Under the pieces are notes generated by a model. The model saw only the letters and a list, made by a program, of their open reading frames with translations. It was not told the origin of the DNA and made no database searches. Positions 1 to 64,000 of a DNA stretch of 64,000 nt are shown piece after piece; the first letter of the stretch is position 1, and each line of letters begins with the position of its first letter. Origin of the DNA: the human T2T-CHM13v2.0 reference genome, Homo sapiens; the NCBI RefSeq assembly GCF_009914755.1, contig NC_060931.1. The stretch is one strand, 5' to 3'. The position numbers and the translations under genes were made by a program.

Positions 1-59
1 GGGTGGATTTTTAAAATCTTTAAAAATGTATGTTGCCAGATACATGTCTATGATATTTA

Positions 60-960
60 TTTAAACTTTGTATTTTGAAGTAATTTTAGATGTAAAGAAA
101 ACTTGCAAAAGTAGTACACAGAATTTCTGTATGCCCTTTGCCCATCTTCGTGTCATGTGAGCATCTTACATGACCATGGTACATTTATTTAAGAAACCAA
201 TAGTTTAACAGTGGTACAGTACTATTGACTAAAGTACAAACCTTACTCAGATTTCACCAGTGTTTCCATTACTGTTCTTTTTCTGTTCTTAGATCCAGTC
301 TTTAATTCCTCTTTGTATTTAATTGTCATGTTGTCTTAGTCTCCTTGGTTTCCTCCTTATCTTTCATAACCTTTACTTTCTTGTGAAGTACTGTTAGCAT
401 TTTGTGGTGTTGTTTGTTTTGGTAGCTTGTCTCTCATCTTGGTTTTGCTCGATGTTTTCTCATGATTAGATTGAAGTTATGCATTTTTGGGAAGAATGCC
501 ATAGAAACAGTATTGTACCTTTCTCAGTACATTTTATCAGGGAGTATGTGATGTCCATACATCTTATTACTGGTTATAATAATCTTGATTGCTTGTTTAA
601 GATTGTGTCTTCTGGATTTCTCCACTGTAAATAAAGTTATTATTTTTTTCCCTTGTAATTAATGAATATTATGAGGGAGCTACTTTGAGACTGTGGAAAT
701 ATCTTGTTTCTCCTCATATTTTCAGCCACTAATTTTAGTATCCCTCTGTGCATCTTGCCTACGATTATTGTGGTGTTTGCCTAATGAAGTTCATTACTTG
801 TATATTTATTAGTTGATCATTACGTTAGAAAGAATTTTCTTCTTCTCCATGGAATCATTAATTTCTTCTGTGAAATAAAGTCTAATACCATATTTTTTTT
901 GTTACTTAAATTGTTTCAGCTTTAGCCATTTGGAGCTTTTCAAGTGGGCTCCTGTATTTT
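60..960 (-). mobile_element. Old L1 (L1MC-like) 3' region fragment
   Basis: Diverged L1MC-type phrases (ttgcaaaagtagtacacagaatttc, gggagctactttgagactgtggaaatatcttgtttc); similar text recurs near 25400-27000 and 44800-46200. Confidence 0.6.
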
Positions 961-1070
961 TTTTTGACATGCTCCACCCCTCTCTTAATTCCTTTTTGTG
1001 GACTGCTACTTTGCTTTAAAGCGCCACAAGAATTTCTCTTATTTTATAGATTGTCTGCCTCTCCTCTCTG

Positions 1071-1375
1071 TTTTTTTTTTTTTTTTTTTTTTTTGAGGCG
1101 GAGTCTCACTCTGTCGCTCAGGCTGGAGTGCAGTGGTGCAATCTCGGCTGACTGCAACCTCCGCCTCCCGGGTTCACGCCATTCTCCTGCCTCAGCCTCC
1201 TGACCAGCTGGGACCACAGGCACCCACCACCACGCCTGGCTAATTTTTTGTATTTTTAGTAGAGACAGGGTTTCACCGTGTTAGCCCAGATGGTCTCGAT
1301 CTCCTGACCTCGTGATCTGCCTGCTTCGGCCTACCAAAGTGTTGGGATTACAGGCGTGAGCCACTGCGCCCAGCC
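1071..1375 (-). mobile_element. Alu (AluY-like)
   Basis: Poly-T then antisense Alu body; target-site duplication cctctctgttt on both sides. Confidence 0.95.
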
Positions 1376-1648
1376 TCCCCTCTCTGTTTCTAAGGAGAAA
1401 AGCCAGCTGTTTTTTAAAGAGTGAAATCAGGTGAAGTAGGTATAATAACTGAGGCTGAAAATTTCAAGACATGAAAGAACAGCAGGTGTAGTGATTATAG
1501 CTTTTGGGGTAGATATTAATAAGGTAAATATATTCATCTTTGTTTATTCATTTCACAATTATTGAATGTTTCCTTTTTACAAGTCATTCTGGGGAATTCT
1601 GAATTTTTTTAATATGTATGTGCACAAATATGTACATATATATGTGCC

Positions 1649-1651
<3 letters not shown>

Positions 1652-1683
<32 letters not shown>
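1652..1683 (+). repeat. (TG)16 microsatellite
   Basis: Uninterrupted TG run. Confidence 0.97.
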
Positions 1684-1684
<1 letters not shown>

Positions 1685-1774
1685 TATCTATGGCGTTTTT
1701 GAGGTCTGATGTAGTTGTAAGGCATGTACATAGTAACTAGTAATGTTAGGTTTGCCGTGGAGGTATGTAGTTTT

Positions 1775-1809
1775 TACATTTGATCTTAGCCAAAAAGGGT
1801 GAGATGCAA
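1775..1809 (-). pseudogene. 3'-truncated U2 snRNA retrocopy (~first 35 nt)
   Basis: tacatttgatcttagccaaaaagggtgagatgc matches the reverse complement of the U2 5' end (ATCGCTTCTCGGCCTTTTGGCTAAGATCAAGTGTA); degenerate flanking direct repeat at 1759-1776 and 1812-1829. Confidence 0.85.
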
Positions 1810-2041
1810 AAGGAGATATTTATTTTTTAATGTAAAAAGTACTATGTGAGCTTTGGTGAGGAGGCAAAGATTAATTTTAAGTTATAATAATCCAGCAGAA
1901 TTTAAAATGGGATAACAATTAAATTGAAGAAAGAAGGGGGCAAATATTGAACACATTATTCTAGATACTATAAATATATTATCTATTTGTTAATATTTTG
2001 GATCTCTGAGACAGATGGCCCCTTTTTTCTTTTTTTTTAAA

Positions 2042-2331
<290 letters not shown>

Positions 2332-2377
2332 TTTTTTTTTTTTTTTTTTTTTTTAAAAACAGATTAAGAGCCTGCGG

Positions 2378-2672
<295 letters not shown>

Positions 2673-2727
2673 GAGCCTGCGGCTCAGGGAGGTTAAGTAA
2701 ATAATAGTGGTAGAGCTGGATTTCTGA

Positions 2728-3049
<322 letters not shown>

Positions 3050-3562
3050 TAAAGCTTATTTTTACCATACTGCACTAGCAGACCTCATCTTTTCTGCCTT
3101 CATATAGTTCACATGTGCAGCATATTACTTTAGTTAATATCTCTTATTTACATGTAATGAATGTCAAATTGGAGGGAAGATTTCTCTAAATGACATATTC
3201 CCACCCCCACTCCCAGTCCTCAGTAGACTTTTATATTGGTTCTTCCCTTGCTCCTCCTCCAGCCTCTTTCCCATTGTAAAGTATATACTTGCCTGTCCTA
3301 AATGAGTGGGTTTTGCCCTAGTGAAGATACAAGGGGAAAGGATATTCTGGGAATATAAGCTTAAACCTAAGAGAAGAAAAAATTTAACTTTGAGTAGGAA
3401 GGAAGAATCTAGTTTTGATAATTTGCGAAAGGAGGAAGGACATATCCCAGATTCTTGTCAAGAACAGTGTGGGGAATGAGACATGGCAAGTATTGTTAAA
3501 TTGAAATAACATGAATTTTATAATAGGAAGTTTAATAATTTTGTTTGTTAACTTCCTCTTAG

Positions 3563-3750
3563 GATATTACCTTCCAAATGATGATGGAGAATTTTATCAG
3601 TTCTGTTACGTTACCCATAAGGGTGAAATTCGTGGAGCAAGTACACCTTTCCAGTTTCGAGCTTCTTCTCCAGTTGAAGAGCTGCTTACTATGGAAGATG
3701 AAGGAAATTCTGACATGTTAGTGGTGACCACAAAAGCAGGCCTTCTTGAG
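3563..3750 (+). CDS. TAX1BP1: TAX1BP1 coding exon (probable exon 4; ~aa 89-151; SKICH C-terminal part and LVV LC3-interacting region)
   Basis: ttcctcttag acceptor and GAG|gttggt donor; translates (G)YYLPNDDGEFYQFCYVTHKGEIRGASTPFQFR...DMLVVTTKAGLLE, recognised as TAX1BP1; 188 nt, phase 1 to 0. Confidence 0.97.
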
Positions 3751-3867
3751 GTTGGTGTTCACAGTGAGATAGTGATTCATTGATAATTTTAAGAACAGAG
3801 CTCATGTTGGTTGGCATTTTAAGAATTTTAAGGTTATGTGAGAGTTGCCACAAAAATCGAATGCTTT

Positions 3868-4259
<392 letters not shown>

Positions 4260-7200
4260 TTATGCTGTTGGTTCCACTGTGGCAGAGACTTTCCCTAGGG
4301 CCTATCCTTATTTTGCGCATAGTGGATAGTGCAGTAAGTACCAATTGGGAGAGTTTAGGTCTAAAGCTTTCCTTATGTTCCTTTGCCTAACTTTTTGTGG
4401 TGGCGTAATCAGTTCATTGTAGAATGTTACCGATTTGGGGATGAAGCTGCTTGGGATAATGGTGTAAATCAATAAATCTAACTGTAATTGGATGTGAACT
4501 TTGTTTCACTACCATGAGCATTCTCTTTCTAAAGTGTGGCAGTGAGTCAGGGGAGCTTCCCAGTCTCTTAATTTAGATTGGACATTTTTAGAATGATTCC
4601 TGTTGTACTTCTGATGAAATGAATAAGCCTAGATTAACCATAATTTAAAAAGAAAATTTAAAAAGCTATTTACTCCTTACTGTTTTTGTAAATAGAATAT
4701 TGTGGAGTCATGATCATGGCTTTAATATAAATTTACTATGTAGATGGTCTAATAATGCCTTGTGTATTAATTTTTAGTAGTCATTGACAGAAAAAATAGA
4801 GTGACATTCTTTTCTCATTTTAAGATCACATTTTTCAATATCTTTATCCTATACCTAAAAAACTACAGTGTTATATTTGAGTTATTGTGATTAATTGTAT
4901 ATAGTGCCCTCTATTATAATAATAAGAAAAATAGTTTCTCAAATTGGTTCAGTATACATTTTTGGCTAATTTATATTCATATTTCTTCTATTGCAGCTAT
5001 TGCTTTTTCTTTATAGTTGGATAGATTTTTTTAACATGTAAATATTTAATACCTTTGATTTTACTTTTATTTACCTCAAAGAACTGAGACTGGAGTAAAA
5101 AGACAAGAGGTTACAGATAGAATACTTTTATTAGACAGTCAAACTAGGTTAGGAGGAACTAATGATTTTTTATTGTGAATTCTTTCATATCTTTCCTTCC
5201 CCTTTACAGAAATTCCTCTCTTATCTTAAAGAAATGTAACTTTTATAGGGTGACTAAAACATTTTGTGGTGCAACTGCCTGATGATCAAGGTTTTTAGCT
5301 TTGTATTTGAATGCCAGTCAAAGATGCTGAAACAAACCCAGATCTTAAGAATGCAGTCAGTATTTATATTGTAGCTTTTTGAATACTTATTAGACCACCC
5401 TCATTTCAGGGCCTCCAACAGAAAAGTGATGGGCATTTTGGCATTCACATTTATCTTGTACTTTTTCTTCAAGTAGATTGAGACATATCTCATTCTGTTT
5501 CACTCCTTCCTACTCCACAAAGGGTACTTTATAAAGAATATGAAAATTGCTGTTTCTTAAGTAAATATTTCTGAGATTAAATGTTTTTTTAACAAATATT
5601 TTGGTGAGTCTTTAAAATTCTCACATTCATTAAAATCTTTATCTAAAACTGCACAAAATTATTACAAATGTGAGACATTATCTGGGGCCCTGTTGACATT
5701 AAAAGTGATTAGTGAGACATAATTTTGCAATCTGTGGACCTTGATTGTATCCTAGATTTAAAAAAAAACTGGGGGGATAGTGAGGGATATTTGACTATGG
5801 CCTATTGGAGGATATAAAATTATTCTTAATATTCTTAGCTATAATAATAGTGGTGGTTTAAAGCCAACTGTCCTTATTAGGTGATGCTTGCTCTGAAGTA
5901 TTTAGGAGTGAAGTGTCTGCAATTTCACATTAAATGGCTTAGAAGAAAAAAGGATACATAAACTTAGGTATATAAAGAGATAAACATGCAAGATATTAAT
6001 AATCAGTGAATTTAGGTGATGGATGTTTGGATGATCATTGTAAAATTTTAACTATTTTGTATGCTTAACATATTCCAAAATACAAAATTGAGGCAAGAAA
6101 TGAGACATATACATTCTTATCTAATTTGAATTCTTCTAAAAATGTCTACTTAAGCTTTAGTGAACTCTTGAGAAAGTATATGTGAATTAAATAAATCACT
6201 GGAAAAGGTGATTCTTTTATAAAGTCTATGTTGTGCTATGTCAAGATATATCTTTATTTTTAAGTTGCCAGAGTTTTGAGCCAGATTTAATGCCAAATTA
6301 ATAATGACATTAACCTTTATGGGTGATATACTTGCCTGGTTCTAATTTTCTGTTGACTTTATTGAATGCCATTTATTGCAAACTATTTCAAATCATTTTT
6401 TAAAAATAGATAAGATATAAAAAAATTCAATGATTGAATAAATAAACTTTTCCTGGCATTTTGATTTGATTTGTTGGAACAGGTAGAAGAGTCATTCAGA
6501 AAGTTTGCAGCTATTCAACTTTGATAAGAGCCATTTTAGAATTTAATCAGTTTGATTTCATAATCCCATGACCCTGGAAAACCAATTTGGGGTGTATGGA
6601 GGAAAAACATTTTACCAATTAAATGTATAATACCACCTTTGTTAAGTCTTCCCTGTGAGTCTTCATTCTTCCTGTAAGAGAAATATTAACTTTGTTTTAC
6701 TATCTTATGACCATTTATTTAGTAATCTTTTAGAATATTGAAGTTTATATTTTCCTGAACTATTAGCTGTTCCCATAAGAATCAGGTATATTGTTAATAT
6801 GTTGTTACAGTCTGCATGTTTGTCCTAAAATTTGTATTTTTACTTATGAAGAGTGTTTTAATTTAGCCAAGTAGAGGCCATTTTATATATAGAAACTATA
6901 CATTTCTTGGTGTCTTAAGGAATCAGCACTTTTAGTAGTAATTCCATAGATGAAGGCCTTATATACCATATAGTAAGTTTGTGATAGATTCAAAGATTTC
7001 CTATAGGTTTGCATTCAAGAAGAGGTACAACTTTTCCTCTTGGAGTATCTGATTATTACTGTGGATAAGAAAGCCCTGTAATTAACGGGAACATTAATAT
7101 GCCTTATTTTTAGTTCTGATCTCAAAAATGATTAGCAGCCAACTTCATAATACAGTTCTCTCATTTTGTAATATTTTCTTCTTTGCTCAACCAAAAGAAG

Positions 7201-7393
7201 GTTTAAATTTATGATTGATGAATTTTTCTAACTGAAGGCTAAAAAAAGGCTGATTGATATAAAGTAGGTAGAATGTAAGAGTTCTTTCTGTGAATGTCTT
7301 CATTATTTTTTTTGGAAATGGAAAACTAAATTTGTAATAACATATTTTAGGATTAAGCAAAAAACTAATTAATCTGAGTTTTTTGCTTTATAG

Positions 7394-7552
7394 TTGAAAA
7401 TTGAGAAAACCATGAAAGAAAAAGAAGAACTGTTAAAGTTAATTGCCGTTCTGGAAAAAGAAACAGCACAACTTCGAGAACAAGTTGGGAGAATGGAAAG
7501 AGAACTTAACCATGAGAAAGAAAGATGTGACCAACTGCAAGCAGAACAAAAG
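7394..7552 (+). CDS. TAX1BP1: TAX1BP1 coding exon (probable exon 5; ~aa 152-204; coiled coil)
   Basis: tttatag|TTG...AAG|gttagt; LKIEKTMKEKEELLK...CDQLQAEQK; 159 nt, in frame with previous exon. Confidence 0.97.
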
Positions 7553-8812
7553 GTTAGTTGTGTCTTATGTAACTGATTGAAGTTGATAGTATATTGCCTG
7601 AAACCCACCTTTTTAAAGAGCTGAACCAATTAAGTAAGTGAAAACCAGGTACTGAGAAAAGTAGCCTTTTAGATAGACGTTTATACAAGAACAGGTCAGT
7701 TCCTATTAACCTTCTGCCACAGCTGCTTTTATGTTTGTAAGATGGTTAAAATACTTTTAGACTTTTGGTACCAGGCTTGTTGAGGTAGTCCCTGACAACT
7801 ATTTCCAGATGTTTTACATCTAATTGTAGAATACTTGATTTTTTTTGTTTAGAAATACAATTAGAAATGATAAACGCTGAATAAAGGAAAAATGGGATAC
7901 ATAAATTAAAATTACTTTTCAAAAAAGCATAATTTGGTGAAATAAGATGTAGTATTAGACAAAATTTTGAAATTTTTAATGGGTGAAATGCTATGTTATC
8001 CTAAGAAACAAACTAGTTAAAATTGGCAGAATTTCTTGAGCTAAGAAAAAGAGAGACAGGTACAATGAAGCAGAAAACATTGTGGCTTCATTAGTGATAG
8101 AAATAGACTTGTAAGAAGCCAAAAACAGTGAAAAAACAGTTATCTAGTCATTGACTTGTTTATTTAATATTTTCACAAGAAAAGCAGTTTGTTCTGAAAC
8201 TTACACAGACTGTGATCTTATATATTACAGTCTCATGTACAGTAGAGCCGGTTGGGCATATTTATGCCCATTTACAGTATTGAGCTATTGTTTCCTGAGG
8301 GTGGGGTCTGTTCTGTTATCCTTTTGTCCAACAAGGCCTCCAGCAATTGCTTAATAATTGCTAAATGAACCGCTAGTGCAGTGATTCTCAAACATTTGTA
8401 TACTCCAGTGGAGTGGTTATATATTGCACACCTGGGCAGAGATGTTATACAAGTAAGTCTTAAATTCTGAAAAGATTTTCCTTGCTTTGTTCTATTTGTT
8501 TGAGGATTGCTCTTTTGAGTTAGAGGGTAAACATAATGTCAAGTACTATGTACATTTACAAATCTCCTTATAAATGTGAAGTCTTCAATTCTGTCTTTTC
8601 TATCGTTAGCCTTTTTAGTTAAAAATATGCAAGTATTTCCCAGTTTTACTCCTGGGGAACACTTAGTGTCCTGCAGCAGACTATAGGAGTAGGATTTTCC
8701 ATTTGGTTAAGGAACTACTTTTTTCATTTGAACCTTTGAAGCAGGTATACCAAGTATTAAAATATAGTAAAATCTCATAATATGTGCCCTCGATGACTAT
8801 TAGGACATTCAG

Positions 8813-8815
<3 letters not shown>

Positions 8816-8851
<36 letters not shown>
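8816..8851 (+). repeat. Poly(T)36 tract
   Basis: Pure T run with no adjacent Alu body. Confidence 0.95.
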
Positions 8852-8854
<3 letters not shown>

Positions 8855-10994
8855 CATTTGTTGTAATTCTCTTGCTGCTTTGTGTAGTTATTACTCTCTT
8901 TTTCTCCATTCTTCACATATTTTTCTCATGATTTATACCTGGATTTGGTAGTTTTCCAAAGTTTAATGTCAATCTTTTTTTTTTTTTTCACTGTATTACA
9001 AGCCAGAGGGATCAAGGTGAGATAGATGACTCATGAAAAAGGCCCATTTCACCATGTCCTAAGCCCATGAGATCAAGAATATCCTGAAATGTGGGCTTTG
9101 AGGTTTTGACTCTGATTACTTTGAAATCCAAGGAAGGAATGGATGATTGTGAGAATAGGAATGGCGGAATGATAGGCCTTCATTTGTGTGAAATTACATA
9201 TATATATACACACACACACATCGGGCCATTTCTCTGGTCCATTTGAGTAGTAGCTAAGATTTAAACAGTCTCAGATTCTCTGTGCTCTCCAGGTGATAAA
9301 GGGGTTAAGGACTACAGACAAGACTAAAGTGGTAGACTGAGGTCAGGGGATTAATGAAGCAAAACTTGTAGGACATTGTGGCCTTGGTGCTCAGAAGAGG
9401 TCTTCAGCAGAAGTTTTTATGCCAACTCTTAAATCTTGATGACAGTCACGAATCTTGGAGGAGACTGCTTCTCTGCTGCCATTCTTGCATTGGGGCATAT
9501 TCTCTGGGAAGCACTTGAAAGTGATTTTTTAAATGATATTCCATATTATAGAAAAAAATTGACAAAGGACCTGGAATGGTACTTGATGCATGGGAAGTTC
9601 TCTCTAAATGTAAGTAGCTATTATTATTTTACTGTTTTTCATAATAGGAACCAGAGAATCATCAAGGAAGGACTACAATATAAAGTGTCATCCAACAGGA
9701 CTGGAAATTCATAGCATTTCCCTCAGATTCTAAAAGTATAATGGATACATAATGTAACCAAAAAAACCCTCTAAGTTATAAGACATATGTGGTGACAATT
9801 GTTTATTTCTGGGGATAAAACGTGTTGGCCAGGAGAGATAGTTCCTCTTTGTTACTAGTCAATGGACTTTTAGTTTTTTTTTTTTTTATGAATTTGCTTC
9901 ATATTCCAAAATTAGTCTCCATTTTAATCAAGCATGCCTGCTGGGCAGCTACAACTCCAGACTTTCAAACTGGTCTGGTTGGATGGCTTATAAAATCTGT
10001 GACATTTCTTGGCACTTGTTTTAAATCTGTTCCATGGTGTGAATCCTATAGTAGTTCTAGAGGTCTTCTATTTGAGGTACTGAGTATATAAACTGTTGAA
10101 TATCTGAAAGATTGTTCTGATGTATCATCTATAATTTCATTTAAAGTTTTGTAATGGATTCTCCATGTAATAAGCAGAGACCTTCATTTTCTTCATAATA
10201 GGAGAAATTTATTGCATTTCCATTCTTTTATAAAATAATATGACTAGCTTATTACCTATTCCATACTTGACAAAAAATAAAAGTGAATTAAATTCTGTAA
10301 TTGTTTATTAATAAAATTTTTCATCTTTTATCACATTGACTTTTATCACTCTAAAGTGCTCTAATAATTAAAACTAAATGAAATTCTGATAATTACAATT
10401 CTTTAACTTGGTAAATTAAAAGAATTGGATATGTTGGGATTATTACAACAGATTGGTTTAAATTATGTGTTTGTTTTTAATGTTATTTTATGAAATTGGC
10501 TGCTTGAAGGAATAAACTAGGATTACAAAGTAGATTAAAACTAAAACAAGATAATGTTTATAAATTGAGAAACAATAAATTACATATTGTATTTCCCCTA
10601 GATTTTTGTGGTATCTACTTCATTATTCATGTACATCCTAGATTTAAAAAGTAACTCTATTATTAAGGATAATTTTCCATTCCTTTCTGGTTCAACTGTA
10701 AGGGAAGATTTCTCCCCTCCTCTCTTGAAAAAGGCTCATTAATAAAAATAACTCATATAACACTTAATAAAAGCCAGATGGTGATTTGAGTGCTTTACAT
10801 ATGTTAGCTAACTTCGTCCTGTGAAGTAAGCAGTATCGTCTGCATTTTTCAGAGGTAGCACAGAGAGGCTACTTACTTGTCCGTGATTGCACAGTTAGTA
10901 AGTGATAGAGGCTAGCAGTATGGCTCCAGTCCGTGCTTTTAACCACTGCTGTATACTTCTGAGGGCCAAAGATGTGAGCTGATCTAATTGATTA

Positions 10995-11390
10995 TTTTTC
11001 AAAACAGCTTTATTGAGATGTCATTTGTGTATCATAAAGTTCACCAGTTTATACAATTCAATGGATTTTAATGTATTTACAAAATCATGCAACCATTACC
11101 ATAGTCTAATTTAGGAACAAATTCATCCCCAAAAGAAAGCTTTTACTTACTTGTGGTTACTCTACCGTTTACCTTCTGATTGCTTCCCCCAGTCCCAGAC
11201 AGCCACTAATTGAAATTTCTGTATCTATGGATTTGTGTATTTTGGACATTTCACATGAATGGAATCATATAATATGTGGCCTTTGTGACTGGCTTATTTC
11301 ACTTAGCATAATGTTTTCAAGGTTCATCCATGTTGTAATATATATTGTTAATTCACTCCTTTTATTGCCAAATAATCTATTGTACTGATG
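10995..11390 (-). mobile_element. L1M 3' end fragment
   Basis: cagctttattgagat...aatggaatcatataatatgtggcctttgtgactggcttatttcacttagcataatg, a typical antisense L1M 3' UTR. Confidence 0.75.
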
Positions 11391-13201
11391 AGTATTTTTT
11401 GAAACCCCATCTTTACATTTATCAAAGACTTCTGTGAAAATTAGCAGTTTGTGTGTTTCATTGTGTTCTTGTTTGTATTTTGGAGTGCTAGATACGTATT
11501 GGAAATTGAAAGAGTTAAAACTGAGGCTCAGAGAACCAGTGATTTTGAATCTTGTTTTTCAAATAGGAGTAAAAAGAGCTGTGCCTCTGTTAAGTTTTTC
11601 AGTTAATTTAGCTTATAATTTTTTTGGAGCCTAAACTATGAATTGAGTTTTTTTCATATAATTGTATTTTCAACTTGAATAATAAGATGGATGTGATGTA
11701 CTTCAAGGCATTTTTGAACTATATTTGAGAATATTAAAGTAATATTGCCAAAACAATGTAATGGAGGATGTTACAAACTGTTAAATGTATTCATACTGTT
11801 TTGATTCTTAAGTTTCACAAACTGGGTAGGAGACATCACCAGGTATTTGGGAAGTATCATAGGTATGGGAGTGAGAGAATGTGCAAGATCTCTTCTCTGG
11901 TTAGTGTGGACCTCTTAAGCTATCTTTATCTTTTTGGCTGTTTCTTCTCTAAAACGTAAAGATATTTTGTGTTGTTGTAGAGTGACAGCATATACTGCAA
12001 AGAACAACTTGTCATCAGATAGAGTTTTCCTTTTTATTCTCATTGAAATAAGGTGGTCACTTAGTTTTTCTGAGTTCAGGCTTCCTCATGGATAAGTCGT
12101 CTAGTTAACAAGTGGCAAAGTTGAGAACCTGAAAACCCAAGCTAGGTGTTTTTGTTACTATATTACAATGGCTTATAATAACAGATACAAGTATAGTATG
12201 TCTCTTTATTCATCAAGTATTTATGGAATAAATAGATAACAATGAGTTTTGGGGCTTGTGGCATTCTGACCAGCTTTAATTGTAGTCAAAAGAAGGGTCT
12301 GAAGGTGACGTTTTATTTGGAATATGGGATTTTATGGTCTTGAAAAATGATTTAAAAAAACATATATTTAAAAACTATCATTCTTGGACAGTCCTGGTTT
12401 ACTATATGTGAGCTATTTACAATGTTTTCTTTTTATGCATCTTTAGTGTTTTTCTGTGGCCTTCCAGTTCTTTTAAGAAGTTTTAAAAAAGCACTATTTT
12501 GTACTTTATCATTTTATAAATATTGTGGGTATTCTGGTATTTAAAGGGATGAAAATACCAGTTTTTAACAGCTAACAAATGAATTGAAAGATTTTGTATT
12601 ACTAAAACTCAGCAGTCATTTGTCTCCCTCTAGCGATCACATAACTGTGCCACATTGCCCATTTACTTAGCATGTTTTGATTGAAAACCAGAAAAAAGAA
12701 GTTTAATACCTTTTAAATTATGTTGCACATTTTATGGAATTTGGTTTACATTTATTTAAGATTGTCCTGATTACAATTTTAATAGAAAATCAGTAGTTCC
12801 TGCAAAGATTTTGGGAAGCCTTTAATATCTTGCTTCATTGAGCCTGAGAAGCTATGGTTATACATCATTACTGCCAGGAAAAAAATAATCCAAGTAAACT
12901 AAGACATACCGTTGATTGTAAGATGCATCTCCATTTCAGAAAGGATAAATTGTGGGAAAAAATCAGCATATAGTTTTAGTACAGTAATGTAATGTCTTTG
13001 TGGATATTAGTCATTGAAATGGTTTTCTCATTTATAGAAGAAATTTTTCTTATCAGAATATACCAGGACACATAATGGTATGGTTAGATGAAACTCATTG
13101 ATAATACAATTGAAGGATCATATGTATTAAAAGTTTAAAGTTTAGAATTTTGAGTTGCGGGAACTTAAGTCAAATGGAGTTCTTTCTGATAAATGGAATT
13201 T

Positions 13202-13775
13202 TGTGGTGGTAGCTTTGTAATATGTCACCTTGCTAGGCTGAACTTATTTTCCAGAGTTCTCTTCTCTGTAATTTGTTTAGGATGAGACACAAGAGAGATT
13301 CTTGCATGAGATTTGAAGGCAGAAGTGAAGCAGCAGCCATTTTTGTAGCTTATACAAGTTGTGGCTTCTCTCCTGGCTCACCTTGTTGGTATGAGGTAGT
13401 AGTAGCCAGGCTGCAATTGCCCTACCTTCTGTGGAATCCTCTTTCAGTTTCTCCATCTCTTGGGTTAGGTCTGTCAGGAAGGACCCCAGCATGCTCAAGA
13501 CATCTTGAGACTATCAGGGTCAGAATAAAAACCAACATGGACTTCAGTTTTCAGTCCGTTCTGGTGGGCTTCATCTGGTGATTGTGGATCCTATTTTGTT
13601 CTTGCTTTTCCCACTTTATGATGTCTTTCTTGATTGCCTGCCTTACACAAGCTAGTTCCAGCTTCTACAGTTACACAAGATCAAATCTCTTAGTGTCTCT
13701 CTCAGTCTGTCTGTTCGTCTGTCTGTCTTTCTCTCCCCAGCTGTTTGCTTATCTGGTCAAGCACTGACTGATAAA
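13202..13775. mobile_element. ERVL-type solo LTR (MLT2-like)
   Basis: Begins tgtggtggtagctttgtaatatgtcaccttgctaggctgaac and ends ctgactgata; GC-richer than the flanks. Confidence 0.6.
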
Positions 13776-13984
13776 TTTACCATGGTACATAATTCTTAGG
13801 GAGATTTTATGCAACTTCAAATTTGAAATTCTAGTAATGTAAATTAACATTTAGGAAATTGAATTAACCATTTTCCCTTCAAAATGGTAGTGGTACCTTT
13901 TGGAGTACTTAAGTATTCTTCAGTGTATTGTAAGTAATTTTAAGGATTCTTATAAAGAACCAACCTGGTAAAATGCATAGATAA

Positions 13985-15670
13985 AGGTTTCTGTCTGGTA
14001 TAATTTTCCTTCTACCTGAAAGGACTTTCTTTAACATTTTTGTAGTGCAGGTCTTCTGTTGATGAATTTGTTCAACTTTTGTATGTTAGGAAAAGTCTTA
14101 TTTTACCTTTAGTTTTAAAAGAGATTTTTGTTGTGTATAGAATTCTAGATAGATAGTTTTTGTATTTGAGTATTTTAGAAATGTGGTTCTTCTCACGTTT
14201 ATTGTTTTTGATGAGAAATTCAGTGTCATTGGTATTTTTCTTCCTTTATATTTAATGTGTTTTTTTCCTCTTACTATTTTTAAGATTTACTCTTTATCAT
14301 TGAATTTAAGTGGTTGATTATGTTGTGTCCTCTTTATTTTCTTTATTTTTTATGCTTGGGGTTCAGTGACCTTTTTGTATCTGTATACTTATGGTTTTCA
14401 TTAAATTTTGAAAATTTTAGGCCATTATTTCTTCAGCTGTTTTTTCTGTCTTTCCTCTTCTTCAGGGACTCGAGTACACATATGTTTTGTTGCTTAAAGT
14501 TGTTTCAGAGTTCACTTGTGCTTTTTTTTTTCACTTGTGCTTTTTTTTTAAGTCCCTTTTCTCTCTGTTTCATTTTAAATAGTTAAATTTTATTTGTCTC
14601 CAAGTTCACTAATCTTTTCTTTGCAATATTTAATCTGCCATTAGTCCCATCCAGTATATATATATTTTTTATCTCAGACATTGTTGTTTTCATTCCTAGA
14701 AGTTTGATTTGAGTCTTTTTCATGTCTTTCATGTTTCTATGTGTTTACTGTGTTCAATTTTCTTCTAGCTTCTTGAACATATGGAATACACATGTTTAAA
14801 TGTCCGTTCATTAACTTGATCATCTGGCTCATTTCTGTATCAGTTTTGATTGATTGGCTTTTCTACTCATTATGGGTTATATTTTTCTGCCTCTCTGCAT
14901 GCCTAGTAATTTTTGATTGGATGTCATATATTGTGAATTATACCTTGCTGGGTGTTGGGATATTTTTTATATTCCTAAAAATATTCTTGAGCTTTGTTCT
15001 GGGATGTGGTTTAATTACTTGGCAACAGTTTGATTTTTTTGAGCCTTGTTTTCAAGCTTTGTTTAGTGGTACCAGAGCAGCATTTAGACTGGGGTTACTC
15101 TCTCCCCACTACTGAGGAAAGACCCTTCTTTCAATTAGAGAATACTGTAATTGTTCTCCCATGAATTATGAGTTTTTCCACTCTGGCTGGTAGGAATAAC
15201 CACTATTCCTGGCCCTTTTTGAGTTCCAGGCACTGTTCCCTGTAGTCCTTTTTGGGTGATTCTTTCTCCAGCCTGGGTTAATTTCCTCACACGCATATGC
15301 TGATCACTAATCAGCTCAAGACTTGAGGGGGACTCCTTGCAGATCTCTCGAGTTCTTTTTCTACATGATTCTTCTCTGGTACTCTCTCCTGAAACTATTC
15401 TCCTTAGCTTTCCTAGACTCTCAGTTTCTCTCCATAACTCAGGGAGACCACTGGATTCTGCCTGAGTTTGCCTCTTTGCCCTGTGGCCTTAAAAGTCTCT
15501 CTAGACAGTAATAAGCTGGAGCAGTTATAGAGGTGACCTCTGTTGTTTCTTTTCTTTCAGGGATCACTGACCTTTTATCCTGATGTCCAGTGGCTTGAGA
15601 GCTGTTCTTCATTCAGTTTTTTAGTTTTCAGGTGGTAGAGTTCATTTGGTTCTTGTTACTTTATCTTGGC
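13985..15670 (-). mobile_element. Old L1M fragment
   Basis: T-rich degenerate antisense L1 text (ctttaacattttttgtagtgcaggtct, caagttcactaatcttttct). Confidence 0.6.
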
Positions 15671-16300
15671 ACGATTTTAGTTGCATCTAATTGTGTGTTT
15701 TAGAGTCGCTATCAGGAGAAATGTTTATTTAGAGGAGCCAAGATATTCTTTCTCAAGTGATTTGAATTATCTGGTATTCTAGGTACCCAGGTTTAAAAGC
15801 CTGTATGGTTTTTCTGCACGTATTTGGCATTCTGTTCTTAGTTTTCTATTCCATGGTACTCAAAGTAGCTGGTTCAGAAACTTTGTTACTGGTCTGTGTT
15901 GGAATGAAAAATGTACACTGCAATGTATGTAAATGCATTACTTTCTTCACTGAGAAAGTATTGCTATGAAAAGCTGTTAGGTGAACCCAACAGTGTGGTT
16001 AGTGATGTAGTTGATTTATATTTTGTACAAGTGTCTTGTCTTGATATAGCCTGGTAACTGTCGGTGGTCTAGTACTGTTCGCCTAGTCACACTCTTGAGT
16101 AGCTGCTTGTACTTTATATTACGTAGTTTAACAAACGTGGACTTTTATTTAATATGCTTTTTATTGTACTCAAGAATATAGATAGGTTCTGTAAGATTGT
16201 ATCCAGGATTATTCAGTTGCAGATATAAAAGAAAGCAAGCATCCAAAAGCCAACCTATATTAACTTCAGTTACCTTGATTTTTAAAAAACTTATACAATT

Positions 16301-16591
<291 letters not shown>

Positions 16592-18967
16592 GTATACAAT
16601 TTGGATGGTTTTTTGTATATTTATAGAGTCATGCCACCATCACCAAAATTTAATTTTAGGATGTTTTTTATCATCCTGCAAAGAAACCTTGAGTCCATTA
16701 ACAGTCACTCCTTACATACCCCTGTCTCCAGCCCTAGGTAACCTTGAGTCTACTTTCTCTGTCTCTATATTTGCCTTTTTTTTAATATTTGTTTAATGAT
16801 TTTGAGGTTCATCCATAGATCAGTACTTTGTTTCTTTTTATTGCTTAATAATATTCTATATCTTGATGTAAAATTTTCTTTTTAAAATATAGAGACAAGG
16901 CCTCACTATGTTTCCCAGCTGGCCTCAGACTCCTGGACTCCAGCCATCCTCTCACCCCAGCCTCTCAAGTAACTGGGACTACAGGTGTGCACCACTGTGC
17001 TTGGCTCATATCTAGATTTTTGATTTTTGAGGCAAATATCTTGAGGCACTTTCTGACAAGTGCTTTGCTGTTTTGAGATCCTCTACCATATGTATTTGTT
17101 GCCCTTCAAATTGGCTGTTTTTGGATTAAGTGTACTCAGTATCATAGCAGTGTTTGAACTAGCTTTGTAATTTCCCTATTTTTGGCTTTTAGTTGCTACA
17201 TTTTCTCTTCAAGATTCAGATATTTAAAGTAATTTACAATAGTAGTTGAATTTGGGTATGATCAGTGATGCATATCTTATACTTTATTACATAGCCAATT
17301 TAATTTTTTGTCTTAATGGCAGTGTATCAGATGAGTTACTTGATTTGAATACTAGTCAGGGATAAATAATGAATTAGAGTGAAGACAAAGAAACCCAACA
17401 GTGTAAAGTTTTTGTTGTTCTTAATGTAACAGTCTATGTCATAAGTCATTGAAGTCTGGGGAGGGGATCGCAGATTTGCTTTGCATGATTATTCGGGGGC
17501 CTTGTTACCTTTTATATCATTCCACTGCCCACCCTTAGATTCCTAGAGAATTTATGTCTTCGTGATAGAAACTTGGTCACTGACATATCCTGGTTTCAGC
17601 TGGATGAAAGGGGAAAGAGATCTTAGACAAGGCATGATCAATAGTGTAAGTTATAGAGGTGGAAGTAATATATATCATTTCATTTATATTTAACTGATGA
17701 TAATTTAGATGACTATAATGCATTGCAAGAGAAGCTGGGAATACAGTGTAGTTGGGCAGTGATATGTAGTTACTATGGTTGAAAGGAGGTCATAATTTGG
17801 CAGACAACCAGCAGTCTCTGCCACAACACACAACACCAATATAGTAGTCTTTGAATTTAGCAGTTTGTGAATGAGATCTGGAAGTTATCTTTGGAGAGTA
17901 TCTTATAACTTAATCTATTTATTAGTACCACTGTTAAGAAAGGTCATATCAAGAGTAGATAAAAATCAAATTACCAAAATTTCAGTACCTCAATTATTAA
18001 AATTTTCAGTTATTATTTTAGAAAACTTTTGTTTAAAGATATTGGAAAGTTGAAATCATTCTCAGTTCTTCCATTTACTAGCTGTGTAACCTTTGATAAA
18101 CTACTTAACTTCTCTGTGGCTCACTTTTCTCATGTGAACGAGCCTTATAGTCGTTCCTAATTCTTAGGCCATGTGCTCATCAAATGAGAATGTATTATAC
18201 ATAAAGCACATAACATTTCCTACACAGTAGCTCTCAAGATAGCTGTTATTGTTATCATAGCATTAGGTACCTGGTTTTGGACAGAGGCAGTTTAAGGCAT
18301 TTAGTATCTAATACATGGAATTGCCAAAAACCAGTTTTGAATTTATGATCTCATTGAATTTGTTTTTGTTTGTTTTTGCCAATTGTCATCAAGAAAAGAT
18401 ACAAAAGGCTTAATTTTAATACATGGGGTGATGATTATAACTTATGTATACATAGCAATATATTTCTTTCAAGCCAATTACTTTAATTTTGTACCTGCTT
18501 TACAAAGTAATAGTTTTAAGAAACTCATAATATATTATTTCTACAATATATTTATATACTTTTAAACCCATAATTTTTGTATTGATAAGTACAGAACTGT
18601 ACAATGAAGCATTTTCATAGTTTATTTCATAAGACTACATCATTGAGTAGTTCCCATTCAATTTAATTAAAAGGTAATTTTAAGTAAAGTTATACTACCC
18701 TAAATTTTTTTACTTATTCCCTAACTCTTTAAAAATGTATATGAAACCTAATGTTAAAAAAAAATCACTAGTTTGTGGAATAAATTCATATTCAGGAAAT
18801 AATTTAGACACTAATATATTTGTAGCCTGTCTCTCTTCCCCCTCCTCTCCACTCCAACCACAAAAATAGTGCTTGGATCTGTTATTTTCTGTAAAAGTTG
18901 AATTTAAGTACATTTGTTCATAGCAGATTTTTCAGTGAATTGAAGGTAGCCCTCACATTTTTTACTA

Positions 18968-20265
<1,298 letters not shown>

Positions 20266-22340
20266 AAATATTATATTTTTGTCTGGTGGATTTGTAGAAA
20301 CCAGAGAAGATGTCTTTATAGTCTGTGTAGCTGTCATCATAACTTGGTATTATAGTTGATTTCAAAATTAGGTGTTTGAGAAAAGCCAGATTAAGTAAAA
20401 TGAGTGATATTTGATTTAAAATCTGACTAGCAATTTTCATAAATAATTGTTTTGTCAATAATTTGTTATTTAAAGTGTTCAGGTGCTAGTTTACTAAATT
20501 TTACTCTGTGTATGTGTGAATCTAGAATACCATACCTTTTTTCTAGATAATTGTTAGTGATACTGTATCTGGTTTCTTCATATGCTTTTGTTTATAATCA
20601 GAATTTTATTTTTTAACATGAGAATAAATGTGCTCTGTTATTTTAAATACTTTTAAAATGTGTTTAGCCACCTAGATGAATGATTCATAATCTTTTTATC
20701 GGGTTATTCATAAGTGAGAGTTATGACTTGTGGGAATTGGTAATAGTGGCTCATGGAAACAGTGATTTTTTTAGTTTAGGAGTGGGAGGAAAGTCCCTGC
20801 ATGAATCTGAAGTACTCAAATCTCTTTATCTCCCTTTGCCCCAATTTTTATGATTGTTTTCATATCGGCATACAATGTAGCAGGCTTAATTATCTGATGG
20901 AGGTTTTCTTTGTTTTAATATTAGAATTATGATGTCCTTTTGGCATGATTTACAAATGACTAAAAGTGTTTTAGAAAAATTGTCTTTTAGATTTTATCTT
21001 TTAAAGTTAATTTTTGAAAGCATGATTCCTAGTTGTTTGAAATGGCAAAGCTCTTAGCTTTTTCATGCTAAGAACGACGGAGCCACATTGAAGATGCTTA
21101 TGCTTAACTCAGACATGAAAACTACAGGCCTGAAGAATAATCCTTACTTTATCGTTTTCATGTGTTTTGAAAGGAGGCTTGGATGCTGGGAAGCTATCAG
21201 GTGCCTTTATGGGCACCAGAGAAAGTCTAAGACGCTTGTTGTAGTCAGAGTTAATTTATAATTCACTGTAAAGTTAACTGACTCAAAGCAATTAGTTCAT
21301 GATTTACATTCAGTTGCTAGTGATTTTTTTCTCTTTTCCTATGCATTTTGTAGAATGCTGTATACCCGTTATAGGGCTTCATTACTTACAGGATTGGAAA
21401 GTAATTTTGTCCTAGGGAGAAATACTTGGGTTAAATCTGTAGTGTATTTGCAGTGCCAAGAGAGCACTGGTGGTAAAACTAAAAATAAAAAAAATGTGAA
21501 CATTATTTAGAAACCTCTCTGGCCATCTTTATAAATCAACAAGACAAATCCTGAAAATGTGCCCAATTTCACAGCAATCATTATGATTGCAGAGGAAATA
21601 AATATTATTTGTTTTTTTCTCTGGTATTATGGCATTGGAACCAAAAAAGCATTTTGTACAACAGTTTTTGGTTAGTGTTACAAATTCAGTCAGACAAACA
21701 TTTGCTTTGACCAAAAATAAGTCAATAGGGTGTATCTGACTTTTAGAAAATAATGTAGCAATGTTCATATTCTAGCAAGATATTTAAAATGATATTCTAT
21801 CAAGAAAATACTTGGGTGAGTTCTTTTATGTGAATTAAAGTGAATTATAAATACTATATAATCTTTCATACTTTTAACTTGGCAGAACGGTGATTTTTTT
21901 AGTTTTTGTTGCTGGGTAGGTAAGTATTACTGTTTTGGGGAGAAATTTTAAAATTGTTCTTTAATAAAAATAATTTTATCTTAATTTACCAATTCTTTTA
22001 TAATATAGTTTTCTATAACAAAGCACTTCCCTATATACACTGTTATATTTGAGTCTTATGAATTGTCCATTTAAAGTAGAATATTCCAAGTAGAAATTCA
22101 ATTCAACATTCAATTTGTTGCACTTACTACCTCTTTTATATTTGTCTTAGTGTCTTTGAATATTTGTTTAGGCCTCTGAGTCACACTGGCAAGAAGATTA
22201 GGAACATGGCTTTAGGCATATGTTAGTGCTTTGATGGCAGTTAGTGACCTGTGCTAGAAAAAGTGGGTGTTAACCTTGATGGTGTCGTGTAAGACTTGAT
22301 ATGTCGTGACTAATTTTTAAAATTTTTTTCTCATTTTTCT

Positions 22341-22359
22341 TGCCTGCCCCCTGGTGGAG
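22341..22359 (-). promoter_or_regulatory. CTCF core motif (CCACCAGGGGGCAG on the - strand)
   Basis: ctgccccctggtgg at 22344-22357 fits consensus CCASYAGRKGGCRS exactly; isolated GC-rich word in AT-rich unique DNA; occupancy not shown. Confidence 0.65.
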
Positions 22360-22436
22360 AAAAGTTAGTAAAATCAACATACAGGGTACATGAAAAGTCT
22401 GAAGGTGGGGGGAAAATGTATATAAATAAACGAATC

Positions 22437-22683
22437 ATTGCTCATGCCTGTAGTCCCAGCACTTTTGGAGGCCGAGGCAGGAGGATTGTTTGAGCCCAGG
22501 AGTTTCAGCCTGGGTGACATGGCAAAACCCTGTCTCTATTAAAAAAAAAATTAGCCAGGCGTGGTGGTGGGTGCCTGTAGTCCCAACTACCTGGGAGGCT
22601 GAGGTGGGAGGATCACCTGAGCTGTGATTGTGCCACCATACTGCAGCCTGAGTGACAAAGTGAGACCCCAAACAAAAAACAAA
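22437..22683 (+). mobile_element. Degenerate AluJ-like element with internal deletions
   Basis: gctcatgcctgtagtcccagcac...gtgagacccc followed by A-rich tail. Confidence 0.9.
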
Positions 22684-22879
22684 TTATCGATTAATTTAGT
22701 ATATGAAAATTTAAATATATGTTATCATTTCAGGTTTTATAGTCTTAGCTTCTCAAATTTGGAGGGAACAAATGTGGGATTAAAATTCTAAGAATACATA
22801 GTTTTCTTAAAGATATGCAAATTTGCTTTACTGATTATGTTTCTGTGTTTTCTCAAAATACCTTGTTGTCACTTCTCAG

Positions 22880-23028
22880 GGTCTTACTGAAGTAACACAA
22901 AGCTTAAAAATGGAAAATGAAGAGTTTAAGAAGAGGTTCAGTGATGCTACATCCAAAGCCCATCAGCTTGAGGAAGATATTGTGTCAGTAACACATAAAG
23001 CAATTGAAAAAGAAACCGAATTAGACAG
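22880..23028 (+). CDS. TAX1BP1: TAX1BP1 coding exon (probable exon 6; ~aa 205-254)
   Basis: cttctcag|GGT CTT ACT GAA...TTA GAC AG|gtattt; GLTEVTQSLKMENEEFKKRF...KETELD; 149 nt. Confidence 0.96.
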
Positions 23029-23115
23029 GTATTTCTCATGCTTTTAAAAAATAAATTCAATAAAAATTTTAAAACTTTAAAACATTATAATGTTACTTTA
23101 TCATACCTATCTTAG

Positions 23116-23206
23116 TTTAAAGGACAAACTCAAGAAGGCACAACATGAAAGAGAACAACTTGAATGTCAGTTGAAGACAGAGAAGGATGAAAAGGAACTT
23201 TATAAG
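23116..23206 (+). CDS. TAX1BP1: TAX1BP1 coding exon (probable exon 7; ~aa 254-284)
   Basis: atcttag|T TTA AAG GAC...TAT AAG|gtaatt; (S)LKDKLKKAQHEREQLECQLKTEKDEKELYK; 91 nt, completes the phase-2 codon. Confidence 0.96.
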
Positions 23207-23239
23207 GTAATTTATTTTTTACCATATCTATTGCCTGTT

Positions 23240-23570
23240 GCTTCAAAAGAAATGACCCCAGAACTTAGGGGCTGTAGGTCAGCAATTTAGGAGCAGCTTA
23301 GCTGAGTGGTTCTGGCTCTAGCCTCTTGTGTAGTTGCAGTCAGGATGTTGGCAAGGGGTGCAGTCAGCTAAGGGCTTGATTGGGACTGGAGGGTTTGCTT
23401 TCAAGATGGCTTACTCCAGTGGCTTTTGGCAGGAGAACCTTCAGCTCCTCTTGAAGTGGTCTTTTCATAGGCTGCTTGAATATCCTCACAGCATGGCAGC
23501 TAGCTTCTCTCAGAGTGAGTGATCCAGGAGAGAGCAAGGAGGAAGTCACAGTCATGTTGTATATCACCCC
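23240..23570. mobile_element. MaLR (MLT1-like) LTR fragment
   Basis: gcttagctgagtggttctggctc...ttcaagatggcttactc...cagcatggcagctagcttc. Confidence 0.6.
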
Positions 23571-23840
23571 TAAAAGTTAGTTTTCAGGGAATTAATTTGC
23601 TGCTGTTTTAGATACTTAACAGGTAGTGTGTAATAAGTTGAAGAGGTTTAATGGAATTAAGATACTTGTTTATCACAATTCATGTAACTATTTTTCCTTT
23701 TTAAGAACATATATATATATACACATTGGGGAGAACATTAATTTAGTAATAATCCCATTTTAGAGTTTGACTTTTAGAATATCTTCAGAGATGTCATTTT
23801 GTAAAAATATCCTCACTGCTAACAAATCTTGACCGCTTGA

Positions 23841-24158
<318 letters not shown>

Positions 24159-25134
24159 TAAGCAACCCTGAAATATAGGGTAGTTAGCTTAATTGTCAGT
24201 AATGCTGTGGGTGCAAATTGAGACTTATTTTTTTAAGTGGCTCATAAGCATTTCCTGAAGGCAATTCCAGATGAGGAATTTCAAGAACATTCTGAGTTAA
24301 GTCCGTTTCTTGTTAAGTCAATTTAATGAGCTGATGATTATGAACATCAGGTAGCGTTTTAAAGTGATGCTGCAAGGGTGTTGGTTGCTGATGTCTTCAG
24401 AGAATCAGGAGTTAATATTCTATCCTTGTGAACAGGAATTAGTCCTTCAGCATTCTGTATATTTAAAGAGTAAAGTGCAAGAAGTAAGTTAATTCATTTC
24501 TCCTCAGTACTCTTAACGAAAGCAGGATATACTTGATAGTGTACACTACAGGTCTGTATTTATAATTCCAGTTATTGAATTTGATTTGTATGTGTGTTAG
24601 GAGCAAATCAGCAATAGCGAAAGTCATGGGAAAATCAATATAGTTGGGTTAGTCAACAAATACATTTTTCAGCACATTGAAACTAAATGATATCGTACTT
24701 TTCGCCTGCAGAAAATGGAATTGTTTGAGATGTTGTTTTTGAATGCACCCCTTCTAGTTTTCCAGAGTCTTGTCGTGCCAGATTTGAATATGCCAAATAA
24801 CATAATTTGTTTCCCCAAAAGAACAACCAAATCTATTTGCATTTTTAAAGAGAACCTGAAACCATTAAATCAAAGGAAAAGACTTTAGAGATCAGGTGAT
24901 GTTGTTAGGGCTTAGAATAATCTCTCTGGAAAATAAAAAAGCTTAGAAAAGCTGTGTTCTGCTCCTGCATGCTTAACTAGTCATTTGGCAGAACCTGGGT
25001 CTCCTAAATCCTAGTCTAGTATGTCTTTCCTTCCTTTCGTTGTCTTTGGGTTAGAAATATAATGGTATTTTAAACTTTGACTAACTTAGGTCATGGAGTT
25101 AGAATATTCTTGACATTTTCAAACACCATTACAG

Positions 25135-25320
25135 GTACATTTGAAGAATACAGAAATAGAAAATACCAAGCTTATGTCAGAGGTCCAGACTTTAAAAAAT
25201 TTAGATGGGAACAAAGAAAGCGTGATTACTCATTTCAAAGAAGAGATTGGCAGGCTGCAGTTATGTTTGGCTGAAAAGGAAAATCTGCAAAGAACTTTCC
25301 TGCTTACAACCTCAAGTAAA
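25135..25320 (+). CDS. TAX1BP1: TAX1BP1 coding exon (probable exon 8; ~aa 285-346)
   Basis: attacag|GTA CAT TTG...AGT AAA|gtaagt; VHLKNTEIENTKLMSEV...FLLTTSSK; 186 nt. Confidence 0.96.
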
Positions 25321-25399
25321 GTAAGTACTTTTGCTATATATATTTGAAGATTGTAAAACATACCTATGAAATGTATGCAATATGATTTTCATTTTTAAT

Positions 25400-27400
25400 T
25401 CCCCCAAGCTTTTGTTCTAAAAAAGTTCAAACTTACAAAACAGTTGGAAGAACAGAACAATGAATACTGATGTACCCTAAAATATTTTGCCATTCTTTGT
25501 TTTATCTCCCTCATTTATATGCCTTTTTTTCTGAGCGATGTGAGTTGCAAGTATTACGATAATTTACTCTAAATACTTTAGCATGTCTCCCTTATGAACA
25601 AGTGCATTCTTCTTCATAGCCATGACACCGTTATTACACCTAAGAATTTAGCACTGATTGAATAACAGTCATTCTCATAGTTAGTTCACAATCACATTGC
25701 CCTAAATGTATTCTTATATAATCTTTAAAATTTTGTGATTCACAGTTAGTCAAAGACTACATATTATTTTGATTGTTGTATTTTGAGTCGGTTTCAGTCT
25801 AGAATAGTGTCCCTACACTTTTTATGACATTGATATTTTTGGAGAAGACAGGCTAGTCTGAGAAAATGTTCTATAATCTGGATTTGTCTGTTGTTTCTCA
25901 TGACTAGATTCAGGTGAGACATTTTTGCAAGAAAAGACATAGATGATGTTTTGTCCATCCTGTTGGAGTCATATCAAAAGTTATATAATGTCAATTTGTT
26001 CCGTTCTTGATAATGTTAGGTTTAATAATTTGTTTAAAGTTATGCCTACCTGTCTCTATATAGGTGCCTTTCTTTTCTTTCCCTGTTTGTGATTATTAAG
26101 CAATCTGTATAAACACCCTGTTCTCCAACAGCCTTTCCTCAATGTTTTTATTGTCCTTTGATGCTCCTCACCTGCATCAGCTATTATGTTGGTAATAATT
26201 AATGATAGAAAAATGGTGATTTAAAAAATTCTATTATGCCTTCTACATTTATTTGTAGGTAATCTTTTATCATGAGGACATTCCTGTCACCCTTCCCTCT
26301 TTTTTAAATATAACTTTGGACTTACTGATTTTTTGCTGCATATTATGCATAATCATCATTATTCTTTTTCATACCCAAATTGTTCTGAATTTAACCAGGG
26401 GAACCTTTTCAAGCCTGCTTTTTTGTCCTGATATGTTCCTATAATGCTTTGAATACTTTCTTGCTTTATGGCACAACTGTATGTTCTAACTTCAGGTTGT
26501 TCCCCCAGACCTGATATTACCATTTCTCCAAGAAACTCTGTTTTTTTTAGTAGGTAATGGTATTTTGAAACCAAGAACTGGATCCTATTGCTACTACGGG
26601 GCTGCTGCTTTGCACATTCAGTGGGTATTTTGCATCTTTAATTTATATTGATAGCTCCAATTCAGATTTAGTACCTTAGGATTCTTCCTTCCTTTGCTCC
26701 ATTCCATATTTATATCTCTCTTCTCGCAATGTGAGAACTCTTGTTTCCCAAACATCATTATTACTCATGTGTTTCCATCCAGCCGTACACACCAGTGTTT
26801 TCACAATTATTACATCAATGCCACTTCCAACAATAAATGTACTAAATAAAGCTAAGGTATTTTTACAGCTCTTTTTTCTTAGAATATGTTTCACTAAGGA
26901 TGTATAGAAACGCCATGTTCAAAAGTTACTTGAACTATTTTTTTGCATACCTATGTTATAAATTTGTAATATAATTTCATTTGCTTGTATTTAATTTTAA
27001 TATTTGCTTTTATTCTTCTGTTTGATTTATTTTTATTGTTTGAATATGTAAAACAGTTGCTTTGTTCAGAAGTCAAAATGATAGAAAAATTTTACTCTGA
27101 GGTCTCAATCTCTTCCTTGTTTTTTTAAACCCTTTCCTTACCTATGCCCATAGATAAACATTTTCATAAGTTTCTAGTTTATTCTTATGTTTCTTTTTGT
27201 AAAAATAAGCTTATATATGCATGTGTACATGTACATACATCCTTCTTTATCCTCTTCGTTCTTAAAAAAGGTAGCGCTACTATACATACCATTTTGCACC
27301 TTTTTCTCACTGAACAAAGTAAGTTGCTAGTTACTCCATATCAGTTTGTAGAGATCTTCCTCATTTGAAAAAAATGGCCACATAATATTCCATTATATAG
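25400..27400 (-). mobile_element. Old L1MC-like 3' fragments
   Basis: Degenerate L1MC phrases (aatttactctaaatactttagcatg, ccatttctccaagaaactctg). Confidence 0.55.
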
Positions 27401-29722
27401 ATTTACCTTGATTGATTCATTATTTCTTATGATGTTATTTTTAGTAATTTGCTATTAAAAATACTCAGACATAGTTAATGTAATACCTAAAACGTCAGAA
27501 GCGCATGACATTTAGAATTAATGGTTAATCCTTGTTACTTTTTAATGTAACAGATTGCCAGTGCAAACATGAGAAGTGTATTTGATTATTTGTTATTTAA
27601 TAAGATGCTAAAAATTTCTCTAAGCATCTTTTTCCTATTTAAGCAAGACTTCTGTGAGGAAAAGCGTAGTTATGGAAGTACCTGAGAAAAATGACTACTA
27701 GTTGCTAAAGCTTTTAAAAGATTGTGAAAGTAGTTTGAGGTGATGGTTATAAAAAAATTTAAACAGTACATGAGGATACAAAGTAAAATGTAATCCTCAT
27801 CCCTTCTCAGATAAGTAAGTTATTATTGAATTTATGAATATACGTATATTTATATTTTAACACAAATTAGAATTTATACATTTTTTCCTTTTAAAAAAAT
27901 TTATAAATGGATATCTTGCACTATGATACACATGTGGATCTTTTTCATTCATCATAACAACTGCCTAGTATTTCTTCTCTTCATTTAACAACTGTGTAGT
28001 ATATGTTTTTTGATTGTTTTTGATTGTTTATAGTCTTCAGCTTTTATAAGCATCCTGCAGTAAACATCCTTATAGCAATATGTAGGCACATTTATAATCC
28101 GTAGAATAAGTTCTTTCAAGTGGAATTACTGGGTCAATGAGTATTTAAATTTTGATAGTTATTTTCAAATTACCTTTCAAAAAAATGTTCTATTGATTTT
28201 TTTATTCCCACCAAGAGTATATGAGATATGTATTGTTTGTAATGTCTGCACAGACTTTGATTATATAGAGGTAGTATATCATAGTTTATCATAAATTCTC
28301 ATGTTGGTAGACATTTTAGGTTCTTAATGATTTTTCATTATTTTAGTATTTTATTGAATCCTTGTAAAGCTAAACCTATGTCTATACCCTTTGATAATTT
28401 TCTTGGAAACTTATGGAAATAAAATTGCTAGATCAAAAGCTGTGAGAATTTTTAAGGTGCTGATGAATGTTGTAAACATCTGATGAGAAAAGATGCCAGT
28501 TACAGTTTATATAAGCCCACCTGTTTGTGAATGTGCCAGTTGCCCTAAACCCATGCAAATATTGGAATGTTACTGTTTTTTTGATCTTTGTTAGTTTGAA
28601 AGGTGAATGGCATTTGTTTTAACTTATTTGTTTGATTGTTGGTGAGTTGAATTTTTTTACTGCATAATCGCATTTATTTCTTTAGAAAATTTTGTATGTT
28701 CATGACTTTTGACTTTTGTTTTGTTTCTCCTTATTGACTAGAAAAGTTATTTATATCAAGTATTATTATACCTTTCTTGAATATATTACATATAATTTTC
28801 TTCTAGTTCTTTTTCTTCTCCTTTGACATATAGAAGTTGGCGATCTTTTTATAGGTAGATCTATTAGTGTGATGCCTCCGAAGATTTTGTCCATGCCAAC
28901 ACTGCATAAAATCATCATTTACATTTCCTTCTAAGGGGCTAACAGTTTAGAAACCAATATTGGGTTGCATTTTTTTCCTGATTTTACATTATTTTTAGTA
29001 CAGAGATTAAAAACAGGAAGTTGAATAAACTAAATTTATTGTGTTTATAATGTTTAAATGTTATAATGTTTAAACATTAATATTAAAGGAAATAATTTCA
29101 CCATGGCAATTTTAGCTTTTTAAAGATACTTTTAGGTTTGTCAAGCAGTATGAATTACTTTTCATTTTCCCAATGCCTCGTCTTTACTATTTGTATATCA
29201 ATATTTTGTTTTTAGAACTAAGGCCTAAATCTGTTCTGTGTTTTTATAATGATATGAAATAGATTTATATTATATTGGATGTCTCTTGGGGTAGAAAGTA
29301 GGAAACATCTTTTAACCAAAATTTTTGGTGTTACAAAGAAGCTTTCGGAATGATTTTTACTGGTAGTCATACAAAATGAGGGTCAGTATTTCTAGCTGAA
29401 GAGATTCTGGGGGATGGGATCTTTTGTTTGAGCCTCAGTTTGGGCAGGTCCTTAAGCACTGGGTATGTTGCCTGACTCGCTGTACTTTAGCTTCCTTGTG
29501 TATAAAGTAGTAGCAGTGAAACCAAGTACATAGGGTTGTTATAGAGGGAACCTAAAACAAAGTTACTTCTTAAGTTTTTTGTAGGCATATACTCTGTAAG
29601 TCATGAGTAGAAAAACCAATATCTAAAATTTTGGCCCTGTTGAAATATGTGCGAAAATTGTTTCTGCTTCTGTTTTTTACTTGAGTGGTTGAATTACAAA
29701 TATATTTATCTGCTTTCTTCAG

Positions 29723-29947
29723 GAAGATACTTGTTTTTTAAAGGAGCAACTTCGTAAAGCAGAGGAACAGGTTCAGGCAACTCGGCAAGAAGTTGTCTTT
29801 CTGGCTAAAGAACTCAGTGATGCTGTCAACGTACGAGACAGAACGATGGCAGACCTGCATACTGCACGCTTGGAAAACGAGAAAGTGAAAAAGCAGTTAG
29901 CTGATGCAGTGGCAGAACTTAAACTAAATGCTATGAAAAAAGATCAG
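29723..29947 (+). CDS. TAX1BP1: TAX1BP1 coding exon (probable exon 9; ~aa 347-421)
   Basis: ctttcttcag|GAA GAT ACT...GAT CAG|gtaaaa; EDTCFLKEQLRKAEEQVQATRQE...NAMKKDQ; 225 nt. Confidence 0.97.
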
Positions 29948-30396
29948 GTAAAACAAGTTAATTTTGAATTTGCATTTTGATTTAAGAAACCACTATAATC
30001 TCACAAAGTAGTAAATTGTGTTAAGATAAGACAGGTCAGATTTCTGCCTTATTTTAAATTTAAAATTTTCATTCCTTTTGTTTAGTCATTGTGACTTCTT
30101 GGCTTACAGTTAATGTGTGCTGTAAGGAAAACTTCTGTAAGCAGAATTCTTAATGGTTGGTGAAAGCTGCCCTATTGATTAAATATATTGATGTCAGATA
30201 TGTATTGTTTTGTTTGGAATTTCTTACTAGCTGTATAAAACAGTATTATGGTTGTTTAAGGGAGTAATAATTGCTCTTCAGGAGGTGGATTATTTTTCTC
30301 TAGTTTTTTAAATGAACCTTAGTCCTAAGAATGTAAAACTGGACTTAACAAGAGACCCTATGTTGCTCTGTAGCCAAAATCCCAAAATAAAAAAGT

Positions 30397-30700
30397 GGCC
30401 GGGGACAGTTGCTCACACCTATAACCTCAGCACTTTGGGGGGCTGAGGTGGGAAGATCGCTTGATCCCAGGAATTCAAGACCAGCCCGGGCAACATAGTG
30501 AGACCTCATCTCTACAAAAATTTTCAAAAATTACCCAGGTGTGGTGGTGTGCAGCTGTAGTCCCAGCTAGTCCAAAGGCTGAGACAAGAGGATTGCTTGA
30601 GCCAGGAGGTCAAGGCTGCAGTGAGCCATAATTGGGCCACTGTGTTTCAGCCTGGGTGACAGAGCAAGACTCTGTCTCAAAAACAAAAAAAAGAAAAAAA
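30397..30700 (+). mobile_element. Alu (AluJ-like)
   Basis: Full dimer ending ~80 nt upstream of the exon at 30783. Confidence 0.93.
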
Positions 30701-30782
30701 GTAAGATTGAAGTTGGGGTTACTATTAACATTAGGAGGTATCAGATTTTTATTTTTTTCTTCAAATGTTTGTTTCTTTCTAG

Positions 30783-30929
30783 GACAAGACTGATACACTG
30801 GAACACGAACTAAGAAGAGAAGTTGAAGATCTGAAACTCCGTCTTCAGATGGCTGCAGACCATTATAAAGAAAAATTTAAGGAATGCCAAAGGCTCCAAA
30901 AACAAATAAACAAACTTTCAGATCAATCA
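30783..30929 (+). CDS. TAX1BP1: TAX1BP1 coding exon (probable exon 10; ~aa 422-470)
   Basis: ttctttctag|GAC AAG ACT...CAA TCA|gtaagt; DKTDTLEHELRREVEDLKLRLQMAADHYKEKFKECQRLQKQINKLSDQS; 147 nt. Confidence 0.97.
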
Positions 30930-32039
30930 GTAAGTATCATTAAATTTACACATAGTAAAATGTGTTGTTAGTATTTTTGTTCGAAAATCAAATTTGTAAT
31001 ATTCCAAATATCAACCTTTTAAATATTATTTATCTCTGCTTGATTTCAAGTCATTGGCCAAATATTGTAATAACTCTTCTTTAAAAAAGTCTGGAATTTT
31101 AATTTACTGGACAGCCAACAAAGGAAGCAAGGGCAGTAGCAAGGAAAAAACAGAAAAAAGTCTTCTTTTCTAGATAATTTCCCTCTTAAGTTCTTGATAA
31201 ATATCTGTCACTCAAAACTCAATACTTATTATTGACTCTTGTGACCATGACATCTATCCTCATTGGAGTTCACCATTAATCATCCCTAGGTCTTAGATGG
31301 TGTCTCAGTTGTAATTGGCAAGTTCTTCATACTCATATTATGAAGATTCCTATTCCTATTAGATTAGGAACAGTTAAAGAGTGTTAGCTAATTCTTTTTT
31401 ATTCCATTTGAGAATAGGTAGGTAGATTTGTAATATACCAAAGAAGATGTTTTTGTTTTGAGGTATGTATGTTTCAATGTGGGTCCTTAAACTGTGCTTA
31501 AATACAAGGCTTACTATCTGAGGAACTCCTGGAAATGTAGAAGAAACATATTTAAAACCTGAAATTGAAAGTGGTACTATAGCTCTCTTTTACTATGTGA
31601 TGCATATGATACTTTCCTGGTCCTACTTTTTTAAATCAGAGGAGACAAGCAAGGAATGCATGTAGTAAAGTAGGAAGGCTTTTGTGAAAAAATATGATAC
31701 TTTAAGTATGACTCACTCACATGTATGAATTTGGCCTGGGGCCTTTTGAGTACGTTATAACTTTGTAGTAGATTTCTGTGAATGACTTATTTTGGTGGTC
31801 TTTTGATGAGTTTATAAGAAAAAGCAAAATATAGTATATTTCTTTTGCAACATTTAGGTCAGTTAGCAAAATGATGTGTATAACTTTAGTCTTTGTTGGC
31901 TTTTAAAACAAGAGCAGCTTTGTGGACTTCTTAGGATTTCCTAAAGTAATATGTAAAAATATTATTTACTTAGTTACTGCAAGGAGGAAATATAACTAAT
32001 TCATTGACTCATTTAACAACTTATTAACATTTTGAATAG

Positions 32040-32163
32040 GCTAATAATAATAATGTCTTCACAAAGAAAACGGGGAATCAGCAGAAAGTGAATGATGCTT
32101 CAGTAAACACAGACCCAGCCACTTCTGCCTCTACTGTAGATGTAAAGCCATCACCTTCTGCAG
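32040..32163 (+). CDS. TAX1BP1: TAX1BP1 coding exon (probable exon 11; ~aa 471-512)
   Basis: tgaatag|GCT AAT AAT...GCA G|gtaaaa; ANNNNVFTKKTGNQQKVNDASVNTDPATSASTVDVKPSPSA; 124 nt. Confidence 0.95.
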
Positions 32164-33042
32164 GTAAAAATCTTTTAGACTTTTTGTGTAGGGTGTCCTA
32201 CATTGAAAAGTACTTATACTGCCTTCTTCCATGTGTTAGAATTTCAGGATGTTCATAAAAATTTTCATGTGATAAGTGAAGGAATTGAGGCAACAAGAAA
32301 ATAAGGGTATAAATGTAAAATAGAGTCATGCAAGTGGTGAATATACACAACATGAACATATAAAATGTGAATGTAAACTAGTAGTTATCTTCTTGAGACT
32401 ATTCACACATGTTAAAAATGAGCTGGTGCTTGTGAGTACTCATTTGGGCTACATAGGACAAAAGCCACGAATTGAATTTTTACTTTATGTTCCATTAAAT
32501 CTATGGAATTTTGAAGCATTTTATTTGTGGATTTTAATTTTTAAATTCTGCAGGGGAAAAAATCCCCTATTATTCTCATATTTTTCTATTTATTCATTTA
32601 TTTTTGGCTGCTTTGGATCAATGGGGGTACTTCTTCCCTTGTCAATGTACCTGTTGGCTGATGAGTTAAGTTTTTATTAGTTTATTAACTTATAGAACAG
32701 AATAGAGAGACATAGTGAGAACATTAATAACATGAAAACTTGGATTAACTAGGTTTTCATCTGTCCTGATTTTTTCACTTTTATGTAAATTTGACAGTAA
32801 TGACGTTAAATACTAGAGAAAGTATATTTTCTTGTTTAGTGTGTGTAGTAATTGATCTTTTAAGTCTTTTTAAATGTAAACATCTTAGACTATTAAATAT
32901 TAGGTTTATCCCCTGTAGGACAGAATTGAGCCTTCTGTTTCCATGTATCCTCTGTAGTACCTAAAATGGTGTTATAGGGTATTTACTTAATAAAGACTTA
33001 GTGGTAATGAAGGGCTAGAAGAATGATTTAAAATGTGTTCTT

Positions 33043-33160
33043 GGTGGGGTATGGTGGCATGCGCTTGTACTCCTAGCTACTCTGGAAGCTGTGGCAAGAG
33101 GATCACTTGAGCCCAAGAGTTTGAGGCTAGCCTGGGCAACATAGTGAGACCCTGGCTTTC
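33043..33160 (+). mobile_element. Alu monomer (FLAM-like)
   Basis: ggtggcatgcgcttgtactcctagctac...caacatagtgagaccct. Confidence 0.8.
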
Positions 33161-33263
33161 AGAGAGGGGAAAGAGAATTCTCAGAGTATGGTTTTCCTAC
33201 TTACCCTGTCTATTCAGTTATATAAGGAGAACAATTTTTGTGCTGTTATGGAACTCTTTTTAG

Positions 33264-33567
<304 letters not shown>

Positions 33568-33832
33568 GCTTTTTAGCAAATTTTTAAAAAATCAAAGAAT
33601 AATCCTTTATTATTGAATGCGAACTTGGTTCTGGCCAAACACACATTTAACAATTCTCAACTAGAGTTTATATATCCTTCTTTGTATATCTAGGATATGA
33701 ATAGATATTTCTGTCCTTCAGCATTCCATTTACTATATTTTACAGTATACTGACCTTTAAGTTATTCTGAACAGGAAGATAATATAAGGGGCAAAATACT
33801 TTTTAACAGTCTTATATTCTGCCTTTCTACAG

Positions 33833-33936
33833 CAGAGGCAGATTTTGACATAGTAACAAAGGGGCAAGTCTGTGAAATGACCAAAGAAATTGCTGACAAA
33901 ACAGAAAAGTATAATAAATGTAAACAACTCTTGCAG
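33833..33936 (+). CDS. TAX1BP1: TAX1BP1 coding exon (probable exon 12; ~aa 512-546), tandem CAGCAG acceptor
   Basis: ctttctacag|CA GAG GCA GAT...TTG CAG|gtaagt; (A)EADFDIVTKGQVCEMTKEIADKTEKYNKCKQLLQ; 104 nt. Confidence 0.95.
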
Positions 33937-34296
33937 GTAAGTTAACTACCTTGTAAGTGAAAGAGATTTATAAAATGTTAATGACTTAGCTTACCTTTAT
34001 TGTTTCAATTGATTGGTATCTTTGAGTTTCTTTTCCATCTCCATATAGTGTTACTTAGTTTCACTTTGGCTTTTGGGATGATGAGGTGGGCGTTTTGTGT
34101 ACCTGTTCACATAGGCGTGTGTGTAGCATCATGAGACCTAAAGTTACTATTTTCTTTTCACCTAATAAAATGTTCTTGTTTGGGTAATGGGCAAATAGTT
34201 AATTGAGGTTAGAAATTATCTGTCATCGTATAAAGATGCATGAAAAATATTTGAACTTCATAAAAGGGAAGTGCTGTTTTTAAATTTACTATTATC

Positions 34297-34597
34297 GGCC
34301 AGGTGCGGTGGCTCACGCCTGTAATCCCAGCACCTTGGGAGGTCGACGTGGGTGGATCGCTTGAGGCCAGGAGTTCGAGACCAGTCTGGCCAACATGGTG
34401 AAACCCTGTCTGTACTAAAAATACAAAAATTAGCCAGGCTGTGGTGGAGCATGCCTGTAGTCCCAGCTACAGTCTCCTGAGGCAGGAGAATCACTTGAAC
34501 CCGGGAGGCGGAGGTTGCAGTGAGCCGAGTTTGCACACTGTACTCCAGCCTAGGCAACAGAGCGAGTCTCTAAAAAAAAATAATAAATAAAATAAAT
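34297..34597 (+). mobile_element. Alu (AluS-like)
   Basis: Sense dimer with (AAAT)n tail; TSD ttactattat. Confidence 0.95.
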
Positions 34598-34699
34598 TAC
34601 TATTATAATAGCAAAGATTTTTACATCTTAAAGTGACTAGACTTGCATAGTGGAAAAGGGAATGTTAACCAAATGAATTGTCTCTTACGGTGTTTATTT

Positions 34700-35012
<313 letters not shown>

Positions 35013-35569
35013 TATTTTGATTATTTTAAACAGCTTCATTCAGACTTTTCTGGTTTGCAGCCTTCTTGGTGTAGTATTCAGTACTGGAATATTTAAAGGA
35101 AAAGGGAAAATGCTTCTCATTTATATCAATTTGGCATAGAGAGGAAAAAGTGTTGTTTGTGCAAGTGATTTTTGTTTGTTTTTTTAAATGTGCTTTGTGT
35201 GTTTTTGTGTGCATTGGGGAGGGGAGGGGCATTTTTTAGAGCTATAGAATAAAATTTACACATTAGCTTCATGTTACTGTAATTTAATTTACAGTAATTA
35301 TTTAAAATATTTTGTTGCTTATAAATAGCAAAATCTTTTAACCAAAGTTAAAATGAATTTTTTTTTTTGCTTGAGAGAATCCTGTGGAAGGGTTGATTAG
35401 AACAGTTTTACTCTTGAATTCAGGGTAGTTTTTTGTAAGAGTGAACTACATTTTTGTTAAAGATGAAACAATTCTGGATGAATATTTCAAGATTTTTCTA
35501 TAGAAATAGTATTGAAAGGAAGATAGAATAATGTTCAAGCAAAAACCTTCCTCAGGGTGCTTTTTTTTT

Positions 35570-36980
<1,411 letters not shown>

Positions 36981-37680
36981 AGTATATTTTTAAGCGTTCA
37001 CATTGAACAAAATGTTCCAAATGGAATTGGCCTAATTACCTTTTTGTCATGATTTGTAAGTCCTCCTTTAAGATAATCTGGGTTGTAGAGAAGAGCAATG
37101 TATAAGAAGTCAACCTAAAAATTATCTTGGTCAGCAAATCCTAGAGTTTATCACTGCATGGAAACAACAGCATTATAAATATGACTTTATTTCCTCCCTT
37201 TGCAAAAGTAATATATACTTATTGTGAAATGTTGTAGTGTTCCAGAAATGAAGAGTAGAGATGGCAAAAATTACCTCTATCATTCTGATCCCCTGAGATA
37301 AGAACTATTAATATTTTGGTTTATATTTTTGTATACAACACAAACATATAGATATTGTATTATAACTGTGTAAAACAACTTATAAACAAAAATGGATTAT
37401 ATATTCTATTTTAGCAACTTGCTATTTTCAATTAATGTATCTTAACATTTTTTCTTGTCAATTTGTACATCTGCCTTATTTAAAAATATATATACTATTT
37501 CATTGTGTGGATAGAAAATGATTTATCCAATTGTCTATTAATAGACATTTGATTATTCCAATTTTTATGCTGTTACAACAGTGTTATAATAAATGTTCAG
37601 CCCATATCTAAGTACATTAGTATAGATTTTCACTCTACATGAATTTAAAATCTTTTGGTAATTATACTAATTTCATTTAG

Positions 37681-37806
37681 GATGAGAAAGCAAAATGCAA
37701 TAAATATGCTGATGAACTTGCAAAAATGGAGCTGAAATGGAAAGAACAAGTGAAAATTGCTGAAAATGTAAAACTTGAACTAGCTGAAGTACAGGACAAT
37801 TATAAA
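37681..37806 (+). CDS. TAX1BP1: TAX1BP1 coding exon (probable exon 13; ~aa 547-588)
   Basis: ttcatttag|GAT GAG AAA...TAT AAA|gtaagt; DEKAKCNKYADELAKMELKWKEQVKIAENVKLELAEVQDNYK; 126 nt. Confidence 0.97.
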
Positions 37807-38146
37807 GTAAGTTTGGTACTCCTTGTATGTAAACTTAAGGCATAAACTTCTGAAAATTAGTTATGTATAATTTTATTCAATCTAATGTACATTTTAAATA
37901 TGGATAATTGATAGTTTTTTCTACAAATAAAAATGTACTATATATTTAGTTACATAAATACTGTTCATTAACTTTGAATTGAGAAAATGGATACCATTTG
38001 CATTGCTATTGTGGCTTTAATTCTGTGGGTTCAGATGGCTATTAAAATTACATCTTTTAATTGTGTTTATTTTTAAAGTTGAAAAGTGATCATTATCCTC
38101 CTGTTCATTTTGAAACAAACATGAATGCATATGTAAAATTATTTTA

Positions 38147-38310
<164 letters not shown>

Positions 38311-38538
38311 TATTTTAGGGCCTTGACTTTTTTTGGAGTACAATAATATGTCATCAGTAATTTTAAAAATTTGGCTGGAGTTTTAACATTTATCACTAAA
38401 GTATGTGACTGTGATCCTAAATGAAATACTGTAAAAGCAAGTGATGTAATCTTAACTGATGAAAATTATTTTTGCCAATATAATCTTAGGCAACAGACAA
38501 GCCCAAATGATAAATGATACTGTAAGAATGTTAGAGAA

Positions 38539-38929
<391 letters not shown>

Positions 38930-40824
38930 TTAAGAAATGTATGTAGATATAATTTACATTTTTTTTTTTTTTACTGAAGACCAGGAATTCTAAATGGTTT
39001 AAATATCATAGCTAATTGTATCTATGATCTAATTTTAAAGTTAGAATTACTTTAGTTTTCCCTTTTAGGGGCTGGAGATGTAGCACATTACAGGCTAAGT
39101 TACATTAGCTTATTATTTCTGTGATCCTTGTGGATATTCTTTTCAATAACTGGAACCTTCCTTAATTATTTATTAAGTGTGAATCATGAATTCATATGAA
39201 AAGAATTTTTTGCATATTGACTAGGAAAATGGTTTAGTAAATGTCTATTGAAGCCTATTTTACATAAAGTGCTATGTTAGATATTATGTGGGCGATCACA
39301 TAAGGCACAGTGCTATGCTTAAGGAGTTTATAATCTGGTAGAGTGCTAGAAGTGTAATGGTAGTGTGCACAAAATTTTCACACCACCCTAGGTAATCATC
39401 TATAAGCCATGGGAAGCTAAACAGGTAATTTTATTTCATTAATGTTAAAAGTAAGCATTGAGATCAAACAACATATCTAAAATTACGTAGTTGGTAAATG
39501 TGTTTGGCTTTTTATTTAGTTTCTTTTGCCCTATTTTGTACTGTTTTGACACAGACTAACACTGACCAGACAAGGCAAAATGTGATAAAGCTCCACATGA
39601 ATGATAAGTTTAATTGCCTTAGGGTTGTGTCCAATCAAATATTTAGGGGGAAGACATTATGGAGTAACTAGACCTTTGAAAGAACAAACTGGAGGGGAGG
39701 AGAAGCAGAGCTAGGGAAAGGAAGCAGCAGCATTCTAAGTAGATGGAAGAGCATTAAGACACGTTTGGAGTTCAGAAGTGGAGCGCGTAGTCTGCGAACT
39801 GTGAGCAGTCTTGATCATTAGGACTTGAGTATCTATAATGGAGTAGCTTAGGCTTGAATGATAGCTTGAAGCCAGGTTTTAGAAGGCCTAAAATGGAATT
39901 TCGGTGCTAGTTCTGTTAAGAATGTTCTAGGAGAAAAGAGACCCAATCACAGCGAGTCTTTTTGAAAATAATTTGGCAGCATTGAAGAGGATTTAGAGGT
40001 GGGAAGGGTTTGAAGGTGAGGAAATCAGGTAGGAATATTCTTAGAATGAATTGATAAAGACCACCTCCTTTTGGGTACCTTCCCTGATCACCTGCCATTG
40101 AATGGGTCATGTGTCTACAAGAGAAAGCTGTGAAAGACATCTTTAGGGAAGAACCATTGAAGAATGATTTTATTTGTATTTGTATCCATTAATGCTTAAA
40201 CTGTAATAGGTGACCAGTGGGTGATTGCTGAATGAATGAATGATTTAGAGACTGAAAGTGTTGGGGAGTGGAGAAAGAGGAAAAGGAAAAAGTATTCCAA
40301 TATAGTTTCTAAGCTTTAGTCACAGTGTAGTCTGAGATTGAATTCTGTTAACAGAAGTACGAAAGTAGGCTTGGGACATTAACCATCAATTTAAAAGGCA
40401 GATTTGGAACTTGGGAAAGAGAAAGTGGTACACGAGTTAATATTTGTGATTTATTCCCGGGGGCGTGATATTTGAAGGTTTGGAAGAAGGTGAGTTTTCA
40501 GAGAGAATATTGAGAGAAGAGGCCAAAGAAGAAACTTTGGAGAATACTCATATTTGGACTGGGAAGAAAAAAAACACAAAAAAAGGGCATGGGATGATGA
40601 AAATATTCATGCAATTTCACATAAACCAAAGGAATAGTTTTAAGAATAAGGCAAGTTGGTCAATAAATGACAAGTAATTCAGAGAAGTCAAAGAATTAGC
40701 TGAGGAAAATACGTGGATTTAGTAATAGGAATTATTTTCGTAAAACAGTATAAACCAGATCTCAAAGTTGCAAGGAGGGAGTAGGTAAATGAAAAAAAAT
40801 AAAGAAATTTCTTTCTTTATTCAG

Positions 40825-40896
40825 CTTCAATTGGCAGAGAAAGACAAAGAAATAAGTGGTCTGATTTCACATTTGGAAAACCTCTCCAGGGAGAAG
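40825..40896 (+). CDS. TAX1BP1: Alternative in-frame 72-nt cassette exon (LQLAEKDKEISGLISHLENLSREK)
   Basis: tttctttctttattcag acceptor, AAG|gtattg donor, 24 stop-free codons, phase 0/0 matching the host intron; coiled-coil-like peptide resembling the extra segment I recall in mouse Tax1bp1. Confidence 0.82.
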
Positions 40897-41149
40897 GTAT
40901 TGAGCAATGTAGTTAAACAAATGTGTATCACATGAAACTGAATAATAATAGAGCTTTATGAAGAGACACATTTTGAAGTTCATGTGACAGTACAATGTTC
41001 AAATTTAGGAAAACAGTGAAATTTCTAAAAATTACGTGAAATGTTTATCTGGTTTTCTTTTGTAATAGGAAACATTTTTGAAGTTGTTTAATGACTTACA
41101 GCAAAACCTCACATTCACATAGAGCAATACATTTGTAATGTAAAAGATA

Positions 41150-42000
41150 CTATAGTGCAGCATTTCTGAAAGTGTGGTCTGTGGTCCTTTTGGTGGTTCC
41201 CAATCCCCTTTCAGGGGCCTGCAAAGAAACAATTTTCATAATAATACTACAACATTATTTGATTTTCTCCCTGCTGTGACATTTGCACTGTGTGAAAGCA
41301 GTGTGGAAAACTGCTTGTGTATTATTATGAATTAAGGCAGTGGCACCAAACTGCATTAGTAGTTATTGTATTCATCACCACCATGTGCTCACAGTAGAGA
41401 AAAAAAAAGCCAGTTGCACTGAAGATGTTAAAACAATAAAATGTGTTAATTTTATTGACGCTTGATCCTTGGGTACATGTCTTTTTAGTATTCTGTGTGA
41501 TTAAACGGAAAGTACCCCTAAAGTTCTTTTGTTGCCTAATGAAGTATGATGGTTAATAAAGGTAAAGTGCTTGTTTGTTTGAGTTGTGAGTTGAACTAGT
41601 CTCTTTTTTCATGGAAACCATTTTTACTTTAAAGAACCATTTCTATATTCAGACTTGGGTATTTGACAGATATTTTCTCAAAGTGAAATGAAATGAGCCT
41701 GTTATATCAGGGAAAAACAATTGATAATTTTTTTTGCCATTGATAATATTTGAGCTTTTAAGCAAAAACTGGAATTTTGAAAAACTTGTTATCTTCCAGT
41801 GTAAGCTTGCTGCTTTCAAATGTTTACAAACTTTTCTAATGAGATGGTTGTAATATTTAGACTGTATTTTTTAATTGTATAGCAAAATTTGTCAGCATTT
41901 AGAAGATCCACATAACTCAGTGAACCAGTAGTTTTCCAAATGACCAGCGATGTTACAAAATCATGTATCATAAAAGAGCCATTCTAAGTGCAAGTTAGAT
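41150..42000. mobile_element. Charlie1-like hAT DNA transposon fragment
   Basis: cagcatttctgaaagtgtggtc...aaggcagtggcaccaaactg...cagacttgggtatttgacagatattttctc...cataactcagtgaaccagta. Confidence 0.7.
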
Positions 42001-42137
42001 TTCAAGGTTGTATGAGGTTACTGTGATAGTTGTGAAATTCTGATTTTTCAACTCATCACTTTTTCCACATTTGTCCTTTGGCATTCTACTATAAGGACGA
42101 ACCTTCCTTTGTCCTTGTTTATGTATGTCTGTGTGGT

Positions 42138-42300
42138 ATTGTTCCAGCAACGATTTTCTGATGCCAAAACTGGTATTCTACAATTCAGTTCAATTCTGAT
42201 ACTAACTACCATGAGTTAGCATAGACCCCTCAGGTTAAGGCTCAGTCCCACAGGACTGCTCCCACTTTAGATGCCAGTTACAAGTGAGGTCCTCAGGCTA
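42138..42300. mobile_element. MER21-like LTR fragment
   Basis: ctacaattcagttcaattctgatactaactacc...ggctcagtcccacaggactgctcccactttagatgccag. Confidence 0.65.
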
Positions 42301-42309
42301 CTGATAGCA

Positions 42310-42508
42310 GTCATTTTCTCACACTTATTCACACGTAATTCACACATAAGTACTTAATAGCAAAAACTATTATGTACCATTAATAACAGTGAAAAAATAA
42401 TGTGGCAGATGGGGAATTGTCTACTTGTGGCATCATGTCAGTGCTCAAAAAGTTTCAGTTTGGAACATTTCAGATTTTGGATTTTTTATCAGGGAATGCT
42501 CAACCTGT
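42310..42508. mobile_element. Tigger4-like fragment
   Basis: tgtggcatcatgtcagtgctcaaaaagtttcag...gatttt...atgctcaacctg terminus. Confidence 0.7.
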
Positions 42509-43184
42509 GTATGCTTTTTCTCAGCACTACTATATTCTGAAAACCATTCCATATATGAAGCTCATAGAAATCCTCCATCTTTTTTTAAACAGCTGTGTAG
42601 TACTTCATTATACATACCATAATTTATTCAACCAACTTCCTGTATTTGGCCATTTAGGTAGTTGCTAATATTTTACAAATAATACTGCAATGAATGATTC
42701 TATGCACATGTAGTTTTCTGGTGTTGGGGTGGTACCTTCAAGGTAAATTCCTAGAAGCGTGATTGCTGGTTTGAAGGGTAAATGCATGTGTAGTTTTGTT
42801 AGAGATTGCCAGATGCCCTTTCATAGAATTTGTATTATTTTTCGTTTCCACCAGCAATGTATGAGAAGTGGACCTGTTTCCCATATAAATTGTAATCAGG
42901 CTTTCTAATTTTTGCATATGGGAGAGATTAGGAATAGTACCTTAGTGTAGTTTTAATTTGCATCTCTATTATGAGCAAGGTTAAACATCTTATCTTTTTT
43001 GTGAGTTCTTTGGCTCATTATTCTCTGATTTTTGGTTTGTTTTACTTATCTTGTTATATATATATTTTTCCCCTATTAGAGATATTACCCCTTTATTTGT
43101 GATACATATGTGGTAAGGATTTTCTCTCAGTTTATTTGACTTTTGACTATGCTTACTTTTACCATGTAAATGTTCTTTATTTTT

Positions 43185-43692
<508 letters not shown>

Positions 43693-43795
43693 ATGTGTTG
43701 CATTTGAATTTTTAGTTTTCCACAGAAAGCATTCCCTACACCCAGGTTATAGAGGAGTTCACTTGTGTTTTGTTCTAATACTGATAGAGTTTCAG

Positions 43796-44085
43796 TTTTT
43801 TTTTTTTTTTGAGGTGGTGTCTTGCTCTGTTGCCCAGGCAACAGTGCAGTGGCACTAGCTCGACTCACTACAACCTTTGCCTCTCAGGTTCAAGCAATTC
43901 TCCTGCTTCAGCCTCCTGAGTAGCTGGGATTACAGGCTCCCGCCACCAAGCCTGGCTAATTTGTATATTTTTAGTAGAGACAGGGTTTTGCCATGTTGGC
44001 TAGGCTGGTCTCAAACTCCTGACCTCAGGTGATCCACCCGCCTCAGCCTTCCAAAGTGCTGGGATTACAGGTGTGAGCCACCATC
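43796..44085 (-). mobile_element. Alu (AluS-like), slightly 5'-truncated
   Basis: Antisense dimer; TSD tcagtttttttttt. Confidence 0.93.
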
Positions 44086-46617
44086 AGTTTTTTTTTTTTT
44101 TAACATTAAAATTTCTTATCCATTTAGAATTTATTCTTGGATATCACAGAAGGAATGCATCTAAGTTTATCTCGTTCTAAATTGCTATCTAGTTATCTCA
44201 ATCCATTCATCAAAATGCCGGTTTTATGTCAGTGATTTGAGATACTACATTTATTGTATAATAGATTTCCATATGCAGTTGGGTCTCTTTCTGTACTTTG
44301 AGTACTGTTCCATTGATCTGTCTACTCATATGGTAGTAACATGGTGTTTTAATTGTAAGAACTTTGTAGTCTATTTTAATATTTGGTTGGGTTAGTCCTT
44401 TCTCATAACTCTTTGTTTTCAGTGTTTTTCTAGCTTTTCTCTTGAAGGGTTAGTTTTCCATAGCAATTTTAGTACCAACTTTTCTAGCTCTAGAAATGAT
44501 TGTTGGTGTTTTTATTGATATTGCATTAAGTATATACATTAACTTAGGGATAACTAACATCTTGGTGATATTTCTACCTTTTAATAAAGAACAGGCAATA
44601 TGGGATGTTTTGTTCAAATCTGTTTTGTGTCTTTCAGGAATTTTAAATAATTTTCTTCCTATGGGTGTGGAAGAATTCTTTTTAAAGTTTATTCCTAAGT
44701 ATTTTTGTTTTTCCTCTTGAAAATGGGATTTTCTCTTTCATTGTATGTTGTAACTGGTTATTGTTTTTGAATATGGGGCTCTTGAACTTTTTGTAGTTTT
44801 AAATTTTTATGTAATTTCAAACTCAAGTTGAAAAAATAGTATAGTGAACTCTCATTTATATTCTTTCCCCAACATTTGACAGTAACTGGAGGTGAAGACA
44901 TAACAGTCCCTGCATATTGTATCCTCAGTACAAGGATGTTCTTTCAGCCATGTTAAAGTTAACAGATTTAGGAAGTTTAACACTGACACAGTATTATCAT
45001 CTAACCTACAATACATATTGAAATTGTATCCTTAGTACTTTGTTTATTGTTTATAGTCTTTTCCTCCCTGATCTAGGATCCAATCCATGATCATACATTG
45101 CATTTAGTTGTCATGTGTTTAGTTTCCCTTTATCTGGAACAACTTTATAGCCTTTCTTAACCTTGACATTTTTGAAAAATATGGGCCAGTTATTTAATAT
45201 AATACTAATTTTGGTTTAATATTTCATCATGATGAAACTTAGGTTATGAATTTTGCCAGGAATACTATAGAATTTAAATATCCTTCTCAATACTGGTGAT
45301 CTTTCATTATTTGGTTAAGGTATTGTCCACCAGGTTTTACTGATATAAAATTAATATTTTCCCTTTGTAATTAATAAGTAATTTGTAGGGAGATACTTTG
45401 AGACCATGTAAATATCTTGTTCTTTATCAGACTTTCACCTGGTATTTTAGTATCTATTAATGATCTTCTAACTCCATAATTCCTTCTATATTGATTAGAA
45501 TTTTTCTGTAAGAGCTATCTTTTCTTTCTCCCCAATTTGTTTATTTATTCATTGATTTTTATCATTGTAGACTCATGGATTCCCGTTTTAGTCAATGGAT
45601 TACAGTCTATTTTTATAATCATTTTGATACTCAGATTGTATCAGATTTAACTAATAAGAGCCCCTGCATACTAGCTCTTGTGGCTTAATGTGTCTTTCAT
45701 TATTCTTTGAGCACTTATTACTTTCTGGTGCAGAAGGATGTTCCAGGCTCATCTTGTTATTTTCCTGCCCCAGCCTGGAATCAGTCTTTTCTCCAAGGAG
45801 CCCTGTTCCATTTACTGGTGTATGTAGTTTAGAAACCAAGATCTGGGCTGTAGGTGTACCCTCATTGATTCAAAGTCCTTAGCAGACAGAGCTGGAAAAT
45901 ATGTTTCTCCCCCTCTCTTTCCCTCTCTGTATATTAAAAAATAGCAACACACACAAAAAACTATGAGTAAATACTTATACCTCCAATTGTAGTCTAAAAC
46001 TACAGCATAAATTCTAGTCTTCTCTCTTTCCATAATATAACTTCCTTTTCTAATTAGACTAGGAACCTGGTCTGAGTTTCCTTGATATATTTACTCAAGT
46101 GTTGAATACACAGAAAATAATTTCAGAATTGCTAACCCATAGCACTGTGAAAAGCACATCTAACTAGAGTTCAACATTTGTTTCATTTTTTTGGTGGGTA
46201 GGGTGGAGGGTGTAAAATTTACATATTTAGTTGTCCTATGGTGTACTCTCCGCGCTCCTTTACTCTCAGAACATTCCCATGATGGCAGAGAAGAGGAATA
46301 TATTATTTCTCCTATTTACCAGTTGGAGTATCAGAAACATCCTTAACTTGTCAAATAATTTGTAAAACCGGGGTCACTGTGAGCCATTTTGGGTACCGAA
46401 GAAAAAAAGTATTTAGGCACCCTGGCAAAGGCAACCAGCTAAACAGACTTGTTCCTGGGAGCTGGAACAGTAAGAGATGACTACTTCTGACAAAATCTCT
46501 TTCTTAAATTGTGGTGGCTATTTTAGGAAAATTATGAGTCAGCAGTTAATACTGTTTTGCTCAGTTAAGATAGCTACACTTATGTTATCCATGCCTTTGT
46601 AAGTAGGAGAGGTCCCC

Positions 46618-47222
46618 CAGGGATTCTTGACCATTTTTGTTTCTAGAACCCTTTGATATTTTGACAAAGTCTATTTTCAGAAAATGATTTAAAATGAATA
46701 GAGCAAAATGTGTAGAATCACAAAGGAAACACATTATTGTAGTTATCAAAATATTAAGACAAATTTGTGATATATATGATAGTAGAGTATGTGCTTATTC
46801 TTTTAAATGTTAAATAAGATTTAATAGCATGTCTAATAATGACTGTAATTTTGAAGTGATCAATAGAAAGGCTATTTTGAGATGGCTACAACAAATGTAA
46901 TTCGAAACAAATGTAAGATTTAGCAGCATGTCTGATAATGACCATAATTTTGAAGTGGTGATGAATATAAAGGCTATTTTGAGATGGCTACAACAAATGT
47001 AATATGAAACAAATCTGTTTGATCTCTGTAGGTGGCCAAGTTACAGGTACTACAACCATTACTGTGTTTTTTGGCCTACATTCCTAATGGAAGAAAATCC
47101 TAAATTTTAGTTAGAAGTTAGTGAATAGATACAATTTTTTTTGCCCATGTAAGTTCATGGACCTCCTGAAATCTAAACATGGACCCCTTGAGGGGCTTTG
47201 TGAATGCAAGTTTAAGAACCTT
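46618..47222. mobile_element. Charlie4a-like hAT element with internal ~100-bp tandem duplication
   Basis: Termini caggggattcttgacc and tttaagaacc; duplicated unit at 46815-46913 and 46914-47014. Confidence 0.7.
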
Positions 47223-47582
47223 CTCTAAGTCCAGGTATTATGTTTTGGAGGGGAGAGTTCAGTCTTCTGATTTGCAAAAGAACCTAACCTTAACTATCTT
47301 GTCCATGTGCATGCATTCTCTGTCCCCCATGAGGAATCAAAGCTGCTTGTCACCAATCCTATTCTTACCCTGAATCCTATTTGCAAATAATTTATTGTAT
47401 CTTTGATGGTAGAGTAGGCATATTAGATTAAACTCTCTATTAGGTTGGAACTCTATAAAGTTGCTTGACTGTACCAATGCAGCCTAAATCTTTTCATGAA
47501 ACCCTTGACTCTATTTCAGTAGTGTATTATTTGCTTACAGAAGAATTTAAACTCTACTTCTTTAATTTGCATAAACTTTTGA

Positions 47583-47913
<331 letters not shown>

Positions 47914-50546
47914 CTTTTTTTTTTTTTGAATCGTGTTTGAAATGTTTCTTGGATTTAACCTTTCTTTTTTTTCTGTAGTCACATGCCAGTCTTGAATGAC
48001 TACAGTAGCATCTCTGGGGTTTTCAGTCATGGCAAGAGATGAAGGATATCTTTTGAATGCCTTTCTTGTTCTAAATGTATCTCCTATTTCTCAATAGCCC
48101 TGTAAGGCTTAGAAAAGGTAAATTCTTTAGGGTTATTAGTGCTGATCTGATAATCAAATCTAGGTCAGCCTGATTCCAATCTACCATGCTGTGCTGCCTT
48201 CCTACTAATTTGCTTCTGGTTTTGAGTATGCCCATTATTGTTTTGCTAGATTAACCTTACCAAGGACCATTTTTACCGTGTTGTTATTGTTAAAAAACCT
48301 GAAGGCCCATTGTAAATTGTATGACAGATTTGACACATCTGACCTTCAACTTGTCTTTTCAGCTATATCTCCTGCCTGAGACAGGGTCTTGCCTTGCTAT
48401 GTTGCTCTCTAACTCCTGGGCTCAGGTGATCTTCCCTCCCAAAGTGCTGGGATTATAGGTGTGAGCCACCATTCCCAGCTCCTGCTGCTCTTAATATGCA
48501 TCCTTTGCTCTAGTCATATTTTACCAAGCCTGAAATACGTTATTATTTCTCATATGTTCTGTATCTTTTTATTTACTTTATGTCAGAATGCTCTTCATCT
48601 GCTTGGTGAAAATTCCTTAGGATCCATCTCAAATGGCTCTTCTCTATAGTCTCTTCCTAGTATACAGTGTTTCCATTTTGATACATTGCATTTTACCTTC
48701 ATCTCTATACGAGACCACTTACCACAATTAATTGCTAATTATTTATCTAGAGTTGTACCTTTTATTAGACTGAATTCTTTGCAGGCAAAATCCATTTCAA
48801 GTTAATCTTTGTATCTCTAGTTCCTAGTACGGCACCTGTTACATAATAGATGGTGTGCTAGGTATCTTGAAAGAGTATTTTCCTTTTTTGCTTAAAATTT
48901 CACAAGTCTTATTTTTGCAGTTAAATAATGAGTGGTTGAAAGGCAGGAATGCCATCTTAACCTCACAGTTTTACACAGTACCTGGCATAGTTGATATGTG
49001 GACGTGTATGTTATGTATGGACTTGCTTAGAAAGAACTTTTAATTCCTGCATCTCTTATCAAACCTAAGTTGACTTGCATTTTTCTTAATGTTTGCAAGT
49101 TTTGCTCTTGATGATGACTTTCATTTTAAGGTTACTTAGTCCATTTATTGGATCATTTATATAGGTAAAAATGTGTTAACTTAGACACAGTCTCATCTCT
49201 ACCCCCAAGAAATGACAAGCAGCAAAACCAGCTCAACTTTCCAGACTAAATTTTTCATTCTTATATCCTTTGTTAATAAGGCCTCTGGTTGATTTTTTTT
49301 TTTTAACAGCTCTGTTAAGGTGCAGTTTACATGTAATAGAATCTGTTCATTTAAATAGAGTTTGATGACTTTTGGCAAATGCATGTAGTTCTGTAACTAC
49401 CGTTTCATTCAAGCAGTGTAACGTTTCCATTACTGCACAAAGTTCCCTCTTGCTCATTTGCATTCGTCCCCTCCTGCTACCCCCCTGTCCTAGAAAACCT
49501 CTGGTCTGCTTTCTGTCCCTGTCGTTTTATGGCTTCTAGCATTTCATGTAATTGGAATAAAGCAGAATTTATCCATTCATTAGTTGATAGACATTAATCT
49601 ACCAGCTGATGGACATTTAAATTATTTCTGATATTTTGCTATTACAAATAATGCTGCTATGAACATTCTTACGTAAGTCTTTTTGTGGACATATGTTTTC
49701 ATTTTTCTTGAGTAGATACCTAGGAGTGGAATTGCGGGCTTATATGGTAAGTGTATGTTTTTAATGAAACGGCCGAATTGTTTTTACAAAGTGGCTGTAC
49801 CATTTTTGTATTCCCACTGGCAGTGTATGAGCATTCCAACTGCTCCATATCCTCACCAGCACTTGGTATTTTTGTCAGTCTTTAATTTTAGTCATCCTAG
49901 TGGGTGTATTAGTGTTATCTCATTGTGGATTTTAGTTTTAATTTCCCTGATAACTAGTGATGCTGAGCATCTTTTCATGTGCTTGCAGGCCATTTGTACA
50001 TATTCCTTTGTGAAGTTTCTGTTCAAATCTATTTTTTTTTATTGAGCTGTCTGTCATCTTTGGTTGCGACAGTTCTTTATATATCCCAGATATAATTCCT
50101 TTGTCAGATATTTTGGTGTTATTTTCTTCCAGTCTGTGATTTCTTTTTTCCTTTTTTACAACATTATCTTTTGAAAAGCAAAAGCCTTGAATTTTGAGGT
50201 AGTCCAGTTTATCAGTATTTGTCTTAATGCTTCATGCTGTTTGTCCTATCTTAAATTTTTGCCTAAATCAAGGTTATGAAGATATTCTCCTATTTTTTTC
50301 TTCCAAAAGGTTTGTAGTTTTAGCTCTCTTACTTTAGATTTATGATCTATTTGTTTTTTATATGGTATGATATGTAGTCAAAGTTTATTTTGTATATAAG
50401 TACCCAGTTTTTAAAGATCATGTTGAAAAGACCATCCTTTTCCTCCATAGAATTTCCTCTACATCTTGAGGTATTTTAAATGTTGAAAATACTCTATAAG
50501 TATGGGTCTACTTTTAGAATCTATATTCTATTTTATTGATTTTTAT

Positions 50547-50757
50547 CAAGGGTCAGCAAACTAAGGCCTATATGCTAAATCTGGCTTTATATAAATAAAA
50601 CTTTATTAGCACATGGCCATGCCCATTCATGTAGGTATCATCTATGACTGCAATTGCAGAGACAGATTTCAGTAGTTGCAACAGAGACTGTGTGGCCTAC
50701 AAAGGTGAAAATATATACTGTTTGACCCTTTGCAGAAAAAGATTGCCAGCTCCTCAT
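50547..50757. mobile_element. MER58A-like hAT element
   Basis: caagggtcagcaaactaaggcc...gaccctttgcagaaaaagattgccagctcct. Confidence 0.8.
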
Positions 50758-51427
50758 CTATATTCTTATGCCAATACTATACCGTCTTGTTTACTGTAGC
50801 TTTATAATACGTCTTGAAATCAGGTTTCATAAGTCCTCCAACTTTGTTCTGCTTTTTTTTTTTTTTTTTTTTTTTTCTTAAAGACAGCATCTCCCTGCCA
50901 TCTTCCAGGCTGGAGTGAGTGGCTTGATCGTAGTTCACTGCAGCCTTGACCTCGACCTCTTGGGCTGAAGTGATCCTCCTGCCTCAGCCTCTGAAATAGC
51001 TGACTACAGGCATGTGCCACTGTACCTGGCTAAATTTTTTCTTGTTTTCTTTTCTTTTCTTTTTTTTTTCTTTTTTTTTCTGAGACAGGGTCTTACTCTG
51101 TCACCCAGGCTGGAGTGCAGTGGTGCCATCATGGCTTACTGTAGCCTTGACCTCCCAGACTCAGGTGATCCTCCCACCTCAGGTTTCTGAGCAGTTGGGA
51201 CTATAGGCACATGCCATCACACCCAGCTAATTTTTGTATTTCATGTAGAGAAAGGGTTTGCCATGTTGCCCAGGCTGGGCTCAAGTGATCCACCCAGAGC
51301 CTCACAAGTGCTGGGATTACAGGTATGAGCCACGGTGCCTGGCCATTTTAAAATTTTTTATTGAGATAGGGTCTCACTATGTTGTCCAGGCTTGTCTCAA
51401 ACAGGCAATCCTCCTGCTTTGGCCTCC

Positions 51428-51735
51428 CAAGTGCCACATTGTGAAAATCAGTGAGAAACAGGAAATGAAGGTGGCTTGTCCAATCTGATTCAAAGGCTTG
51501 AGGAGTTGTACAGTGGCCAATAGTCACACACATCCCATTAGTAACTACTTATTTAGGAATGAAATAAACACATTAATTTTCTTTCAATTTATGTGTAGTT
51601 TTTTTTTTAACGGTCACTAAATTTGTTAGAAGACAAATACTTAATGGTCAGTAAGTCCTCACTTAACATCATAGAGCAGTTCTTAGAAACTGCAACTTTA
51701 AGCGAAAGGACTTACAGCAGGTTGAAAGAAATAAC
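51428..51735 (-). repeat. Inverted copy of 56846-57160
   Basis: By-eye alignment: about 8 substitutions plus a 7-nt homopolymer-tract length difference over ~310 bp; mirrored ORFs in the track. Confidence 0.96.
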
Positions 51736-51736
51736 T

Positions 51737-52002
51737 CCTCATGATCCGCCCGCCTCGGCCTCCCAAAGTGCTGGGATTACAGGTGTGAGCCACCGCACTT
51801 GGCCTTTTTTTTTTTTTTCTTTTTTTTGAATCGTGTTTGAAATGTTTCTTGGATTTAACCTTTCTTTTTTTTCTGTAGTCACGTGCCAGTCTTGAATTAC
51901 TACAGTAGCATCTCTGGGGTTTTCAGTCTTGGCAAGAGATGAAGGACATCTTTTGAATGCCTTTCTTGTTCTAAATATATCTCCTATTTCTCAGTAGCCC
52001 TG
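51737..52002 (+). repeat. Direct copy of 47846-48102 (Alu 5' end plus unique flank)
   Basis: Shared unique sequence ttgaatcgtgtttgaaatgtttcttggatttaacc...ctcctatttctca(a/g)tagccctg. Confidence 0.96.
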
Positions 52003-52452
52003 GAGTTACAGGCATAAGCCATCATGTCCAGCCTGTTCTGCTTTTTACATATGGGCTATTACAGGACCTTTGTGTTTCTGTGTACATTTTAGAATTATTT
52101 TGTTAATTTGTACAAAAGCCTACTGGGATTTTGTAGGCATTGTATTGTATCTATAGTTAATTTGGGGGGGGAATTAATAGCATAAAAGTACTAAGTTTTC
52201 TAGTCCATGAACATGTTATATGTCTCCCTTTGTTTATGCTCTTCTTAATGCATTATTTTGTTTAGTGTATAGGCTTTGCACATCTTTCATATATTTATTC
52301 CTAAACATTTTATCTATTGATTTTACTCTAAGTAGAATTATTAAAAATATCATTTTCCAATTATTTGTTGCTGTATGTAGAAATACAATTGATTTTACAT
52401 ATTGATCTTGTATACTGCAACCTGACTAAATTATTTACACTCATTTTTCTAG

Positions 52453-52745
52453 TTTTTTTTTTGAGACGGAGTCTCATTCTGTCACCCATGCTGGAGTGCA
52501 GTGGCGTGATCTCGGCTCACTGTAACCTCCATCTCCCAGGTTCAAGCAATTCTTTCTGCCTCAGCCTCCTGAGTAGCTGGGACTACAGGTGTGTGCCACC
52601 ACGGTTGACTAATTTTTTTGTATTTTTAGTAGAGACGGGATTCCACCGTGTTAGCCAGGATGGTCTTGATCTCCTGACCTTGTGATCCATCCGCCTCGGG
52701 CTCCCAAAGTGCTGGGATTACAGGCGTGAGCCACTGTGCCCGGCC
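52453..52745 (-). mobile_element. Alu (AluS-like)
   Basis: Antisense dimer; TSD atttt(t/c)ctagttttt. Confidence 0.95.
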
Positions 52746-53462
52746 ATTTTCCTAGTTTTTATAGATTTTTTGGGATTTTTTACATTTATCCTCATACCAT
52801 TGTGAATAAAGATTGTTTTACTTCTTCCTTTCCAGTCTACCTTAATTTTGCCTTGATCCACTGGCTATTTTGAATGGAAGTGTTGAGAGCAGACATCATT
52901 GTCTTATTATTATTGATCTCATTTTGATCTTCAGTAGAATCATTTAGTTTTTCACCATTAAGGGTCACAGTAGGTTTTTATAGCTGCCTTTTATGAGGTT
53001 AAGAGAGCTCCTTTTTATTCTTTAGTTTCTGAGATTTAAAAAAAATCATGAATGACTTGAATTTTGTAAAATATTTCTTCTGCGTCAATTGAAATGATCA
53101 TGTTTCTTTTTCCCCTTTATTAAAAGGTAAATTACATTTATTGATTTTTGGATGTTGAACTGCATTTGGTTTTTGGATGTTAAAATGACTTTTTTTGTGA
53201 TAAAGTCCATTTGATCATGTTTTATTTTTTAATATTGGGTTTGACGTGCTATAAGTTAAGGCTTTTGCATCAATATTTATGAGGGATAAGGTCTCTAGTT
53301 TTTTTGTGAAATCCTTGTTTTTGGTATCAGAATAATACTGGCTTTGTAAAACAAGTTAGGAAATGTTTCTTTGTGTTTTGAAAGAGTTTATACAGGACAC
53401 ATTTTTATAAAAAAATCTTAAGTGATAGAATTCACGTTTTTCTTTTTTTAAGGAGACTTTTT

Positions 53463-53775
<313 letters not shown>

Positions 53776-54057
53776 TCACAGTTTACCCTACATTAACTCA
53801 ATGAGAATGATGTACTTTCTTGGCACAAATAAATTTGAAAATACATCGGCTTTATCCTGCTTTCTGATTTTGTTATATGTGGAGGATACATTTATGAGAA
53901 GTTGAGAGCCAGCTTTTCTAACTGTGTTTCCAATTGCATTCCAACTTCATAATAGGAAATAATTTTATTGTTATATTTTGACTAAATGTTTAATACTGCT
54001 GTATTTATGAAATATTTTATTGCTTTGCTTATTCATCTTTGTTTTTGTTAATTTTAG

Positions 54058-54229
54058 GAACTTAAAAGGAGTCTAGAAAATCCAGCAGAAAGGAAAATGG
54101 AAGGTCAGAATTCCCAGAGTCCTCAATGTTTCAAAACATGCTCAGAGCAAAATGGTTATGTTCTCACATTGTCAAATGCACAACCAGTTCTGCAATATGG
54201 TAATCCTTATGCATCTCAGGAAACAAGAG
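54058..54229 (+). CDS. TAX1BP1: TAX1BP1 coding exon (probable exon 14; ~aa 589-646) with internal alternative donor after 54103
   Basis: attttag|GAA CTT AAA AGG AGT...AGA G|gttatt; ELKRSLENPAERKMEGQNSQ...ASQETR; internal GAA G|gtcaga lies 126 nt upstream in the same phase. Confidence 0.95.
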
Positions 54230-54598
54230 GTTATTACAGTATTTTTGGTTTGGGATTAGCTGCATCTGGAGATTTTTTTATGGTTTATATTTTCATGGAT
54301 TAGCAAACTGCTGGTATAATCAACCCTAATACAAACATTATTTTATTTGTATAATTAGCAGTTTTAATATTTAACACTGTAACTGGCTTCATCTAGAAGT
54401 GATGCACCATGAGATGAGTACTTTATTTACTTATTGCATATAGTTCACAATTTAAAAAATCACCTGGGTTAAAAATAAAAACATCTATTTTTTTCACATG
54501 CCAAAGTGGTTCTTTATATCCTGTTCATCATATCTGTATATACAGATGTTAGTTGTAGTAACCAGTTTCACTCTACCTTTCCAAAAATTTTATTACAG

Positions 54599-54747
54599 AT
54601 GGAGCAGATGGTGCTTTTTACCCAGATGAAATACAAAGGCCACCTGTCAGAGTCCCCTCTTGGGGACTGGAAGACAATGTTGTCTGCAGCCAGCCTGCTC
54701 GAAACTTTAGTCGGCCTGATGGCTTAGAGGACTCTGAGGATAGCAAA
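54599..54747 (+). CDS. TAX1BP1: TAX1BP1 coding exon (probable exon 15; ~aa 646-695)
   Basis: tattacag|AT GGA GCA GAT...AGC AAA|gtaaat; (D)GADGAFYPDEIQRPPVRVPSWGLEDNVVCSQPARNFSRPDGLEDSEDSK; 149 nt. Confidence 0.96.
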
Positions 54748-56399
54748 GTAAATTGAATTTTCATTGTGTGAGCCTGTCCCTTTTTTATTTTTTAGCTTAT
54801 GTAGAGAGTTAAGGGTATGTGTGCATATGTGTATCTTTGTGCGTGCATGCGTGTGTGTGGAAGGAGAGTGTGTGCTTGTGCCTGCACACAATTGCCTACT
54901 TGATTTTTTGAAAACTGTGCTTGTATTTAAATTTGAAAAATCTACCAGTATGCTTCAGACTTATACTTTAGGATTTATATACTAAAGTAAAAGATTAAGT
55001 TTAGAGAATAATCTCAGAATATTGTAGTTATCAGATAGTTTAATCTTAAACATCACTAAGTAACTTACTATATTCTTTTGATTATAGATGTTAGGCTTGA
55101 AGCAGCAAAGTGTTAATGGCAGTGTTATGCTTCAGTGTACATCTTTTCTTTATAGCATTTATATCCCACTTTAGATTTTAGTGTGGACTCTTTATTATCT
55201 TCAGCCAGAAAAAGAGAAAAGTGTATGTATCATATAGTGGTTTTCTTTTTTGGAGAAATACTATTTGAGATGTCTTTAGTATTTAGGTAGGATTTCTTAT
55301 TCTCTGGCAGCAACACAATACTGATGATAATTGAATTAGTTTGTATAGCATGTCATTATTTTTGTAAATTTTATTTAAGAGATTCCTTCAATATTTAATG
55401 AATAGGTTTGTTTCCTTACAGCAGCTCTTTTTGGATAGATAATATGTTCTTTTCTTCATAGTAGCTCTTTTTGGATTTCCTGTGCATTAAGATGAATTTA
55501 AAAGAAATGCTTTATCGTGCTCTTTGCAAGTACAGTGGTATCATGACCTGTTTCTTATTTAATCTAGTTTGCTGCATTTAATTGCTATTAACCTTTGCAG
55601 AAACTGATCAGTGTTCAGACAGGCATGATTTTAGCCCTAGTGCTCAACACCCATAATGGAGAAAAATGTATTTCTCCCTCCTGCCTTTTGGCCTCCTGTG
55701 TCCATTACTGGGAATAATTAGGAAAACTGTCAGAACTTTTGTAGCCTATTTAAGGTCTAGAGTATCATCTTACTGCTTTTTCACACCTTTACTTCACATT
55801 TTGCATATTTAATCTGATCATTCTTGGCACAGATGTTACATGTGACAAGCCCTTCTCTTCCGTAGTCATCTGCTTCAGTTTAATTAGCAGAATGTTCTTT
55901 CTGATCTGTGTGCTTTGCCCTCCTGCAAACCCAGGAGAAGCAGTGTTAGAGTCTTGTGCTCATTTGCTGACATGCTTAGATTTGGTAATGAGATGGAGGA
56001 CTCTTAATATGCACACCTCGAGTAACTTTATTTTGCAGTCAGAAGATTTTTCACATTAGAAAGTAATTCTTATGTATATTCAGAATTAAAAAAAATTCTT
56101 GTTGTTACAACAACAAAAATCACTTGCAAATGAAGTGTTTTAGTAAGTAATTTTAGTAAGAATATGGAAAGCAAATTTGAGTTGACCTGTTCTTTCTTTC
56201 TGTTTCTCTGCCCTGGGAGTGATTAATAGCCACAGGCCCCAGCACTTTTGAGTCAGGGTTGAGGTGACCTACCTACTCTTTCAGCCTACCCTAGTGCCTA
56301 CACCTGCCATATCTCCTCTCTTCTGCACCAGAAACTGTGGTCAATTGTCAGATCAAAAACCTTTTGTGACTCCCGTTTACCTAATGATTGTAATAACTT

Positions 56400-56655
56400 T
56401 AACATCATAATTATGACAGCAGCAAACATTTCTATACCCCTCTTTGCCATTAATGCTGAACTCTTTAGATAGAGTCACTTATTTGTTCTTCATAGCAGTC
56501 CTATGAGGTAGGAATTGTTACTGTTACAACTTTATAGTGGAGGAAACCAAGAGACAGATTAAATAGCATGCCCCAAATCACTTAGCTGCTGTGGGTAGAG
56601 ACAGGATTGAATCTCATGAGATTGGCTATAGAAGTTGTGGTCTTAGCCACCTGTC
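56400..56655. mobile_element. MIR SINE
   Basis: cagtcctatgaggtagg...gaggaaacc...gcatgccccaaatcacttagct core. Confidence 0.65.
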
Positions 56656-56720
56656 AAATGGACTAAACCAGAGGTTTTCATACTTTCTTAGTTCTAGTAA
56701 CCCCTAGGCCAAAAGAAATA

Positions 56721-56932
56721 CAGTAAGTCCTCACTTAATGTCATATATAATAAGTTACTGGAAATTGTGACTTTAAACGAAATGATGTGTAACAAAACCA
56801 GTTTTTTCCCTCATCAACGTTGTAATGAACCGATGAAAGAATGATGTTATTTCTTTCAACCTGCTGTAAGTCCTTTCACTTAAAGTTGCAGTTTCTAAGA
56901 ACTGCTCCATGATGTTAAGTAAGGACTTGCTG
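56721..56932. mobile_element. MER6-like Tigger-family MITE
   Basis: Terminal inverted repeats cagtaagtcctcacttaatgtcat and atgatgttaagtaaggacttgctg; preceded by TA. Confidence 0.75.
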
Positions 56933-57295
56933 ACCGTTAAGTATTTGTCTTCTAACAAATTTAGTGACCATTAAAAAAAAAAGAAAAAACTACACATAAA
57001 TTGAAAGAAAATTAATGTGTTTATTTCATTCCTAAATAAGTAGTTACTAATGGGATGTGTGTGACTATTGGCCACTGTACAACTCCTCAAGCCTTAGAAT
57101 CAGATTGGACAAGCCACCTTCATTTCCTGTTTCTCATTGATTTTCACAATGTGGCACTTGCTTTATATCACAGCAACTGCCAAAACCAGCATCTCGAAGA
57201 TAAGATGGCATTGAAAGGAATGTGTAGCACATTTAAAGTTGAATCTGTGAGCGATCTCCAGTGACTGTAGTTGTTCACGTGGTATATGACAAATG

Positions 57296-57510
57296 CAGAT
57301 GCTCCTCAACTTACGATGGGGTTACATCCTGATAAACCCATCATAAGTTAAATATGTGTTTTTGACTTGAAGGATATTTTCAGCTTACAGTGGGTTCATT
57401 GGAACGTAACCCCATCATAAGTTGAGGAAGGTACTGAATGTGTATTGCTTTTGTACCATCTTAAAGTTCAAAAATTGTAAGTCTAACCATTGTATGTTGG
57501 AGACCAACTC
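57296..57510. mobile_element. MER47/Tigger5-like element with internal palindrome
   Basis: cagatgctcctcaacttacgatggggttacatcctgataaacccatc and its inverted counterpart gtaaccccatcataagttgagga. Confidence 0.7.
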
Positions 57511-57647
57511 TAATGAATATTTCTGTGTACTTCTGCATATATAATATCCTTAGAAAATTAAAATTATCCCACAGTAACCCTCGGAATTTACTGTGGTGCC
57601 CTAGGTACTTTCATACCTAGTTCTGCAAACTATGGGTCTAAATCCTT

Positions 57648-57810
57648 GCTCCTCAAAAAAGTGGTTTGTAGACCAGCAGTAGTGGTATCTCCTAGGAGTA
57701 TGTTGGAAATGGCAGAATCTCCTGCCCCACTCCAGCCTTACTGAGAATCAGACTGCATTTAACAAAATCTTTAGGTGATCATATGATTTTTAACATTTGG
57801 GATACGCTAT
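57648..57810. mobile_element. MER5A-like element
   Basis: gtggtttgtagaccagcag...gcagaatctcctgccccactccagcc...ctgcatttaacaa. Confidence 0.7.
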
Positions 57811-58555
57811 TTTAAAACTGCCTAACCCCAATCATTCAAGGCCGGATTATTATCTCTTCCCTTAATTCATATCTTACTTTCTAGTTGCATTCTTGCATTT
57901 CTTAGTGTTTCTCTTCTACCTTCATTCCTTTCTCCTCTATCAAAGACGAAAGCCCACACATTCTATTAATATGTGGCTTATTTGAAACTTTTCACATGAG
58001 CCCTTCACTGTGAACCCCTAAACTGCAGACATTTTTTGTTGATAGACAATTTTTTTCTTTTTTCTGGTGAGTTCTAGCTTTTATTCTCAGAAGCGTCTGT
58101 TACTCCAAAATGATTGAGAACCAGTGCTTGAGAGAGTTGAGGGCTGTTTCCCATTTATCATGTTGCACTGTTTGAGTTTTTGCCTTTCTCAAACTTGCCA
58201 TTTTTCATATATTATCTTACGTTTTAAATTTAATTTTAATGTGTTTTCTGTTCACAAAAATAGTGTGTGATTACAGTCAATTCATTTTTATCAAGAGAGC
58301 CAAGACAATTCAAGAGGAAAAGAATAGTCTTTGCAACAAATGGTACTGGAAAAACTGTATATGCAGTTCGATGAAAGAATGAAATTAGACTCTTGATTCA
58401 TAGCCTGTGCAGAAATTAACTCAAAATTTGATTTTAAATGTTAAGAGCTAAACTACAAAACTCAAAACATACAGATAAATCTTTACGACTTAGATTAGGC
58501 AGTAGTTTCTTAGATATGACACCAACAGCATAAGCAACAAAGGAAAAAATAGATA

Positions 58556-58793
58556 TAGGTTGACTATCCCTTATCCAAAATGCTTGGGACCAGAAGTATT
58601 TCAGATTTCAGATTTTTTCAGATTTTGGAATATTTGCATTATACTTAACAGTTGAGCACCTCTAATCTGAAAATCCAAAGTCCACAGTGCTTCAGTGAGC
58701 ATTTCCTTTAAGTGTCATCTCAGGGCTTAAAAAGTTTTGGATTTTGGAGCATTTTGCTCTTCAGATTTTTGGATTAAAGATAGTCAGCCTGTA
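58556..58793 (+). mobile_element. Tigger4a-like MITE
   Basis: taggttgactatcccttatccaaaatgcttgggaccagaagt...gatagtcagcctgta. Confidence 0.85.
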
Positions 58794-59057
58794 ATTGAAT
58801 ATGTCATCAAAAGGATTAAATGAATCTTTGCTGTTCCATTTAAAATTTTTTATACACAGTTATTTCCAACAGATAATATATAGCTGGTTGGCATCTCTTA
58901 ATTCTGAATATTCACTTTTCTATACCATATTAGTATAATACCTTTCATATAGTAGAGGCTTTTAAAATGTTATTAATGAGTTTAAAGAAATGTGTTTGTT
59001 CCATTTTTGCCTATTAAACTATTTAAAATTCAGGCCATCTTAGAAAAGTAATTGTTG

Positions 59058-59360
<303 letters not shown>

Positions 59361-59364
59361 TAGT

Positions 59365-60680
59365 TAATTTTTTGTGATAGCTTGAGATATAATTCACATA
59401 TTATACAATTTGCCATTTAAAGTATACAATTTAGTGGTTTTTAATGTATTCACAGAGCTGTGCAACCATCACCGCATTCAATTTTAGAACATTTTCCTCA
59501 CCAGCAAAAAAAACCCTGTAGCCTGTAGCGGTTAACCTCTTCCCATTTATTCCCACCAGCCCAGGAAACCCTCAGTCCACTTTGTTTATAGATTCGTCTG
59601 TTCTGCATAGTAATATAAGTCAAATCATAAAATTGTTATCTTTTGTGACTGGTTTCTTTCACTTAGCATGTTTTCAAAGTTATCCATGTTTTAGTATGCA
59701 TCCATGTTTAACATGAAGAATGGGTTTTATTCTTGTTTGTTTGGGTGGTTAGATTGAGCATCCAAAATCCGAAACTGAGTGCTGACATGATACTCAAAGG
59801 AAATGCTTACTGGAGCATTTTGGATTTTCAAATTTGGGATGTTCAGCTGGCAAGCGTAATGAAGTATTACAAAATCTGAGAAAGTCTGAAATCTGAAACA
59901 CTTCTGTTCCCAAGCATTTTGGATAAGGGGGACTCAACCTGTCCCACATTTTGTTTACCCATTCATGTGTTAGACATTTGGGTTATTTCACCTTTTGGCT
60001 ATGGCATACGTGCTTTTGTTTTCATACCTTTTTACTTCTTTGGGGAAAGTGGAATTACTAGGTCAGTTCCACTAGCAACTGCTGTAGTGGAAATCCTAGG
60101 AGTGGAACTGCTGGGTCATGTGGTAACTCTTATGTTTACCTAAACCTTTTGAAAAACTGCCCGATTGTTTTCCCCAGTGGCTGCATGACTCTACATTCCC
60201 ATCAGTAGTGTATGAGGGTTCCACTTACTCCACATCCTCAGCCACACTTGTTACTTGTCTTTGTGAAATGGTTCATCATTGTGATTTTGATTTGCATTTT
60301 CCTGGTGGTTAATGATGTTAAGCATCTTTCATGTGCTTGCTGGCCATTTGTATATCCTCTTTGGAAGAATATCTGTTCAAATCCTTCTGCTGTTTTCAAA
60401 TTGGGCCCCTTATCAGATAATAGGGTTTGCATATATGTCTCCCATTCTGTGGGTTGTCTTCACTTTTACGATGGTGCTCTTTGCAGCACAAAACTTTTTA
60501 GTTTTAGTGAAGCTGAATTTATGTTATTTTGTTGCTTATACTTTTGTTATACCTAAGAAACCATGGTCTCTCCAAGGTTTTTAATTTACTCGTATGTTTT
60601 CTTGTAAGGGCTTTATAGTTTTAGCTCTTATATTTGGTTTTTGGTCTATTTTGAGTTAATTTTTGAATATGGAGCAAAGT
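59365..60680 (-). mobile_element. L1M 3' fragment containing a second Tigger4a-like MITE (59750-59942) in opposite orientation to the first
   Basis: gagatataattcacatattatacaatt...; MITE ends cccaagcattttggataagggggactcaacctg. Confidence 0.75.
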
Positions 60681-60782
60681 AAAGCTTTTGAAAACTAACA
60701 GATGTGCAAAATTATTTTTAATTTTTGAATATGGAGCAAAGTAAAACTTTTGAAAACTAATAGAGATTTGCAAAATTATTTT
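60656..60782 (+). repeat. Tandem duplication, ~62-bp unit
   Basis: ttaatttttgaatatggagcaaagtaaa(g/a)cttttgaaaactaa...tgcaaaattattt occurs twice (starts 60656 and 60718). Confidence 0.92.
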
Positions 60783-61329
60783 CTTTCTGATTTTAAATGC
60801 TTTTAAATTAGATAAATTATATATAGTTCAATGTTATTTCTTCATTGATATATTACTAGAAATGAATGTCTGGCAAAGCATAAGCAATAACATCTCATAA
60901 GAAGAGGAGGAATACTGACTAATACTGTATAGTAATACAAAGTTTTGAGGGGCAAAGAGATATTCTCTTGTTTTAAATAAAAGTTACCCAGAGTCATTGG
61001 ATACTCTCTTTTCTCTTATGCATTGATTTTGGCCTTAGCAAATATGTAAATTTCTTAAAGTGTGAATACTCTTGAACTAAAGTAATAATTATCAACTTAG
61101 TAAGAGTTTTGTTAAGTGGTGAAACTTTTCTTCCTCAATATTAATTACTAATTCCTGAATGATAACTAAATATTTCAATTAGTAGTTCCTAGCAAAGGTA
61201 GAATTACAACACAGTTTGGGAAATGCTAAGTAGAGAGTCCCACAGTCTGGATACTGATGATACAGATTATGTAACTCAGTCATTTACCCCTGAGTATGTA
61301 TTGCCATAACTTGATCATGATAGATGGCA

Positions 61330-61908
61330 TTTTTTTTATTGTGGTAGAATAAATATAAAATTTGCCATCTTAGCCATTTTTAAGCATATAGTTCTGTAAT
61401 GTTAACTTTACTGCTGTGCAGCCAATCTCTGGAAACTCTTCATCTTGTAAAACTGAACTCCTTACCCATTAAACAACAACTCCCATTCCCTCTTCCTCCA
61501 GTCCCTGAAAACCACCAGTAATTTGAATTTGACTACTCTGGGTACCTTATGTAAGTGGAATCATATAGTATTTGTCTTTTTGCGAGTGGCTTATTTCACT
61601 TAGCATAATGACTTCAAGGTTCATCCATGTTGTAAACATGTATCAGAATTTCATTCCTTTTGAATAAGGGTAAATAATATTCCACCCTATGGATATATGC
61701 CACATTTTGTTTATCCGTGCATATATCAATAGACATTTGGGTTGTTTCTACCTTTTGACTATTGTGAATAATGCTGCTATGAACATGGGTTCGTGATTGA
61801 ACATATCTGTTCAAGTCCTTGCTTTTAGTTCTTTTGGGCATATACCCTGAAGTAGAATTGCTGGATAATATGGTAATTTTATTTTTAATTTTTTGAGGAA
61901 CTACCATG
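61330..61908 (-). mobile_element. L1MB-like 3' end
   Basis: Antisense L1 3' UTR; minus-strand ORF 61614-61907 is L1-derived. Confidence 0.8.
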
Positions 61909-61989
61909 TATGATCATGATTGCATTTTGAAGTTAGTGTGATCTAACCCTAATTTATTTTCCAACAGGTTATAACCCCCTTTACCATCA

Positions 61990-62282
61990 GGCCAGGCAGG
62001 TGACTCATGTCTGTAATCTCATCACTTTTGGGGAGGCCAAGGTGGGAGGACTGCTTGAGCCCAGGAGTTTGAGACCAGCCTGGGTAACATAGTGAGATCC
62101 TGTCTCTTAAAAAAAATACCGAGTGTGGTGGTACACGCCGGTAGTCCTAGCTACCTGGGAGGCTGAGATGGGAGGATTGCTGGAGTCCAGGAGGTCATGG
62201 CTGCAGTGATCCATGATCGTGCCACTGCACTCCTGGGTGACAGAGCAAGACCTTGTCTCAAAAAAAAAAAAAAAAAAAAAAA
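61990..62282 (+). mobile_element. Alu (AluJ-like)
   Basis: Dimer with A-tail. Confidence 0.93.
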
Positions 62283-64000
62283 TTACTGTTCAAATGTCCA
62301 AGGTGGTCGTATGCTTTTAATAAGAAAACAAGAATGTTTTTGTACAGAGTATATCCTGAGCAGATAATGAGAAGTTTTTGAGTTTCAAATTGAATGTCAG
62401 TTTATCGTAGCTTGTTTCCTTTGCTTAAAAACCAGTTTGTAATGGAAAGAGTATTGTGCTGATGGGTGTAAACATAGATGAAAACAATAGGGCGTTTAGA
62501 TCTTTAAATGGATTAAAGTAATATTAATAAAAGTTTTCTGAAAAGGTATTTCTTAAAATTTGGAACTGTTCATAAATATATTTCAGTACAGTATTCTCAA
62601 TAAAATTTGCTTACAAGATTATTTTAGTAGTTTAGCTAAAATACTAGGTGGTGATATTTTAAAATGTGCTGTTAAACCCTTTGGGTTTGTAAGTTTCAGT
62701 GCTGAAACTGATAATTTAATAATTTGGGGTAGAAATATTTCTAAAACAGAATGCATGATTCTCTGGCTTTCCATGCTTTCATTTAATATAACCTTGATGA
62801 TTAAGGTTTATTTAAAAAATCAGTGTTACATGGTGTCATATTCTTTTAAGATGTATAGTAAGGCTGTGTGATCTATTACTAATAGTGAAATGCCTAACAT
62901 TGGATATTTCAAGTTCTTGTCTTGCTTTTCTTTTTCCCAGTAGCTTTTTTTTTTTTTTAACTGTCAGTCGGCCTGCTTTAAAAGCTTCATTTCCAAATTA
63001 AAGTATTTTTAATCTACTGTGGTTTTGAAACTAATTAACCAGGCTTGTTGAGTAAAATAGAATAAATGTATTCTCGAGTGAAGATTTCACTCATCATTTT
63101 GCCTGTCAATATCATGAGAGACTTTATTATATGTATTGGCTCCTTAGAGTGCTTACTGCATACTCTCTGATTTCAACCTATGCTCTGGGTAGATGGTTCA
63201 TGTTTTATTTCATGAGAACTTATTGTTTCTCATTATAACATGTAGAATTATACTCTTGAGCCCCTCTCCCCTTTTATTAGGTAATAGGTGGTAGAAGATA
63301 ACAGAATAATCGGGTTATCATTGCCAAATTATATATGACTTAGAAAGTATAAATTACTTCTACCTTTTTTCCCCTCCAGGTATTTAACGAGCAGGGTTAA
63401 CATGTCTGACAGTTTGTCTGAGTCTGGAACCTTAGCTACAAACTCTACTGTTAGCTGATTCATGGAAGCAGTAAATTGGTGTAGGCTGTTAGCTATTATA
63501 AAACAGGAAAAGGAGGTTATGAGACTTTTGGTTCCATTACATTTTTGGCCCCTAGAAAATTGTATTCTATTTTAAATATTTGTCGTTAAAAATTCTAAAA
63601 AATATAATATCAAGACCTGCCCCATTTTATCTTTTCCAATTATTTTCTTCAGCATTTCAATATTTTGGATTTTTTTTTCAAAGATGAGTGAGAAAATTTT
63701 GTTCCTTATCACTGTTTTGTAGTTATTTAAGTATACTCAGTGTTTCAAAGATTGTTGCTGGGAGGCCTAAATCTGGGAGCTAGAGTAACCTGGCACAAAA
63801 TCAGAATTCACTGTCCTACATACTAAGCTCAGCAGATTCAACTACTTTCTCATCTTCCTTCTTTGTATCTACAGACTTAAAAGCTGTCTGGATTTTAGTT
63901 ACTTGATTGAATTTTTGAAGTATATAAAGTATTCGTGTTTTATCTCCCAATTTAATCCCCCATTAGGTTATCTGTCCCGTTTTCCTTTTGCTCAGTTATA

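What the first reader, a model, noticed from the sequence alone, without database searches (positions are those of the whole stretch)
51428..52002. Two-template, microhomology-flanked insertion splitting an Alu arm (fossil template-switch repair)
Seen: an Alu left arm reads ...ggcctcccaagtg, is interrupted by ~575 bp, then resumes ctggagttacaggcataagcc with essentially no host loss. The insert is an inverted copy of 56846-57160 (about 5 kb downstream), one untemplated T, then a direct copy of 47846-48102 (about 4 kb upstream). The left junction shares caagtg with the host and the right junction shares ctg. It has no poly(A) or TSD of its own. Direction is readable because the donors lie in an intact MER6-like MITE and an intact Alu, while the copies truncate them. 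Known: multi-template local insertions with junction microhomology are signatures of FoSTeS/MMBIR or polymerase-theta-mediated end joining. Inference: one germline repair event copied from both sides of a ~9-kb neighbourhood. It postdates the AluS at 47617, and ~3% divergence between copies suggests it predates modern humans.
Basis: partly seen in the sequence, partly recalled or inferred. Interest (0 to 1): 0.82.

Follow-up and report, generated by a model that had tools for sequence, protein, structure and literature searches.

The report
Old two-template patch inside an Alu
A 566-base patch copied from two nearby places was pasted into an Alu repeat in a TAX1BP1 intron millions of years ago, a clean but ordinary scar of copy-and-paste DNA break repair.

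Summary
Window 51428-52002 is an inverted copy of 56846-57160 (300 of 308 aligned bases identical), then one T, then a direct copy of 47846-48102. It splits an old Alu left arm. The two Alu halves abut exactly when aligned to intact Alus. CAAGTG at the left junction and CTG at the right are shared between host and donor, so the net insert is 566 bp.

In the T2T genome no other locus holds the composite, and the unique part of the upstream segment occurs only twice. The direction is donor to insert, because both donor borders lie inside intact older repeats. There is no poly(A), no target-site duplication and no L1-type target.

Divergence is 2.6% at non-CpG bases and 46% at CpG bases. That rules out an assembly artefact.

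Best reading: one germline repair event that copied two local templates, primed by microhomology. This is a known kind of event. Both segments could also have been copied from the sense strand by the two break ends, which leaves an RNA-templated variant open. No primate orthologues could be checked. Interest is low to moderate.

The parts
50877..51045 (-). Right arm of the old host Alu (antisense on the + strand). It is separated from its left arm by a younger nested Alu.
   Evidence: Read. The limits are approximate. The Alu nature follows from Alu matches (families D3 and D5).
51046..51345 (-). Younger Alu nested in the linker of the host Alu, flanked by an AAATTTTTT-like duplication.
   Evidence: Read. 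Alu families D1, D3 and D5. The limits are approximate.
51346..51433 (-). Host Alu left arm, the part before the insert. It ends in ...CCTCCCAAGTG.
   Evidence: Aligns to intact Alus up to the position that immediately precedes the start of the other half.
51428..51433 (+). Left junction microhomology CAAGTG, shared by the host Alu and the donor at 57155-57160 (reverse complement).
51428..51735 (+). Inverted copy of 56846-57160.
   Evidence: 300 of 308 aligned bases identical, with one 7-base gap in a T run. E = 6.8e-140 genome-wide.
51736..51736 (+). Single T at the inner junction, matched by neither donor. Both donors have A at the adjoining position (56845 reverse complement and 47845).
51737..52002 (+). 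Direct copy of 47846-48102: the last 70 bases of an Alu, a T run and 183 bases of flank.
   Evidence: The unique part 51825-52002 has only two places in the genome, at 97% identity.
52000..52002 (+). Right junction microhomology CTG, shared by the donor (48100-48102) and the host Alu.
52000..52034 (-). Host Alu left arm, the remainder after the insert (CTGGAGTTACAGG...).
   Evidence: Aligns to intact Alus starting at the base right after the end of the first half.
47846..48102 (+). Upstream donor, copied in direct orientation.
47617..47915 (-). Full-length Alu whose last 70 bases lie in the upstream donor. It is intact across the donor border at 47846.
   Evidence: Contiguous alignment across 47783-47913. 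The subfamily was not determined.
56846..57160 (-). Downstream donor, copied in inverted orientation.
56937..57294 (-). Old interspersed repeat, here called family X (name unknown). It is intact in the donor, and the copy starts inside it at 57160.
   Evidence: 5 of 5 distinct other loci align across 57160, reaching 57221-57294.
56716..56932 (-). MITE of about 215 bp with terminal inverted repeats, here called family Y. It is intact in the donor, and the copy ends inside it at 56846.
   Evidence: 6 of 6 other loci fetched span about 56932-56716 at 74-77% identity. The terminal repeats were read.

Best explanation
This is one germline repair event in a hominoid ancestor, roughly 10-30 million years ago. 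A break, or a collapsed replication fork, arose in the left arm of an Alu in a TAX1BP1 intron. It was mended by copy-and-paste DNA synthesis on two nearby DNA templates.

Shown:
- The insert is an inverted copy of a stretch 5.4 kb downstream, plus a direct copy of a stretch 3.9 kb upstream.
- Both donors are still intact.
- The host lost and gained nothing.
- The two outer junctions carry 6 and 3 bases of microhomology, and the inner junction carries none, only a single T.

Inferred:
- The 3' end ...CAAGTG paired with CACTTG on the + strand at 57155-57160 and was extended by about 300 bases.
- The second segment arose in one of two ways. In the serial FoSTeS/MMBIR form, the same nascent strand jumped to 47846, copied to 48102 and returned to the host through CTG. 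In the two-ended form, the other break end (...CCAG-3' on the bottom strand) paired with CTG at 48100-48102 and was extended leftward on the same + strand. The two extended ends were then joined with one extra base.
- I slightly prefer the two-ended form, because microhomology sits only where priming is needed.
- The patch has no evident function. It is a neutral scar that became fixed.
For: - **Templated origin and orientation:**
- **Donors retained and direction:** other members of the two old repeat families run across both borders of the downstream donor (5 of 5 and 6 of 6 loci). The Alu at 47617-47915 is continuous across the border of the upstream donor.
- **Host Alu halves abut exactly**.
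- **Microhomologies:** CAAGTG and CTG read directly. The chance of 6 or more matching bases at a given junction is 1 in 4096, and of 3 or more is 1 in 64 (arithmetic).
- **Not a repeat family:** no second copy of the composite in 3.1 Gb. The unique upstream part has 2 of 2 places on this chromosome segment.
- **Age and reality:** there are 25 mismatches in 565 gapless columns. CpG bases differ at 11 of 24 and other bases at 14 of 541. The donor carries the derived state at 3 or more sites and the copy at 1 or more. So the two have evolved apart for a long time.
- **Same age for both segments:** 8 of 308 against 6 of 183, Fisher p = 0.78.
- **The kind is documented in passages I read.** Germline multi-template insertions flanked by microhomology are described in PMC8421209. 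Templated insertions of 376 and 815 bp at human junctions, and blunt junctions within iterative events, are described in PMC5120786.
Against: - No empty allele was seen, because no primate orthologues or other human assemblies are held by these tools. The pre-insertion state is therefore inferred from other Alus.
- The inner junction has no microhomology, which is not what a polymerase jump predicts, although blunt junctions are reported in such events.
- There is no excess of changes on the copy's lineage, which error-prone synthesis might have left. The numbers are tiny.
- The tracts of about 300 bases copied 4-5 kb away are much longer than typical theta-mediated inserts, which are 2-35 bp and 5-15 bp in passages of PMC7454005. 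The enzyme is therefore unknown.
- Both templates have the polarity of the TAX1BP1 transcript. This is expected in 1 of 4 cases by chance and is what an RNA template would give.
Confidence: 0.62

Rival explanations
1. The geometry and single event are the same, but the template was RNA. Both 3' ends of a two-ended break paired by microhomology with unspliced TAX1BP1 pre-mRNA, the sense strand, which is abundant at its own locus. A reverse-transcribing polymerase (Pol theta or L1 ORF2p acting without its endonuclease) extended each end by about 300 bases. The two cDNA-tipped ends were then joined. This would be a class-2 'templated sequence insertion'.
For: - Worked out, the top-strand end CAAGTG-3' pairs with + strand 57155-57160, and the bottom-strand end CAG-3' pairs with + strand 48100-48102. 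Both segments are therefore what cDNA of a + strand transcript would give.
- TAX1BP1 is on the + strand, and both donors are intronic according to the hub's annotation.
- The absence of a TSD and poly(A), with microhomology and a one-base addition, matches the description of class 2 in passages of PMC5110952.
Against: - The orientation match has a 1 in 4 chance under DNA models.
- Class-2 insertions are described as coming from distant regions, whereas these donors are 4-5 kb away.
- There is no RNA-specific mark. No splice junction is crossed. The A/G differences in the Alu piece sit at CpG positions, so they look like CpG decay and not editing.
- Local DNA templates explain the proximity equally well.
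Confidence: 0.2
2. There were two independent insertions at the same nucleotide at different times. One segment arrived first, and the other landed later exactly at its junction with the host.
For: The inner junction has no microhomology. The point estimates of divergence differ slightly, at 2.6% against 3.3%.
Against: It needs two breaks at the same base. The divergences are statistically indistinguishable (Fisher p = 0.78). The host is continuous across the whole insert.
Confidence: 0.05
3. L1-mediated retrotransposition of a local transcript with a 5' inversion (twin priming), or a class-1 templated insertion.
For: One segment is inverted relative to the other, as twin priming produces. Both donors are transcribed.
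Against: - There is no poly(A) at either end. The T runs inside the insert are inherited from the donors.
- There is no target-site duplication. The longest word shared by the 40-bp flanks is ACAGGCA, which lies away from the junctions.
- The target CAAGTG/CTGG is not TTTT/A-like (criteria from passages of PMC5110952).
- In twin priming the inverted piece lies upstream of the direct piece in the RNA. Here the order is the reverse for the sense transcript, and the layout is wrong for an antisense one (reasoning).
Confidence: 0.02
4. This is not a real event. It is either an assembly chimera, a member of a composite repeat family, or the reverse direction, in which the 'insert' is the source and the 'donors' are the copies.
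For: None found. Read-level support could not be examined.
Against: - A chimera would be identical to its sources. The copies differ at 25 of 565 positions with a CpG-decay pattern, and the changes lie on both lineages.
- No other genomic locus carries the composite.
- Both donor borders lie inside intact older elements, and the insert interrupts an Alu.
Confidence: 0.01

Closest known systems
Germline templated insertions attributed to microhomology-mediated break-induced replication or fork stalling and template switching (MMB-TIs; iterative template switches at human rearrangement junctions)
   Same: - The inserted DNA is copied from nearby sequence while the donors stay in place.
- Microhomology lies at the junctions.
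- Direct and inverted pieces are mixed, and more than one template can contribute to one event.
- Germline events with up to five templates are described in passages of PMC8421209.
- Templated insertions of 376 and 815 bp, and occasional blunt junctions, are described in passages of PMC5120786.
   Different: - The catalogued germline MMB-TIs were searched for only within 100 bp of the site and are read-length short.
- The clinical cases accompany large copy-number changes.
- Here two tracts of about 300 bp come from 4-5 kb away, there is no other rearrangement, and the event is fixed and old.
[quoted passage not shown]
   Same: Several templates are copied, strung together and inserted at one locus, and the string returns to the host chromosome. 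This is a copy-and-paste pattern with both inverted and non-inverted junctions (passages of PMC7025897).
   Different: Those events are somatic, and their segments were detected as copy-number gains. By definition 'bridges' leave a gap and 'cycles' re-replicate host sequence. Here the host shows neither.
Class 2 templated sequence insertion polymorphisms (Onozawa and Aplan)
   Same: No TSD and no poly(A), with microhomology or a non-templated base at the junctions. They are interpreted as a patch in a double-strand break in the germline, with donors that are transcribed sequence (passages of PMC5110952).
   Different: They are described as coming from distant regions and as derived from RNA. 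Here the donors are local, an RNA origin is unproven, and the insert has two pieces.
Polymerase theta-mediated end joining with templated insertions
   Same: Copying is started and finished at microhomologies of a few bases. An untemplated base is possible, and templates many kilobases away have been reported (passages of PMC7454005).
   Different: Reported inserts are 2-35 bp or 5-15 bp. These tracts are about ten times longer.
Short-range template switches in great-ape genomes (four-point model)
   Same: A fixed evolutionary footprint of a transient switch to another template and back (passages of PMC7954356).
   Different: That model covers one local switch within a replication fork at small scale. 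Here there are two templates and a kilobase range.

Membership tests
Replicative templated insertion (FoSTeS/MMBIR type) | The inserted sequence is a copy of other genomic sequence, and the donor is retained. | tested here: met
   Both donors are present and intact.
Replicative templated insertion (FoSTeS/MMBIR type) | Microhomology at the junctions. | tested here: met
   6 bases and 3 bases at the two outer junctions. The inner junction has none, only a T. That makes 2 of 3 junctions.
Replicative templated insertion (FoSTeS/MMBIR type) | Iterative switching: two or more templates in one event. | tested here: inconclusive
   Two templates are present and their divergences are indistinguishable. 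A single event is the parsimonious reading but was not shown. A two-ended model needs no serial switching.
Replicative templated insertion (FoSTeS/MMBIR type) | Raised density of point changes in or near the newly synthesised tract (error-prone synthesis). | tested here: inconclusive
   The repeat families were used as an outgroup for the 8 substitutions of the inverted segment. The donor was derived at 3 or more sites, the copy at 1 or more, and the rest were ambiguous. There is no excess in the copy, but there are too few sites.
Replicative templated insertion (FoSTeS/MMBIR type) | Dependence on replication or break-induced replication factors. | not testable with these tools
   This needs experiments.
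Polymerase theta-mediated end joining insertion | Short templated tracts (a few to tens of bases), usually from the flanks. | tested here: not met
   The tracts are 308 and 266 bases, from 3.9 and 5.4 kb away. Reported sizes are 2-35 bp.
Polymerase theta-mediated end joining insertion | Microhomology at the start and end of the insert. | tested here: met
   CAAGTG and CTG.
Class 2 templated sequence insertion | No TSD, no poly(A) and no cryptic poly(A) signal use, with end-joining features at the junctions. | tested here: met
   with the junction reading.
Class 2 templated sequence insertion | The template is RNA from a distant region. | tested here: inconclusive
   The donors are local, so 'distant' is not met. 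The polarity fits the sense transcript, which has a 1 in 4 chance. The RNA origin cannot be tested from one fossil.
L1-mediated insertion (class 1, twin priming) | A target-site duplication of 5 bp or more, a poly(A) tail and a TTTT/A target. | tested here: not met
   None of the three is present.

The most novel reading that the evidence does not exclude
The patch is a fossil of RNA-templated break repair in the germline. Both ends of one double-strand break were extended by reverse transcription on the nascent pre-mRNA of the very gene in which the break lay. This would explain why both segments have sense-strand polarity, why microhomology sits only at the two priming sites, and why the middle junction looks like plain end joining.
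Probability: 0.18. Interest if true: 0.55.

Novelty: new member of a known kind. Interest (0 to 1): 0.27.

Why it matters
This is a very legible example of a multi-template, microhomology-primed insertion. Its junctions are still readable after millions of years, both donors are preserved, and the host was neither trimmed nor duplicated. That makes it useful as a teaching case and as a positive control for programs that search genomes for kilobase-range templated insertions, which short-range detectors miss.

It changes nothing known about TAX1BP1. It lies deep in an intron, and no exon or annotated element is touched.

The one point of wider interest is the polarity rule noted here: both segments can be copied from the sense strand by the two break ends. 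Applied to many such fossils, that rule could test whether transcripts serve as repair templates in the germline.

Tried and rejected
- **Primate orthologues and other human haplotypes.**
- **Composite repeat family.** Rejected by three whole-genome searches. In some searches only 40 of 1381 and 40 of 1596 first-look candidates were scored, and most of them were Alu or old-repeat hits. One search, with the unique part, had 2 candidates and both were scored.
- **L1 twin priming.** Rejected (plus reasoning on segment order).
- **Alu-Alu homologous recombination or gene conversion as the cause.** Rejected, because the host Alu resumes exactly and is not chimeric.
- **Tandem duplication followed by deletion.** Rejected as unparsimonious, because the inverted segment lies between the host and the direct copy.
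- **Snap-back priming on the break's own resected tails.** Rejected, because each end would then copy its own side in inverted form, whereas each end copied the opposite side (reasoning).
- **Meiotic hotspot motif.** A 13-mer recalled from memory was not found between 50000 and 53500. This says little either way.
- **Polarising substitutions with repeat-family members.** This worked only partly, because CpG sites and the palindromic MITE give ambiguous states.
- **First gapped alignment of the Alu end.** It introduced spurious gaps and was replaced by gapless blocks.
- **Family names.** The names 'MER6-like' and 'AluS' could not be verified, because no repeat library is held.

Full report
**What is there**

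Window 51428-52002 lies in an intron of TAX1BP1, between the exons at 37681-37806 and 54058-54229 by the hub's annotation. It sits inside a cluster of antisense Alus.

The repeat finder and BLAST agree on the composition:
- 51428-51735 is the reverse complement of 56846-57160.
- 51737-52002 is a direct repeat of 47846-48102.

In a global alignment the inverted segment has 300 matches, 8 mismatches and one 7-base gap in a T run. A single T at 51736 separates the two segments.

These are the two strongest self-matches of the whole 64-kb window at 90% identity or more. The next is an ordinary Alu-Alu match, and 11 matches were listed in all.

**Host and junctions**

The sequence to the left (...CCTCCCAAGTG, ending at 51433) and to the right (CTGGAGTTACAGG..., from 52000) are two halves of one Alu left arm. 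I aligned each half separately to six intact Alus of the window.
- In 3 of 6, the left half ends at the base just before the right half begins, a gap of 0.
- In the other 3, the local aligner put one half on the other Alu arm or truncated it.
- An explicit alignment to 52640-52760 also abuts.

So the host neither lost nor duplicated sequence.

CAAGTG (51428-51433) is present both in the host and at the donor border (57155-57160, reverse complement). CTG (52000-52002) is present both at the donor border (48100-48102) and in the host. The net new material is therefore 51434-51999, which is 566 bp.

Reading, the host appears to be an old dimeric Alu (about 50877-52034). It also carries a younger Alu (about 51046-51345) nested in its linker, with an AAATTTTTT-like duplication.

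**Not a repeat family and not an artefact**

The window's own genome (3.1 Gb, 24 contigs) was searched three times.
- With the whole insert, only this locus covers positions 1-575. The two donors follow, at E = 6.8e-140 and 6.0e-99. All other hits are Alu pieces, or matches at 74-78% identity to positions 1-219 (40 of 1381 candidates scored).
- With the non-Alu part of the direct segment (51825-52002), there are exactly two places, the copy and the donor, at 97% identity (2 of 2 candidates scored).
- With the wider downstream donor region, the only high-identity partner is the insert (40 of 1596 scored).

An assembly chimera would be identical to its sources. These copies differ at 25 of 565 gapless columns.

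**Direction**

One search shows that the downstream donor is made of two old interspersed repeats.
- Family X (my label) runs from about 57294 to 56937.
- Family Y is a MITE of about 215 bp with terminal inverted repeats, at 56932-56716.

Five of five distinct other loci of family X align across the copy's start at 57160, reaching 57221-57294. L004 and L016 are the same locus and were counted once. Six of six loci of family Y span the copy's end at 56846. The donor therefore holds both elements whole, and the insert holds truncated pieces.

Likewise the Alu at 47617-47915 is continuous across 47846, while the insert holds only its last 70 bases joined to the same flank. Together with the split host Alu, this gives three independent arguments for donor to insert.

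They belong to family X. This does not affect the argument, because other X copies are only 70-78% identical.

**Age**

Gapless blocks give these mismatch counts:

| Block | Mismatches | Length |
|---|---|---|
| Family X part | 2 | 171 |
| X end plus MITE | 6 | 137 |
| Alu end | 11 | 74 |
| T run plus unique flank | 6 | 183 |

- Bases that are part of a CpG in either copy differ at 11 of 24 (46%, interval 26-67%).
- Other bases differ at 14 of 541 (2.6%, interval 1.4-4.3%).
- Outside the Alu piece the divergence is 14 of 491 (2.9%, interval 1.6-4.8%).

Human and chimpanzee differ by about 0.92% at non-CpG bases and about 15% at CpG bases. Both classes here then correspond to roughly three to four times the human-chimpanzee distance, with an overlapping range of about 2 to 4 times. 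That is near the recalled human-orangutan distance (about 3-3.4%) and below the human-macaque distance (about 6.5%).

I read this as an event roughly 10-30 million years old, probably shared by all great apes. This is an inference from few sites. Later gene conversion would make it look younger.

Using members of families X and Y as an outgroup for the 8 substitutions of the inverted segment:
- The donor carries the derived state at 3 or more sites (57137, 56929, 56921).
- The copy carries the derived state at 1 or more sites (51611).
- The rest are ambiguous.

Both lineages have therefore changed since the event. There is no sign of an excess of errors in the copy, though the power is very low. 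The two segments have indistinguishable divergence (8 of 308 against 6 of 183, Fisher p = 0.78).

**What it is not**

There are no A runs of 8 or more in the insert, and its T runs are inherited from the donors. The longest word shared by the 40-bp host flanks is ACAGGCA, which lies away from the junctions, so there is no target-site duplication. The target CAAGTG/CTGG is not L1-like.

Twin priming puts an inverted upstream piece before a direct downstream piece that ends in poly(A). Here the inverted piece comes from downstream of the direct one on the sense transcript, and the layout is also wrong for an antisense transcript.

Alu-Alu recombination would give a chimeric Alu, not an interrupted one.

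**How it most likely arose**

The data fit a single copy-and-paste repair event primed by microhomology. Two geometries are possible.

1. **Serial switching (FoSTeS/MMBIR).** A nascent top strand ending in CAAGTG leaves the host and pairs with the + strand at 57155-57160. It copies leftward to 56846 and jumps to 47846. It then copies rightward to 48102 and returns through CTG.
2. **Two-ended.** After 5' resection, the left 3' end (top strand, ...CAAGTG) pairs with the + strand at 57155-57160. The right 3' end (bottom strand, ...CCAG) pairs with the + strand at 48100-48102. Both are extended leftward on the + strand by about 300 and 260 bases. The two new ends are then joined with one extra base.

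The second form explains why microhomology is found only at the two outer junctions and why the inner one looks like plain end joining. Blunt junctions are also reported within iterative events, though (passages of PMC5120786).

The T at 51736 may be untemplated. Alternatively it may be a later change of an A, because both donors have A at the adjoining position.

In the two-ended form both templates are the + strand, which is the sense strand of TAX1BP1. Unspliced pre-mRNA could therefore have served as the template. That would place the event with the class-2 templated sequence insertions (passages of PMC5110952), and with the reverse-transcriptase activity reported for Pol theta (title and abstract of PMC8195485 in a search listing). 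The orientation match has a 1 in 4 chance under DNA models, and there is no RNA-specific mark. I give the RNA variant about 0.2.

**Comparison with what is known**

- Germline insertions copied from nearby templates, flanked by microhomology and built from up to five templates, are described in normal human genomes. The search behind them was limited to templates within 100 bp (passages of PMC8421209).
- Templated insertions of hundreds of bases occur at constitutional rearrangement junctions.
- Strings of 2-7 templates inserted at one locus are a major class in cancer genomes (passages of PMC7025897).
- Theta-mediated inserts are reported as 2-35 bp (passages of PMC7454005), about ten times shorter than these tracts.
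- Short-range template switches fixed in great apes are catalogued at a smaller scale (passages of PMC7954356).

The present case is a new, fixed, kilobase-range member of this known kind. I did not find it described. My literature searches were aimed at the class and not at this locus, so I make no claim that it is unpublished. The supplementary tables of those papers were not opened.

**Verdict**

It is a neat but ordinary scar with no visible function.

Noticed in passing
window 50877-52034: The host seems to be one old dimeric Alu that has been hit twice. A younger Alu (about 51046-51345) sits in its A-rich linker with an AAATTTTTT-like target duplication, and the templated patch sits in its left arm.
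   Followed up: partly
window 56937-57294 and 56716-56932: The downstream donor consists of two old repeat families with many genomic copies at 70-78% identity. One is unnamed here. The other is a MITE of about 215 bp with terminal inverted repeats and a weakly palindromic body.
   Followed up: partly
window 57296-57400 (minus strand): The end of another DNA-transposon-like element, with a terminal ...CCCCATCGTAAGTTGAGGAGCATCTG, abuts the old repeat next to the donor.
   Followed up: no
window 51599-51608 vs 56973-56989, and 51805-51827 vs 47916-47928: Both T runs inside the copied segments differ in length and in an interrupting C between copy and donor (T10 against T6-C-T10, and T14-C-T8 against T13). 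This is slippage, either during the copying or later.
   Followed up: no
window 51737-51810 vs 47846-47919: Every CpG present in either copy of the copied Alu end differs between copy and donor: each sits opposite TG or CA in the other, at six different positions (7 CpG-type mismatches among 14 CpG bases). The Alu therefore still had most of its CpGs when it was copied, which suggests that the event followed the Alu's arrival fairly soon.
   Followed up: partly
window 60656-60782: A tandem duplication of about 62 bp, with the two units 92% identical.
   Followed up: no
window 4149-4184 and 8815-8850: A 36-base perfect inverted match that is only two long poly(A)/poly(T) tails. It is of no significance.
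   Followed up: yes
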